DNA from: Candidatus Bathyarchaeota archaeon
GTDB lineage: Archaea > Thermoproteota > Bathyarchaeia > Bathyarchaeales > DTEX01
Direction: 5' to 3'
Length of the DNA: 64,000 bases
NCBI GenBank assembly: GCA_963714275.1
Contig: CAVQNT010000002.1
Span: forward strand, 416,001-480,000
The translations under genes were made by a program, and so were the position numbers. Shown here in pieces: positions 1 to 64,000 of this stretch. Within the stretch, counting starts at the first letter, position 1. The number at the start of each line of letters is the position of its first letter. A model generated the notes under the pieces. The model made no database searches and was not told where the DNA came from. It saw nothing but the letters and a program-made list of their open reading frames with translations.

Positions 1-689
1 GAACGACCCACGTCTTGCGACACTTAATCCAGGCGTAACCTTACCAAATCAACAGATCATCGTTTGCCACAGATCAGACTCAAGTGGAACAACTGCTGTA
101 TTCACTAGTTTTCTTTCGGATGAAAACGTAGCATGGAAGAACAACTTCGGAGCAAGCAAGGTCATCACATGGTCTGGCGGAACGCTGGGAGGAAGCGGGA
201 ACACGGGCGTAGCTGCATTAGTACAACAAAATCAGTACTCAATCGGTTATGTCGAACTCACCTACGCGCTGCAAAATGACATGCCATACGGAAAGGTGCA
301 GAATCCCGCAGGCATATTTGTTGAACCCAGTATTCAAACTCTCGCAACCGCAGTTGCTGTATCATCTTTATCTCTACCTCAAGGGGACCAAAGACTGGGC
401 ATCTGTAGGAAACTACTTCAACCTACACAAAGTTGCAGATCCAAAAAACAGCTATCCGATAACCAGTTTTTCATACATCATTGTCTACAAAGAGCTAAAT
501 GTTGTACCAAAAATGACGAAAGAAAAAGCAACGGCGCTAGTGAAGTTCTTATGGTATGCGACTCATGAAGGACAATTCTACGCTTCAGGACTCTCATATG
601 TTCCACTACCACAACAAGTTATATCGCACAACGAGGCAACAATTCGAATGATAACCTTTAACGGACAGCAAATAGCCACATGGTCATAG
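1..689 (+). CDS. pstS: Phosphate ABC transporter substrate-binding protein PstS (5' truncated by window edge, one frameshift near 390)
   Basis: Translated motifs HRSDSSGTT, IGYVELTYA, NPAGIFVEP, YPITSFSY, YVPLP are split over two frames; first gene of the pst operon. Confidence 0.93.
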
Positions 690-702
690 AGCAAGACGAA
701 AA

Positions 703-1708
703 ATGAAAAAAATCAAAAAAATCTCCGATTTTTTCTCAAATTCAGATCAAAAACCTAAAATGGGTTTTAAGAAGAAAATTACGGGTGACGTATTATTCAG
801 GATATTCACTGCTTTAGTGATGTGCAACATTTTTATCATAATCGGTCTCATGCTCTACAAGATTACTGAAGGATCCAGATTGTCTATCGAGACATATGGA
901 TTGGGATTTTTAGGGGGAACAAAGTGGCAACCTTTTCCCCCAATACCTAGTATGACACCATCTTTTGGAGCTCTTCCTGCAATTTGGGGCACTCTTGTTA
1001 CTTCTGCGATAGCCCTCCTTCTGGGGGTTCCTATAAGTCTAGGCATAGGTTTAGCCCTCTCCGAATTCACTCCAAAACGTTTTAACTATATTATCTCATT
1101 TCTCGTAGAGTTATTAGCAGCAATTCCAAGCGTCATATATGGACTTTGGGGAATTTTTATTCTAATTCCATATCTACAGCAAAACATATATCCCCCCTTA
1201 CAAGGAGTGTTTGGCTTCCTTCCTATTTTTCAAGGACATGTATTTGGACCATCCGTCTTGACAGCTGGAATTGTTCTTGCCATAATGGTTATTCCTACAA
1301 TTTCAGCTATTTCGAGAGACGTTTTTTCGAGCTACCCCCAGCAATCAGCGAGAAGCCATCATTGCCTTAGGCGCTACAAGATGGGAAACAGCGAAGATTG
1401 TTATCAGTTATGGGCGTTCCGGAGTGATCGGAGCAATAATTCTTGGTTTAGGCAGAGCTATAGGCGAAACAATGGCTGTAACAATGGTTATTGGAAACTC
1501 GTTTAATATGTTCAGTTCGCTTTTTGAACCTGGCTATACTTTGCCGTCAATTATAGCTAATGAGTTTACAGAAGCCAGTTCGCCTCCTGTGTACATCTCA
1601 GCCTTAATTGAGGTAGGTCTTGTTTTGTTTGTTCTTGCGTTAGTTATCAACACTTTAGCCAGATTGATAATTTGGCGCAGTACCAAGATTGCAAGAGGGG
1701 CAGTCTAG
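703..1708 (+). CDS. pstC: Phosphate ABC permease PstC (frameshift near 1330)
   Basis: ELLAAIPSVIYGLWG and GRAIGETMAVTMVIGN motifs in ORFs 703..1506 and 1424..1708. Confidence 0.93.
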
Positions 1709-1709
1709 A

Positions 1710-2552
1710 ATGAAGAGACGTACTATAAGAAAAATTAAAGACCGAATAATGGTCTCTCTCGCTTACTTGGCTCTAGTAATCGCCCTCATTCCGCTAATAA
1801 GCATCCTAATAGAGACCATGTTGAGAGGCGCTCCAGCAATAAACCTACAATTTATTACTGACCGAATACCACCTCTAGGTCAATCTGGCGGCGGAATCGG
1901 ACCTGCAATTCAAGGCACATTAATCGTGGTAGGAATCGCATCCTTGATAGGAGTTCCAATTGGAGTATTTTCTGGAATATCTTTAGCAGAACATCCCGAT
2001 ACTAGACTAGCCTTGGTAGCAAGATTTCTAAACGATGTCTTAACTAACATGCCTTCAATCGTCATAGGAATTTTAGGCTGGACCCTGATAGTAGTCGTGA
2101 TCGGATGGTCAGTAATTGCGGGAGCTCTTGCATTAGCCATAATGATGATTCCGATAGTCACGAGAACAACAGAAGAGGCCATAAAACTTGTTCCCGCCTC
2201 AATAAAAGAAGCCGCAATAGCTTTAGGGGTGCCACGATGGAAAACCACAATAACAGTCGTCTTAAGTAGCGCCAAAAAAGGCATAATCACAGGAATACTG
2301 CTTTCAATCGCAAGGGTCTCTGGTGAAACCGCACCACTCCTTCTAACCATACTAGGTAGCAGATTCTGGTTCAGTGGATTCACTGAACCGACGGCAGCTT
2401 TACCATTAACAGTCTTCAATTTTTCAAAATCTCCCTACAGCACTGTGGATTGGCCTAGAGCTTGGGGCGCATCTCTGATTTTAATACTCATGATTCTCGG
2501 GATCAGCGTCGTCGTAAGGTATTTCACAAGGGAAAAATATGCAGAAGTGTGA
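1710..2552 (+). CDS. pstA: Phosphate ABC permease PstA
   Basis: [27 protein letters not shown] motifs; ATG at 1710. Confidence 0.95.
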
Positions 2553-3357
2553 AACAAGTTTACCTATAGAAGCAAAAGAAAAACTGGTAAGTGAACTAAT
2601 GAGTTACAAAATTGAAATTGAAGGATTGAATGCGTGGTTCGAAAAAAATCAAGTCTTAAAAGATATCAATATGAAGATACACGAAAATGCGGTGACGGCA
2701 ATAATTGGACCCTCTGGATGCGGAAAGACCACGCTCATTAGATGTCTTAATAGGATGCATGAACTAGTTGCTGGAGCACGAGTTTCTGGAAAGGTACGAT
2801 TAGACGGAGAGGATGTCTATGGCGATAATGTCGACCCGGTTACAGTCAGAAGAAGAGTAGGCATGGTTTTCCAAAAACCAAATCCGTTCCCAATGATGTC
2901 AATCTACGATAACGTGGCTGCTGGACTAAAGCTAAATGGAGTAAACGATAAACGCAGACTTGATGAGGCTGTCAAAAAAAGCCTGGAGTCAGCAGACCTT
3001 TGGGATGAAGTCAAAGATAAACTGGATAAATCAGGTGCAAGTCTGTCTGGAGGGCAGCAACAAAGGCTATGCATGGCAAGAGCCCTGGCAGTGGAACCTG
3101 AGGTAATTCTGATGGATGAGCCGTGTTCAGCTCTAGATCCAGTTGCGACTGCAAAGATTGAGAGTTTAATGCGGAATTTTTCAGAAGATTACACAGTTGT
3201 GATCGTCACGCACAATATGCAGCAGGCTGCAAGAGTCTCAGATTACACAGCTTTTCTTTATCTTGGACAACTGATTGAGTACGGATTAACTAAAGATATC
3301 TTTGAGAACCCGAAGAATGAACTGACAGAGAAGTACATGACTGGAAAGTTTGGTTAG
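2539..3357 (+). CDS. pstB: Phosphate ABC ATPase PstB (true start may be 2599)
   Basis: [36 protein letters not shown]-terminal TGKFG. Confidence 0.97.
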
Positions 3358-3368
3358 GTGAATACGTT

Positions 3369-4007
3369 TTGAGTAGATTGCTTGATAAAGGTTTAGAGGA
3401 ATTGACGGCAATTATAGTTAGAATGGGAGAAATAGCGGAAGAAACAGTGGAAGTCTCGATTGATGGGTTTCTTAAGGGTACAGACGTTACCGACCGAGTA
3501 CATTCTCTATCAGAAATTCTAGTTAGCATGAGCGTGGATGCCGAGGACAAGGCATTTGAACTGATAGCCAAATATCAGCCCGTGGCATCCGATCTCAGAA
3601 TCATAAAATCATACATAAAAATCACTCATGACCTCGAAAGATATGGCAGATATGCTTGGGACATTTCTTTCATCCACAAAAGACTTGCCCAGATAGAAAG
3701 ATGTGAAGATCCATGGGCGCTCATAGAAGGGATGACCGAAAAAGTAATAGATATGGTTCATGCCAGCGTAGAAGCTTTAAGAAACCATGATGCAGAACTG
3801 GCTAAGGCATTGGCTAGAACCGAGAATGAAGTCGACGAAATATACTTCAAGTATCTAGACCTTTCGGCAGAAGCCTCAATTTCAACTAGGTGCTTAATCA
3901 CCAATGTTCTGGTTGTTAGATATTTGGAGAGAATTGCTGATCATGCGACATATATGGGCGAATCAATTGTCTATATTGTCACAGGAGAGAAGGTGATTCT
4001 TAGATAA
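3369..4007 (+). CDS. phoU: Phosphate uptake regulator PhoU
   Basis: YQPVASDLR, DLERYGRYA, LERIADHA repeats; operon position. Confidence 0.93.
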   Translation: MSRLLDKGLEELTAIIVRMGEIAEETVEVSIDGFLKGTDVTDRVHSLSEILVSMSVDAEDKAFELIAKYQPVASDLRIIKSYIKITHDLERYGRYAWDISFIHKRLAQIERCEDPWALIEGMTEKVIDMVHASVEALRNHDAELAKALARTENEVDEIYFKYLDLSAEASISTRCLITNVLVVRYLERIADHATYMGESIVYIVTGEKVILR

Positions 4008-4077
4008 CCATTCGTGACAATCATGGTTTAAGTTAAATCATGGTAGTAAAATAGTGTGGGAGGAGATATAGAGAAAA

Positions 4078-4746
4078 ATGGAAAAAAGAAGCTACAGTTG
4101 GTTTGAAAAACGACGCAGAACAGAAGCTTTGGACATGGCCCAAAACCAAATAACAAAAGCCCTCGAAACAACAACTCTGCTTCATAAGGCGATGCAATAC
4201 CTTTCAAAAGGAAAGAAAAAAGAGGCAACACAGTGCATCGAGGACCTTTTCAAGACAGAAGAAGAAGTGGATAACCTAAGAAGGGAAATTTTTAAAGAAT
4301 TGTCAAAGGGCGCAGCTTTACTCGCAGAATACCGTGAAGACTTAATGCACCTTGTGAAACGCCTTGATACACTCGCAGATTACGTTAAAGATGCTGCGAG
4401 ATGCGTAAAAATGCTTGGAGACTCCCAAATCCCACAAGAACTGTTGGAGAGCACGTCTCACATAACTTCTTCTTTGGTAGAATGTGCCAGCGCCTTACGT
4501 GGAAGTATCGAAAAGATTTCAGCGAATCCGACAGAAGCCTTACAGGACGCCAAGAAAGTTGAGCAAATCGAACATGAGATTGACCAAGACTACCTTGATA
4601 TCAAGCCTTTATTCATTAAATATGCTGAAAAGATCAATTGTGGCTCCATGGTTATATTCGATGATCTAGTCGAATTCATAGAGCAAGCTGCAGACATGTG
4701 TGCGGACACCGCCGACTACATTGTGATACTTGCAAGCAGAGAATAA
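4078..4746 (+). CDS. DUF47/TIGR00153 PhoU-like phosphate transport regulator
   Basis: EEEVDNLRR, REDLMHL..LD.LAD, EHEID, AADMCADTAD helical repeat. Confidence 0.85.
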   Translation: MEKRSYSWFEKRRRTEALDMAQNQITKALETTTLLHKAMQYLSKGKKKEATQCIEDLFKTEEEVDNLRREIFKELSKGAALLAEYREDLMHLVKRLDTLADYVKDAARCVKMLGDSQIPQELLESTSHITSSLVECASALRGSIEKISANPTEALQDAKKVEQIEHEIDQDYLDIKPLFIKYAEKINCGSMVIFDDLVEFIEQAADMCADTADYIVILASRE

Positions 4747-4752
4747 GAGTAA

Positions 4753-5289
4753 TTGAAGAATAGAGAACATTACAGATTCAAAAAACTTGGGATGAAAAGC
4801 ATGAAGAAAGTCCTTTTTCTATGTACACACAATTCGGCACGGTCACAAATGGCTGAAGGGTTGCTTAGGCATTTTTATGGTGAAAAATACGAAGTCTTCA
4901 GCGCAGGTTCAAGCCCGACGCAGGTTCATCCCCTCGCCATTAAGGTTATGGCTGAGATAGGGATAGATATTTCAAAGCAGACTTCCAAGAGCATTGAAGA
5001 GTTCCAAAATAAGGATATTGACATAGTTGCATCAGTGTGCAGCAGCAGCCCGAAAATCATCTGTCCATTTTGCTCCTCACCGATGCTTCGAGGCAGACCT
5101 GAGATAATTGACACGACATTACCTAGAGCAAAACATTATCTCCACCATGGTTTCAGTGATCCTTCCGAAGTGGATGGAAGTGATGAGGAAAAGATTGCTG
5201 CCTTCCGACGCACAAGAGATGACATCAAAGAGTGGATATTCGGTTATTTTGCCGATCTAAAGACAGACAGCTCGAATAGTCGTGCATAA
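4753..5289 (+). CDS. arsC: Arsenate reductase, LMW-PTP fold (probable start ~4801)
   Basis: FLCTHNSARSQMAEG P-loop; F.DP; AFRRTRDDI. Confidence 0.9.
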   Translation: MKNREHYRFKKLGMKSMKKVLFLCTHNSARSQMAEGLLRHFYGEKYEVFSAGSSPTQVHPLAIKVMAEIGIDISKQTSKSIEEFQNKDIDIVASVCSSSPKIICPFCSSPMLRGRPEIIDTTLPRAKHYLHHGFSDPSEVDGSDEEKIAAFRRTRDDIKEWIFGYFADLKTDSSNSRA

Positions 5290-5300
5290 AACATTTTGAG

Positions 5301-5320
5301 TCTAGCTGAGAAACACTGGT
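5301..5320. repeat. Palindromic repeat family B, left half-site TCTAGCTGAGAAACACTGGT
   Basis: CTGAGAAACA (5306-5315) is the exact reverse complement of TGTTTCTCAG (5888-5897); TCTAGCTGAGA recurs at 10104. Confidence 0.45.
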
Positions 5321-5362
5321 CGCGAGTTCAACGGAGCCAAAAAATTTCAAAAACGTAAGTGA
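5321..5362 (+). pseudogene. Remnant of a tyrosine-integrase 3' end (REFNGAKKFQKRK*)
   Basis: Peptide parallels the C-terminus of the integrase at 14413..15672 (CDYGDRKVLRKRK*); last 12 nt AAACGTAAGTGA vs AAACGCAAGTGA. Confidence 0.5.
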
Positions 5363-5522
5363 TGTACCATTATAATGTCCAAATATTAGTAATATGATCT
5401 ATTTGAACTATCCAAGTCAGATTTCAATAAGTCTTTCAGCAAGTCGCAAACTCCTCTCCCTTTTTATATATAACATTAAATAACAAGTTAATCTGCAGAA
5501 ATTTTTTGGTCGGGATTAAAGC

Positions 5523-5699
5523 ATGTATTATCGAAAAGAAGGCAAAATGTTTTTACAGAAAGAAGTAACAATTGGAAAAATGGAGAAAGGTTACATAATA
5601 ATTTTAAGAACCAAAAAAAATCCGGAGTTTCCAGATGAAGATGTGTACGTTACTCTCGATGAGGTACTAAAAAGAGCCAAAGAGTTTTTAGAAGAATAA
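5523..5699 (+). CDS. Small hypothetical protein (58 aa, MYYRKEGKMFLQKEV...KRAKEFLEE)
   Basis: Read by hand, below the ORF-track cutoff; preceded by TATA-like TTTTTATATATAA near 5460. Confidence 0.55.
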   Translation: MYYRKEGKMFLQKEVTIGKMEKGYIIILRTKKNPEFPDEDVYVTLDEVLKRAKEFLEE

Positions 5700-5876
5700 A
5701 CCCTCTAGGGGTCTTTGATAATTTAGACATAACATTTGCTTAAATGAAACGATATGTGTCATAATGTTGCAGATTGTTTAACTAGCTGTATGGAATCAAG
5801 CAGAGAAAACGTAGTGTCTGTTTCCCAATGTTTCTGAATTGGTGCACAGCGTTAGGTGGCACGAAAACTACATATC

Positions 5877-5897
5877 CTGGTGTTAACTGTTTCTCAG
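5877..5897. repeat. Palindromic repeat family B, right half-site CTGGTGTTAACTGTTTCTCAG
   Basis: Shares CTGGT with 5316-5320 and completes a 10-bp inverted repeat with 5306-5315. Confidence 0.4.
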
Positions 5898-5943
5898 ACA
5901 ATATTGGTAGAAGAGGAAGAGCAGTTATCGGCGGGTTTAAGGT

Positions 5944-6963
5944 ATGAATAGACTCTCCATTCCAGAACCCGTATCTGCGGGAATCTTACTTACGTACAAA
6001 TGTAGCAGCACATGCAAACATTGCATGTATGCTTGTTCTCCAAGCTGGAAAAGCGATTGGATCTCTGAGGAAGACCTAAAAAAGGTTCTGGCACAACTGT
6101 CAGGCAAGATTAAAGAAAATGTTTATGGACCAAAAAGTGTTGGAGTAAACTCTGGGCTCCATTTTACCGGCGGTGAGCCTTTTCTCAATTTTAACCTTCT
6201 TCTGCAGGCGGTGCAGATGGCTGTTAAACATAGGATTCCTTCTGTTTTCGTAGAAACCGATTGCTTCTGGTGTGTCAACGAAGAAACTGCAAGAGAAAAA
6301 CTCAGACAACTAAAAGATGAGGGATTGAACGGCATATTGATCAGTGTAAACCCGTTCATACTTGAACAAGTACCATTTGAAAAAACCCAAAGAGCAATAC
6401 GGGTGGCTAGAGAAGTCTTTGGAAGAAACCTGATGGTTTACCAAGAGGTTTTCTATCGCCAATTTGAAAGATTTAGACTGAAAAGTGCTTTGCGTTTTGA
6501 AGAATATTTGAAATTGTATGCTGACAGTCTGAGCTTTGCGGAGCTTATCCCGATGGGCAGGGTTCCATATAAGCTTGGGTTCCTATACAGGAAACATCCT
6601 GCAGGACAGTTTCTAGCAGAATCCTGCAGAAACGAGTTAACAAGAGAATGGCATGTTCATGTTGACAACTACTGTAATTACATGACTGGCTATTGTGGAG
6701 GCATTTCTCTAGGAGACGCGAGACGCTTGAACACTATTTGCAGTGAAGGAGTAGACTTGGAAGAGCATCCGGTTCTTAAGGCTCTAGCGAACAATCTTGG
6801 AGAACTGTACGAGTTAGGCGTTGAAGAATTTGGCTACAAGGAAACAAGCGAAGGTTACATCTCTAAATGCCATTTGTGTGTAGATGTTAGGAAACATATT
6901 GTGCAGGAAACCGATGAGTTCTCGGAACTGAGCCCAAGAGAATTCTATCAAGGTTTATGCTGA
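5944..6963 (+). CDS. Radical SAM protein
   Basis: CSSTCKHC (CxxxCxxC), FTGGEPF, C-terminal Cys motif KCHLC. Confidence 0.9.
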   Translation: MNRLSIPEPVSAGILLTYKCSSTCKHCMYACSPSWKSDWISEEDLKKVLAQLSGKIKENVYGPKSVGVNSGLHFTGGEPFLNFNLLLQAVQMAVKHRIPSVFVETDCFWCVNEETAREKLRQLKDEGLNGILISVNPFILEQVPFEKTQRAIRVAREVFGRNLMVYQEVFYRQFERFRLKSALRFEEYLKLYADSLSFAELIPMGRVPYKLGFLYRKHPAGQFLAESCRNELTREWHVHVDNYCNYMTGYCGGISLGDARRLNTICSEGVDLEEHPVLKALANNLGELYELGVEEFGYKETSEGYISKCHLCVDVRKHIVQETDEFSELSPREFYQGLC

Positions 6964-7839
6964 AAAAAGGTTCTTCAGAACAGCAGATAGCAAGTCACTA
7001 GATAGCATCTTGACAGGATGGCTTAAAAAAGGGAAGCTGAAAAATGGCATAAATCTTACGGGGAAGAATAATGACAAGCGCGCACGGAAATCCTGATGTT
7101 CTTTCAAGGGAGCTTCTACATTCAACACTTGATTATAGCTAAGCTGGCTTTGGGATAGTGTCTTGACTATTCTTCTTGACCCACTACTTTCAATGTATAA
7201 CATGATTACTTCGGGTTCTTTGGGGATTTCTTCTCTTATTCTTCTTAAGAATTCGTCACTGTGAATCCAGTCGCGTACAAAGAATAATAGGTAGCCATAT
7301 TTTACTTCGTTACTTACCTTCTTCTTTGGATCCTTAGTTTGTTCAAGCGCTGCATAGTCACTTAGTTTTAGTCTGTCCCACTTCATGTGGTGGATTGCAT
7401 CCCCAAGGTTAGAATTGTGCTCGACTAGGTTGAATTCAATGGCGATGAACGTTTGTTGTTCTTTCTTAATGTCTTCAGTTTTACTGGCACGAAACAACCT
7501 TTCATTGACTAATGTTGGATTCCAAATGCACAGGTCGAAATGGCCACGCGACCCTTCCGGCTCGATTTTTAGATGTTTCCTGCTGTATCTTTCTTTCGTT
7601 GGGTACTCCTTATGCAATAGAATGCTCTTCTTCTGGTCACATGTTTCAAATATGCCATCCAAACCAGATTGAACCAATTTACCATAAAGTTGGTTGTAGA
7701 GAAAGCAGTGCAGATCACTCTCGATATAAAACAAAAATGGATTCGAAAGGAACGTCTCTACCGTTTTACTAATGCATTCTTTTACAATGTCCACTAATAC
7801 TTTATCCTTAGATGGCACATTCGCTTCCGATTGCTTCAA
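6955..7839 (-). CDS. Hypothetical protein, probable PD-(D/E)xK restriction-endonuclease-like fold (real 3' end probably ~7130)
   Basis: ESDL helix, GHFDLCI, IAIEFN, D..KL pattern; the last ~55 aa look like non-coding read-through. Confidence 0.55.
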   Translation of the reverse strand: MKQSEANVPSKDKVLVDIVKECISKTVETFLSNPFLFYIESDLHCFLYNQLYGKLVQSGLDGIFETCDQKKSILLHKEYPTKERYSRKHLKIEPEGSRGHFDLCIWNPTLVNERLFRASKTEDIKKEQQTFIAIEFNLVEHNSNLGDAIHHMKWDRLKLSDYAALEQTKDPKKKVSNEVKYGYLLFFVRDWIHSDEFLRRIREEIPKEPEVIMLYIESSGSRRIVKTLSQSQLSYNQVLNVEAPLKEHQDFRARLSLFFPVRFMPFFSFPFLSHPVKMLSSDLLSAVLKNLFSA

Positions 7840-7894
7840 TTCAGACCCTCAGTATTTATAATTATTTTAATGATATCTTATTGGTGGTTATAAA

Positions 7895-8488
7895 TTGTGG
7901 ATGGAATATCGAATCGCAGTAAATTTTGAGAGACAAAAAGAAATTATAAAACAACTTAGAAAACACATACAAGATTTTGAAGAGCATGGGCTTATACAAG
8001 GATACGCATTTAATCATTATTACAATTTGTCTAGTGAACCAGACACACTACGCATAAGATTCGATTATCAAAATGAAGATGGACAGAATATAGTTGAGAA
8101 AGAGTTTGAAAAGGAGGTTAACCAACTAGTTCCACATTATACTTTGCAGAAATGCCCTTGGGATAGTGATGAGGAAGTTTTAAAGGCTTATGAGTTGGGT
8201 TCAAGATGCGCCTTTCTCTTTTGGGAGTTGATGGAAAAGGGAAGATTTTCAGTAAATTACCTTTATGATTTCCTGCCTTCATTGGGACAGCAGTCTCAGA
8301 TAAGCCTTAATTTTCAACGGCATTTTAATCACGGCATCATGAACTCACTTGGTGTTCCAAAGATACCGCAAGAACAAATAATCCACTTTATGGCTTTATT
8401 GGAAACTACAGGATCTTTAAACTGCTCAGAATTATGTAGTAACATTCAGAAAAATCCATTACTATCAAGCCTTATCATAATTCGTTAG
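7895..8488 (+). CDS. Hypothetical protein resembling a lantibiotic/thiopeptide dehydratase C-terminal (elimination) domain
   Basis: GLIQGYAFNHY..PDTLRIRF, GSRCAF, HGIMNSLG..QEQ pattern recognised by eye. Confidence 0.5.
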   Translation: MWMEYRIAVNFERQKEIIKQLRKHIQDFEEHGLIQGYAFNHYYNLSSEPDTLRIRFDYQNEDGQNIVEKEFEKEVNQLVPHYTLQKCPWDSDEEVLKAYELGSRCAFLFWELMEKGRFSVNYLYDFLPSLGQQSQISLNFQRHFNHGIMNSLGVPKIPQEQIIHFMALLETTGSLNCSELCSNIQKNPLLSSLIIIR

Positions 8489-8609
8489 TTTAGGTAATGC
8501 AACCCTTAATGATTTCAAGTCCTTGAATTCTGCTTGGATCTATTCCGGCTTATAAATTTGTTATAGTGAGCTAGAAGGAAGTTGCAAAACACACATTCCT
8601 TCTTCTTCT

Positions 8610-8652
8610 GGTTTAGAAGTAGTAGTTCCCGCAACTCACGGGACTACTACAA
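8610..8652. repeat. Hairpin repeat family A, copy 1
   Basis: GGTTTAGAAGTAGTAGTTCCCGCAACTCACGGGACTACTAC: stem GTAGTAGT(T)CCCG/CGGGACTACTAC with one extra T. Confidence 0.8.
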
Positions 8653-8892
8653 CTAGATTAAACATTCCAGATAATCTTCTAAGTGTTGAATAATCTCTCA
8701 GGATTTTGTGTGTTGCGTTGAATGCTTTCTAACAGTAAAGTCTTAACCAAGCTGAAGTTTTGAGGCTGAGAACAATCAGAAGTTGTTGCCCACTCTGTTT
8801 CTGTAAGATCAACATCTTCTAGTTTTAATATTCAACAGAATTTGCATCTGTAGACCTTTTAAATGATAGAAATCAAATAATTGTATCGAATA

Positions 8893-9856
8893 ATGATCAT
8901 GAAGAAAAGGAAAAAAATCGCCACTGCATGTGCTTTCATGACTATTGTAATAGTTTTTGTTATCTTCTGCGTACCTATGGGTTTCCACCTATTCAATGTT
9001 TTTTGGGCAAAGAGACATTATAAACACTGTCAAGGAAATTACCGCGAACGAGACTAACTCGGTCGCCATTCTAAACAAAATTGCAAATTGGCTTAACAAT
9101 CACATTACGTATGATGCGCATGGATTCTATTTTTATCCGGTGCCTCCGTTATTTCTAGGCAGAAAGGTTCCGGCAGATCCTGCCTGGACAATGACCATTA
9201 GATGTGGAGCATGTGAAGAAGAAGCTGTCCTATGCACAGAAATGGTCCGCTCAATAGGGATGCAGGCCAGAGTAGTGTATAATCCCGCTGAGGATCACAC
9301 TTGGTGTGAAGGCCTGATTAATGGGTCATGGGTTCATTTTGATCCGGGACTCTCGGAAGATAAGAGATTTAATAACCCCGGCTTTTCTGAGTGCCCTAAA
9401 CCGAATGGATGGTGTAAAGAACTGTCCTATGTTTACTTTATGAATGCTGACGGTAAGCAGAATGATATCACCAAGACATATACCGACATTGGAAGACTTA
9501 TTGTTCAAGTCGAGAAAGATGGTCAGCCGGTAAAGAACGCTAGAGTTAAAATAGAAAGCAGATTCCTGATGCTAAACTACCCATCTTCCTACAGTCAACC
9601 CCAATTCTGCTTAGAAAATCGGACTGACGACAAGGGTCAATGCATATTCGATTTGGGAGGTAACAATTACACTGTTAGTGCTGAATTAGGGACTATCCTT
9701 GGATATAGAAATGAAAGCATCATAAGCCTCAAAGAGAACAGCAAGACATCCGTGACCTTAACTCTGTCCAATTTCTCTCCCCTCATGCCGATTGATTATG
9801 TCGTGGCAACATTGGTTGTAGCACTCGCTGTTACCTTGTTACTATTGAAACCATAA
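8893..9856 (+). CDS. Membrane-anchored transglutaminase-like (Cys-His-Asp) protein; N-terminal frameshift near 8955
   Basis: GACEE, DHTWCE, WVHFDP catalytic triad; N-terminal basic+hydrophobic segment from ~8893, C-terminal TM helix. Confidence 0.82.
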
Positions 9857-10100
9857 TGATCTACAAGAAATTAAAGATGCATACTCCCAACAAAAGAGGA
9901 GACAGAAATCCCAATAGCCATGATATCAGGATTTCAAGAGACTCTTAGGGAAAATGAATTCATACTCAATACAGAAAATTAGCCTATATTAACCCACCAT
10001 CTGTAAAGTATCATTTTATTTGTCCGACTCCATCCCACAAATTTTAGACTTGATGAACGGGGCAGTTATGGGTTCTATTCTTATCGACTTATCTAGCGTA

Positions 10101-10137
10101 GAATCTAGCTGAGAGCTGACTAGCGTATGTTTCTCAA
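10101..10137. repeat. Palindromic repeat family B copy
   Basis: GAATCTAGCTGAGAGCTGACTAGCGTATGTTTCTCAA; 13/14 match to 5298-5311 and a TGTTTCTCA right arm. Confidence 0.4.
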
Positions 10138-10474
10138 AAAATCGAAAAGGATGTTATTGAAGGCATAGAAAAATTCTGTTCAGAAGACTTAGATTATACC
10201 TCATGGGGTAACTTTTTGGTTTTATACATACTTTCAGTAATAACATTCTGTCATGAAAGATTCACTCGTTACCCCGACCGTGAATTTGGTCCTTCAGACT
10301 ATCAAATAAGTTTGGGAATTGTCGATGATATTCAATCCATCTGGAGCGAACTTGAACAATTATTTTCACTAATCGAATAGCTAGCAAAAATTATTGAAAT
10401 CGACTAAATAGATGATTCCGTCTTTAAACTCAATGATTTAACCGATAAAGTCAACATCATCAAAAATATCATTT

Positions 10475-10517
10475 CAGAAGTAGTCCCCGCAACTTACAGG
10501 ACTACTACTTTTAAACC
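10475..10517. repeat. Hairpin repeat family A, copy 2
   Basis: CAGAAGTAGTCCCCGCAACTTACAGGACTACTACTTTTAAACC; shares the loop CCGCAACT.AC.GG with copy 1. Confidence 0.8.
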
Positions 10518-10580
10518 AAACCTCTAAAGAGATGTTCAAACCAAAAGAAGTTGACCACACGAAAACAGCGTGGTCAACAA

Positions 10581-10853
10581 CTACTGTTCCAATACGCAAC
10601 TTTTTTGTGAGTATGTTTTCTCTTTTTTCCAAGAATTCTTCAATAAGATTAATAAACTTACGTTCATGTACAGAATTTTAAGTGGTTCCTCATCTCTTGG
10701 TAGTTCATCTGGAATAACAAAATTAGAAGAAGAAGAAACATCCGAATCCGCATTTTCTTCTTCTACTATTCCTAACCGTCTATTTTTATGATTAACATTA
10801 TCAACCGTTTTTCCGAGAGCTGACAGTAACGACCTCATTAAATTTATATTCAA
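10581..10853 (-). pseudogene. Gene fragment between repeat A copies 2 and 3
   Basis: 90-aa ORF that reads protein-like but lacks a clear start; no family recognised. Confidence 0.35.
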
Positions 10854-10908
10854 ACAAAAATCTATAAAGCCTACTCTGTGTTCGGAAGATCAGAAGGGAT
10901 ACTTAAAT

Positions 10909-10957
10909 CAGAAGTAGTAGGATTCTATGTTTTGCTATGTCCTACTACTTCTAAACC
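10909..10957. repeat. Hairpin repeat family A, copy 3
   Basis: Perfect 13-bp inverted repeat AGAAGTAGTAGGA...TCCTACTACTTCT; 10942-10957 is the exact reverse complement of 8610-8625. Confidence 0.8.
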
Positions 10958-11037
10958 ATGCTTCATTTTCTGATAAACAGTCATGTCCGAAGTGATGATC
11001 AAGGGTTGGAAGTAAGATCAACGGTTCAGAGGATTGA

Positions 11038-11391
11038 TCATGCCTGGTTTGACTGTTTCAGGTTTCTTTGCTGCCAGAAAGAGCAAGATGGCTCCAGCAG
11101 ATGAGTCCAGGTATGCTCCCGTTGACAGTACATTTTCTCTTTGCCAAGTCGTTCGCAGAGGGCTAAAACGTTAATCACCGGCTCAGGCTTGACGAGGGGA
11201 TCAAGAGATTTGGCGGAAAGGATCTCTTTGCAGAATGTTTTTAACTTCTCCATGTCCTCAGCAATAATGTAGATCCCGTTTCGACCGCAGAACCTGCAGT
11301 TTCCGCATCGTTTTGCCTCTTTTTCAAGGTTTATTTTTGGAAAACGACCTTCAGCAGGCTTCATAATAATAACTAAATATGCGTAAAACAT
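11038..11391 (-). CDS. Small Cys-rich hypothetical protein
   Basis: CGNCRFC ... YC ... SCSFW putative metal-binding pattern. Confidence 0.55.
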   Translation of the reverse strand: MFYAYLVIIMKPAEGRFPKINLEKEAKRCGNCRFCGRNGIYIIAEDMEKLKTFCKEILSAKSLDPLVKPEPVINVLALCERLGKEKMYCQREHTWTHLLEPSCSFWQQRNLKQSNQA

Positions 11392-11645
11392 AAAAACTTA
11401 ATCCTCCCCCCTCACATCCCGATAGTTTTTGTATTAAATATAGAGTTTAAAAATAATAAAAACTTCAAAATTTGTCATTATTAAAAAAATAATTCTACCT
11501 TGTGACTATTTTCTTTACGAAGATAAAAAAATGAACTAATTTTAATTTTTAACTTTTATTTAAGTATTTAAATCATACCTAATAGTTTTTCTATAATTGT
11601 AGATTTATATACTACTAGTTCACGAGTATTTGACCGTGGTTAATC

Positions 11646-11822
11646 ATGAGTCAAAAGCAAGCCATGTTATGGGCTAGAGTTGACATAAACATCAAAGAAA
11701 TAGTTCACAAACTAGTGGACTGCAAGGGTATCACTATTAGTGAATATGTCCGAAGCCTAGTCATTGATGACCTTGACAGAAGAAATGTTTTCACAACAAA
11801 ACTAAAAGAGGAATTACGATGA
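11646..11822 (+). CDS. Ribbon-helix-helix (CopG-like) repressor, 58 aa
   Basis: MSQKQAMLWARVDINIKEIVHKLVDCKGITISEYVRSLVIDDL: beta-helix-G.(T/S).SE.(V/I)R pattern; first gene of the element backbone; read by hand. Confidence 0.75.
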   Translation: MSQKQAMLWARVDINIKEIVHKLVDCKGITISEYVRSLVIDDLDRRNVFTTKLKEELR

Positions 11823-11945
11823 GTGAAAAGACCGTTACAACTGGAAAAATGGATCTTAGAAAGCTTATTCGTAGAGCTTGATGAGATTCTCCGAATTTTG
11901 AAAGGCAAGGCTCCAGAACCAAGCAGGCAGAAGAGTTTAGAATGA
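11823..11945 (+). CDS. Tiny ORF (40 aa, MKRPLQLEKWILESLFVELDEILRILKG...)
   Basis: Fills the gap exactly and its stop overlaps the next ATG (ATGA). Confidence 0.4.
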   Translation: MKRPLQLEKWILESLFVELDEILRILKGKAPEPSRQKSLE

Positions 11946-12286
11946 GTAAAATAGAAGGCTCCTTTGATGTAATTCTTGCAAGACTTAGGGATTGGCTTCA
12001 AGGCGCCGAGGAGCTGAAGAACCTTCTTGACGAGTATCTTTCAGTAAAGGTTGAAACTGAAGAAAGGGCTAGAAAACACAACTGGGATCCTGAGAGGATT
12101 AGTTGGATTCAGAAAGAGGGACCTTCAGGAACCTATTTTCTAGCTGAGAAACAGGATTCACAGGATTTTAAGGCTGCGGTTCAAGACCTAGAGAATCATA
12201 AAGGAAAGATGAACCTGGGTGAGTATTTCTATTGGAAATTCGATTCAGGCGCTGTTGGAAGGAAACCAAGCAAAAAAGGAAAGTAA
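11942..12286 (+). CDS. Hypothetical element protein
   Basis: Co-oriented in the backbone operon; WDPERISW..EGPSG..YFYWKF motif. Confidence 0.7.
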   Translation: MSKIEGSFDVILARLRDWLQGAEELKNLLDEYLSVKVETEERARKHNWDPERISWIQKEGPSGTYFLAEKQDSQDFKAAVQDLENHKGKMNLGEYFYWKFDSGAVGRKPSKKGK

Positions 12287-12292
12287 ACTCTA

Positions 12293-14236
12293 ATGAGTTC
12301 TCAAGAACCACGAAGCGACATTAAATACAGCATTCTAGATTCAGGAACCAAAGGAATAGCAATAGGACTGGAAGAACGCTTCTTAATTGTTGAGAAACTT
12401 AAAGGTGCATGGAAGACTCAAACTAATCAATATTCAAACAGACGAAACGCTAACAGCATGGAACTATGTTAAAAACCTAGCAGACCTGAGAACAGCATCG
12501 AAATATAAGGAGCTAAGGGAAGCTATCGGATTTGAAAACCTAGAAAAAACATTGATAGCCATCGAAAACAATGCTGACGAGTTTGACGAAAACAGAGAAT
12601 CAGAGACACAAACAACAGAAGAAACACAGGCATCAGGAACATGTAACGAAGGATATTTTGAACTCATAATAAACGAAGAATTTAATCCTTGCTTTCTTGT
12701 CTGTAATAAAGGGCATTTTACAGTTATGGATTCTGTGGGCTTAAACAGTCACATTTTTGTTCCTAAAACCTTGAGACAGATTCCTTATTTACCTTATAGT
12801 TTTTACGAGGATTCCTTACCAAACATGGAAGATATTTTCAGCAAGGTTTTTGACGAATTTGACGCATATTGCGATGTTGAACCAATCTGGAAGCATGTTC
12901 TAACTGCAAGTGTTTTGCTTTCATACCAACAGGAAAAGATTCAGACAGTTCCTTACCTCTACCTGTATGGAGATAATGAGTCTGGGAAAACCACAGTTCT
13001 GAATGTTCTCAATGAATTGTGTTATCGTCCTATGTTCGGTGTAACTGTTCCTTCAGTGACATCTACGGGTACCTTGAGGATTCGGACTGTATCCCAACAA
13101 TTCTAGAAGACGAGATACAGGGTATTGAGAAAGACGAGAATAAAGTTAAAATCTATAAGTCAGGCTACAAAAAAGGTGCATGTGTCCCTAGAACCGTGTT
13201 GCTTGAACATGGGAGAGAAATCCAGTATTTTCGCACATTCAACTTTAAAGCTGTTGCTGCTGAAAGAATTTCAACAGTAAAAGGCTTCGTTGAACGGTTC
13301 ATTTTTCTTCCAATGGTTCAAGGCTTTCCAAAGAAGGAATGGGCTGACAACAGTGTCAGCGATTCTGCAAGGTTCCATGATCTTAGAAACATGTTGCTTA
13401 AGTGGAGACTGTTAACAAGAGATGAACCTTTACTTAACTTGGAATTACCGTTTAAAGGACGCATTAAGGAACTATGGAAGCCACTGTTACAGTCCGTTTA
13501 TGGACTTAAAGCGTTTCAGACTTTACTAGACTTCGTAGAATCCCAGATTAAGGAACGGTTAGAAACAAGACAGGGAACCCTAGAAGGAAAAATCGTTAAA
13601 GTTGTTGGAGAACTTTTCGACGATAAACCTATCCCATTCACTGATATTTGGGAACAGTTAAAGAATGACCTTGAGGGAACAATTGACAACAAAAAGAACT
13701 ATGTGATGCTGACCTCGGAATTTGACGAAGTTACTAAGTCGAAGGTAGGATATCGGTTAAGAGAAATTCTTAGCGGTGAACGGGAAACCGTTCGTATCGA
13801 AGGTACACCTACTAAGGCTTGGATGTTCGACCGTTTTAAACTTGTGCGGATATTGAAGAAATATGGCTATGATGAGCTTGTTACCAAGTTACCAAGTGTA
13901 CCGAGTTCCGAGGGTATAGAGGACATTATTCATAATAACGACTTATCCAAAATGGGCTTTAATTCCGAAAAAAACCACGATTTACAAGATGCGAATGTGG
14001 ATAAAAAGCCTTCTATACCTCAGGAAGTCGGTAACGTCGGTAACTCGGTAACAGAAGAAATCAAAGCTGTTTTTCGTTGGAAACATGTGAAACCTAGCGA
14101 AAAATGTCCATTATGCGGAACATTGGCAGTTGAATATGAAGTAACCCTTGACGATGAAACATTACTGAGACGATGTTCAAACTGCTTCGATGACTTAAGA
14201 AAAAAATTCATGAACGTTGAATGGAGCGAATATTAA
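12293..14236 (+). CDS. Replication-associated P-loop NTPase (SF3-helicase/DUF3631-like) with C-terminal Zn finger; two frameshifts (~12420, ~13055)
   Basis: Walker A GDNESGKT, Walker B ILEDE, C-terminal CPLC...CSNC; ORF pieces from 12293, 12387..13106 and 13019..14236. Confidence 0.72.
13879..14053. repeat. Putative replication origin: converging iteron arrays
   Basis: GTTACCAA x2 + GTGTACCGA + GTTCCGA facing TCGGTAAC x3; 41-bp arms with 32/41 complementarity around an AT-rich spacer. Confidence 0.7.
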
Positions 14237-14412
14237 AAATGCGTCCAAGAAGCCAATTTTTTAAGGGTAGAGAAATTAGGCTAAGAACTGTGACTAGTGT
14301 GGTGATGAATTTTAATTTGGAGACCCAGTTTTTGGTAGGTTAGCTAGGGCTATTGGGGGGATCGCAGGACAGTTGAACACCTATTTCCTAATAAACGACG
14401 TCCTCACAATGG

Positions 14413-15672
14413 TTGTTTTTTACTTTAACAGTCGTCAAACAGTGTGGTAAAATAGTGATTTGCCCTAATTGTAGTTCAATAGATTCCCAGCGGAATGGAC
14501 ATCGAGAAGGCAGGCAGAGGTGGCGATGTAAAAACTGCGGCAGAGAATACTTGGAACCTATAAATGATGATGATTTGAAGTATTCTGAACATGACCCAAT
14601 AGTTCAGACTAGGTCTTTAAGTGACACCATGCCTACTGGTCTCTTGAGCCAGAGCTGTACTCGCAGGAGTAGTCCGCAGTCAGCGGGTCTCCTCGGGCTG
14701 GATAGCCTGGCACAAGAGAAGGAAGAAGGAGAAGTGCAGATATGCGAACAACTACAGAACAGCGACCTGCTGAAAAACTTTCCTGACCAGATAAAACCCA
14801 AACTACTGCAATACGCAACAAAAGAATGGAGTAAGGGACGATCAGTTAAAAGCGTTGAAACATACATCCGCAACCTTAAGCAACTAGTGAAACATGGCGC
14901 TGACTTATTCGACCCAAACTCTGTTGCAGAAACCATCGCTCAAAATTCCGAATGGGCTAATGCGACCAAAGTCAACAAAACTGAAGCATACGACTCATTC
15001 CTAAAATTTCAGGGCGGCTTTTGGCAAAAACCAAAGTACAGGGCTGAACGGAAGTTGCCTTTCCTGCCACTTGAAACCGAGATTGATCAGCTAATCGCAG
15101 GGACAAGTAAGACCGTTGCAGCAGCACTTCAGGTTGCGAAGGAAACCGCGGCTAGACTAGGAGAAATAGGAAGGCTGAAATGGACAGACGTAGATTTCGA
15201 GCGAAGGCTCATTGCGGTAAATGAGCCTGAAAAAGGCAGCAACCCCAGAATAATACCGGTCACAGCAAAATGCGTTGAGATGCTCAATCACCTTCCAAGG
15301 AAGGGCGAACGAATCTTTAAAAACATCAAATGCGCAAGTGCGACGCTGATTCAACAACGAAATCACCTCGCGTATAAACTGGGCAACCCTCGCCTTAGGC
15401 AAATTCACTTCCACACACTGCGGCATTGGAAGGCTACCATGGAATACCACAAACGGCCAGACCCGTTTTACCTCAGAGATTTCTTGGGCCACAAGAACCT
15501 AAAGAACACCGAGATCTACGTGACTGTTGAGCGGACAATCTTTCAGACGCAATCAAGCGACTTCACCGTAAAAGTGGCTTCGACTCTTGACGAGTTCACA
15601 AAGCTGCTTGAGGTCGGCTTCGAGTACGTCTGCGACTACGGCGACAGGAAGGTCCTGCGGAAACGCAAGTGA
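14413..15672 (+). CDS. Tyrosine recombinase/integrase with N-terminal InsA-like Zn ribbon (probable start GTG 14455)
   Basis: Catalytic R (AARLGE), K (PEKGS), HTLR, LGH, TEIY; N-terminal CPNC...NG...QRWRCKNCGR. Confidence 0.93.
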   Translation: MFFTLTVVKQCGKIVICPNCSSIDSQRNGHREGRQRWRCKNCGREYLEPINDDDLKYSEHDPIVQTRSLSDTMPTGLLSQSCTRRSSPQSAGLLGLDSLAQEKEEGEVQICEQLQNSDLLKNFPDQIKPKLLQYATKEWSKGRSVKSVETYIRNLKQLVKHGADLFDPNSVAETIAQNSEWANATKVNKTEAYDSFLKFQGGFWQKPKYRAERKLPFLPLETEIDQLIAGTSKTVAAALQVAKETAARLGEIGRLKWTDVDFERRLIAVNEPEKGSNPRIIPVTAKCVEMLNHLPRKGERIFKNIKCASATLIQQRNHLAYKLGNPRLRQIHFHTLRHWKATMEYHKRPDPFYLRDFLGHKNLKNTEIYVTVERTIFQTQSSDFTVKVASTLDEFTKLLEVGFEYVCDYGDRKVLRKRK

Positions 15673-15781
15673 AACCGAAAAAATATAACTAAAAACCCAA
15701 AAACTAAACAAAAAGGTTTTTTAGTGTCGTTTATATCCTTTTGTGAGAAGATGATTGAAAACTTGGATTAAAGAAAGGTGA

Positions 15782-16522
15782 ATGTGCTTGTCAGTGTTTG
15801 CTGTTCCGGGAGCCTATGACCGCGCAATCACGGTGTTCTCCCCAGATGGGCGGCTGTTTCAGGTTGAATATGCGCTTGCAGCCGTAGACAGAGGTCCAAC
15901 GATTATGGGTGTTTCATGCCCAGAAGGGGTCGTAATTGGGGCAGAAGAAAAGGTCGAATCGAAGCTTCAGGACCCAAACTTCAGCCAAAAAATCTATGCG
16001 GTTGATGAACACCTCGGTGCAGCGGTTGTGGGTATAAGTTCGGACGCGCGGATATTGATTGACGAGTCGCGGGTTTACTCCCAAAGCAACAGGCTAATGT
16101 ATGACGAGCCAATTGACGTTGAGATAGTTACCAAAAGAATTGGGGACTTAATGCAGATCTATACGCAGCACGCAGGGGTCAGACCGTTCGGCGTCTCACT
16201 AATTTTCGGAGGCGTCGACAAGGCTGGAGCAAAACTGTACGCAACGGACCCGATCGGCTCTTACAAGTCATACAAAGCCTTAGCCATCGGCATAGGAAGG
16301 GAGACCGTAGAAAACATCCTACGAGAAGAATACCGAGACGATTTGAAGCTAGAACAAGCAATAAGCTTGGCAGTAAAGTGTCTCGTAAAGTCGTTACAGG
16401 CAAGAGACGAACAATCACGAATCAGAATGGCGGTTGTCCCGACATCCACGAAAACGTTCACGGTTTTGCCCAACGACGAGGTTGAAAAACTCCAAGCCGG
16501 TGTGCTGGGCAGTGGAAAGTGA
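15782..16522 (+). CDS. psmA: Proteasome alpha subunit
   Basis: YDRAITVFSPDGRLFQVEYA, GVRPFGVSL. Confidence 0.98.
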   Translation: MCLSVFAVPGAYDRAITVFSPDGRLFQVEYALAAVDRGPTIMGVSCPEGVVIGAEEKVESKLQDPNFSQKIYAVDEHLGAAVVGISSDARILIDESRVYSQSNRLMYDEPIDVEIVTKRIGDLMQIYTQHAGVRPFGVSLIFGGVDKAGAKLYATDPIGSYKSYKALAIGIGRETVENILREEYRDDLKLEQAISLAVKCLVKSLQARDEQSRIRMAVVPTSTKTFTVLPNDEVEKLQAGVLGSGK

Positions 16523-17212
16523 TGAGCAAGCCTTACACGATTGCACGAATCAGCATTGAAGGAAAAGACTACGAGCTCCTCGTGAAACCCGAACCTGCCT
16601 TGGAATACCGGGAAGGAAAACCCGTAGGCTTGTCGAACATTCTGGTCACGGAAACAGTCTTCAGCGACGCAAACAAGGGCTTAAAAGTCTCCGAAAAAGA
16701 CCTTCAGGCAGCCTTCGCGACGATGGATATACTGAAAATCGCGGACACAATCTTGAAAAAGGGGTTCTTGCAGCTGACCGCTGAGCAGAGAAAACGGATG
16801 GTCGAGGAGAAGAGGAGACAAATCATCACCTTCATTTCTAGGCAGGCTGTCGACCCGAGAACTGAGCTCCCGCATCCTCCGACACGGGTAGAGCAAGCCT
16901 TGGAGCAGGCACGCTTCTCTGTTGACCCGTTCGATAGCGTTGAGGAACAGGCAAACGCCGCCATCAAAGCCATACGCATAATTCTGCCCATAAGCATCGA
17001 AAAGGTTTCGGTGAAAGTCCGAATCCCAGCTCAACACATTGGCAGGGCATACGGGTCCGTGAAATCTTTCGGAATCATAAAAAACGAGTCTTGGCAACCT
17101 GACGGTTCATGGTCAGACTATCGTGGAGATGCCGGCAGGAATGTATGGTCCTCTACTCGAGAAACTTGGAGACTTGACGAAAGGAAACGCAGAGGCTGAA
17201 ATTGTAAAATAG
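16519..17212 (+). CDS. Ribosome assembly factor SBDS (frameshift near 17113)
   Basis: LQLTAEQR, DPRTELPHPP.R; alternative frame continues EMPAGMYGPLLEKL. Confidence 0.93.
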
Positions 17213-17238
17213 GATATAAAAATGGAGGTTGTTGAATT

Positions 17239-17937
17239 TTGCCGTTTTTGTACGAAAACAGACAGATTGTGACACCGGGCGATTTACTCGCCGAAGGAGA
17301 TTTCCTAGCTGGATTCAACACGTATAGGCATGACGAAAAAATCTTCGCAAGCAGGCTTGGGCTAGTCGAGTTCAGAGGAAAAAAAATCGACGTAGTCGCT
17401 CTTAACACATTTTATATTCCCTCAGTCGGGGATTTGGTCATCGGAAAAATCGTCGAAGTGAACCTGCACGGGTGGACAGTTGACATAAATTCGCCTTATC
17501 CTGCAATTTTAAGGACACCGGAAGCCTTGAACAGGCCATTCAGGCCACAACAGGATGAGCTTACGGAGTTCCTCAGCGTGGGCGACATGATTCTAGCGAA
17601 GGTCATATCTTTCGACCGAACCCGCGACCCGAACCTCACAATTCATGAACAGGACCTAGGCAAGATTAGATTCGGCCAGATTGTAAGAGTTTCACCAGCA
17701 AAAATTCCTCGAATTATAGGAAGAAAGGGCTCTATGATAAGCATGTTAAAAAAAGAAACGAGAAGTAACATTATAGTCGGTCAGAATGGTCTTGTCTACA
17801 TTTCCAGCAGAAACCGCGAAGACGAAAAAATAGCCATAATGGCAATCAAAAAAATTGAAGAGGAAGCCCACACTTCAGGGCTCACCGACAGAGTAACTGA
17901 CATGATAAGAAAAGAAAGAGGCAAAGTTACACAATGA
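17239..17937 (+). CDS. rrp4: Exosome RNA-binding protein Rrp4
   Basis: [33 protein letters not shown]. Confidence 0.96.
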
Positions 17938-18680
17938 CAAACAAAATAGTTTTAGTGAATGAAGAAGGGATCAGAACCGATGGAAGAAAAATTACTGATC
18001 TCAGACCCATAAAGTTGGAAGTCGGCATATTAGGTAACGCCGATGGGTCAGCGTACATTGAACAGGGCAAAAACAAGATACTTGCAGCTGTCTATGGACC
18101 GAGGGAGGCGCATCCAAGACACTTGGCGCTTCCAGACAAAGCCCTACTCCGTTGCAGGTACCACATGGCTCCGTTTTCAGTGGAAGAACGAAAATCGCCA
18201 GCACCATCCAGACGTGAAATTGAACTGTCCAAAGTCATACGTGAATCACTTGAACCTGCGATTTTCTTGGAAAAGTTTCCGAGAACCTCGATTGACATTT
18301 TCATTGAGGTGTTGCAGGCTGATGGTGGAACGAGATGCGCAGGGGTAACCGTGGCTTCTCTGGCTTTAGCTGACGCAGGCATACCGATGAGGGATTTGAT
18401 TGTGGCTTGCGCTGCGGGCAAAGTAGGAGACCAAATTGTTGTCGATTTGAACGATGTAGAAGACAAGGAAGGAGAAGCGGACGTGCCAGTCGCTTACATG
18501 CCAAGTTTCGACGCCATCTCGTTGCTTCAGATGGACGGACAGTTAACCACCGAAGAGTTCCAGCAAGCAGTAACCCTCGCATTGGATGGATGCAAACAAA
18601 TATATGCACTTCAAAAGGAAGCCTTAAAGGCAAAATACCAATCAATCAAAGAAGCAGCGGAGGTGTCTGAAGAAGAATGA
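17934..18680 (+). CDS. rrp41: Exosome exonuclease Rrp41
   Basis: [23 protein letters not shown]. Confidence 0.97.
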
Positions 18681-19479
18681 CATCAATAATGGTTTCACGC
18701 ATAAGACAACAACAAATCGCACCAGCTGAGTTGCTGACGGAACAAGGCTCGACGGAAGAGGCCTAAAAGACTACAGACCTATACAGATAGAGCCCGGAAT
18801 CATCGAAAAAGCAGAAGGCTCAGCTCGAGTTCGACTAGGCAAGACCGAAGTGATGGTCGGAATCAAAATAGGCTTGGGCGAACCTTTTTCAGACAGACCC
18901 AACGACGGCGTATTAGCGACCAACGCGGAGTTCGTGCCATTAGCCTCTCCAGAATTCGAGGCTGGTCCCCCAGGCGAGGAGGCTATAGAGCTCGCAAGGG
19001 TCGTGGACAGAGGCATCCGCGAATCTAAAGCTATTAACCTTGAAAAGTTATGCATCATTCCAGGAAAGAAGGTGCTAGTGGTTTTCGTGGATGTCTACGT
19101 TCTCAACCACGACGGAAACCTCGTAGACGCCTCAACCTTAGCCGCAATCGCAGCGCTGATGAACACTAAAATCTTCAAATACGACGTCAAGAACGAAGAA
19201 GTTGTGAAGAAACCTGGCTTCACACCGCTACCGTTGAAGAACATTCCGGTGTCCGTAACATTTGCATCAATAAGCGGGAAGCTCGTTGTTGACCCTTGGC
19301 TGGACGAGGAAGAAGTCATGGACGCTCGGTTGACAATGACCTACATTAAGGAAGGAAGAATCTGCGCAATACAGAAGGGCGGAGCTGGAACACTTTCGCC
19401 GCAACAAATCACTGAAGCTGCGGTCATAGCTAAAGAAAAAACTGAGGAAATCAGGAAAATTCTGGGGAAGAGCCGATGA
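18677..19479 (+). CDS. rrp42: Exosome protein Rrp42 (indel near 18720-18730)
   Basis: [34 protein letters not shown]. Confidence 0.95.
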
Positions 19480-19741
19480 GCCGCCAAAAAAGGGCAAAAA
19501 AGATGGGGCCAGCTGGAGGGCTTGGCGTAAGATATGGAGTCAAACCACGAAGAAGATTCAGCGTAATTCTAACTGAAATGAAAAGAAAACACGTTTGCCC
19601 CCAGTGCACTCCAATTCCGTTAAACGGGAAAGCGTCGGAATATGGGTCTGCAGTAAATGCGGGGTAAAGTTTACTGGGGGAGCCTACACTCCAACGACGA
19701 AGATAGGAGAAACAGCTGAACGTTCAGCTCGAATCAGTTAG
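19476..19741 (+). CDS. rpl37ae: 50S ribosomal protein L37ae (frameshift near 19610)
   Basis: G.RYG..., CPQC, then GIWVCSKCG.KFTGGAY in another frame. Confidence 0.93.
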
Positions 19742-19955
19742 AATGCTGGATACATCCTTAATAATAGCATAAGCTACGGTCAGCATTAATGATTGTGAAT
19801 TATTTTACGCGACCTAGGCTCACGAAACATTAAGGTTAACAAGAGTAAACAGAGGACAGATAAGTCTATATTTCGTTGAAAAGCATTTCTGTGTGTTGCA
19901 TGTAAAGATTGATTTAGGTTTTCATGCTTCAATTTCATGTGTTGTGTGTGGAAAC

Positions 19956-20213
19956 TTGACCAAAAGAACTTCTGCCGCGGTGCGAGTGAACCTGTCTTCG
20001 AAGAAAATGTCCCGAACCATTCATGAGGCTTTGGAACCTGAAACGAAGACTACGACCACGTACCGTTCGAGGGTGAAGCTTGGTCGTGAAGGAAACATCG
20101 TGACTTTGTTTTTCGAGGCGGATGACACAACGGCTCTTAGAGCTTCAATGAACTCGTACCTCAGCTGGTTAAAGCTCCTGAAGGACCTTTGTGGTTCATT
20201 CGAAAGTCAGTAG
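19956..20213 (+). CDS. pcc1: KEOPS complex subunit Pcc1
   Basis: ALEPE, RS.V, A.DTTALRASMNSYL.W. Confidence 0.88.
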   Translation: MTKRTSAAVRVNLSSKKMSRTIHEALEPETKTTTTYRSRVKLGREGNIVTLFFEADDTTALRASMNSYLSWLKLLKDLCGSFESQ

Positions 20214-20216
20214 TTC

Positions 20217-22082
20217 CTACGGGAACCCTCCGAAGGACATTCTTGGAATTGCACGTGTAGTTTCTGCCTTCTCTACCTCTGGTTCCTTAAACTGCATTTC
20301 GTACAGGTGACGATATATGCCCTTTTTCTTCATGAGCTGCTTGTGGTTTCCTTCCTCGACGATTCTTCCGTTGTCGATGACAAAGATTCGGTCAGCGTTC
20401 CTCACGGTTGAAAGCCTGTGCGCAATAATTATGGACGTTCGATCCTTCAGTAATACCTTCATCGCCTTCCGAATCAAAAGGTCCGTGTAAGGGTCGATGC
20501 TTGAGGTTGCTTCGTCCAAAATCATAATTGCTGGATTCCTCAGCAAAGCACGAGCAAACGAAATAAGCTGTTTTTGTCCAACCGAAAGTCCTGCTCCCCT
20601 TTCACCTATTTCCGTGTTGTAGCCGTTAGTCGTCTTGGAGACGAATTCGTGAGCCCCCACAGTTTTCGCAGCGTTCATAACCTCTTCGTCTGAGGCTTCT
20701 AGGTGGCCGTATCTTATGTTCTCCATTATTGTGCCTGTGAAAAGAAACGATTCCTGAAGAACGATGCCCATCTGTTTTCGCAGTGATTCCTGAGTAATCT
20801 GTTTGACATCTTGCCCGTCAATCGTCACCGACCCGGACCGTGTCTCGTAAAACCTGCTGATAAGTTTGATGATGGTGCTTTTTCCGGCGCCAGTCGACCC
20901 AACGAGCGCAACTGTTTCTTTGGGTCTAATGCGGAAACTGACGTTGTGCAGGACTGGGTGATCCTGAACGTAAGCGAAGGTCACATCCTTAAACTCGATC
21001 TCGCCTTTTATCGCTGGTATCTGAGTTGCGTTTTCGGTGTCCTTTATTTCAGGCTGTCTGTCAATGAGGTTGAAAATTCTTTCTGCAGCTGCCAGTGCAG
21101 ATTGGATAGCGTTATAAAAGTTAGTCAGGTCAAATATTGGACCGAAGAACCTGCCAACATACAGTGTGAACGTTATTAAGGTTCCAATAGCGGTTGCAGA
21201 GGTTCCCAGAGAACCACTGAAAGCCAATATCCCTCCGTAAAGGATGACTATGCTGGTGCCTATCGCTTGGATGAGTTGCACAGTCGGGAAGAAGGCTCCC
21301 CAAACTATGTTTGCCTGAAGGTTAGCTTGAAATTCCTGCTGGTTTACTTTCGTGAAATCTTTTATTGTTTCAGCCTCTCTCGTGAAGGACTTAATCTCTC
21401 TTATGCCTGAAATTCCCTCTTGGAGCTTGGATGTTACTCCCGATATTGTCTGTCTTGTCACTCGGTAGGTGCTTCTGAATCTAGAGCTAAAAGCAAGCGC
21501 CGCCCCAATCAAAAGCGGGACAACAAGCATCGAAACAAGGGTCAGTTGAATGTTTATTGTAAACATGACAACTATCGTCAACGCCAAGCTCAGAACATCG
21601 CTCAACACCATAACGACGCCTGAGGTGAAGGCTTGTCCAATGCTGTCGGTGTCGTTCGTCACTATGGATATGGTGTCTCCGCTGTCTGCTCTATCAAAGA
21701 AACTGAATGACAATTCTTGAAGATGAGCGAACAAGTCTGAACGTAATTTGAAAAGCATGCTTTCGCCAATCTTGCCAATCGAAAAAGTTCGGACGGAATC
21801 TGAAGCCCAACTAACCAGCAAGACCAAGATGTAAGCCAAAACCATCAGCTGTAACCCAGAATAATCAGACGTCAGAATAAAGCGTCCAATGATTTCAAGA
21901 CCAAGCAAGTATGGACCGATGACGCCAGCAACAGCAGAGACAACTGTCGTCAAAATGACGATCAATAAAAGTTTCCTGTAAGGCAAGAGGTATTTAATTA
22001 ATCTTGAAAGCAAAACTTTCGTTGAAGTTTTCCTTTCCGTCGGTCCGTCTTCAAACCCGTGCCAATGAGGATGGAAACCCAT
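20217..22082 (-). CDS. ABC exporter, fused TMD-NBD (MdlB-like)
   Basis: GSTGAGKST, LSVGQKQ, DEATSSID, IAHRLST. Confidence 0.95.
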   Translation of the reverse strand: MGFHPHWHGFEDGPTERKTSTKVLLSRLIKYLLPYRKLLLIVILTTVVSAVAGVIGPYLLGLEIIGRFILTSDYSGLQLMVLAYILVLLVSWASDSVRTFSIGKIGESMLFKLRSDLFAHLQELSFSFFDRADSGDTISIVTNDTDSIGQAFTSGVVMVLSDVLSLALTIVVMFTINIQLTLVSMLVVPLLIGAALAFSSRFRSTYRVTRQTISGVTSKLQEGISGIREIKSFTREAETIKDFTKVNQQEFQANLQANIVWGAFFPTVQLIQAIGTSIVILYGGILAFSGSLGTSATAIGTLITFTLYVGRFFGPIFDLTNFYNAIQSALAAAERIFNLIDRQPEIKDTENATQIPAIKGEIEFKDVTFAYVQDHPVLHNVSFRIRPKETVALVGSTGAGKSTIIKLISRFYETRSGSVTIDGQDVKQITQESLRKQMGIVLQESFLFTGTIMENIRYGHLEASDEEVMNAAKTVGAHEFVSKTTNGYNTEIGERGAGLSVGQKQLISFARALLRNPAIMILDEATSSIDPYTDLLIRKAMKVLLKDRTSIIIAHRLSTVRNADRIFVIDNGRIVEEGNHKQLMKKKGIYRHLYEMQFKEPEVEKAETTRAIPRMSFGGFP

Positions 22083-23870
22083 CTAAGATGCCTCCTTTTT
22101 TTCGTTTCGGGAGTTTGACCGCGTTGTTTTTGGTTCAAGCGCTTCTTTCTGTGCCTCATACAATGTTTCGTAAATTCTGTAATAGGCTCCCTTCTTAGCT
22201 ATGAGCGACGTGTGGTCTCCTTCTTCAACGATTTTCCCATCATCCAACACAACGATTTTGTCCGCGTTTCTGATCGTGGACAACCGCTGCGTGACAACGA
22301 AGGTCGTTCGGTTCTTTAACAAAGCGCTTAACGCCTGCTGAATCTCGAACTCAGTGTCCACATCAACGCTCGAGGTTGAATCGTCCAAAATCAGTATCCG
22401 CGGATTCATAAGCAACGCCCGAGCTATGGCGACCCTTTGTTGTTGCCCGCCTGACAAGGTTACACCTCTTTCTCCGATTATTGTGTCGTATCCGTTTGGA
22501 AGCTGAGTTATGAATTCGTGGGCTTTACTATCTTGGCGACCACTTCGATGTCTTCCATCGTGGCATTCGGCATACCATAAGCAATGTTTTGCTTAACAGT
22601 CATGTTGAACAGGAAAGTTTCCTGAGATACTATGCCCATTTGTTTTCTAAGGCTTTCAGCTTTAACGTCTCTAACATCGAATCCGTCGACAAGTATCCTG
22701 CCTGAAGTCACGTCGTAAAATCTTGGAAGCAATCTGATGATGGTGCTCTTGCCTGACCCAGTGGGTCCTAAGAGCGCTATTGTTTCTCCGGGTTTTGCCT
22801 CGATGACTATGTTTTTCAGAATAGGTTTGTCTTTGTCATAACCAAACGAAACGTCCTCAAAAACTACTTGACCTTTGATTGCAGGTAAAGTTATTGCGTC
22901 AGGTTTATCACGGACTTCGGGAACGGCGTCAATTATTTCGAACACTCTCTCAGCTGCTGCTGCCATGGTTTGGTAGCTAGAAATTATCATCCCCAACATC
23001 CCGATTGGCCTAATCAACATTGAAATGTAAATACTGAAAACGAACAATTGGTCAATCGTAAAGCGATTTCCAATTATCTGAATCCCACCTAACCAGAAAA
23101 TCACGACTGTAACTAACCCAAAAAATAGTCCCTGTAGAGGTTGAAAAATCGCTTGGAGTTTTACAGACTGCAGCATCATGCTGAAGTAGTCGGTGTTCGG
23201 CTTTCGGAACTTCTGTTTTTCATAATCCTCTCTCGCGAAAGAACGCACCACCCTGATTCCCGTCATGTTTTCCCAAAGAACAGAAGTCAACACGCCAAAA
23301 TGTTCTCTCGCAGTGTGCATAACTGGTCTAATCTTTTTCCCAAACCAAATGTTGACGAAAAAAAGAACGGGAACAGTGGAGAATGCTAATAATGAAAGAT
23401 CCATATTTATGATAACCATTGACGTTATGACGGCTCCGAGCAGAAAAAGGGAGTCGATAAGCATTCGAAGTCTGAAATCCCACAAAACCCCTTATCCTCT
23501 CAACGTCTGTTGTTGCTCTGGACATGAGCTGACCAGTCTTCATCTTGTCGAAGAAGCCGAACGACTGTCTCTGAATTGACCTAAAAACGTCATTACGAAC
23601 GTCAAAAACAACTTTTTGAGTAAAATAGCCATAAGCACTGGAGCGGATAAGCGAAAATAGGCATAAACCACCTGTTAGGACCAGTATCTGAATCACAAGT
23701 CCCTTGAGCATCTCAAAATCGCCAATACTCAGAATGTCTTTAACAGCTTGCCCAGACAATGTCGGGATGTAAATGTTGATGAACGTTGTCACAATCGTTA
23801 TGGCTGTGCTCAACGCAAACCAGTGAATGTTTCTAAGGATGTATTTTGACATTTCCTTTAGCAAAGACAC
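22083..23870 (-). CDS. ABC exporter, fused TMD-NBD (MdlA-like), two frameshifts
   Basis: Pieces 23328..23870, 22508..23485, 22083..22457; [31 protein letters not shown] (degenerate half of a heterodimer). Confidence 0.92.
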
Positions 23871-23884
23871 CCTAAATGTCCTCC

Positions 23885-24508
23885 TTAAACTCCGTCTTTC
23901 TCTGTCTTCAGCTCAATGAAGATCCTATTCAGCAATTTTGTGAATTCAGGACTTTCATGCAGACGGATATTCATCAAAAGTTGCAACAGAAGCCTTTGAG
24001 ACGGACGGCTTGCTTGAATGGGCATCTTCTGTTCAGAGATCAATCCTTCAAAAGTAACGCTTTCCAAGTTAGCATACTTCTCTATGAGCTTGAGGAGTCT
24101 TTCCTCTTTTTCCTTGGAGACAGCGTAACCAAAAACTTCTAGGCTCTTTACTACACTAAGGCAAATCTCCTTTGACCATTTGGCGATGTCTTCAGACCCG
24201 GGAACAAGTCCTTCACTTAAAGTATAGGAAATGATGAAATCCTTCGCTGTTGCTTGATAAAATTTTTCAATCAGATTGCCCTTAACAGCAGTTCTGTTCT
24301 GTTCGACCAAGCCAGCTTGTTCTAAGGCATTAAGATGGTATGAGATTGATGAGACATTTTTATCAAGCGCCTTCGCCAGCTGACATGCCGTCATCTCTCT
24401 GAATCTTAGATTGTGCAGTATGTCCCTTCGAACCGGGTCAGCGAACAGCTTCGCAACGTCGGGGTCTTTGATTATTGTGAAGTCTTTCATGGCACCATTT
24501 CCCGCCAA
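23885..24508 (-). CDS. ArsR-family winged-helix regulator (probable start 24490)
   Basis: IKDPDVAKLFADPVRRDIL, ISYHLNALE.AGLV; heads the ABC operon. Confidence 0.88.
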   Translation of the reverse strand: MAGNGAMKDFTIIKDPDVAKLFADPVRRDILHNLRFREMTACQLAKALDKNVSSISYHLNALEQAGLVEQNRTAVKGNLIEKFYQATAKDFIISYTLSEGLVPGSEDIAKWSKEICLSVVKSLEVFGYAVSKEKEERLLKLIEKYANLESVTFEGLISEQKMPIQASRPSQRLLLQLLMNIRLHESPEFTKLLNRIFIELKTEKDGV

Positions 24509-24660
24509 CTAATGAATTAGAGCGGTACATAAAAATGTCACGGTAGAATTTTATATAAAAATTTTTAAGAATTCTGAGGTATACCATTCTTTCCGTGAAA
24601 TCCAGGTCTGAAAAAAGGTAAATAATATGAAAGATAATTAATAATATAAGTTTCAAGGGG

Positions 24661-26122
24661 TTGAAAGTGTTGACTGGGAAAAATTTTAAACTAATCTCAA
24701 CTGCCACAATTTTCTTGACTTTATTGGCGTCATTTTGTGTCCCCCAGATTCCCTCTGTTGCATCCGTCGACGAGTACACTTACTACGGTGCCATTCCATC
24801 AAAAATCTACCAATATGTAGATGTTGACACGTCAAATCTTTCCCGTGGGTATGGGCTTGATGCTCTAACAGTAAGAACAAGAGTCTTGATTGCCATCACT
24901 GCGACAAAAAACGATACGCATGTGCGTGTTTACAGCTTAAACAATGGCAGACTTAGTCTCCGAGGTCAATTTGGATGCCATGCAGAAGCATTTTGTGTTT
25001 TTTCCTAACGCGTCCATATTCAAAGTGGTAACAGACAAATATGCTTCTGTCATGCTTCTTAGTTACCAAGAAATACCTGTTCCAGGTCCAGACGCGTTAG
25101 GTCCAGTGCCGACCACCTTTCACGCTGGCACAGACGGCGCGTACGTTGGAAAAGAATTCATTTTTATGGCTTCGTGGAATGCACGGTCTAATTCGTGGCA
25201 ATCCTACAGAATATTCGCTTTAGAAAAAGCGGATGTCACAGTAACCAGAGAAGATAGTATCCGGGAAGACTACTCGCTTGAGATCAATTCGTTCAAGGAC
25301 CTTTCGTTATCAACCTTTATGTCCTACAGGATTGAGTCAACAGGCAACATCATGATTGAATCGAAGGGCAGACAAGCCCGAGGCGATCCGCGACGTTACT
25401 ATTTCGTGCCCTCTGCTGAGGGAGGGTTCGTGGGCAAAGTCTTCTACGCAGCCTCGACAACAGACTGGGACGCTGAAGAGGACTACGGATTCCGAGTTTC
25501 CGCCGCGCAAGACATTACGGTAACAATTTGGAACCTGCAGACCAAGGAAAAACTCATGGAATTTGCTGTTAAGGGAGGAGAGGGAGTAGGCGTCATGCCG
25601 AAGGCGGATGCAATTCTGGTGCAAAGCATCGAGCCGGTCACGCTGGCGTACGTTCATAATGGCAGTTTATTGAGAACAATTTATCCGGGACGTGCCTATG
25701 GCTCAGGAATCGCATATATCGGAGTAAAGCCGAACGAGGAAACAGTGTTTTTTCTCCCCACAAACTCCACTTGCGAGGCTTATGTCTTCGCTGATGAACG
25801 GGCAGCGGTCACTTTGGATGATGCTCCAGTCACGATTGAAGCTGGCTCATACCACTTAATTACGACTGCAGGAACGCACAGAATCATGTCTGACACGAAC
25901 GTTGTTGTCGAAGTGATCCATTGGCCACTGAATCCTCCGTATCAAGGTCTCAATTTCGAGGGAGTGGAGATACCATGTGTTCAAACTGTCGGTGTAGTGC
26001 CAGATGTGACTTTGACTCCCTTAGGTGAAGCCTTACCTTTCACCTACATAGTTATTGCAGGAGCTGCTGGCGTTGCTGCCGCGATTATAGGATTATTTTT
26101 ATTGAAACATCGCAGAAAGTAA
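24661..26122 (+). CDS. Secreted, C-terminally membrane-anchored beta-rich surface protein (frameshift near 24950)
   Basis: Signal-peptide-like N-terminus; C-terminal TM followed by KHRRK; ORFs 24661..25008 and 24944..26122. Confidence 0.7.
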
Positions 26123-26306
26123 TCACGTAAAAGTCTCGTTACGAGGTTCACATCATAAAAAAGGTATTCGGTGGACTAAATTGCACAAAAACGTTTCTTT
26201 TGTTGATGAGAGGGAGGAAAAAGGGAAGGCTTTTTGTTCGTAGTTTATTATATTATCGGGATGATTTATTACAATCGTTGATTTATTGCACAAAAGGCTT
26301 CGGAAC

Positions 26307-26651
26307 ATGGACAACGAAACAAAAAAAATTGCACTTGACCGAGTAAAGATTCTTTTTCAACTAGCCCATGCGAACATGCACGATAGACCCGACCTTGCCC
26401 AAAGATACGTTGACATAGCCAGAAAAATTTCCATGAGGACGAGGCTTCATCTCCCCCCAGAATACCGTACCCAAATCTGTAAGCACTGCAAAAAGTTTAT
26501 TTTACCCGGTACTAACTCTCGAGTTCGTATCCAAACCCGAAAAGAACCTCACGTCGTAGTAACTTGTCTCTGTTGTGGAGGAAAAATGAGAATTCCGATA
26601 AAAGGAAAGAAGCAAGATGAACAAACGATTTGCCGCCAAAATGAGTCATAA
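26307..26651 (+). CDS. rnp4: RNase P protein component 4 (Rpp21)
   Basis: IA.DRV.ILF, AQRYV.IA..I, CKHC...PG...CL.CG. Confidence 0.93.
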   Translation: MDNETKKIALDRVKILFQLAHANMHDRPDLAQRYVDIARKISMRTRLHLPPEYRTQICKHCKKFILPGTNSRVRIQTRKEPHVVVTCLCCGGKMRIPIKGKKQDEQTICRQNES

Positions 26652-26937
26652 CAAACAAAGCTCCGAGAAGCCTGTCGTAATAATCGGAAAAAAGGGTCCG
26701 ACAGACCTTTCGATAAACGAAATTTTAAAGAACCTTAACCGAAGAAAGGTTGTGAAGGTCAAGATTCTCAAGTCAGCCCTCTCGGACACCAGCACAAGCG
26801 ACATAGCTCACAAGATTTCGGACGCAACAGGCGCCAGAATAGTGGAGATACGCGGGCACACTTTCACGCTTTATTTGCCGAAGAAAAACCGAAAAGGTAT
26901 TTATAATACGCCTTTAAAATACTCAGAGGAACATTAG
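26617..26937 (+). CDS. YhbY/CRM RNA-binding protein
   Basis: P.V.IGKKG, VKVKIL, RGHT..LY. Confidence 0.88.
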   Translation: MNKRFAAKMSHNKQSSEKPVVIIGKKGPTDLSINEILKNLNRRKVVKVKILKSALSDTSTSDIAHKISDATGARIVEIRGHTFTLYLPKKNRKGIYNTPLKYSEEH

Positions 26938-26954
26938 AACAGGAAAGGAAAGAA

Positions 26955-27410
26955 ATGCCGACACCTTACGATGTTCCATCCTCTTCGCTGATTGCGAAGC
27001 TCGCCCAACACTTAAAGAACAACGTGGACAGCGTTAAGCCTCCAAGCTGGGCGCCATTCACGAAAACCGGGGCACACGTGCAAAGGGTCCCTGACAATCC
27101 AGACTGGTGGTTTGTCCGGAGCGCTTCGCTTCTAAGAAAAGTTTACTTGAAAGGACCGATAGGGTTGGAGCATCTCAAGTCCGATTATGGCGGTAGGAAA
27201 GACCGCGGTTCCAGACCTGAACATACGAGGAAAGGCAGCGGAGCGATTGTTCGGAATGCTCTGAAGCAGCTTGAGGAAGCAGGGCTTGTTTCGACAATGA
27301 AGGCAAAAGGACGAGTCGTTACTCCTGAAGGTAGAAAGATGCTTGACTTGCTTTCCACCGAAATAAAAAAGGAAATGGAGAAAGCGAATCCTGAACTGAA
27401 AAAGTATTGA
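26955..27410 (+). CDS. rps19e: 30S ribosomal protein S19e
   Basis: WW.VRSASLLRK, YGG, GSGAI.RNALKQLE. Confidence 0.97.
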   Translation: MPTPYDVPSSSLIAKLAQHLKNNVDSVKPPSWAPFTKTGAHVQRVPDNPDWWFVRSASLLRKVYLKGPIGLEHLKSDYGGRKDRGSRPEHTRKGSGAIVRNALKQLEEAGLVSTMKAKGRVVTPEGRKMLDLLSTEIKKEMEKANPELKKY

Positions 27411-27424
27411 GTCGGAGACCGTTT

Positions 27425-27758
27425 ATGAGCGAAGATGATGAGCTTGAGGAGCTGCGTAGACGCAGAGCCTTGGAACTTCAAAAAAATTTGGCTCAGGACC
27501 AGCAGCAATCTGACGCTGAAAAAAGGCTTGAGGCTCAGAAACAGGTTTTAATGCGTAGGATTTTGACTCAGGAAGCTCAGGCAGAGACTCACAAACCTTA
27601 AGATGGTTAAGCCTGAGTTTGCCTCGCAGCTTGAGCTCCAGTTGATTCAGATCGCTCAGCAGGGAAAAATTGGGCTACCAATTGACGACGAACAACTCAA
27701 AGAAATCCTTCAGAAGCTCCAAAGTGACCGAAAGGAAATAAAAATCAGGAGAGTTTGA
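27425..27758 (+). CDS. PDCD5-like DNA-binding protein (frameshift near 27580)
   Basis: [33 protein letters not shown]. Confidence 0.9.
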
Positions 27759-27760
27759 AC

Positions 27761-27916
27761 TTGGCAAGATACAAACCTACAGCGAAGAAGCGGAGACTGA
27801 TAAAGGCTGGAAAAGAAAGCAAACCCGTCCCATCATGGGTTGTGGTAAAAACCAAAGGGAAGGTTAAGTTTAACCCAAGGAGAAGGCACTGGCGTCGAAC
27901 CAGACTGAAAGCGTGA
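27761..27916 (+). CDS. rpl39e: 50S ribosomal protein L39e
   Basis: Read by hand: [13 protein letters not shown]...VPSWV...[11 protein letters not shown]. Confidence 0.93.
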
Positions 27917-27921
27917 GGTGA

Positions 27922-28387
27922 ATGTCATTGAATGCTCAAGAAAGCGAAGTTGTATTGAAAGAAGAAACTGTTGACGAAGAAAACATCGAAAAAACAACTG
28001 AAGTTGCTGTTGAAGAAGAGAAAGCCGAAGAGGTTACTGAAGAGGTCGTTAAGGAAAAAGAGCAAGCTGAAAGAGGAGAAGCCATCTCTAAAGAAGAAAG
28101 AGAAAAAAGAAAAGGAAGAAGAGGATATAGTTGAGGAACGCATCTACACGGTTCCGCTTAGCAAAGCGTGGATTTCGCCGCGGACAAGGCATTCCCCAAG
28201 AGCCATAAGGATTCTTAAAAGCTTCGTCATGAAGCACATGAAAATTGACGATGACTCAATAAAGATCACGAATGAGGTTAATGAGAAAATCTGGGCCAGG
28301 GGCATTCAGAAACCGCCCAGAAAAATTAAGGTTCGCGTTACGAAGGATTCTGAAGGCATCGTGACTGTTCATCTTGCAGGAGACTGA
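27922..28387 (+). CDS. rpl31e: 50S ribosomal protein L31e with acidic N-terminal extension (frameshift near 28060)
   Basis: ERIYTVPL, RA, NEKIWARGIQKPPRKI.V. Confidence 0.92.
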
Positions 28388-28389
28388 GC

Positions 28390-29061
28390 TTGCCCATTTA
28401 CCTTTTTGACACCTTCGGCAGTCCATGCATAGGCATCTTTATGCGTGTTACAGAGGAGTTTTTGATTGTGCCAAACCAGATTCCTGAAATCAAGGTGAAG
28501 AAGCTGGAAGACTGGTTCAAAATTAGGATTGCCAAGGTAAACATTGGCGGTTCGGTTCTACTCGGTCCCTTGATTTGTGCTAACTCGAACGGGCTTATTC
28601 TTCCCAAGTATGTTTTGGATGAGGAAGTTGAGTCTCTGAAGACTTTAGGAGACATAAACATAACAATTGCCCAAACGAAAAAAACTGCTTACGGAAACCT
28701 CGTATTAACCAATGATCATGGCGCAATCGCTGATCCGCGGTTGAGAAAAGAAGAGTTGAACATGGTCTCAGACACGCTGGGGGTCGAAGTCGTACAGGGA
28801 CAGGTCGCAGAGTTGCCTTACGTTGGTTCATTGAATACTGTGACGAATAAAGGGGTCATGACTCATCCGTTGATTAAGCCCGAGGAAGAAGCATTGTTGG
28901 AGGAAGTACTCAAGGTTCCAGTTGAAGCTGGCACGATTAACTGCGGTATACCTTATATAGCCACTGGGCTTATAGGAAACAGCAAAGTTGCGGTTGCTGG
29001 TTCTGGAACCACGGGACCGGAGCTTTTCATGATTGGTCAAGCTTTAGGTGTGGCTGATTAA
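28390..29061 (+). CDS. eif6: Translation initiation factor aIF-6
   Basis: NSNG, GN.VLTND.GA, GTINCG.P, TTGPEL. Confidence 0.95.
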   Translation: MPIYLFDTFGSPCIGIFMRVTEEFLIVPNQIPEIKVKKLEDWFKIRIAKVNIGGSVLLGPLICANSNGLILPKYVLDEEVESLKTLGDINITIAQTKKTAYGNLVLTNDHGAIADPRLRKEELNMVSDTLGVEVVQGQVAELPYVGSLNTVTNKGVMTHPLIKPEEEALLEEVLKVPVEAGTINCGIPYIATGLIGNSKVAVAGSGTTGPELFMIGQALGVAD

Positions 29062-29062
29062 G

Positions 29063-29266
29063 ATGAGTGAAGTGAAGACATTCAGAGTGTCTGGAAGAAT
29101 TACGAAGCCAAACTTTAGAACCAACTTCAGCAAAGAGCTCAGAGCCATGAAGCCTGAGGACGCTGTTGAAGAAGTCTACAAAACCTTGGGAAGCAAACAC
29201 AGGGTTAAACGCTTCTACATCAAGGTCGAAAAGGTCGAGGAAGTCAGTTCCGAGGAGCCAACATAA
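29063..29266 (+). CDS. rpl18a: 50S ribosomal protein L18Ae/LX
   Basis: F.KELRA.K.EDA.E..Y..LGSKHRVKR. Confidence 0.92.
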   Translation: MSEVKTFRVSGRITKPNFRTNFSKELRAMKPEDAVEEVYKTLGSKHRVKRFYIKVEKVEEVSSEEPT

Positions 29267-29268
29267 GA

Positions 29269-29738
29269 ATGAGTATCAGAGAACAGGCGAAAGACGCCGA
29301 ACCGCTGTCTTCAGACGAAGAAATGAGGAAGCTCGCTGTTGAACTAAGACTCTTAGAAAGCACAGACTGAATCATTGCAGTCAAGAATAAACTTCCTGAA
29401 CGCCGCTTGGGCTGAATTAAGTCTTTCCAAGAATACTCTAGAGGGATTAGAAAAGGAAAAGACTAACGCTCCCCTTTTTGTCCCAATAGGCGGCGGATCT
29501 TACGTTAAAGCAAAGCTGGGCGCAGTCGACAACGTGGTTTATGGCGTCGGTGCAGGCGTAGTCTATCGAAAAGACGTTGAAGGAAGCAAAGCAAGGCGTG
29601 GAAAACCGTCTGTCCGACCTTGAGAAGGCTAGGCTGTCCATGGAGCAGCAGCTTTCGCAGGTTCTAAACAGAATTCAGGAGGACCAAGACAGGTTCCAGG
29701 AGCTCTCAGCTGACCTTAGAAAGCGCGAGAGAAGCTAG
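29269..29738 (+). CDS. pfdA: Prefoldin alpha subunit (two frameshifts)
   Basis: FVPIGGGSYVKA, V.GVGAGV; conserved position before ftsY. Confidence 0.9.
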
Positions 29739-29739
29739 A

Positions 29740-30651
29740 ATGTTCGAGAAGCTCAAGAAAAGCGTCAGTGGACTGGTTAACAAGATTTCGGAGACTGAGC
29801 TTAAACCCGAAAGCCTTCGTTCTATACTGTGGGATTTTAAGTTAAACCTCGTCGAGAACGATGTCGCCATGGTTGTTGCTGACCACATCTGCGAAGAAAT
29901 AGAGAAAAGGCTCACTGGACTGAAAGTGAACAGGCTTGGTGACAAGAAAAACGTTGTGAAGGAAACGTTGCAGGCTGTTTTACGCGAGACTCTTGAGCCA
30001 CAGCAACAAGCTGACCTTTTGCAGGTCCTTGAAAACAAACGCAAGTCGAAGGAGCCATGCGCCATAGTCTTTGTCGGCATAAACGGCACGGGAAAGACGA
30101 CGACAATCGCCAAGGTTGCCCAGCTTCTTCAGAAAAAAAAGTACTCGGTGGTTCTGGCAGGCGCTGACACCTTCAGGGCAGGCGCCATTGAGCAGCTAGA
30201 AATCCACGCGAAACGTTTGGGAATCCACCTCATCAAACACCAGTATGGAGCAGACGCAGCCGCTGTTGCCTTTGACGCTGTCCAGTATGCTAAGGCTCAC
30301 GGCGTGAACGCGGTCCTGATTGACACTGCGGGGAGGATGCAGACCAACAAGAACCTTCTCGCCGAGATGGAGAAAATTATTCGCGTTGTTAAGCCGGACT
30401 TGGTCTTGTTTGTGGGGGATGCTTTGGCTGGGAACGACGCGGTTTCTCAAGCTGAAGAGTTCAACAAGTCGGTGCGGATTGACGGTTCAGTCTTGACCAA
30501 GATTGACGCTGACGCGAAGGGCGGCGCAGCGGTGTCCATAACGTACGTGACGAAGAAGCCAATACTTTACGTTGGAACCGGGCAAACGTATGATGACTTG
30601 GAACCCTTTAAACCAGAAGCCATTGTTGACCGCATTTTAGCCACATCCTAG
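29740..30651 (+). CDS. ftsY: SRP receptor FtsY
   Basis: GINGTGKTTTIAK, DTFRAGA, DTAGR, TKIDADAKGG. Confidence 0.97.
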   Translation: MFEKLKKSVSGLVNKISETELKPESLRSILWDFKLNLVENDVAMVVADHICEEIEKRLTGLKVNRLGDKKNVVKETLQAVLRETLEPQQQADLLQVLENKRKSKEPCAIVFVGINGTGKTTTIAKVAQLLQKKKYSVVLAGADTFRAGAIEQLEIHAKRLGIHLIKHQYGADAAAVAFDAVQYAKAHGVNAVLIDTAGRMQTNKNLLAEMEKIIRVVKPDLVLFVGDALAGNDAVSQAEEFNKSVRIDGSVLTKIDADAKGGAAVSITYVTKKPILYVGTGQTYDDLEPFKPEAIVDRILATS

Positions 30652-30781
30652 AAACAAAGTCGGAGCTTACACTTTTCTTTTCGATTACTAATTCTTCTTA
30701 AATCGGGAAGTATGTTTTTTACATTAGGTTTAAGAATTAAACTTCATAATTCAATACTGCAATTCATGGAAAACTGGTCAG

Positions 30782-31222
30782 GTGTGTCTCATGTGTCCGG
30801 AGCTGACTTTAAGTGACGAGATCGTTCGGCTTGTGGAGCATCGCATGAAAAGTACTCTTGATGGTATAGAAGAAACGCTTGAACGAATATTTGCCAGCCA
30901 TGAGATAAGCTGGGACGAACTGAAGGAAGCCGTGCATGAGCTTGAGGAAAGCTTCAGCATGCTTTCGGAGAAGTGGAACCTTCAAATACTTTTCATACTA
31001 TTCCTCAGAACACGGCGGGTTTTAGCAACCTAAAAAAAGTTCTCAACGTAAACTCGCGCACGCTTTCTGACAAACTAAAAAGCCTACAAGAAAGCAGGCT
31101 ATATCAAAAGAACAATAGACGAAGGACCACCACTGAGGGTCAAATACTCGCTTACGGCGCAGGGACGAAACGTAATCCTGCTTGCGCTACCCTTATTATA
31201 TTATAACAAAACCCATCAATGA
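30782..31222 (+). CDS. HxlR-family transcriptional regulator (frameshifted)
   Basis: KWNLQIL, FSNLKK, SRTLSDKLK, GPPLRVKYSLT spread over three frames. Confidence 0.82.
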
Positions 31223-31637
31223 GCATGTCACAGGTCATGTATAAAAAACTAAAATTATAAAATGATAAAGGTCACGCATTAAAAACGAATAAATTCAAGT
31301 AGACTACGGTTTGTTTCACAGAAAGGAAAAACTTCGCACTTCACCGAAAAGACGGGGGTTGCGCCCCAAAACAACAGAACAGGTGCGCCGCAAAATAGAA
31401 CAGGTCTTCACAGACGACGGTTATTATTATGCAAACGGAAAATTCTAATGCCACACAAAACAGATAGCCTTCAGAAAATAGCGTTGGTCGTTCAAACAGC
31501 AAAACCTGATGATGAACAAAACAGAGCCCCTATTTTTTCTGTGAGCTTTTCAAGAAGACATAAATAAGCTGAGACTTCCCATTTCAATGTGTCCAACAAA
31601 ACATTAAGTCACAGCAATGGCGAGGAGCCACAAAAAA

Positions 31638-32647
31638 ATGAAACTTCAAAAGGGCAAGATTCCGCCTGAAACCCTAAAAAAAGCCGTATTTCGGTATCTC
31701 GGCGCAAAAAATTCAGATGTAATCTTAGGACCAGCTCTAGGAGTAGATGGCGCATTAGTAAAAGTAGGCGACAAGGTTCTCATTTCCTCCATGGACCCCA
31801 TAACAGGCGCTGAACAAAAAATAGGCTGGCTCGCAGTAAATGTAAACGCCAACGATGTCGCAACCTTCGGCGTTCAACCCGCATTCTTCACATCGTGCCT
31901 TCTAATGCCCGAAAAATCGTCTGAAAAGACAGTTGAAAAGATCTGCCGGCAAATCGATTCAGCAGCAAAAAAGTCTCGGAATAGCCATCATAGGCGGACA
32001 CTCAGAAGTCACGCCAGAACTAAACAGACCAGTGGTCGTTGGCTGCGCCATGGCAGTAGCTGAACCAGGAAAATACGTAACTTCAGGCGGTTCAAAATCT
32101 GGAGACAAACTGATCCTTACAAAAGGAACGGGCATAGAAGGAACAGTCTGTCCTCGCCACAGAAAAATACAGGACGCTCAAAAAACAAATGGACGTCTCT
32201 CTCCTAAACTCAGCTAAGGACTTCTACGACCAAATCAGCGTAGTCAAAGAGGCAGTTTTAGCCTACAATTTCGGCGGAGTCACAGCCATGCACGACCCAA
32301 CCGAAGGCGGAGTAGCTGGCGGAATCCACGAGATGGCTGACGCAGCTAGTCTAGGTGTAAAAATATTCAAAAACCAAATCTATGTTTCTCCTGAGACCAA
32401 AGAGATATGCAGCTTCTTCAAAATTGATCCTCTGCAGCTCATCAGTTCAGGAGCCCTCCTCATCTCAGCAGACCCGAAATCCGCGGAAGGAATAATCCGA
32501 AAGCTAGCAAACAACGGCATCAAAGCCGCAGTAATCGGCGAGTTCACAAAAGACCCGTCGAACCGCGTTCTCGTCCACGACGACGGAAACACAGAAAACC
32601 TCGTGAGACCAATAAGCGACCACCTCTGGTCAGCCCTGGAAAACTAA
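31638..32647 (+). CDS. AIR synthase/HypE-related (PurM-like) protein, frameshifted
   Basis: DPITGA, VNANDVA, GGHSEVT, MHDPTEGG, ISSGALL. Confidence 0.88.
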
Positions 32648-32714
32648 GTTTTTTCGGTTCAAAACGTTACGATAGGTTTCTCAGCAAGCCCAACACTCGT
32701 TCATTGAAGGCTGT

Positions 32715-33425
32715 ATGCGATACTGCATAAAATGTGGAATGCGGCTGCCTGAGGATGCGATAGCCCAATTCTGCCCAAACTGCGGGGCTACTTTAGCTGT
32801 GCAGCTGCCATACGAGAGACCCCGCGGACCAGTCATGGAACTCCGCAGAGGGTCGAAGATTGCCACATTTAAGACCCGCATCCTAGTGTTGCTGATGGCA
32901 TTTGTTCTCTGTTTAGCCATAACCGCGTCGGGAGCCATGTCCAACATTGGGGCTTCGGAGGCTCAAGACATAGTGGGACAGTTCGACAAGATAGACGAAC
33001 TGCTGAGCGCCGTCGGACTCCAGTTCATCTACGGAAACAACCTAATGTACTGCGTAATGATGTTCGCGCCAGTCCTGGGACCGTATTACGGCTCCATCGT
33101 TCTTTACTCAACAGGAAGGGTCCTTGCCGCTTTAGGCGTTACTACTGGGGTTGATCCTTTAGGACTGTTCATAACATTGTTCATTTACCCGCACGCTTGG
33201 CTGGAGTACCTGTCGTACAGCTTAGCCATTTCCGAAAGCTTCTGGCTCATCTACGCCACCGCCAAATTCAGAGGCAGGGGACTTCGGAACGAGCTGTCTA
33301 CGGCAGCCAAAATCATGGCAATCTGTACCGTGCTGCTGCTGTTAGCGGCGTTCGCTGAAATGTACGTAATAACCCTTGTGTCCACGCGAGTTGGTTACTT
33401 CATTTCTTCCCTGAAGATTTCGTGA
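32715..33425 (+). CDS. Zn-ribbon plus SpoIIM-like (DUF95) membrane protein
   Basis: YCIKCG..FCPNCG; IYGNN, PHAWLE, AAFAE. Confidence 0.8.
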   Translation: MRYCIKCGMRLPEDAIAQFCPNCGATLAVQLPYERPRGPVMELRRGSKIATFKTRILVLLMAFVLCLAITASGAMSNIGASEAQDIVGQFDKIDELLSAVGLQFIYGNNLMYCVMMFAPVLGPYYGSIVLYSTGRVLAALGVTTGVDPLGLFITLFIYPHAWLEYLSYSLAISESFWLIYATAKFRGRGLRNELSTAAKIMAICTVLLLLAAFAEMYVITLVSTRVGYFISSLKIS

Positions 33426-33866
33426 AGCTCCCTCTTTTCGCATTCCAAGTTTCTCTGAAAGTTCTCTCACCCACCTCGTGTAGAACCGAAAAGCGGTGCA
33501 TAATATGTTAATCTTTTCTTGATCAGACAATTTTTCTTCTTCGACTAATAATAGCGCAAACCATCTTCCGAGGTCAGTTAAGGTGTAGTATTTTACCCAA
33601 ACCGTCCTTCCCGATGCCTCGTTTTTCTCCATGTGGTCATCCAGTATTCTAAGGTCCGTCAACGATTTCAGATGCTCTATGACGGTTTTGTTGGAGTAAC
33701 CAAGCGTCGCAATCAACTCTTTCTGAAATATTTTTTCAGAAACGCCCTGCCTCAACGCAAACTTCAGAACGTCAACAGGAACATCGGACTCGAAAATTGC
33801 CCCAAAAACCTTCTCCTTCTTTCCTTTTGGAAGAAAAATCACGTAAGGATAAAGCCGTTCACCCAT
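33395..33866 (-). CDS. Winged-helix transcriptional regulator (frameshift near 33430)
   Basis: QKELI..LGYSNKTVIEHL, YTLTDLGRW. Confidence 0.78.
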
Positions 33867-33978
33867 GATGTTCTGCCACCTTAGCTAAGTTAATTGTGGT
33901 GACGGAATTATCGTTTATGGTCGGCGAGAACAGTTCTGTAACAGTAAAGACTTTTTTAACGTTGTGTAATAGATTACA

Positions 33979-35166
33979 TTGGATTTCAAAGTGCTACACT
34001 CGGTTCATCTAACAACCAGAAAAATAGCGTTGATCGCCATTTTCTCCGCTCTTTACTACGTCATGTCCTTCATGCCAGGAATCAAAATTGCCACAGGAGC
34101 AGTGAACACCTCCATCCAAATAGAAGCCTTCATGGCATCCGTCTTCGGACTGATCTTGGGACCATACATAGGCGCAATAACAGCCTTCATGGGAGCACTA
34201 TTAGCTTGGCTGCTGCCCCCAGGAATCCCAAGCCTGACAAGCGCAATTTTCCTGCCATCTCCCATAATAAACGCCTTCACGGTTGGCTTAATCTACAGAG
34301 GAAAATGGAAACCAGCATTTGTGACGCTTGCTGCCGTAATCTTGGCTTTTTGGATTCTTCCAGCAACTCAGCCGTGGACCGAATATTCTTATGTCGGATT
34401 TTTCGTCATGTGGGACAAAATCGGCGCATTGCTCCTAATTCCTCCCTCAGCCATACTTCTAAAAAAGGCAACAAAAAATAAAACAAATATTGAACCAATC
34501 TCCAATTTGCAAGCAAAGAAACAAACAATTAACGTTTCTTTCGTCCTCATTGTTGCTTCAGCAGTCTCTATTCTGGTCAACGCTTGGACAGTTGCGACAA
34601 GCGGAAATCCGAAGTACCAGTTCGACATTCTGGGGATGACGTTTAAAATGAGTTTGGTTTCTAAGGAAATGCTGCCCATAGTTTCATCCATCGGCTACGG
34701 ATGGCTTTCGTTAGGCATCGGCATACTAGTCTGCAGCATCCTTCTCCGGGTGAGACCGAAAGAACGGAAAGTTTGGAGTACCATAATATTCTTGTTGTCG
34801 TGCATAAGCACAGTCATCGGCGGAGGCTACGTTGTCGGGCTGTTTCTCGGTATCTTAGGCAGCATGTTTGAAAACTTAACAAAAAAGCTGTCCCTTTCTA
34901 AGCGAGCCTTCTTCGGAGACATGATGTTATTTTTCATATTGGCGTATGTCGGCAACGAGGCTGATGGCGCCTTAGGCAGCTTAATATTTGGGCTTCCGCC
35001 AGTTTACGAAGGACTTTTCCTAATGAACATAGATGCTCTCCGCCTATCCTTCATCGTTGCGCCTTTGTTCTATTTTGCGGTAAGATTACTCCAAGCAGTG
35101 ATCACGGCTCTAATAGCAACACCGTTACTTAGGAACCTCAAATCATCAGGATTCAACATAAGATGA
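33979..35166 (+). CDS. Polytopic membrane protein, ECF S-component-like with an internal extra membrane module
   Basis: KIALIAIFSALY, GLILGPYIG N-terminus; R..QAVITALIATPL C-terminus; central GGGYVVGLFLGILG segment. Confidence 0.6.
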   Translation: MDFKVLHSVHLTTRKIALIAIFSALYYVMSFMPGIKIATGAVNTSIQIEAFMASVFGLILGPYIGAITAFMGALLAWLLPPGIPSLTSAIFLPSPIINAFTVGLIYRGKWKPAFVTLAAVILAFWILPATQPWTEYSYVGFFVMWDKIGALLLIPPSAILLKKATKNKTNIEPISNLQAKKQTINVSFVLIVASAVSILVNAWTVATSGNPKYQFDILGMTFKMSLVSKEMLPIVSSIGYGWLSLGIGILVCSILLRVRPKERKVWSTIIFLLSCISTVIGGGYVVGLFLGILGSMFENLTKKLSLSKRAFFGDMMLFFILAYVGNEADGALGSLIFGLPPVYEGLFLMNIDALRLSFIVAPLFYFAVRLLQAVITALIATPLLRNLKSSGFNIR

Positions 35167-36056
35167 CAGTAAAATCTTATATAAAAAAAACCGTTTTATG
35201 CAAAACATGGACATTTCAAACATTGCGAAAAGATTGTTCATCGTTTCTTTGGGATAAATTTTTTTGACTGATTATCTTGTTGTTTTTTTGCGAATTCCTC
35301 GACTCCAGTTTCACTATATCAAGCGAGGTCTCTTTGTTGCTGAAGGTTATGACCAGCAGTTTTCCCTCGTTTCGCGCAACCACCCATCCCCTTCGCCTTC
35401 GATAACTAACGTTTTTACAGGTTGATTTTGCCATGCTTGCTTGCTTAGCTAGCTGAGCTAACTGAATAGAAGTTTACATTTTCACTTTCAACCTGTTTTT
35501 TTGAACACTTTGTATAATCGCAGTGTCATATTCATAGCAAGTGAGCTTCATTCTCTATTCGAGTTGAAATTGAAAATTAGCTTGACCCAACCAAAAGTCA
35601 TGTGCCTAATAGTCATATGCAGTGCAGGAATCTCCGACGAAGGCAAAAAGGAACTGGAACAAACCATTGTGTCACTAAAAAATGGAAAACGGGGAAATCA
35701 GCCGTGTGACGTTGATGGAAGACCAGAGAGACAAGCACTGAAACAAGCCTATGACTTTGTGAAGTCACCGTAATAGTCTGTTCTTTCGGGTAGTGAAAAA
35801 ATGGACAACATTGGCATCGTTAACCTAAACGAACTTGAGTGGGCGAAGCCATGGGACTGCTGGAGATACTGCTCAGCGACGGATGGGAAATAATAGTCAT
35901 CAAAGCCTTGCCAGACGGAGTTTGGGCTCTCGTCCAAGAACGCATACTCGAATTGATAGATGAGAAAATTAACTAGAAAAATTCTTTTTGACCCCCATTA
36001 TCTCAGAGTTCGGGAAATTGGGAAAGGTTAAAATGCTCTACATTATCATTTAAAAC

Positions 36057-36440
36057 TTGAGCGTTATGGAAAACAAGAAATACCGCAAGTTTCTGGAAAA
36101 GCAGGCTGAAAAGAATCCAGTGAACATAGAAGATTCAACAGGCGGTAGAGGTTTTAAAATTACTTGGGACAACATTCACGAGGAACCTGTTCGGAGCGGT
36201 TCATCCGACATTCTTGATTCTCTTTACCTTGGAAAAAACATGGAAGAAAACGTGACCGTGGAACGCAAGGTCGCTGGATTGATCAGAGACCGTCTTAAAG
36301 GGCTTGAGGAAGAAAACCTTCGACTACGCAAACACATAACTTCATTTAAGATATTGATGTTCGCTCTTGGAATAAGTTTTCTATTCGTTTTAGCCATCCT
36401 CATCAGCCTTCTCTTCCCCCAGTTCAGAATAATGTTGTAG
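36057..36440 (+). CDS. Hypothetical protein, coiled coil plus C-terminal TM
   Basis: First gene of the MoxR-vWA operon; hydrophobic tail. Confidence 0.7.
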   Translation: MSVMENKKYRKFLEKQAEKNPVNIEDSTGGRGFKITWDNIHEEPVRSGSSDILDSLYLGKNMEENVTVERKVAGLIRDRLKGLEEENLRLRKHITSFKILMFALGISFLFVLAILISLLFPQFRIML

Positions 36441-36450
36441 GTGACAAAAT

Positions 36451-37680
36451 TTGAGCCTCCAAAACACGATTAAACAGCTCGAAAAAGAGATTAATTTAAG
36501 GTTCGTAGGCAATGAAGAAGCAATCCGAATGATGATTCTGAACCAGATTCATCCCCGTTCAACAACCCTCATCCGCGCAGGCAGAGGAGTCGGAAAATCC
36601 ACCCTAATGCTTCTATTGCTTAAAGGCATGTGCGGAGATGACCTAGTCGTTGTCTCGGGAGCTTCAGAAGTTAAAAGAGGCGAAGTTGTGGGACGGCTGC
36701 ACATCCCTTCACTTGAAAAAGAAGGGGTCGAAAAGGTCCTCTGGGCAGCCTTCACACAAAGTAGGGGAAAAGCCTTAGACGAGGTTAACAGACTTAATCC
36801 TTACACAACAGCCAACATCCATCACCTGATGCAGTTCGGCGAGGTCTGGGCTTACGGAAAAAGGGCAAAGGTTGCGGACTACGCCTTAGTGGCAAACGAG
36901 AATCCCATGGATGCCACTTCGTTTATTCATCCGCCGCCTTTTTACGATCGGTTCGACATATGCCTTTTCCTCCGGTCATTAACCCTGAGCGAAAAATTTC
37001 AGCTTCAGGAGCTTCTGGAAAAATATGATTGGGACCTCATCAATTCGATGCCTCAAGTTTTTTCATTCAACGAACTCGAGGCGGTCAGAAAAGAAGTCAC
37101 CGCCGTGGAGCTCGACCCAAGTCTGATTGGCTACATCAACCTTCTGGTCAGAGATTTTCAAGCGTGCGTTCGCGACAAGGAGGAGTCTGAAATTAAGCCG
37201 CCCGCTCTTTGCGAAGGCTGTCACTTCATCCGCGACATATGCGGCACGATTAAGGAGCCACTTAGCGAACGGGCTACGGTAGCTTTAACCCACCTCATCA
37301 AGGCTACCCAATGGCTGAACGGAAAATGTGAGCTTGAGGACGTACTTCGCATGGCTTTGCTGGTGTTTCCTCACAGGTTGACCCTTGTACGAACTAGAAA
37401 CATCCTCAACGACATGGTTGAGATTCTTGAAAGGGAAAGAATCAAGATGGCTGACAGGAACGCGAGGAAACAGTGGCCACTTTTAAACGAATTGTTGAAG
37501 GACTTTAACCGTTCGGTCTATGGGCTGGCAAGAGAAGCCGCCATAGAGGATGTTGCGTTTTCTGAGGAGCTGATTCGCCTTGAAGACCAGTGGGTCAACG
37601 AGGGGCGATTGAAACGGGATGATACACTTTCTACGCAGATGGGTTGGAGACGTCCATCTTACCAAGGTGTCCCGTTCTAA
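36451..37680 (+). CDS. MoxR-family AAA+ ATPase
   Basis: Walker A AGRGVGKS, LDEVNR, ANENP, DRFD, S.RA, PHRL. Confidence 0.88.
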   Translation: MSLQNTIKQLEKEINLRFVGNEEAIRMMILNQIHPRSTTLIRAGRGVGKSTLMLLLLKGMCGDDLVVVSGASEVKRGEVVGRLHIPSLEKEGVEKVLWAAFTQSRGKALDEVNRLNPYTTANIHHLMQFGEVWAYGKRAKVADYALVANENPMDATSFIHPPPFYDRFDICLFLRSLTLSEKFQLQELLEKYDWDLINSMPQVFSFNELEAVRKEVTAVELDPSLIGYINLLVRDFQACVRDKEESEIKPPALCEGCHFIRDICGTIKEPLSERATVALTHLIKATQWLNGKCELEDVLRMALLVFPHRLTLVRTRNILNDMVEILERERIKMADRNARKQWPLLNELLKDFNRSVYGLAREAAIEDVAFSEELIRLEDQWVNEGRLKRDDTLSTQMGWRRPSYQGVPF

Positions 37681-39460
37681 ATGAAGGAAAAAGAAATCGA
37701 CATAATGAGCCTGTTCAACCAGGCGTGGATCGAGATGTATTGCCCACCTGTGAGGCTCACGCTTAAAGAAAAGAACGAAAAAGAAACGAAGTTCTCTGCG
37801 GTGAACGGAGCGGTTTACCTTAAACCCGACATTGTTCCGCAAGGAGCTGATCCCAACGAGTATTTGCTTTGGTTTTTCCGCCATGAGCTGTCACACGTTC
37901 ATCATTGCCCGTACGACATTAAGACGGCTTACAGTCTAGAACAAGCAGCCTACGAGATTATTCAGGATTGGGACCTTTCCTATTTAGCCACTCACATTTT
38001 CTCGAATGTGCAAGTCGACATCAACTATTTGCCCAGAAGATTCGGAGAACTTCCCTATTTCGCTCGTGTAATCGGCAAAAGACAACAATCCCTCGTTGAA
38101 CTGATCATGGATGAAATTTACATTTGGGTAAACCCCACAGTTAAATCAGAAAACAGGGAAATCGCAGAAGTCGCAAAGGAAATCTTAATCATCAGACTCG
38201 CTTGAAAGAACATGGCATGCTAAGGTTCAGATGATTGCCCACATTCTTGGTAGGTTAATGGCGAGAAACTCGAAACTTTTCTCCGGAAAAAACGTAAAGA
38301 AGTTTGTTGAGGGAAACCCGCTTCTTGTGCGTGAAGACTTTCTTCACTCCTCGATAGACAGGTTCACGGAAACTTACGGGTCAATTTCAGACGAGGCAGC
38401 AGCAAAATCGTTCTATAAACAATGGATGAAGCCGCGTCTTTCAGATGAAGAAATAAATAAAGTCAAGGAGTTAATCGAGGAGAAACTGAAAACACATGTC
38501 AGTAAAGAAGGAAAGGAAGACAAGAAAAAGGAAGAAGCCTTTGTAGACAAACATCATTATGGAGAGACCATTCAACGCGAAGTTCCGATCTCCGACAAGA
38601 ATCCCTCAATCGACACGTTCGGAAGCGAACCCCGCCTGTCAACTTCAATTTCAAGACCCTATACGAAAATAAAATCCGAAATCCTAGACCAAATGCTGTG
38701 GAAAAGATTCTGGTACAAGTCAAGAGCCCAACAAACATTAATCCAGTACCTGTCAGCAAGCCGAAGCCGCCGTCCCGTGTGGGCGGTTATGAGATACCCT
38801 GACGAATGGTACATCGAAGACGAAATCGAGGACCTAGACATCGAAACCAGCATGGACGAAGGACCCCTCATACCGGAAGTTACAACCCTTAAATGGGTCG
38901 AAGAACCAACCCCCCACGGCCAGTCTCTAGCTAGCGGATATGTCCCATCAGCAGTCGTGGTTCTCGACGTTAGTCTCAGCATGACCAACGTTCGAAACGA
39001 GGCAGCGGTTTCCGCTTTCATTGCCTATTTAAGTGCCCGCAAGGCTGGGGGCCAAACAGCCACCGTCGCCTTTTCAACAGGATACGTGTCTGCAGACTGG
39101 GATACGTCTGAAGAAATGAAGGAACTTTCGCTTGCGATGGAGTTCGGCGAGTTCACCGTTTTTCCGACTCCTGAAGTTTCAAAGATTGTCTCAGCCAATA
39201 TGGGACCATGCTTTATTGTCATCATCACCGACGGCGGGTGGCAGAACGTTGAGGAAGCGGTCCCTGCGCTTGAACGAATAGCTGACTCAGGCCACAAAAT
39301 AGTTATTTTCCTCCTTAAAGGCAGAGAATACCCTGACAGGATCGAACTCATTAAACACACTCCAGACTTGAGACTTTTCACTCTTAAGGACCCGGAAGTC
39401 GACTTGCAGGGGTTGATCCTTTCCGAAAGCATGAAGACTTACAAATCTTTTCTGACGTAA
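37681..39460 (+). CDS. HExxH metallopeptidase-like plus vWA domain protein (frameshift near 38195)
   Basis: HELSH in the N-terminal part; MIDAS DVSLSM...T...ITDG in the C-terminal part. Confidence 0.8.
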
Positions 39461-39540
39461 ATGCTTGTTTTCTCTTTCTGTCCAGATAACTTGCTAATTC
39501 TTTCTTTATTCGGTGTCAGCATGAATCGCTTCTTTATTTC

Positions 39541-41757
39541 CTAATCTTGTTCCAAGAACTCAATTGGTCTCGGCGGTGTTGGGCTTAATCCTCTTCGAGT
39601 TCGGATTTGACTTATTATTTCCATCTGCATGGAGTCTGGAACAGGCGCCCATCGGCTGAACTGTGTTGCCCAGAAAGCTCTGCCTTGGGTTGAGGATCGT
39701 AGTTCATCCGATATTCCGAAGGATTCGGCTACTGGAATTTCGGCTTTGATGATCATCATGTCTTCTTCGTGAATCATGTCTAGGAGCTTGCCACGCCGTT
39801 TCTGAACTATTGTTATGACTGGACTTACGAAATCATTCGGAACCTTGCATTCAAAGCTCAAAATTGGTTCCAGAAGCCGCGGATTGCACATAAGGAAACA
39901 TCCCCATATTGGACGCCAAGTCATGGGCAATATCTGTGCAGGACCTCTATGAACTGGGTCTTCGTGAACAGAAATATCCTCCAAGTTCACTTTTAAACCG
40001 AAAGCTGGCTCCTTTGCTAAGACCGATTCATGAACAGCTTCTCGGAAGCCCGACTTTACGTGGTCAAGGACTTCCTCGACGTACTGTTTTCCCTTTATCC
40101 TGTTAACAAGGACATTTATGCCCTCTATTGAGATGACGTTGCGAGCGTCGTCTGTTACCCAGCCAAAGGCTCGAAGCATTGTCTGTCTTTCGTCACGTTT
40201 TTGCATCTCTGAAATTTTGCCTTCTCTTAACGCTTCGGTGACCTTGTCTGAAAGCTTCTCAACAGTTATCCACAGCTTGTTATGTTTGTTTGGGCTTTTG
40301 CCCATCACTGAGGAACCATTGTAATTTTGGCTGATTGTTTCACGGTAAATGACAATGGGCTTACTTAGTCGAGCCTTCAATCCCGCTTCCTGCATACGGT
40401 AAGCCGTAATCTCAAGATGCAGCTCACCCATGCCACTTAGCAGGTATTCTCCGCTTTCCTTGTTTATCACGAAGTGCAGGTTTGGGTCTTCAAGCGTTAG
40501 CTTATGCATAACCTTGTCGAAAAGCGGCAGGTCCGTAACGTCCTCAGGTTCCACAGCGACAGTGACAACTGGGTCAGAAACATACTTTAACGCCTCAAAA
40601 GGTTGCGTTTCAAAGCCTTCTTCTGCGACTGTTTCTCCAACATGGATTGACGGTAATCCAGAAATAGCTGCAATGTTCCCAGCTGGAATCTTGTCCACGA
40701 TGACTCGGTCAGTAGCCATGGTCATGTAGACCTGCTGAATTGTGCCTGACTGTCGACTTGAAATTAGTCGAACAGTCTTCCCTTTTTCGACTGAACCGCT
40801 GAAAATTCGCCCGATGGCAACTACTCCGCTGTGGGGATCAACCTCAATCGTGGTTATGCACATAAGAAGCGGACCATTAGGGTCAACCTTTGCCATAGCT
40901 GCAGCTACTGGACTTTTCAAATCACCCGGCCAAATCTGGCTCTGCCTGAATGGCTGCGCCTCCAGCGGATTGGGCAGGTGCTCGCAGAACATGTCCAATA
41001 CTGGTTCCCACAATGGCACTTTCTTGCTTAAGGCGTCAACCTTCTTTCCTACGTCCTCGGGTTCTCCGGAGTATGCGTCTATGACTTCCTTGAAGGTCAG
41101 ACCCTTCGCCTTCATGTAGGGTAAATTGAACCCCCATTTGTGAAGGGCTGATCCGAAAGCGACCCGTCCGTCTTCAATCTTGACCTGCCAGTCTTTCTTG
41201 TGTTCTGGCGGTGCATACCTTTCGATCAGGGTGTTTACTCTGACAATGATTTTTGCGAACCTGTTCTGCATGTCTTCGGGTGTTAGCTTGATTTCTTTTA
41301 TGAGCCTGTCAACCTTGTTTACGAACAGTAGCGGCTTAACCCTTTCTCGTAACGCCTGCATCAAAACAGTTTCAGTCTGAGTCATGGGACCCTCAACGGC
41401 GTCGACAACAACAAGCGCACCGTCCGCAGCTCGAAGGCTTCTCGTGACTGCCCCGCTGAAGTCTATGTGTCCGGGGGTGTCGATCAAGTTAATGAGGTAA
41501 TCCTCGTTCTTGAAGTTGTGGGTTAAGCTGATGTTCGAAGCGAAAACCGTCATCTGTCTTTTTTGTTCAAGCTCCCAAGAGTCGAGGAACAGCTTTTGCC
41601 CAGCACTCTGTTCGCTTATTATGCCCGCTGCTGCCAGGAGGCTGTCTGAAAGCGTGGTTTTACCATGGTCCACGTGAGCGATAATGCTGGTGTTCCTTAT
41701 CCTGAGTGGCTTGCTCATCAGTTTAACGATGTCTTCGATCTGCTTGTAACGTCCCAT
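39541..41757 (-). CDS. fusA: Elongation factor 2
   Basis: AHVDHGKTT, DTPGH, NKVD, diphthamide loop HEDPVHRGPAQ. Confidence 0.95.
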   Translation of the reverse strand: MGRYKQIEDIVKLMSKPLRIRNTSIIAHVDHGKTTLSDSLLAAAGIISEQSAGQKLFLDSWELEQKRQMTVFASNISLTHNFKNEDYLINLIDTPGHIDFSGAVTRSLRAADGALVVVDAVEGPMTQTETVLMQALRERVKPLLFVNKVDRLIKEIKLTPEDMQNRFAKIIVRVNTLIERYAPPEHKKDWQVKIEDGRVAFGSALHKWGFNLPYMKAKGLTFKEVIDAYSGEPEDVGKKVDALSKKVPLWEPVLDMFCEHLPNPLEAQPFRQSQIWPGDLKSPVAAAMAKVDPNGPLLMCITTIEVDPHSGVVAIGRIFSGSVEKGKTVRLISSRQSGTIQQVYMTMATDRVIVDKIPAGNIAAISGLPSIHVGETVAEEGFETQPFEALKYVSDPVVTVAVEPEDVTDLPLFDKVMHKLTLEDPNLHFVINKESGEYLLSGMGELHLEITAYRMQEAGLKARLSKPIVIYRETISQNYNGSSVMGKSPNKHNKLWITVEKLSDKVTEALREGKISEMQKRDERQTMLRAFGWVTDDARNVISIEGINVLVNRIKGKQYVEEVLDHVKSGFREAVHESVLAKEPAFGLKVNLEDISVHEDPVHRGPAQILPMTWRPIWGCFLMCNPRLLEPILSFECKVPNDFVSPVITIVQKRRGKLLDMIHEEDMMIIKAEIPVAESFGISDELRSSTQGRAFWATQFSRWAPVPDSMQMEIISQIRTRRGLSPTPPRPIEFLEQD

Positions 41758-41870
41758 AACTTATTTCACCATTATGATCGAGTAAATTGTTTGTTTTTAA
41801 GTTCCATTTTTTGGTATTATTTAATACTTCTACGCCAAGGTAGTAAGTTAACGAACGTGAGAAACCGATC

Positions 41871-42687
41871 CTATTTAACTTTTCGTTCCCGACCGTCAAG
41901 TAAAGGTCTGTAAAGGTCCACCCTTCGGTCAGCCCAAAGGTCGTTTCGCTCTGAGATTTTTTTAGAGTCTGCCTCCTTCGGGTCAACCTCGACAATCCGC
42001 ACCTCTTCACGGTTCTTTGAGTCTTACTGCAAGAGTTTTCATGTCTGGGCTTACTATCTGACTCATTCCCGTAAACCTTACACCATGTTCAGTTCCAACT
42101 CTATTCGCGGTTATGACGAAAACCCTGTTCTGAACAGCAACCCCCAAAAGAGTTCGTTGACAGAAAGGCAAAACAAGGTTTGATGGGTGACAAACAATCT
42201 GGGCGCCTTTCAAAGCTAATATACGTAAAACCTCGGGAAAGAACCAGTCAAAGCAAATCATGACTCCGATCCTCGCTTTAGGCGTGTCATAAACGGAAAT
42301 TGGTCCGTCTCCGCTTGTAAACCAAAGCTTTTCCTTGTCGAAAAGGTGTGGCTTCCTATAGACGGAGATGAACCCATCTGGTCCAGCAAGTATAGATGAA
42401 TTAAAGTATTTGTTTTCCTTTTTTTCGCATAATCCAACAACAACACAAAGGTTGCGTTCCCCAGCAAATGAAACAAGGGCTTGCGTAGTTTCCCCCTCAG
42501 GAACCTCCTCAGACAAAGCCCGCACTTCCGCTTGGGACGTAAACACGTAACCAGTGTTACACAGTTCAGGGAGGACAAGTAAGTCTGCATTTTTGTCTGC
42601 TCCTTCGTTCAAAAATCCAAGAATTCTCTTAAGGTTCTTTTGTTTCTTGCCAAATAATGGTCTGAATTGAACGTATCCTATTTTCAT
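41871..42687 (-). CDS. Nitrilase/carbon-nitrogen hydrolase (frameshift near 42025)
   Basis: PEL, YRK.HL, ICFDW.FPE triad; tail continues in another frame to the stop at 41871. Confidence 0.9.
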
Positions 42688-42791
42688 GTGCGGTCATCCT
42701 GCATGAATTATTTTCCCGAAATTTGCATTTTTCGGTCACGGACTTTCACAATCTCCAGAAAGGTTGAAATAACTCGGTCATCTGTATTCAC

Positions 42792-43292
42792 ATGAGTATA
42801 ATGAGCCGAGAAGATTTTCGAGCCAGCCTTGAAAAAAGTAAAAGCTACAGCGACCTTTTCGTTATTGTAAAGAGAGCTGTGAAGAAGGTTCTAGGTCGAA
42901 ACAGGTCTGGTCTACTGCTTTATCTAAGCGACTTGCCTCTCGGCATAGGCGCATTTCATTCAGTCGGCACAAATGGCATAGTCCTGAACAGAAAGATTCT
43001 GGAGGTAGCTTCAAGGTCTGCGAAGACAGATGCTGAGATGAACTCCTTCATTTTCTCGCTTTTGTTGCATGAGTACCTTCATTCTTTAGGCTACTTGGAC
43101 GAGGGCGAAGTCAGAAGACTGGTCTACAACATCAGCTTGGAAGTTTTCGGCAAAGATCATCCAACTGTCACGATGTCTTTAGAGTCGCCTTTAACGAAGG
43201 TTCTGCCACAAGACATGCATGAGAAAGGCGAAAGCCCAATCTTGGAATTGGTCAGAGACTTCGAAAAGCCCGATCAACCATACATTGCCTAA
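42792..43292 (+). CDS. Small HExxH zincin-like hypothetical protein
   Basis: LLHEYLHSLG. Confidence 0.75.
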   Translation: MSIMSREDFRASLEKSKSYSDLFVIVKRAVKKVLGRNRSGLLLYLSDLPLGIGAFHSVGTNGIVLNRKILEVASRSAKTDAEMNSFIFSLLLHEYLHSLGYLDEGEVRRLVYNISLEVFGKDHPTVTMSLESPLTKVLPQDMHEKGESPILELVRDFEKPDQPYIA

Positions 43293-43389
43293 TATTCTTT
43301 TATATTCAAAAAATATTATTGTGTCTTGAACGGGAACTCCGATAAACTTAAGTTCATGTGCCCTATTTTCGTCTTCTAAGTGATTCAAA

Positions 43390-43674
43390 ATGCCATTGTT
43401 CGGAAAAAAGAAAGAATCCGACGTTGAACAGACCTCTTACGAAGTTTTCGGGGGATTCACGATCACAAAGAACCAGTCAGGCTACGAGATCAGGTGGAAA
43501 AACCCCAACCCGACATCGATAACTGTTTTGCCTGAACCCGTAATCGACGCGAACGTTAAAACCAGCAAGGACGGCGATTTGCTTCAAATCCTTACAACTG
43601 AATGCAAGTTGATTATAACGAAAAAGGGAGGAAGCACAGAAGCCCGCGTCTCTCACCTTTGGGGTTCTGTTTAA
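43390..43674 (+). CDS. Hypothetical protein
   Basis: Intact ORF with upstream TATA-like sequence. Confidence 0.6.
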   Translation: MPLFGKKKESDVEQTSYEVFGGFTITKNQSGYEIRWKNPNPTSITVLPEPVIDANVKTSKDGDLLQILTTECKLIITKKGGSTEARVSHLWGSV

Positions 43675-43745
43675 TTATTATCAACAATTTCAATAATTGT
43701 GACTGTTTTACCTGTTTTTATAATTAGATTAAAAAAATTTTAGGA

Positions 43746-45035
43746 TTACAGATTATATAGTTCGATTGAATTTTGCCCCATGATTTTCTCTGCAACCGAA
43801 AAAGCCATTTTTTTACCGAAGTACCCAGATGCAACTTTTATTGCCAAAACATACGAAACAAGACCTTTAGCGAGAATTAAGGAAGCGTAGCTGTGTTCTA
43901 TTAACTGATGGTCGCCGCCCCATGCGAATATTTTATTGTATGGAACAATCTCAAGCCATTCATTTAATCCTCTTTTGTAGGCTGTGGGAGATATGTGCGC
44001 TAGCCAGCATGCATCAATGTAAACGTTAGGAAAATACTTGGACATTATTCCTGCTTCCTGCATATACGGGTAACCGCCATGGAAAATGTCAAATCGTACA
44101 TCGGGAAACTTTCGGAAAAGGTTGGTCAGAAGGGTTGGCTGGGCGTTGGTTAGTGTGTTGAGGTTTCCAGCCTGGATTCCCGTATGAATTTGAAACGGAA
44201 GATTATGCTTAGAGCATTTCTCGCAGACAGCATGCATCATGAAATCTTGAAAAACCTTTCTTTCTTGCGGACCAACCTCATTCAGACCTTTTGAGAAGAT
44301 TCTTTCAGCATCAGCCTTAGCAACATTATCATAGAAGAGGCTTCGTTCATAAGCTAGTCCAGACTTAACGCCTACTACACCAGCTTTGGTTGCTGCTTCG
44401 AAAGAATGATCAAGTTCATTTAGGTAATCGTCCAGAGAGTGAATATTCTGCGATGCACAGTCCTTGACTACGTTAAGGTTGCCTTGAATAATATCGTCCA
44501 TCCTAACGACTTGAACGAGTCTTTCATCTTTAATTATTTTATCGTTTGGTAACGGTCCGCTTATGTCCAAAATGACTTTATGAACCTTCATTTTTTCAAG
44601 AATTTCTAACGACCATTTGAGGTTATTTTGGCTCTTTTCTCGGATATGCTGCGATAGTTCCCTCCAATTGGATTCGTCTACTTCTTCATCCTGAAGCCCG
44701 TAAAGGTCTCGGAGAGCGATTAGAAGATACCTGTAATAAATGGTGTTACGCACCCTTTCCAGATATGGCTTCAACTCCTTCCATCGTTCTTCAGATTGGT
44801 CTTCCCCGCACGGTTTCTCTAAATACTTGTACTTGTCTGGTTCGATGCATTTTCCTGGCAATCCAGCGGACAGCAAGTCTCCCTGCAAGTATGTGTGAGT
44901 CAGAAAATACGGGAGGTCCATCTCAAAATTTGGTTCTTTCATGAACGGAGAACTTAGATGTTCGTGCTGGTCAACAATTTTTATGCCTTCAAGAAATTCG
45001 GATATTTCCTTTTTTACTTCTTTTATCTTGTTCAA
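43746..45035 (-). CDS. Amidohydrolase-superfamily (uronate isomerase-like) protein
   Basis: DQHEH, KS.LAY.R, QIHTG, FHGGYP, WGGD. Confidence 0.88.
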   Translation of the reverse strand: MNKIKEVKKEISEFLEGIKIVDQHEHLSSPFMKEPNFEMDLPYFLTHTYLQGDLLSAGLPGKCIEPDKYKYLEKPCGEDQSEERWKELKPYLERVRNTIYYRYLLIALRDLYGLQDEEVDESNWRELSQHIREKSQNNLKWSLEILEKMKVHKVILDISGPLPNDKIIKDERLVQVVRMDDIIQGNLNVVKDCASQNIHSLDDYLNELDHSFEAATKAGVVGVKSGLAYERSLFYDNVAKADAERIFSKGLNEVGPQERKVFQDFMMHAVCEKCSKHNLPFQIHTGIQAGNLNTLTNAQPTLLTNLFRKFPDVRFDIFHGGYPYMQEAGIMSKYFPNVYIDACWLAHISPTAYKRGLNEWLEIVPYNKIFAWGGDHQLIEHSYASLILAKGLVSYVLAIKVASGYFGKKMAFSVAEKIMGQNSIELYNL

Positions 45036-45195
45036 CCCGAATCACCAAATAAAAATTCCATTGTAATAAGGCGGATATCTTTACAAAGGTATTTAACATT
45101 TTTTTAATATTTTTCCAACTCATAAAAGAAATCTGGACCAAAACTGTTTATGGATTCAGAAACCATAGGATTTAAAAATAACCTTTCCCATTTAA

Positions 45196-46420
45196 TTGAG
45201 GGTCGTGACGAAAATGCCGAGTCTCCTTACTGGACGACAATTAAAAGCTTGTTTTAGAACCTTCTGCCCGTTCGAGAAAGATGGAACCCTTAAACCAGAA
45301 ACAGAAAGGATAACATTTCTAGCTTCAAACATCAATCCGCCTGTTGACCTTGAAGGAAGAGCCTTCGTAATGGCTGCAGCGCAAGGCAAACAATCGCCGA
45401 TGATTATCCAGATAAGCTACAATTCCATGAACCTTTCAGGCGGCAAAGAAACACATTTCAAACTGCCCGAAGGCATCTCTAGGCAACCGAAACCTTACCC
45501 CGCGTCAGACGGTGCGGAAACGCAGGTCGAAGTCTTAGAACACATCGTGAACCAGTATGGCGCCAAGTATGTAGCCGTGTCGCTGGACCATTTCAATGTG
45601 CCAAAATTTGACGAAACCTCGTTCTCGAGCCAGCCCACCAAGAAGTGTGTGCGAACCGAGCTCGCTGAAGCCCGAATAAGGGATGCTGTTAACTTCATGG
45701 AGCCCGTCTTTGGGAAGGTGAAACTTGACGAAAAAACCGTCAGAGCCTACGTAAATTACCTTTCCAGCTCAGAGTACTCAGGATTCAAAAGGGACTTTAT
45801 TAACGTGGTCGCGGCGGTCAGCCCAGCGTGGGGCATGATCGACACGGAAAAGCTTCCGCCCGTCCTAGACTTTGTGGTGACCCGAGAAATAAGCGACGCC
45901 ATAAAGAGGGAGCTCGGAAACGAAGACATCGTCATTGAGGCAGAGTTCGGAGCAACCGCGTCAAGTGGCAAAGAACTCGAATACGTGGAGTTAAGAGGAA
46001 AGGCTTTAGAGTCGTTCGCTGACCAAGTCGTTTCTTTCGTGAAGTACACGGGAGCCGAAGGAATCGCGTATCCAATAGGTATGGCTCATTCTGCAAAAAT
46101 TGGCGAGACGCATGAACCTGACATGGTTAGGCTTGAGGAAGTTCAAAGAAGAGCTGTACCTTGAGACAGGTGATTACGTGCCTTTTGCCCAGCATGGTGG
46201 AACTGGAGTTGCACGGGTCGCGCGTGGATTGGTGGGCAAAGACAACATTAACACGAAGTACCTCGTGGTGGGAGCGAACGCTGTCGCAGACCACGTTGAA
46301 GCAAACCTGAAGGCAATAAGAGCCGGAGACAAGAAAGCCTGCGGAACCGTAATCTACGATTTGATGGTGATGGCTGTCTACAAAGCTACGATAGAGAAAC
46401 TGGAAGAAACAGGAAGCTGA
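45196..46420 (+). CDS. Divergent class II fructose/tagatose-bisphosphate aldolase (frameshift near 46150)
   Basis: SP.IIQIS, SLDH, MID, EAEFG, IG.AH, QHGGTG, K.NINT. Confidence 0.75.
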
Positions 46421-46622
46421 CCAGAAAGGACCCATGTTAAGCTCCGTAATTTAGAAAAGGCACCGCATTTTTTCTTGTTAGGCTGAGCTTATGCACTTAA
46501 CTTCTCAGAGTCCTAAAACTTTATTGTGACATCCATTTTGTTACGGAAAATTTTTTGAGGGAAAAGATTTTTACAGCATCATGCAATGATATTTGTCTAT
46601 TCTGCTCGTAACGGTTTGTGGC

Positions 46623-48086
46623 ATGACAAAGACAGAAGGCGCGGTTAGAATCGGGCTTGAGGTTCACACCCAGTTAACCAGCCTAAAGTCTAAACTTTTC
46701 TGCAGCTGCTCATCCGACTACAGGGGCAAAGAACCAAACTCGATGGTCTGCCCCGTCTGTTTAGGGCTTCCCGGCTCGCTTCCCGTCCTCAACGCGAAAG
46801 CAGTCGAGTACGCGGTTATGGCTGCCTTGGCGCTTGACTGCAAGGTTTCTAAACGGATGTTCTTTTTCCGAAAAAATTATTACTATCCAGACTTGCCCAA
46901 GAACTTCCAGATTACGCAGTATGACCGGGCAGGCGGAGTTCCCCTTGCTGTCGGAGGGCACCTGTACATTGAAGACCAGAAAAAACGGAAGAAAATCAAT
47001 ATCAGCCGCGTTCATCTGGAAGAGGACCCAGGAAGGCTGGTACACAGCGGTCCTATTGACCAGTCGCTGTACACGTTGGTTGATTATAACCGTTCTGGGA
47101 TAACGCTTTTGGAGACGGTTACTGACCCTGACATGGATTCGCCGAGAGAAGCCCGAATTTTTCTTCAGAAGCTCAGGTCCGTTCTCGAACACTTGGGCAT
47201 CTTCGATGGCAGCTTGGAGGGCGCAATGCGGTGCGACGCAAACATTTCTTTTGCTGGAGGCACAAGGGTCGAGGTTAAAAACATATCGTCGTTTAAGGAG
47301 GTTGAACGTGCCCTCGGCTTCGAGATTACGAGGCAAAAAGGCTTGGTGGAAAGGGGAGGAGTCGTGAAAAGGGAAACTCGGCACTGGGACGAAACCAGAC
47401 GGATTACGGTTTCGCTTCGCTCTAAAGAGGAGGAACAGGAGTATCGGTACTTCCCTGAACCCGACCTTACGCCGATCGAATTAACTACGGATTACATCGA
47501 AAAAATCAAGGCGGGAATGCCTGAACTGCCAGACGACAGGATGAAACGGTTCGTCGCTGCTTACGGTTTGCCGAGGTATGACGCGGAAGTTTTAGTTGGC
47601 TCCAAGGCTTTCACTGACTTTTTTGAGGAAAGCGTGCGACTATACAACAAGCCCAAGGAAGTCAGCAACTGGATGATGAGCGACCTTCTCAGGTACCTTT
47701 ACGAGAACGACCTTGAACTGCAGGAGTCGAAGGTTACGCCTGCTAAGCTCGTCGAAATGATAGAACTGATAGATAAAGGCGTAATAAGTGGAAAATTCGC
47801 TAAAACGCTTCTTCCAAAGGTCATCGTGACAGGCAAGGCTCCCAACGAGATCGTTGAAGAAGAAAGGATGTTCAAAATTTCAGACCTCGACTACCTAAAA
47901 AAATTAGTTAACAAAATCTTTGACGAGAACCCGAAAGCCATTCAAGACGCACTTGTGGACGAGAAGGCGGTGCATTTCCTAATCGGGCAATTGATGAAGG
48001 CAACACATGGAAAGGCAGATCCGTCTCTAGCAAGTCGCATCGTCAACGAGAAGCTTAACTCAATAAGAAAAAGTAAGACAAAATAA
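46623..48086 (+). CDS. gatB: Asp/Glu-tRNA amidotransferase subunit B
   Basis: IGLEVH.QL, RKNYYYPDLPKNFQITQY, HLEEDPG, RCDAN, YRYFPEPDL. Confidence 0.97.
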   Translation: MTKTEGAVRIGLEVHTQLTSLKSKLFCSCSSDYRGKEPNSMVCPVCLGLPGSLPVLNAKAVEYAVMAALALDCKVSKRMFFFRKNYYYPDLPKNFQITQYDRAGGVPLAVGGHLYIEDQKKRKKINISRVHLEEDPGRLVHSGPIDQSLYTLVDYNRSGITLLETVTDPDMDSPREARIFLQKLRSVLEHLGIFDGSLEGAMRCDANISFAGGTRVEVKNISSFKEVERALGFEITRQKGLVERGGVVKRETRHWDETRRITVSLRSKEEEQEYRYFPEPDLTPIELTTDYIEKIKAGMPELPDDRMKRFVAAYGLPRYDAEVLVGSKAFTDFFEESVRLYNKPKEVSNWMMSDLLRYLYENDLELQESKVTPAKLVEMIELIDKGVISGKFAKTLLPKVIVTGKAPNEIVEEERMFKISDLDYLKKLVNKIFDENPKAIQDALVDEKAVHFLIGQLMKATHGKADPSLASRIVNEKLNSIRKSKTK

Positions 48087-48097
48087 TGTTTCCGGTT

Positions 48098-49154
48098 TCA
48101 CTGCAGGATTATTTCTTTGCCTTTTTTGGCTGAAAGATAAATCGCGTCGAGAATTCGCATGCATTCCAAGCCCTGTTCTCCTGTGGCAATGGGCTCTTTG
48201 TCGTCGAGGATGCAGTCGATAAAGTTTTCCATAGCGTTCTTCGTCTTTTCTTTTCGTCCAAGTATTAAGCTCGTCTCTGAGGATGCCATCTTCTTCGGTG
48301 AAAACCTTCGCCTCGAAATTGTAACTTTCGCCAATGTTTCTTTGGACGACGCCGCCTTTTGTGCCCAGAATCTGGGTAACCATGTCTTCCCGTTTCTCTG
48401 AGTATCCGTCCCAGCTCGTCTCCAGAATCAGCGTCGCGCCATTCTGCAACCTAATGAACGCAGCTGCCAAATCCTCAACGTCGAATTTCGCCTTGCTTTC
48501 AGACGCAAGTCTCTCGCCGATAAGACCGTAGGTGCTTGCTGACACAGAAACAGCGTGCGGGTAATTCATAAGCCACAAAGCCAAGTCGAGACGGTGAACG
48601 CCAAGGTCGATAAGTGGACCTCCACCAGAAAGGTTTTTTATACCAAACCAGCCTCCGAACTTCGGGATTCCTCCCCTTCGCCTATGCCAGATGGACCTAC
48701 AATAGTAGACGTCTCCGATGATTCCTTTACCAATCAGTTCCTTCAATGCCATGCAGTGGTCGATGAAACGGTAGCTGAAGTTAATCATCAGCTTCTTCTT
48801 GTCCTTTCTCGCTTCCACAAGCATTGATTCAGCTTCCTGAGCGTTCATCGCCATCGGTTTCTCGCAGAGAACGTGAAGCCCCTTTTTCAAAGCTTTCATG
48901 GTGACTGAGGCATGCAGGTAGTTCGGCAGGGCTACGCTTAGCCCGTCGAGGTTCAACGGAGCATCTAACATCTCATCTATGGAAGAATAAACATGAGGCA
49001 CGTTGAATTCCTTAGATATGCTCCTAAGAAGGGTTTCATTGTTGTCGCAGATCGCAACAACCTCGCAGCGTTCATAAGCTTGGTAATTCCTTAAATGGTA
49101 CTTTCCCATCCCAAGTCCGATGATACCTATTCTCGCCTTTTTTGTTTTTTCCAT
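48098..49154 (-). CDS. Gfo/Idh/MocA oxidoreductase (frameshift near 48270)
   Basis: GIIGLG, CEKP, GGG.LIDLGVH. Confidence 0.92.
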
Positions 49155-49219
49155 TACTCATCGCCACCTATAACTTCTCAACATGTTGAAATTAGAAACG
49201 GATTGGACGCTTAAAAAAT

Positions 49220-49888
49220 TTAAGTACTTTCTTTGGAATCAGGCGCCACGGCCTTTCGTAGAAACCTGTAAACCCTGAAAGCAGCCTCACGGTCCGCTGT
49301 GAACCCGGAAGTTGAACCCAAAAGGCAGACGCCCTCCAGCCCTCGTTTCTTTGCGAGACCAAGAAGAAGCCCCGAGATGCCGATGATTCTTCGTCTCTTG
49401 TATGCAACGGCGCCTTTTGTGACATATTCTTTGGTAAAGTCCTTGTTTGTCGCAGCCACGTAGATTTCTTTCGTGGGTTGTGTAGTTGGAGCTCCATCCA
49501 TAGTGATGATGGACTTGCATCCAAGGTCTAAGACAAAGTCCAGTATGTCGTTGCAAAGTTCGTAGTGGGCTGGAATGTCCTCCAAAGCAGGCGGGCTGTC
49601 TCCTATTAGGATTACGAGATTAGGGCTTTTGGTGGAAACGTAGAATTCATATTTTGGAGGATGGCAAACTCCCTTTTTGTCGATGAACACATAGTCGGGC
49701 AAAATTGGAGAGTACAACTCCGCGAAGGGTTCCGCTTTCAGAAACTCGTGGAAAAGCTTAGCGGCCATTCGACCTATGTCGCCGATGCTTGAAAGCCCAA
49801 CAATCAGAGTTGGGTCAACGAGTTTTGGTTGCGAAAGCATCCGAATGTACGTTTTTTTCATTGAAGGCACACTTACCGTAAGCTTCAC
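49220..49888 (-). CDS. PAC2 (proteasome assembly chaperone) family protein
   Basis: LIVGL..IG.IG.MAA, I.GISGLLLG.A..RG. Confidence 0.85.
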   Translation of the reverse strand: MKLTVSVPSMKKTYIRMLSQPKLVDPTLIVGLSSIGDIGRMAAKLFHEFLKAEPFAELYSPILPDYVFIDKKGVCHPPKYEFYVSTKSPNLVILIGDSPPALEDIPAHYELCNDILDFVLDLGCKSIITMDGAPTTQPTKEIYVAATNKDFTKEYVTKGAVAYKRRRIIGISGLLLGLAKKRGLEGVCLLGSTSGFTADREAAFRVYRFLRKAVAPDSKEST

Positions 49889-49983
49889 TCTTTCACGTAT
49901 AGACTTTTCGTTTTCCCGTCATAAGTAAACACTTAATAGACACTGTCTTTCCACGTGAAAGAAGTTGAGACGGCGGAGTCGAC

Positions 49984-50452
49984 ATGAGCACCAAAAAGAC
50001 AAGCAAATCCGAACTCTACGAACAATGCCAAAAAGAAATTACTAAAAAAATCGGGAACAAGACATTGATTGAAAGAATGGACTTTTTATGTCAACTCTTT
50101 AAGGCAAAGATTCCATACTATTTTTGGGTCGGCTTCTACTTTCCCAAAGACGAACACTTAGAGACTTGGTCCCTCAAAAGGTCCATCAGCCTGTTCCCAG
50201 ATATCCTGCACAGGAGTGTGCGGAAAAGTAGCTGAAACCGGAAAGCCGGTTATTGTTCCAGACGTCAACAGATTTCCGGGACATGTTGCCTGCGACCCAA
50301 GGTCCAAATCAGAAATTGCCCTACCTGTCTTTGGCGTCAATGAGAAGGTGGTCGCAGTTTTCGATGTGGACAGTGATGAACGGGAAAGATTCGACAAGAC
50401 TGACCAGAAATGGCTACAAAAAATATTAAAAACAAGCCTTTACAGAAATTAA
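49984..50452 (+). CDS. GAF-domain free Met-R-sulfoxide reductase-like protein (frameshift near 50165)
   Basis: WVGFY, GVCG, PGHVACD..S.SEI.LP, DVDS. Confidence 0.85.
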
Positions 50453-50465
50453 GCCTTAAACTTAG

Positions 50466-51801
50466 CTAGATAAAATCGGCAAGTCTTTTCTGTCCGGTTT
50501 GCTTCCGTGCTTCTCGTCGTGTAACCGGTTGTGTTGATTGTTGTTCTACTAGGCTTTCAGCACTCTTTTTCTCGGATTCATCGACAATTTTAATTTGACC
50601 GTAGACTCCATCGTATCCCGGAACCACGTTTAGTCTTTCTTCTCTGACTCTGATTATTGCGTCCGCAATCGTCGGGTCAACTGTCTCAGCCAATACATTG
50701 AAAGGCGCATCAATAAGAACCGTGTACTCGTCGCCAAACTTTGATATGAGCAGATTGTAAACGTTCCAAACTTTCTGTATTCCAGGATATGCTGCACCTA
50801 GAACTGCTTGGATGACCTCGCTTAGGGGAAGAAGCCGCCTGAAGCCTGGAACACTGTCAGGTTTGAATCCATCTGGTCTGTCCGCCAGCTCGTTTACACG
50901 TTGCTCAACGCCTTTCGTGAGTTTCCTGTGGCAAACTGGGCATATTCCGCCATACTTCTTCACTTCTTCCGGCGAAAGGGATACCTTGCAGTTTCTGTGC
51001 CCCGTCCAGTGGTATTTACCATATTCGGGATAAGTTTCAATTGTGAAAAGGAAACGTTTCGGGTCCTTACTTCGGATGGCATCGATCACATTATTGAAAG
51101 TTAATCTTTCAATGTCGAAGACGTTGGCTTCACGTCCGATTCGCCAAGGCCAACTTGAATGAGAGTCGCTGTTCGAAACGAGGGTAAACCTGTCCAACGC
51201 GCTTAGTCGCCAGTTCATGGGCGGGTCAGACGAAAGACCGGTTTCCACAGCAAAAATGTGTTTTATGGTTTCTTGGTAGCAATCTTCTATCCTGTCGAAA
51301 CCGCTAAGGTCTCCGAAAAGACTGAACCACGGGGTCCAGATGTGCGCTGGGATTAAGACGTTTTCCCGTGATGCTTCCATTACTTCCTCAACAAGTGCAG
51401 CTGCTGTCATATTTAAAACGGGTCTGCCGTCAACAATCAGACTGCCGTAACGGGAAAGCCGATCGTTGATTTGTGCTGCGGTTTCGAGGTTAGGCGTCAA
51501 GATTAGGTGATGAATCTTTTTTGTCTCTTCTTTGAAGGGGAATATTGTGGCAGCTTCGCCAGTGACCATAAACCTAAGGGAAGAATTGGGTGCCTTTGTT
51601 GGCTTGTAAAGGTCTGATTCTTCGTCTCTTACGAGGTTCTCCTTCAGTTCTTTGAGCCACTGCGCATGCGTGAAGTCTCCAGTCCCAACTAGGTTCAAGC
51701 CCTTAACAGGCGCATAGCGGACGATTTCATCTACGTCCATCTGTTCGCTTGTCGCCCTGCTGTATTTGCTGTGAATATGGAAGTCAGCTGATTACCTTCA
51801 T
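50466..51801 (-). CDS. Endonuclease Q (PHP domain plus Zn finger); N-terminal frameshift
   Basis: HIHSKYSRATS (hand-read), GTGDFTH, PAHIWTPW, ETGLSSD, SNSDSHS, GKYH..GHR.C, PGYDGVYG. Confidence 0.92.
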
Positions 51802-51924
51802 CGTGAAGCAACCGCAATGCAGTGTAAAGTTACATTTCCTATTGAAGCCAACGAGTCTATATGACTTCTTTTCTAACACTCAAAAAAATTTTGATAACAT
51901 TTAAGACGACAATTAAGTTTTTTG

Positions 51925-52605
51925 TTAATGGAAATAGTAAAGTTTGATTAGATAGAGCAAAGCCAGATGAAGCGGGTAATAGGCATAAAAGAAATATTTC
52001 CTCCACACTGGATATGCGGTTTCGCCCTTAGATTCATTAGTTTTCTTTATGAATCCAGAATGATGAAGAAGGATGATTGGAAGAGCCAAAAGCGAGAATA
52101 TCTGGAGCGACCATTGAAACAAGAATAAAAGGTTGAGCAGCACAATTGAGGCGATTCCTGTTTCTTTGTCTTTTCTGAGTATATGCATTGAACCTATCAA
52201 CAGAATGCCGTAGACACCGTAATCGAAGTTCAGGAAAGAAACCAGAATAGGAAGCACGAACCACAAGGATTTCTTTTCAAGAAATAATATGAACAAGACG
52301 CCGAAGGACAAGGTAAAGAAAATGTTAAGGTGCTCAAAAATCCCGGAACCTATTGCCAGAATAAACGGAACTTGGGACACGAACCCAAAAAGTAAGAGTC
52401 TGATGAAGTATTTTTTTACGTTTCGGGTGGTATCAATCCCTAACGCTGTGAGGTAACTGAACAGAGGAAATGATATTCGCCCGATTATTCGGAGAACTAC
52501 ATAGTTCGGGTAAAAGATGGCTCCAACATGGTCCACCGTCATCGTCGCTATAGCAATCCACTTCAGTGCTTCCCTGCCGACATCGAACTTTACTTGCATA
52601 ACCAA
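51925..52605 (-). CDS. TraX-family membrane protein
   Basis: LKWIA..TM.VDH.G, GRISFPLF, NIFFTL, DYG..G, FY.YYPLHL. Confidence 0.88.
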   Translation of the reverse strand: MVMQVKFDVGREALKWIAIATMTVDHVGAIFYPNYVVLRIIGRISFPLFSYLTALGIDTTRNVKKYFIRLLLFGFVSQVPFILAIGSGIFEHLNIFFTLSFGVLFILFLEKKSLWFVLPILVSFLNFDYGVYGILLIGSMHILRKDKETGIASIVLLNLLFLFQWSLQIFSLLALPIILLHHSGFIKKTNESKGETAYPVWRKYFFYAYYPLHLALLYLIKLYYFH

Positions 52606-52644
52606 GCCAATTTACGGTTTGTTTTTTTATTATTCTATAGGTCT

Positions 52645-53361
52645 TTACGTGGTCTTTGATTGTTGTTCCTTTTTCGGTTCATTCTTGTCTTTTTCATCAA
52701 GCGGGAAAAACTTTTCCCAGTCGATCTTGAACATGGCTATTATGACAATTGCCATGAGGACAGCTGATGCAACGATTGTCAGTGGTCCTCCTTCTCCGCC
52801 AAACAAGGCTTCTATGGCGTCAATAGACAGGTAGCCACCGTATGCGATGATGAAACACATGAGCAGTTTTCCGAGGATACACGGAATGAAAGCTTTAACG
52901 AAGTTGTATCTCATTATTCCGAGCGGAATGAAGAGGAGGTCGTCGGGAAGCGGGGTCAAGGCGAAAACAAAAATTGAGACTGCTCCGTATTTATTGAATA
53001 ATTTTAGAATGTAATTCATTTTTTTCTTTTGTTTTTCGCTGATGACGGTTCTGCCGAAATATCCCAAGAAATAGCCAACGAACTCGCCTATGGCTGAACC
53101 TATTCCTCCTGAGACGGCTAAGAAAAAGGGGTTGAACAAGTCCTTCTGCATTCCTAACGAGAAGATGATCACGGTGTAAGGTATCGGAATGATGACTGAC
53201 GAGGAGCCAAGGAGGCTCACCAAAAAAACACCGAGGTATCCGTATGTCTGGGCAATGTCTTTAAGCCATTGGTCGAACTGTTGAAGCCATTCCATGCCCT
53301 GTTGAACGTCGAAGTTAAAAAGCACAGTCAAACCTTCCGTGTTCAGGCGGTTAATGAGCAT
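52645..53361 (-). CDS. DedA/VTT (YqaA-like) membrane protein
   Basis: PIPY, GSAIGE..GY, FALTPLPDD. Confidence 0.85.
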   Translation of the reverse strand: MLINRLNTEGLTVLFNFDVQQGMEWLQQFDQWLKDIAQTYGYLGVFLVSLLGSSSVIIPIPYTVIIFSLGMQKDLFNPFFLAVSGGIGSAIGEFVGYFLGYFGRTVISEKQKKKMNYILKLFNKYGAVSIFVFALTPLPDDLLFIPLGIMRYNFVKAFIPCILGKLLMCFIIAYGGYLSIDAIEALFGGEGGPLTIVASAVLMAIVIIAMFKIDWEKFFPLDEKDKNEPKKEQQSKTT

Positions 53362-53477
53362 GTCTTTCGTTCTTGATTCTTAAAAACCTAACCCAACAGA
53401 CTCCTGTCAACGTAACGAAGTCTTAAATCCGTAGGCGCATATTATCTGTCAAATTTATCGAGTTGGACTTGGATCGA

Positions 53478-56199
53478 ATGGCGTTAAACCTGCTAGACAC
53501 TTACATGGAGAAACCGAAAAAAGAAAAAAAGACCAGCGAACCTCAGAAAACCCCATCGGAGACTCCGGTTAATGATTCTCAAATCTCGCAGAAGTCAGAA
53601 GAAATGGAAAGCTTATGAGGAACCAATCTTTATTGATGAACTTGTTCCGCACAACCTTCCACCGTCCTATTTGGTTTCTGCAACGTACGATGGCGAGACA
53701 AGGAAAGTCTGCCTGAAGCTTTACGAACCCCGTTCTCAGCGCATTTACCTTTGGTATGACACGCGGGGACACAAGCCGTACTGCTTCTCGAACATTCCGC
53801 CTGAGGAACTGAAGAAAATCAACCGTCTAGTAAACCAGCCTGGGTTCGACCATTTCGAGACCGAGACCAAGTATGATGCGCTGACCGACGAAAAAGTGGT
53901 CGTCACAAAAATCGTCGCGAAAGACCCACTGGCAATCGGCGGACGACCATCTGGGTGCATCAGAGACATAATCCCGGAGGATTACCCCAGAATTTTTGGT
54001 TCAGAAAAGCAACCCAAGGTTTGGGAAGCCGCGATAAAGTATTACCAGTGCTACATTAACGACGAAAAGATTTCTCCGGGCATGGTGTACAAAATCGAAA
54101 ACGGAGAACTCGTACCCGTCGTGAACAAGCAAGCTGAAGACACGGTTAACAAGATTTTGGAAACGCACTTTAAAGAAGAAACGGAGGACCTCATGCCCTA
54201 TCTGGAAACCTGGACTAGGCTCCTCGAGTATCCTGCGCCAGCGATGAGAAGGGTCGCTCTTGACATTGAGGTGTTTTCGCCGATTGCAACTAGAGTTCCA
54301 GACTCTGAGGAGACACCTTACCCCATAATCTGTGTTTCCTTGGCGGATTCAGACGGTAAGAAAAGGGTCCTGATTCTGAGGCGGGACGAGAAAAGAGGCT
54401 GAAGAGCACGATGTGAGGCTTCCGCCCGATGTTAGTGTTGAATTTTATAATTCGGAACGGGACCTTTATTCCGCCGTGTTTAGGGCTCTGGACGAGTATC
54501 CGTTTGTTTTAACCTTTAATGGAGATGACTTTGACCTTCAATACCTGTATCACAGGGCAGAAATAACTGGAATAAGAAAAGACGAGGTTCCCATAGAAGC
54601 TGGGCGAAAAGTGTTCCTTCTTAAACGGGGCGTTCACATAGACCTTTACAAGTTCTTCTTTAACCGTTCAATCCAGATTTACGCTTTCAGCCAAAAGTAC
54701 CGCAACATAACATTAGACGAGGTTTCCCAAGCCATTCTTGGAAAGTCTAAACTTCATTTTACGAAGCTCATTGGAGACCTTTCTTACGATGAGCTGGCAA
54801 AATACTGCCTCAACGACGCTGAACTGACTTTGGGTCTTACCGCGTATGAAGACGACTTGGTTATGAAGTCTCATTCTTGTCCTAGCAAGGATAAGCCGTA
54901 TGCCGATGGAAGATGTTAGCCGCCAAGGAGTTTCGCGGTGGATCAGGAGTTTCATGCAGTATGAGCACCGCAAAAACGGCATGTTGATTCCTAATCCAGA
55001 GGACATCTTAACCGTGAAGGGTACAACCGCCACAAAAGCCATAATTAAGGGAAAGAAGTACATGGGCGCCATCGTCGTTCAACCCATTCCCGGAGTACAC
55101 TTTAACGTTGCAGTTATGGACTTCCAAAGCCTGTACCCCTCAATCATAAAGGTTCACAACCTAGGTTATCAAACAGTCCGATGCCCCCACGAGGAGTGTA
55201 AGGAAAACAAGGTTCCAGGAACGCCTCACTGGGTCTGCAAGAAACACAGAGCCTTAGAAAGCGCATTGATAGGTTCTCTAAGAGACCTAAGGGTCGACTG
55301 GTATAAGCCTAAGGCAAAAGACAAATCACTCACAAGAGCCCAAAGAAACTGGTACAACGTCACCCAGAGCGCGTTGAAAGTTATTCTTAACGCTTCATAC
55401 GGGGTTTTTGGGGCGGACAGACTTTGACCTTTACTGTCCACCAGTGGCTGAAGCGACCGCGGCGATTGGGAGAAACATTATCACGCAGACCATTGATAAA
55501 GCCCGTGAACTCGGAATCCAAGTGCTTTACGGAGACACAGACAGCATTTTTCTGAAGAATCCTTCACCTGAACAGGTAAAAACCTTAACGAGCTGGTCGG
55601 AGAAGACTTTGGGCATGGAGATGGAGGTTGACAAGTTTTACCGCTACGCTGTTTTGAGTTCTCGGAAGAAGAACTACCTCGGCGTCTTCGAGGACGGAAG
55701 CGTGGACGTTAAGGGATTAACGGGCAAGAAACGGCACATTCCGCACTTAATAAAAAGATATTTTGACAAGATGGAAATCCTTTTGAGCCAAGTTAAGACG
55801 CCAGATGATTTCGAAGTCACGAAGAAGGATGTTGAAAAAATAATCCGGGAATGCTATAATATTATTAAACGGCGGGAATGGGGCAACCTGAACGATTTAG
55901 CCTTCGAAATTGTTCTCGGCAAAGTCCCTAAAGCCTACACGAAAACGACGCCTCAACACGTTAAAGCCGCGGTGCAGCTCAAAGACAAAGGCATCGAAAT
56001 CAACGCGGGCGACCTCATAAGGTTCGTTAAGGTCGCAAGGGCCCCACATGTTAAACCCATTGAACTAGCACTTGACCGAGAAATAGACACCGACAAATAC
56101 GTTGCTTACCTGCAGTCAACATTTGACCAAATTTTGGATGCTTTAGGCTTAGAGTTCGACAAAATAATCGGGCTAACCAAGCTTGAACAGTTCATGTAA
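53478..56199 (+). CDS. polB: Family B DNA polymerase (PolB1-like), about four frameshifts
   Basis: ExoI DIEV, ExoII FNGDDFDL, ExoIII YCLND, DFQSLYPS, K..LNASYG, YGDTDS, KKNY. Confidence 0.93.
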
Positions 56200-56237
56200 C
56201 CCTCGTTCGTTTTATATAGCAGTAGCAGCCTAGTGAT

Positions 56238-57093
56238 TTGCGTTTGGGTTCTGGAGGAGGAATTGTGCGGATTTTGAACTCACGTGAATCAATAATTGAG
56301 CTGACCCGTCTGAACCCTTTCGACAGATTTCCAGACGGAAGACCACACGTGCCAGACGACCTTGTTGAACGCATGAAAAATGTCACCACCGAGCAGGCTT
56401 GGGGCGTGATGCGGGGAAACGAGCTACAACAACCAATTTGAAGGAAACTGGTTCCGCTCGCATCCTGAACGTACCCTTGTTGGCAGAGCAGTCACGGCGA
56501 TGATGGTCCCCAAGAGACCTGACTTGAACGATCTTGTTGAGGAAACGGGGAAAGCTGAGGGACGAAAGGGAGGGCAAAACTCGTGGGTCATCGACACGCT
56601 TAAGCCCGGAGACGTTATGGTCGTCGACATGTTTGGCAAGGTCAAAAACGGAACTTTCGTGGGAGACAATTTGTCCACTTCGCTGCGTGCGCACACAAAA
56701 GCTGGAGCGGTCATCGACGGTGGTGTCCGAGATTTCCAGGGCATACTTGAGCTGCCTGACATTGTGATTTTTTGTCGTGGAATAGACCCGACGGCGATTG
56801 AAGACTCAACCTTAGTCGGCATCAATATACCAATTCGGATCGGTCAAGCAACCGTGTTGCCTGGAGACATTGTTTTGGGAACCGTTACAGGCGTCGTTTT
56901 CGTTCCGCCAAACTTGGTGCAGAAAGTAGTTGAAATCTCCGAGGACATCGGAATGAGGGACACTTTTGGTAAACAGCGGCTGATGGAAGGTCGTTACACG
57001 CCGGGCGAGATCGATACGAAATGGATCGAACCGATTGAGCAGGACTACCAGAACTGGTTGAAGGAGAAGAAGGCTCAAAGGGGTACAGGTTGA
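56238..57093 (+). CDS. RraA/HMG-aldolase family protein (frameshift near 56420)
   Basis: RFPDGRP, GDV.VVD, GDNL, DGGVRD, PGD.VLG..GVVF.P. Confidence 0.85.
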
Positions 57094-58007
57094 ATAGAAA
57101 TTCCGTAAACCCAAATTCTGCGAAACCCATCGTAGCCTTGACTGAATCAAAAAGCCATTTTAACGGCGTATTTGAAGCCCTGAAACTTGTCGAAAACCAG
57201 ATCGAAGAAGGTTTGAAAGGAAAAAAGAAGATCCTAATTAAACCAAACTTTGTTTCAGTCAGCAATCAGTTGGCTGCCACCCACGTTGACGCTGTTCAGG
57301 CAGTTCTGGACATGGTCAGTAAATACTATTCTGGAAAAATAGTGGTCGGAGAGGGACCTGCCTTTTCGAGCCTGAAAAATGCTTTGGTCAACTTTGATTT
57401 CCTCAAACTCCAAAAACAATACAATGTGGATTTTGTGGACTTAAACGAAGATGACAGCGTCGAAATTGAGGTAACTGGGTCACAACAACGACCATCAAGG
57501 TTCAACGTTTCGAAAACGGTTGTTGAAAGCGACTACCGAATATCGGTTGCCCTGCCCAAAACGCACGACTTCGTCATCGCAACTTTCACAATAAAAAACA
57601 TTGTCGTAGGCAGCTTAATCGGACACGCATACACGCACGAAAAATGGAAGATCCATCAGGGATACAAAGCCATGAACCTTTACTTGGCAGCGTTAGCGAA
57701 GAAGGTGATGCCTAACTTGGGCGTGATAGACGGTTTTCAAGGCATGGAAGGAAGAGGTCCCGTTGGAGGTGATCCAGTTGACTTGAGGGTTGCAGCTGCC
57801 AGTATTTTTCCAGTTTCCCTTGATGCTGTGATGAGCGTTGTTATTGGGTTCGATCCGCTGGACATCGGCTATCTTTACCATTTGAATGATTGGGGAGTGG
57901 GCGTTGCAGACTTAAGTGGGATTGAGATTGCTGGATTGCCCATTGAGATGGTTAAAAGAAAGTTTAAGCCACATCCCGATTTTTACGAAATGCTAAAATG
58001 GAAATAG
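57090..58007 (+). CDS. DUF362 domain protein
   Basis: ILIKPN, PKTH, T..IKN, IDG..GMEG.GP..G. Confidence 0.88.
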   Translation: MNRNSVNPNSAKPIVALTESKSHFNGVFEALKLVENQIEEGLKGKKKILIKPNFVSVSNQLAATHVDAVQAVLDMVSKYYSGKIVVGEGPAFSSLKNALVNFDFLKLQKQYNVDFVDLNEDDSVEIEVTGSQQRPSRFNVSKTVVESDYRISVALPKTHDFVIATFTIKNIVVGSLIGHAYTHEKWKIHQGYKAMNLYLAALAKKVMPNLGVIDGFQGMEGRGPVGGDPVDLRVAAASIFPVSLDAVMSVVIGFDPLDIGYLYHLNDWGVGVADLSGIEIAGLPIEMVKRKFKPHPDFYEMLKWK

Positions 58008-58047
58008 GAGTCTATAGTATTGTTGGTATTGAATGGAGGAATGATGT

Positions 58048-58359
58048 TTGAAGGTTTTCTCGATCTACGATAATGAGCATCCGTTTGAACAGGTCATAAA
58101 AGACGAAGATTACTTAGGCATATTATACGCCAATGTCAAGTATCTGAAGCCCAAAGAAGACGAAGGAGTCCACAGCCACGACGACCACATAGAATTATAT
58201 GTTTGCTTTCAGGGAAAAGGAACGGTTCTGACAGACAAAGGCGACATCAGAGTTTCTAGAGGCGACGTAATAGTCTTTGAATCAGGCGAAGGGCACGGCT
58301 TCGAATCCGACGAGGTTGACCCACTGGCCTACTTATGCGTAGGAATTAGAATCCCATAA
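58048..58359 (+). CDS. Cupin domain protein
   Basis: HSH...E.Y...G.G, G..HG. Confidence 0.85.
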   Translation: MKVFSIYDNEHPFEQVIKDEDYLGILYANVKYLKPKEDEGVHSHDDHIELYVCFQGKGTVLTDKGDIRVSRGDVIVFESGEGHGFESDEVDPLAYLCVGIRIP

Positions 58360-58401
58360 AAATAATAAAAAAATTAAGAATTTCGTATTTTCGACGATTG
58401 C

Positions 58402-58770
58402 TTAGGTTTGAGCTTCATAGGATTTACCGAGTGATTCTTTGGCTTTTTCCTTTAGTTCCTTTATTTGGTTAACGGTTTTCATGACTTTTTCGAAGAGGTC
58501 TTTGCGTGCGTTTATGCCCTCTTTTATGAAGAACGCTGTGGCTTCGGACCTGCTTTTGAAGACTTCTACCTCGACCAGTGCGTCTATTTTGGCTAGGTCG
58601 TCGTCGTTCAACCGTGTCATTACGACATTTTCTCTGCCTTCAAGCCCGTGTCCAAGTTCCATTATGATTTTCTTGCCCATTTTGTGGGTCAAGCCGTGAT
58701 GGTCTCCATCGTGACAGCACATTACGATGCATTCCTCGTCTTCTTCTTTCTCTGTCTCTTTTTCGCCCAT
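58402..58770 (-). CDS. Ribbon-helix-helix protein with Cys/His-rich N-terminus
   Basis: NVVMTRL...IDALVE...FKSRSEA.AF.I.EGI. Confidence 0.75.
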   Translation of the reverse strand: MGEKETEKEEDEECIVMCCHDGDHHGLTHKMGKKIIMELGHGLEGRENVVMTRLNDDDLAKIDALVEVEVFKSRSEATAFFIKEGINARKDLFEKVMKTVNQIKELKEKAKESLGKSYEAQT

Positions 58771-58789
58771 TTTTCCATCCTCTCCTACC

Positions 58790-58824
58790 TGTATTGTGTA
58801 ATTTGTATTTTGTAAAATGTAATT
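58790..58824. promoter_or_regulatory. Five tandem TGTAnnn heptads upstream of the RHH gene (putative operator)
   Basis: TGTATTG TGTAATT TGTATTT TGTAAAA TGTAATT, exact 7-bp period. Confidence 0.6.
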
Positions 58825-58903
58825 GTGATACTTAAGTCTTGTGGTAGAACCTGTCTCGTAAAAACGGGCAGATTTTTTTTCTTAACATTAACACAATGAA
58901 GCT

Positions 58904-59443
58904 TTACGCATAGACCTTTAGTCCTCTGGATTTTATGGGCTCAATGACATTCGGTTGGCTTATGGCTACGAGTAGAACGTAGCCGATCACAGCGATTGCG
59001 ACTAAGCTACTGAGGGTGATGCTGACAACCATTGCCGTCCAAGGCTGAAGCGGCACTCCAAAAATGTCAGGCGGAGGAACAAAGATCCACAGGTATCCGC
59101 CAACGATTGCTCCTACGATTAAGGATGCGAGTATGCAGCCTAGAAGCTTCCTTTTCCTGAACGCGAAAATCATTAGGGTGGCTATGAAGTTGGCGACTGA
59201 ACCGAAGACAACATCGAACAGATTCAACGATCCGAAGGCTATCATGCCTCCAACAGCATTACCGACCAGGCATCCTAATGTGGCTCCCCAGACAATAGGC
59301 CAGCCGAATAACGCTGCAAGGGGTAGCAGGCAGTCTGCTACTCTGAGTTGGATGGGTCCTGAGGATATGGGTGCCAGAAAAATGACGAGAACAGCATATA
59401 AGCTTGCGAAGACAGCAGATAAGCTAACGGTTTTGACGTCCAC
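58904..59443 (-). CDS. queT: QueT-family transporter (queuosine/archaeosine precursor ECF S component)
   Basis: A.LY..L...LAPIS.GPIQLRVAD.L, G.TLGC..GN, DV.FGS.A. Confidence 0.88.
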   Translation of the reverse strand: MDVKTVSLSAVFASLYAVLVIFLAPISSGPIQLRVADCLLPLAALFGWPIVWGATLGCLVGNAVGGMIAFGSLNLFDVVFGSVANFIATLMIFAFRKRKLLGCILASLIVGAIVGGYLWIFVPPPDIFGVPLQPWTAMVVSITLSSLVAIAVIGYVLLVAISQPNVIEPIKSRGLKVYA

Positions 59444-59448
59444 TCTTT

Positions 59449-59513
59449 TACACCTCCAACTCCGGGATTTGTTAGGCGGAACGGGTGGAGGTGACTTCCA
59501 CTCACCCGCCGTT
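59449..59513 (-). promoter_or_regulatory. Structured 5' leader of queT, candidate riboswitch
   Basis: Stem GGCGGGUG/CACCCGUU, anti-SD CACCUCCA complementary to SD UGGAGGUG, hairpin UCCG/CGGA; BRE-TATA CGAAAATTTTATTAA just upstream. Confidence 0.55.
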
Positions 59514-59624
59514 GACTACAACAATGGTTGACGATTAATAAAATTTTCGTAAATGATGTTTTATCATAAAAACAGTCTAAATGGAGAGTTGGAAAATAAG
59601 AGAAAAAATTGTAAAAAAGGGTGG

Positions 59625-60005
59625 TTATGTGATTTTGAGTTCTGTGCTTTTTTGGGCGCACTCTTTGTAGTTCTTTAGAGTGATTTCGATAAGTTGTTTT
59701 ATGTGGTCTTTAGTTTGGATTCCAACAGCAGTAGCAAGAGGTTTACCTGAGCAGAAGAAAATGACTGTCGGGGTGCTCATGACTCCGAGGTGGAGGGCGA
59801 TATGCTGGTTTTCGTGGCTTTTAAAAACGTTCAGGGTCGCGAATTTGGCTTTGTCTTTGTATTCTTCAGCGACCTCGTTAAAAATTGGGGCAAGCCTTAT
59901 GCACCATGGGCATTGTTCGTGCCAGAAATCGACGACAACCAAGCCTTCAAATTTTAGGACTTCCCCTTCCCAATTGTCTGAGCCAACTTCTAAAACACTG
60001 CTCAC
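59625..60005 (-). CDS. Thioredoxin
   Basis: VVVDFWHEQCPWC, GVMSTPT; SD GAGGTG before GTG 60005. Confidence 0.9.
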   Translation of the reverse strand: MSSVLEVGSDNWEGEVLKFEGLVVVDFWHEQCPWCIRLAPIFNEVAEEYKDKAKFATLNVFKSHENQHIALHLGVMSTPTVIFFCSGKPLATAVGIQTKDHIKQLIEITLKNYKECAQKSTELKIT

Positions 60006-60133
60006 GTAGTTCACACCTCACGTACATTATTAAAAACATAGGTTTTCTGAATTATATAGACAATCATGGCACAGAACAATCCATAAACCCTTTAATAAAC
60101 CTGAAAAATTTGTTATTGAACAAGGAATCCTTG

Positions 60134-60985
60134 ATGACAGACCCCGAAGAATCTGAACAGCTGAAACAAAGACTTACTCAAGCCATCGGAGAGTTGAGAC
60201 CGAAAGATGTTGGGGTAGCCTTTTCGGGGGGAGTTGACAGTTCGGTTCTTGCCAAGCTCTGCAAGGGTGCTGGTAAAAACGCCACGTTGTTTACAGTTGG
60301 TTTCAACGATGAGATAGACATCAAGGTGGCATCCGAGGTTGCAGGATTGCTTGGGCTCAACCTTCATTGCGACCTAGTGTCTCTGGAAGAGCTAGAGAAC
60401 GGTCTAAAAATCGTGCTGGAAAGGATAGAGTTTGAAAGAATCGTCCGTTTCGAAAACTGTGCGTGCTTCTACTACGTGTTCAGGTTGGCTTCCAAGCATG
60501 GATTAAAGACAGTGGTTTCCGCGAATGGGATGGACGAGCTTTTTTGTGGGTACTCAATCTATAAAACCCATTTTGGCGAAGAAGACGAAACGAAGATTCT
60601 GATGAAAAACCTTGTCGATGCGGCATACAAAGACAAAATCGAAATGAACAAGCTTGCGTCGCTGTTCGGAATAGATTACGTGTGCCCCTTCATGTCTGAG
60701 GAATTTGTGGACTTCGCCATGAGTATTCCGTTGGACTGCAAAATAAAAGGCGTTGATGATGACGTGAGAAAGCATATTCTAAGAGAAGTTGCGTTAAGCA
60801 TCGGCGTCCCCTTGCAAGCAGCCCTCAAACCGAAGAAGGCTTTCCAGTATAGCTCAGGTATACACAAAGCCATCACAGAATTAGCTAAAAATAAAGGCTT
60901 CACAAAAACCAAAGCGAAGACTGCTGGATTCATAAGTAAAATGGATGCCTATATAAGCAGTTTAAAATATGTTCCTCAATCCTAA
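60134..60985 (+). CDS. Asparagine synthase C-terminal (ATP-pyrophosphatase) domain protein
   Basis: FSGGVDSS, G.DELF.GY, K.ILR, KKAFQYSSG; no glutaminase domain. Confidence 0.85.
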   Translation: MTDPEESEQLKQRLTQAIGELRPKDVGVAFSGGVDSSVLAKLCKGAGKNATLFTVGFNDEIDIKVASEVAGLLGLNLHCDLVSLEELENGLKIVLERIEFERIVRFENCACFYYVFRLASKHGLKTVVSANGMDELFCGYSIYKTHFGEEDETKILMKNLVDAAYKDKIEMNKLASLFGIDYVCPFMSEEFVDFAMSIPLDCKIKGVDDDVRKHILREVALSIGVPLQAALKPKKAFQYSSGIHKAITELAKNKGFTKTKAKTAGFISKMDAYISSLKYVPQS

Positions 60986-60986
60986 A

Positions 60987-61991
60987 TTACAATCTGTTTT
61001 TTTTGAATACTTTCCCTTTTTGTTCTGGGACGACGTTTGTCGGAGCCTTTCCCGTTAAGACTTCTCGGATGCTTTCTGCGACTGATAAAGCCATTTGGTG
61101 CCTAGTTTCGGTTGTAGCGGTCGCCACGTGAGGCGTCATGATTGCTTTTTCGTTCTTTGTCAGTGGATTTTCCAGTGGTAAGGGTTCTTTCTCGAACACG
61201 TCTAAGCCTGCGCCTGCAATCCAAGATTCATCCAAGGCTTTGCAAAGCGCATTTTCGTCAACCACCGAACCACGAGAAGTGTTTATGAGGTATGCGGTTT
61301 TTTTCATGAGTTTTAGTTCTTTTTCGCTAATCAAATGCTTGGTCTCGGATGATAGTGGAACGTGGATTGTGACGAAATCCGAGGTTTTCAGGAGACTTTC
61401 GAATTCTGCGTATTTGATGCTGAGCTCTTCTTCTATTTTTTTGTTCCTGACTTTATCGTAGTAGACCAGATTCATCTTGAAAGCTTTCGCCCTCGCTGCA
61501 ACCTCGTATCCGATGCGGCCTAAACCAATTATGCCCAGCGTTTTGCTGACAAGGTCTGTTCCTGTTGTTTGCGTAGAAAAGCCTGATTTTGCCCATTCCG
61601 TTCTGACAAATCGGTCGCAGAAAGGAATCTTTCTTGATAGGTTAAGCATTAATCCTATTGTGAGCTCCGCGACAGCGTTTGAGACTACTCTCGGCGTGAT
61701 GGTGGCGTAGACTCCGTGTCTCGTGCACGCTTCAACGTCGATTGAGTCGTATCCGACGCCTGTTCGGGAAACAACCCTCAGTTTCGGCGCTTTGCTGAGT
61801 AGTTCTTCGCCTGTGGTTCCCCAGACGACCATGGCTTCGGCTTGTTTCAGTATTTTTTCGAATTCTTCCTTGTCAGTTGGGGAAACGTAGCGGACTTCAG
61901 CTATGTCGCTTAGGCTTGTTTCGAAGATTGTTGGTCGTTCGTTTGGCGGAGGAGACGGAATCAATACTTTAGGCTTGTGTTGGGCTTTCAT
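60987..61991 (-). CDS. D-2-hydroxyacid (glyoxylate/glycerate) dehydrogenase
   Basis: GVGYD.ID, GIIGLGRIG, NTSRG, DVFE.EP, TPH. Confidence 0.93.
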   Translation of the reverse strand: MKAQHKPKVLIPSPPPNERPTIFETSLSDIAEVRYVSPTDKEEFEKILKQAEAMVVWGTTGEELLSKAPKLRVVSRTGVGYDSIDVEACTRHGVYATITPRVVSNAVAELTIGLMLNLSRKIPFCDRFVRTEWAKSGFSTQTTGTDLVSKTLGIIGLGRIGYEVAARAKAFKMNLVYYDKVRNKKIEEELSIKYAEFESLLKTSDFVTIHVPLSSETKHLISEKELKLMKKTAYLINTSRGSVVDENALCKALDESWIAGAGLDVFEKEPLPLENPLTKNEKAIMTPHVATATTETRHQMALSVAESIREVLTGKAPTNVVPEQKGKVFKKNRL

Positions 61992-62079
61992 TGTCTTTCA
62001 TGGGCTCCAATACTTTGTTGTTTGGGCTATTCATTTCACTTAATGAGCCTTAAACTTTTTTCTTCAATCCATTTGACCG

Positions 62080-62664
62080 TTGACTAAAAATATGTCTCCT
62101 TTTCCATATTATTGTAATCGAATGTTTGGAGAGAATGTTGGCTTGGAGTTTTTTGAGGTCCTAAAGCTTAGGAGAAGCACACGGGCGTTTATGGATGAAA
62201 GAGTCTCTGAGGAAGACATAGTGAAATTGCTTGAAGCAGCCCGATTGGCTCCCTCGGCGGGAAATATTCAGCCATGGAGTTTCGTCGTCGTTCGAGACAC
62301 CGATATTAAAAGAAGGCTGGCTGAGGCTGCTTTGAACCAGTCTTTCATAAATGAGGCCCCCGTCGTCATCGTGGTCTGCGCTGACCCAGACAGGTCGAAG
62401 CAGCGTTACGGAAACAGAGGGGTAAACCTTTTCTGCATTCAGGACACGGCTGCAGCAATCCAGAACATGTTGTTGGCTGTGGTTGATTTGGGTTTAGGCG
62501 CTTGTTGGGTCGGAGCGTTTCAGGAAGACATGGTAAAAATAGCCTTAAGAATTCCTGAGAATTTGAGACCTGTCGCCATAATTCCTGTTGGGAGACCAAC
62601 GGAGAAGCCAAATCTTCCGTATAGGCGACCTTTAGAGGAAATTGTCCGTCATGAAACATTCTAG
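62080..62664 (+). CDS. Nitroreductase family protein (true start probably ~62143)
   Basis: RRS.R.F, APSAGN.QPW, GLG.CWVG. Confidence 0.92.
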   Translation: MTKNMSPFPYYCNRMFGENVGLEFFEVLKLRRSTRAFMDERVSEEDIVKLLEAARLAPSAGNIQPWSFVVVRDTDIKRRLAEAALNQSFINEAPVVIVVCADPDRSKQRYGNRGVNLFCIQDTAAAIQNMLLAVVDLGLGACWVGAFQEDMVKIALRIPENLRPVAIIPVGRPTEKPNLPYRRPLEEIVRHETF

Positions 62665-62726
62665 GTTATCGTCAATTTTTCGTCATGTCTTCACAAAGAA
62701 TATAAAGCATTATACGATATTCATGG

Positions 62727-63572
62727 TTGGTGAGATTTTTGATATCATGTACATATTGCGGAGCAGAATTGGACGCAAACGCGAAGTTTTGTCCTAAATG
62801 TGGCGCAAGTGTAGCTGCCGTTCAGGCGCAGAGCATGTCCATAAAATATGAAATTAAGTATCGACCGTCGTATTCTCTGCTTGAGGTTCAACTGCCGAAT
62901 AATGGCTTCATCACAGCTGAAGCTGGTGCCATGACTTACATGAGTAGTAATGTTGAGGTAAAGACTCACACGAGGGTTGAGCAGTCAGGTCTTTTGGGCA
63001 CACTCAAGGTTTCAGTGCTTGGTGGAGAAACGCTATTTATCAATGACTTCTTTGCTCGAGGTGGAGATGCCAAAGTCGGGTTCGTTTCAGCTCCGCTTGG
63101 CGACATTACACGTTTGGAGGTTAACCAAAACAAGGGATACATCATTCAGAGCTCCGCTTACATTGCTTCTACGCCGAACGTTAAACTGGACACTCAGTGG
63201 CAGGGTTTCACGAAGGGGTTGTTTGGGCAGAACCTGTTCATGATTAAGACTTTGGGCGAGGGAGACGTTTTCGTGAATACTTTCGGAGCTATAGACAAGC
63301 ATGATTTGGGACCTGGCGAAAAATTGATTGTTGATAACTTTCATTTGGCTGCCCTAAGCACGACTTGCCAGTATCAAGTTAGAATGTTCGGAGGACTCAA
63401 GTCCACATTGCTGGGCGGAGAAGGGCTCATAACGGAAGTGACTGGACCCGGAGAAATCTACGTTCAAACCAAGAACCCTCGTGAATTTGCAGACTGGCTT
63501 TGGAGATACATAGGTCCAAAGGTTCACGGTGCTGCTCAAAGGACAAAAGGAATACACTTCGGAATGGGATAA
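62727..63572 (+). CDS. Zn-ribbon plus TIGR00266/AIM24 family protein
   Basis: CTYCG..FCPKCG; AEAGAM, GGETLF.N, GGEGL...TGPG.IYVQT. Confidence 0.88.
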   Translation: MVRFLISCTYCGAELDANAKFCPKCGASVAAVQAQSMSIKYEIKYRPSYSLLEVQLPNNGFITAEAGAMTYMSSNVEVKTHTRVEQSGLLGTLKVSVLGGETLFINDFFARGGDAKVGFVSAPLGDITRLEVNQNKGYIIQSSAYIASTPNVKLDTQWQGFTKGLFGQNLFMIKTLGEGDVFVNTFGAIDKHDLGPGEKLIVDNFHLAALSTTCQYQVRMFGGLKSTLLGGEGLITEVTGPGEIYVQTKNPREFADWLWRYIGPKVHGAAQRTKGIHFGMG

Positions 63573-63680
63573 CCAAAGATTCTTATTTTTTTCTCCGAAT
63601 TAGTTTTTTCTTTTTGTTTCTGAATTAAATGTTTTATGTCTAACTGCTGAAATGATAATTTGAATTAGAGGTGGTGCTGT

Positions 63681-64000
63681 TTGTCGGTTAATGTTCCATT
63701 CTTGGCGGTGATTGGTCGCAAGCATTCTGGGAAAACAACCGTGGTCGAAGGGTTAGTGGCTAATTTTGTGAAGAAAGGATTACGGGTTGCCACGGTTAAA
63801 CATGTCAGCCAAAGCGGCTTCTCGATGGACTCTGAAGGAAAGGACACGTGGAGGCACTCGGTTGCAGGAGCCAATCCGGTGATACTAGTTTCGGACAAGG
63901 AGATGACCATAAAAATTAGGGACGGAGCATCGGTGTCGCTGGGCACCTTGTCAAAAATAGCGGAGGAAAACAAGGCTAACGTCATCATAATTGAGGGTCA
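63681..64000 (+). CDS. mobB: Molybdopterin-guanine dinucleotide biosynthesis protein B (3' truncated by window)
   Basis: Hand-read: IGRKHSGKTT, VATVKH, D.EGKDTWRH..AGA, IIIEG. Confidence 0.88.
   Translation, partial: MSVNVPFLAVIGRKHSGKTTVVEGLVANFVKKGLRVATVKHVSQSGFSMDSEGKDTWRHSVAGANPVILVSDKEMTIKIRDGASVSLGTLSKIAEENKANVIIIEG

Follow-up and report, generated by a model that had tools for sequence, protein, structure and literature searches.

The window, by which we mean the whole stretch of 64,000 nucleotides that was analysed, contains on its minus strand an open reading frame for 179 amino acids (58904–59443) whose product matches the QueT family with high significance (PF06177, E 3.1e-27, 96 bits at a cut-off of 33.7). 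The same protein had no match at E 1e-5 among the NCBIfam models. Upstream of the queT leader lies a thioredoxin gene (59625–60014, PF00085). Downstream, queT is adjoined by an open reading frame for 122 amino acids (58402–58770, minus strand) with its own SD-like GGAGAGG; its Pfam matches, to a ribbon-helix-helix family (PF01402, 16.7 bits) and to DHFR_1 (17.3 bits), stay below the respective cut-offs of 20.5 and 25 bits. An earlier note, made from the letters of this DNA, had described a structured leader in front of queT. We found its minus-strand reading and coordinates to be correct throughout, and every pairing that it listed is present in the sequence. The parts of the leader, as we now define them, are the following.

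59535..59549, minus strand: BRE/TATA-like promoter element CGAAAATTTTATTAA, consisting of CGAAAA and TTTTATTAA; seen in the sequence
59510–59444, minus strand: queT leader, 67 nt; from the sequence
59506..59510, minus strand: 5′ strand of helix P1, GGCGG; pairs with 59475–59479, covariation
59494..59505, minus strand: loop L1, GUGAGUGGAAGU, with a conserved GUG(A/G)G start followed by a variable part; alignment A4
59487..59493, minus strand: CACCUCC, the anti-SD side of the pseudoknot helix, identical in letters to the 3′ tail of 16S rRNA; covaries with 59451–59457
59480..59486, minus strand: loop L2, ACCCGUU, in which CCG is conserved, as is a U ahead of P1; alignment A4
59475..59479, minus strand: 3′ strand of P1, CCGCC; covariation with the 5′ strand
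59458..59474, minus strand: loop L3, UAACAAAUCCCGGAGUU, A-rich and then AAA(C/U)CCC(GG); alignment A4
59451..59457, minus strand: Shine-Dalgarno (SD) sequence GGAGGUG, doubling as 3′ strand in the pseudoknot helix; complementarity to the 16S tail, covariation
59441..59450, minus strand: spacer UAAAAGA (59450–59444) and GTG start codon (59443–59441); from the sequence
58904..59443, minus strand: queT, substrate-binding component of an ECF-type transporter, QueT family, 179 aa; PF06177

The promoter-like element CGAAAATTTTATTAA is separated from the start of P1 by 24 nt. When 89 distinct upstream regions from other loci were aligned at the first base of P1, an A-rich segment appeared at −40 to −35 and a T/A-rich segment at −34 to −27. 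From this BRE/TATA-like signal we infer that transcription would start 2–5 nt before P1. Since the signal keeps a fixed distance and the predicted start precedes the structure, the transcript is probably not leaderless. At the other end of the leader, GGAGGUG stands 7 nt before the GTG start codon of queT. The 16S rRNA of this genome ends in ...GGAUCACCUCCU; therefore GGAGGUG is a full SD sequence, and the leader segment UCACCUCC copies the anti-SD of the ribosome. As the SD is itself the 3′ strand of the pseudoknot, the expression platform is coupled to the candidate aptamer. The window contains GGAGGTG no more often than expected (5 matches, 5.4 expected), and an SD-like 5-mer precedes a candidate start in 19 of 76 long open reading frames compared to 13 of 76 in a control window, so that SD use in this genome looks weak and not general.

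Across the 89 loci, the first canonical in-frame start codon (TTG in 36, ATG in 25, GTG in 15) falls 3–10 nt past the SD strand in 69 cases. By the rule used, 13 loci have no canonical start, and four of these have an ATG that abuts the SD strand. In several QueT genes (loci L008, L029, L168, L171 and L019, also L027 and L207), the usual start position 5–9 nt past the SD is occupied by ACG (5 loci) or by ATT or CTG, with no in-frame ATG, GTG or TTG before the conserved N-terminus. This observation suggests non-canonical initiation behind a strong SD.

As a single sequence, the leader folds with a minimum free energy of −26.1 kcal/mol (z −1.23), and 25 of 200 shuffled sequences fold equally well. 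Because this result is no better than chance, the significance of the leader derives from comparison across genomes. A search with the QueT protein gave matches in 35 of 41 related genomes. Of 30 loci retrieved by way of the protein alone, 28 carry the motif upstream of QueT according to a covariance-model search; QueT identity in these protein-anchored loci falls as low as 37%, and long stretches of the leader are identical nonetheless. The two loci in which this search found no motif, L026 (genome G011) and L022 (genome G016), are QueT genes from within the window's own family, and L026 has a different GC-rich leader that likewise starts with GGCGGGTTGAG.

When each prokaryotic species, represented by one genome, was scanned with an exact pattern, at least 119 stretches were returned. 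Seven of them (L035, L051, L070, L102, L122, L131 and L138) are chance matches in GC-rich bacterial DNA that show no SD features. By their titles, the other matches listed come from MAGs of Bathyarchaeia or Bathyarchaeota, from Methanomethylicus or Methanomethylicota, and from 'Nitrososphaerota', together with a single MAG each from Promethearchaeati and 'Methanocella' and two MAGs with bacterial labels. A typical motif followed by QueT occurs on contigs of MAGs labelled Acidiferrales, Patescibacteria and Methanocella (L101, L103 and L108), and these labels are likely the result of mislabelling or mis-binning. The two bacterial-labelled contigs with the motif look archaeal, and all other finds are in archaeal genomes. 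We had considered Halobacteriota as a further phylum, and rejected it: the 'Methanocella sp.' MAG (L108) yields the phylum sample that was also obtained for the genome of the window, and therefore adds no further phylum.

Genomes were then sampled with two covariance models (R1 and R2). Within the class of the window, Bathyarchaeia, the motif was detected in 92 of 151 sampled genomes and in 71 of the 95 high-quality ones, mostly as one copy per genome. The phylum sample gave 28 positive genomes out of 151 by covariance model. Beyond Bathyarchaeia it includes the families f44 (9/15), f56 (3/3) and f60 (2/2), and the model found no motif in the sampled members of f38 (0/19), f42 (0/13) and f47 (0/13). 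A second archaeal phylum, that of the Promethearchaeati-labelled MAG, contributed 15 of 121 genomes at lower scores (30–57 bits). The genome of the window itself contains one strong match (80.7 bits), and its next best match scores 19 bits. In total, the genome collections provided 180 distinct 85-nt instances.

With this material we could examine the fold. The main structure test used alignment A4 (90 distinct rows) and 500 shuffles. On A4, 97.3% of the cells in both helices are paired compared to 84.5% after shuffling, and the covariation score is 0.353 compared to 0.144; none of the 500 shuffles reached either value, although kinship among the sequences inflates such tests, and the model behind A4 and its companion A2 includes the pseudoknot helix and so favours it, whereas P1 was never in the model. 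Sliding the pairing partners reduced the score to 0.03–0.07. Because the A4 model contains the pseudoknot helix, we repeated the count on A1, a MAFFT-only alignment of 27 protein-anchored leaders: 93.4% of cells are paired compared to 88.4%, with a score of 0.194 compared to 0.102 (both 0/500). A mutual-information scan with average-product correction returned P1 and the pseudoknot as the only top pairs; it gave no tertiary pairs beyond these two helices, and most loop columns are invariant and give no signal. These orthologous leaders, whose collection the earlier note had proposed, are strongly conserved, and its central claim, a pseudoknot leader that would sequester the SD of queT through pairing of CACCUCC with GGAGGUG and would probably sense preQ0 or preQ1, is supported by each of the computational checks that it had suggested, the anti-SD/SD helix covarying on A4 as well as on A1.

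P1 is only 5 bp long; two of its pairs are invariant in A4 and one varies on one side only. Position 1 is occupied by GC in 61 rows, AU in 18, GU in 7, CG in 1 and UA in 1; position 3 by CG in 88 and UG in 1; position 5 by GC in 86 and CG in 3. The anti-SD/SD helix shows changes on both sides at 5 of 7 pairs in A4, a count to which a one-base register shift (CCUCC versus CUCCC) contributes in part. Its variants include CACCUCC/GGAGGUG, UGCCUCC/GGAGGCA, CCUCCC/GGGAGG, GUCUC/GAGAC, CCACC/GGUGG and UCCGAC/GUCGGA, and CCUCG/CGAGG in the second phylum. However, 6 of the 180 distinct instances have four or fewer contiguous pairs between the loop and the 3′ strand.

Two further helices had been proposed in the earlier note, and neither survived the comparison. 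Its closing stem was an 8-bp pairing of GGCGGGUG with CACCCGUU, and GGCGG/CCGCC had been listed there as a mere competing pairing. The 8-bp stem has no double changes and fails in variants with GGCGC/GCGCC; the stem that covaries is the 5-bp GGCGG/CCGCC, which is P1. The proposed auxiliary hairpin, UCCG/CGGA, lacks covariation, makes use of P1 nucleotides and is lost without compensation in CCCCAA variants; at its three CCG/CGG pairs, 9, 5 and 1 of 71 rows are unpaired. Taken together as helices of the folded state, the 8-bp stem and the CCG/CGG hairpin are paired in 94.5% of cells, which equals the shuffles (94.4%; 281/500), with no double changes. Either element may still have an alternative role in the unbound state. 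Since P1 covaries, and since the auxiliary hairpin clashes with P1 and shows no covariation, we assign the leader a plain H-type topology. Covariation thus supports a predicted H-type pseudoknot of two helices, P1 and the anti-SD/SD helix.

In the loops, about 20 unpaired positions are conserved in at least 90% of the A4 rows. In L1, this holds for the G-U-G right after P1, and the remainder varies in length and sequence. In L2, it holds for the CCG..UU columns, for which we found no pairing partner with covariation support. L3, which consists of an A-rich part and AAACCCCGG, has its A, AAA, CCC and GG columns conserved at this level; GG is replaced by AA in 6 of 90 rows with no compensating change. 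A set of some 20 conserved unpaired positions is typical of a ligand pocket.

Which genes stand behind the motif? According to an HMM-based count, 89 of 90 distinct loci have a QueT-family open reading frame no more than 700 nt downstream, and 27 of these loci had themselves been found through QueT; the remaining locus lies at a contig end. A scan of 31 downstream open reading frames identified QueC (PF06508, E 1e-62 to 1e-68) directly after QueT in 10 loci (L205, L159, L162, L172, L212–L215, L218 and L015), and in L015 the motif is followed by queT′-queC-queT. Four leaders of the pattern set are followed by a gene for a radical-SAM protein. For the three of these reading frames that were compared with NCBIfam (L044, L086 and L090), the five best matches are all QueE models, and we call them QueE on these scores (96–105 bits, below the equivalog cut-offs of 200–300 bits, for reading frames cut by the locus end) together with operon context. 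Two operons have the order motif-queE-queC (L237 and L238), and a third (L231) reads motif-queE-GATase-QueC fusion-DUF2848, with the fusion at 739–2190 (483 aa) and the DUF2848 protein at 2240–2911. We take such a GATase-QueC fusion to be one of the proposed archaeosine-forming enzymes. Among the loci scanned, the directly downstream genes belong to no other pathway and include no purine-metabolism genes. The motif thus marks a 7-deazaguanine regulon comprising queT, queT-queC, queE-queC and queE-GATase-QueC, and the link between the queT leader and 7-deazaguanine metabolism that the earlier note had drawn holds for operons with queE-queC and queT-queC as well.

A DUF998 membrane protein (PF06197) is encoded directly after queT in L166, L167, L177 and L168, and by the third gene in L172. 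This protein may be an unrecognised partner of the QueT transporter.

The gene content of these genomes bears on how the precursor of archaeosine may be supplied. The substrate of arcTGT is preQ0, and its insertion into tRNA is a step towards archaeosine. The genome of the window contains a TGT (207 + 60 bits). This genome, which is 91% complete, yielded no real QueC, the best match being 28 bits and confined to the N-terminal part, and for QueE nothing better than E 4e-4. As it has a TGT but neither biosynthesis enzyme could be identified convincingly, the organism seems to rely on precursor salvaged by way of QueT. The TGT match, which lies outside the window (G000:C1:8854-9826), is split: PF01702 positions 3–257 are followed by 257–356 in an adjacent reading frame, which could be due to a frameshift or to an error of assembly, or could mean that the gene is split. 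In five genomes with queT-queC (G184, G191, G226, G007 and G113; 93–98% complete) we found QueD in none, and the QueE model gave only generic radical-SAM matches of at most 30 bits. As neither QueD nor a clear QueE was found, these organisms may import 7-carboxy-7-deazaguanine (CDG) through QueT and convert it to preQ0.

Based on conservation, covariation and gene context, we consider it probable that the queT leader, a well-supported candidate, is a translational OFF riboswitch of an undescribed class that responds to preQ0 or to a closely related 7-deazaguanine. We infer both the ligand and the direction in which control is exerted, and the mechanism would be as follows. Aptamer and expression platform would together take up the entire 5′ UTR of queT, about 70 nt in length, which would begin a few bases upstream of 59510 (minus strand). 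P1 (GGCGG/CCGCC) would close a loop, the 3′ part of which, CACCUCC, would pair with the SD GGAGGUG, and the junction of the two helices would hold a pocket built by GUGAG from L1, CCGUU from L2 and AAACCCC from L3. With sufficient 7-deazaguanine in the cell, the ligand would bind at this junction and lock the pseudoknot, stabilising the anti-SD/SD helix. The SD would then be unreachable for the ribosome and no QueT, or elsewhere QueE and QueC, would be made, so that import and synthesis would both be subject to feedback repression. The most likely ligand is preQ0, a logical feedback signal because it is the common end product of the queT, queT-queC and queE-queC operons. A more specific version, which we favour slightly over its negation, is that no riboswitch class restricted to Archaea was known before this one: the motif would be a 'preQ0-I' aptamer with its own fold that senses preQ0 and shuts off translation by covering the SD with a segment copied from the 16S tail, with a range comprising Bathyarchaeia, Methanomethylicia-like lineages and the phylum of the Asgard-labelled MAG.

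The same fold could also sense a different molecule, such as CDG (the substrate of QueC), preQ1, archaeosine base, or guanine or another purine. Passages of a 2024 review report that known preQ1 riboswitches also bind preQ0 (PMC11625349), and the 10 queT-queC loci, with five such genomes that may import CDG for want of QueD and a clear QueE, make CDG a serious alternative ligand. Nevertheless, all operon types found lead to preQ0 as their end product, and no purine-metabolism genes were seen downstream in the loci scanned. To our knowledge, archaea do not make preQ1. We regard a ligand other than preQ0 as unlikely.

It is also rather improbable, in our judgement, that SD sequestration by this fold answers to a protein, be it arcTGT, another enzyme of the archaeosine pathway or an unknown RNA-binding regulator, with the conserved loops as its binding site. 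Conserved unpaired nucleotides are equally expected of a protein site, and AGUGG in L1 presumably resembles the tRNA D-loop around G15, the target of arcTGT. However, many instances have GAGUAA, GAGAAA, GGUUGG or GGAGG in place of AGUGG, and a second GA, as a k-turn would need, is absent; both a D-loop mimic and a k-turn were rejected on these grounds. Moreover, the element is kept across two phyla and in front of differing downstream genes with no co-occurring regulator gene adjoining, and in its compactness and its A-rich L3 the pseudoknot is similar to established aptamers for small molecules. A leader that acts with no ligand at all, masking a very strong SD by constitutive attenuation of translation, as an RNA thermometer or as a stability element, would need the anti-SD/SD helix alone, which is the best-supported helix, and would agree with the unremarkable single-sequence energy. 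Yet it would leave unexplained the roughly 20 near-invariant unpaired positions and the separate covarying P1 across two phyla, as well as the restriction to genes of one pathway at one copy per genome, and we consider it very improbable.

If the reading as a preQ0-responsive riboswitch is true, the motif would be a new structural solution for the recognition of 7-deazaguanines, compact, abundant and almost only in archaea. It would add a rare archaeal case of riboswitch-controlled translation initiation by way of the SD, and would mean that archaea have native riboswitches of the SD-sequestering kind. Such an element could be used directly as a genetic switch in archaeal systems, and it would mark the genes for archaeosine-precursor supply in uncultured lineages, including genomes that seemingly live on salvage. 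Finally, it would point to an economy in which 7-deazaguanines are widely salvaged and in which CDG may be imported through QueT-QueC.

A comparison with all 4227 families of Rfam 15, including preQ1-I, preQ1-II and preQ1-III, gave no family match to the leader, which agrees with the impression in the earlier note that the sequence does not follow the preQ1 consensus. Only chance-level matches appeared (mir-1281, PrfA and SECIS, E 2.7–9.9), and 20 diverse instances of the motif gave no match at the gathering score. For preQ1-II (RF01054), nothing was found at E ≤ 10 in window positions 59300–59700, and the best match elsewhere in this genome reached 17.5 bits with a gathering score of 47. In the full-text literature, with subscription papers and some supplements outside the scope of the search, we found no description of an archaeal riboswitch for preQ0 or preQ1. 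The 2024 review, in the passages available, describes three preQ1 classes and makes no mention of archaea (PMC11625349).

The class closest in function is preQ1-II (the COG4708/queT motif of Streptococcaceae and relatives), which likewise stands before queT and has the SD in its pseudoknot helix; in the passages available, its SD strand pairs with the loop of the 5′ stem and it is thought to control translation only (PMC11625349). The earlier note had proposed a preQ1-II-like topology. The SD within a pseudoknot before queT stands, whereas the auxiliary hairpin does not: preQ1-II forms an HLout pseudoknot with an embedded P4 hairpin between the stem and the SD, the archaeal motif has no supported P4, and in this respect it is nearer to an enlarged preQ1-I. 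The conserved nucleotides also differ, the hosts are archaea instead of Bacillota, and the likely ligand is preQ0 instead of preQ1.

With preQ1-I (RF00522), which is about 34 nt in size, the motif shares the H-type fold, a P1 of about 5 bp and an A-rich L3 right after the 3′ strand of P1, and preQ1-I likewise controls queT and que biosynthesis genes. The archaeal motif measures 67–75 nt, about twice as much, and its L1 and L2 are long and conserved. According to the same passages, the 3′ strand of preQ1-I overlaps or adjoins the SD, and the base immediately preceding the 3′ strand of P1 is a specificity C (the 'AC'/'UC' motif; PMC11625349); in contrast, the archaeal motif has a U at this place in at least 90% of rows. 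preQ1-III (RF02680) also occurs before queT and senses a 7-deazaguanine. It is described in these passages as about 100 nt long with five helices and an SD far from the pocket (PMC11625349), traits in which it differs from the archaeal motif, and its covariance model gave no match to the leader. Excerpts from a survey indicate that archaea use few known riboswitch classes, chiefly TPP and fluoride (McCown et al. 2017, PMC5473149). These are likewise cis-acting metabolite sensors in archaeal leaders, but unlike the motif they belong to classes that are common to bacteria. The motif described here belongs to neither preQ1-I nor preQ1-II, and functionally it would work like preQ1-II.
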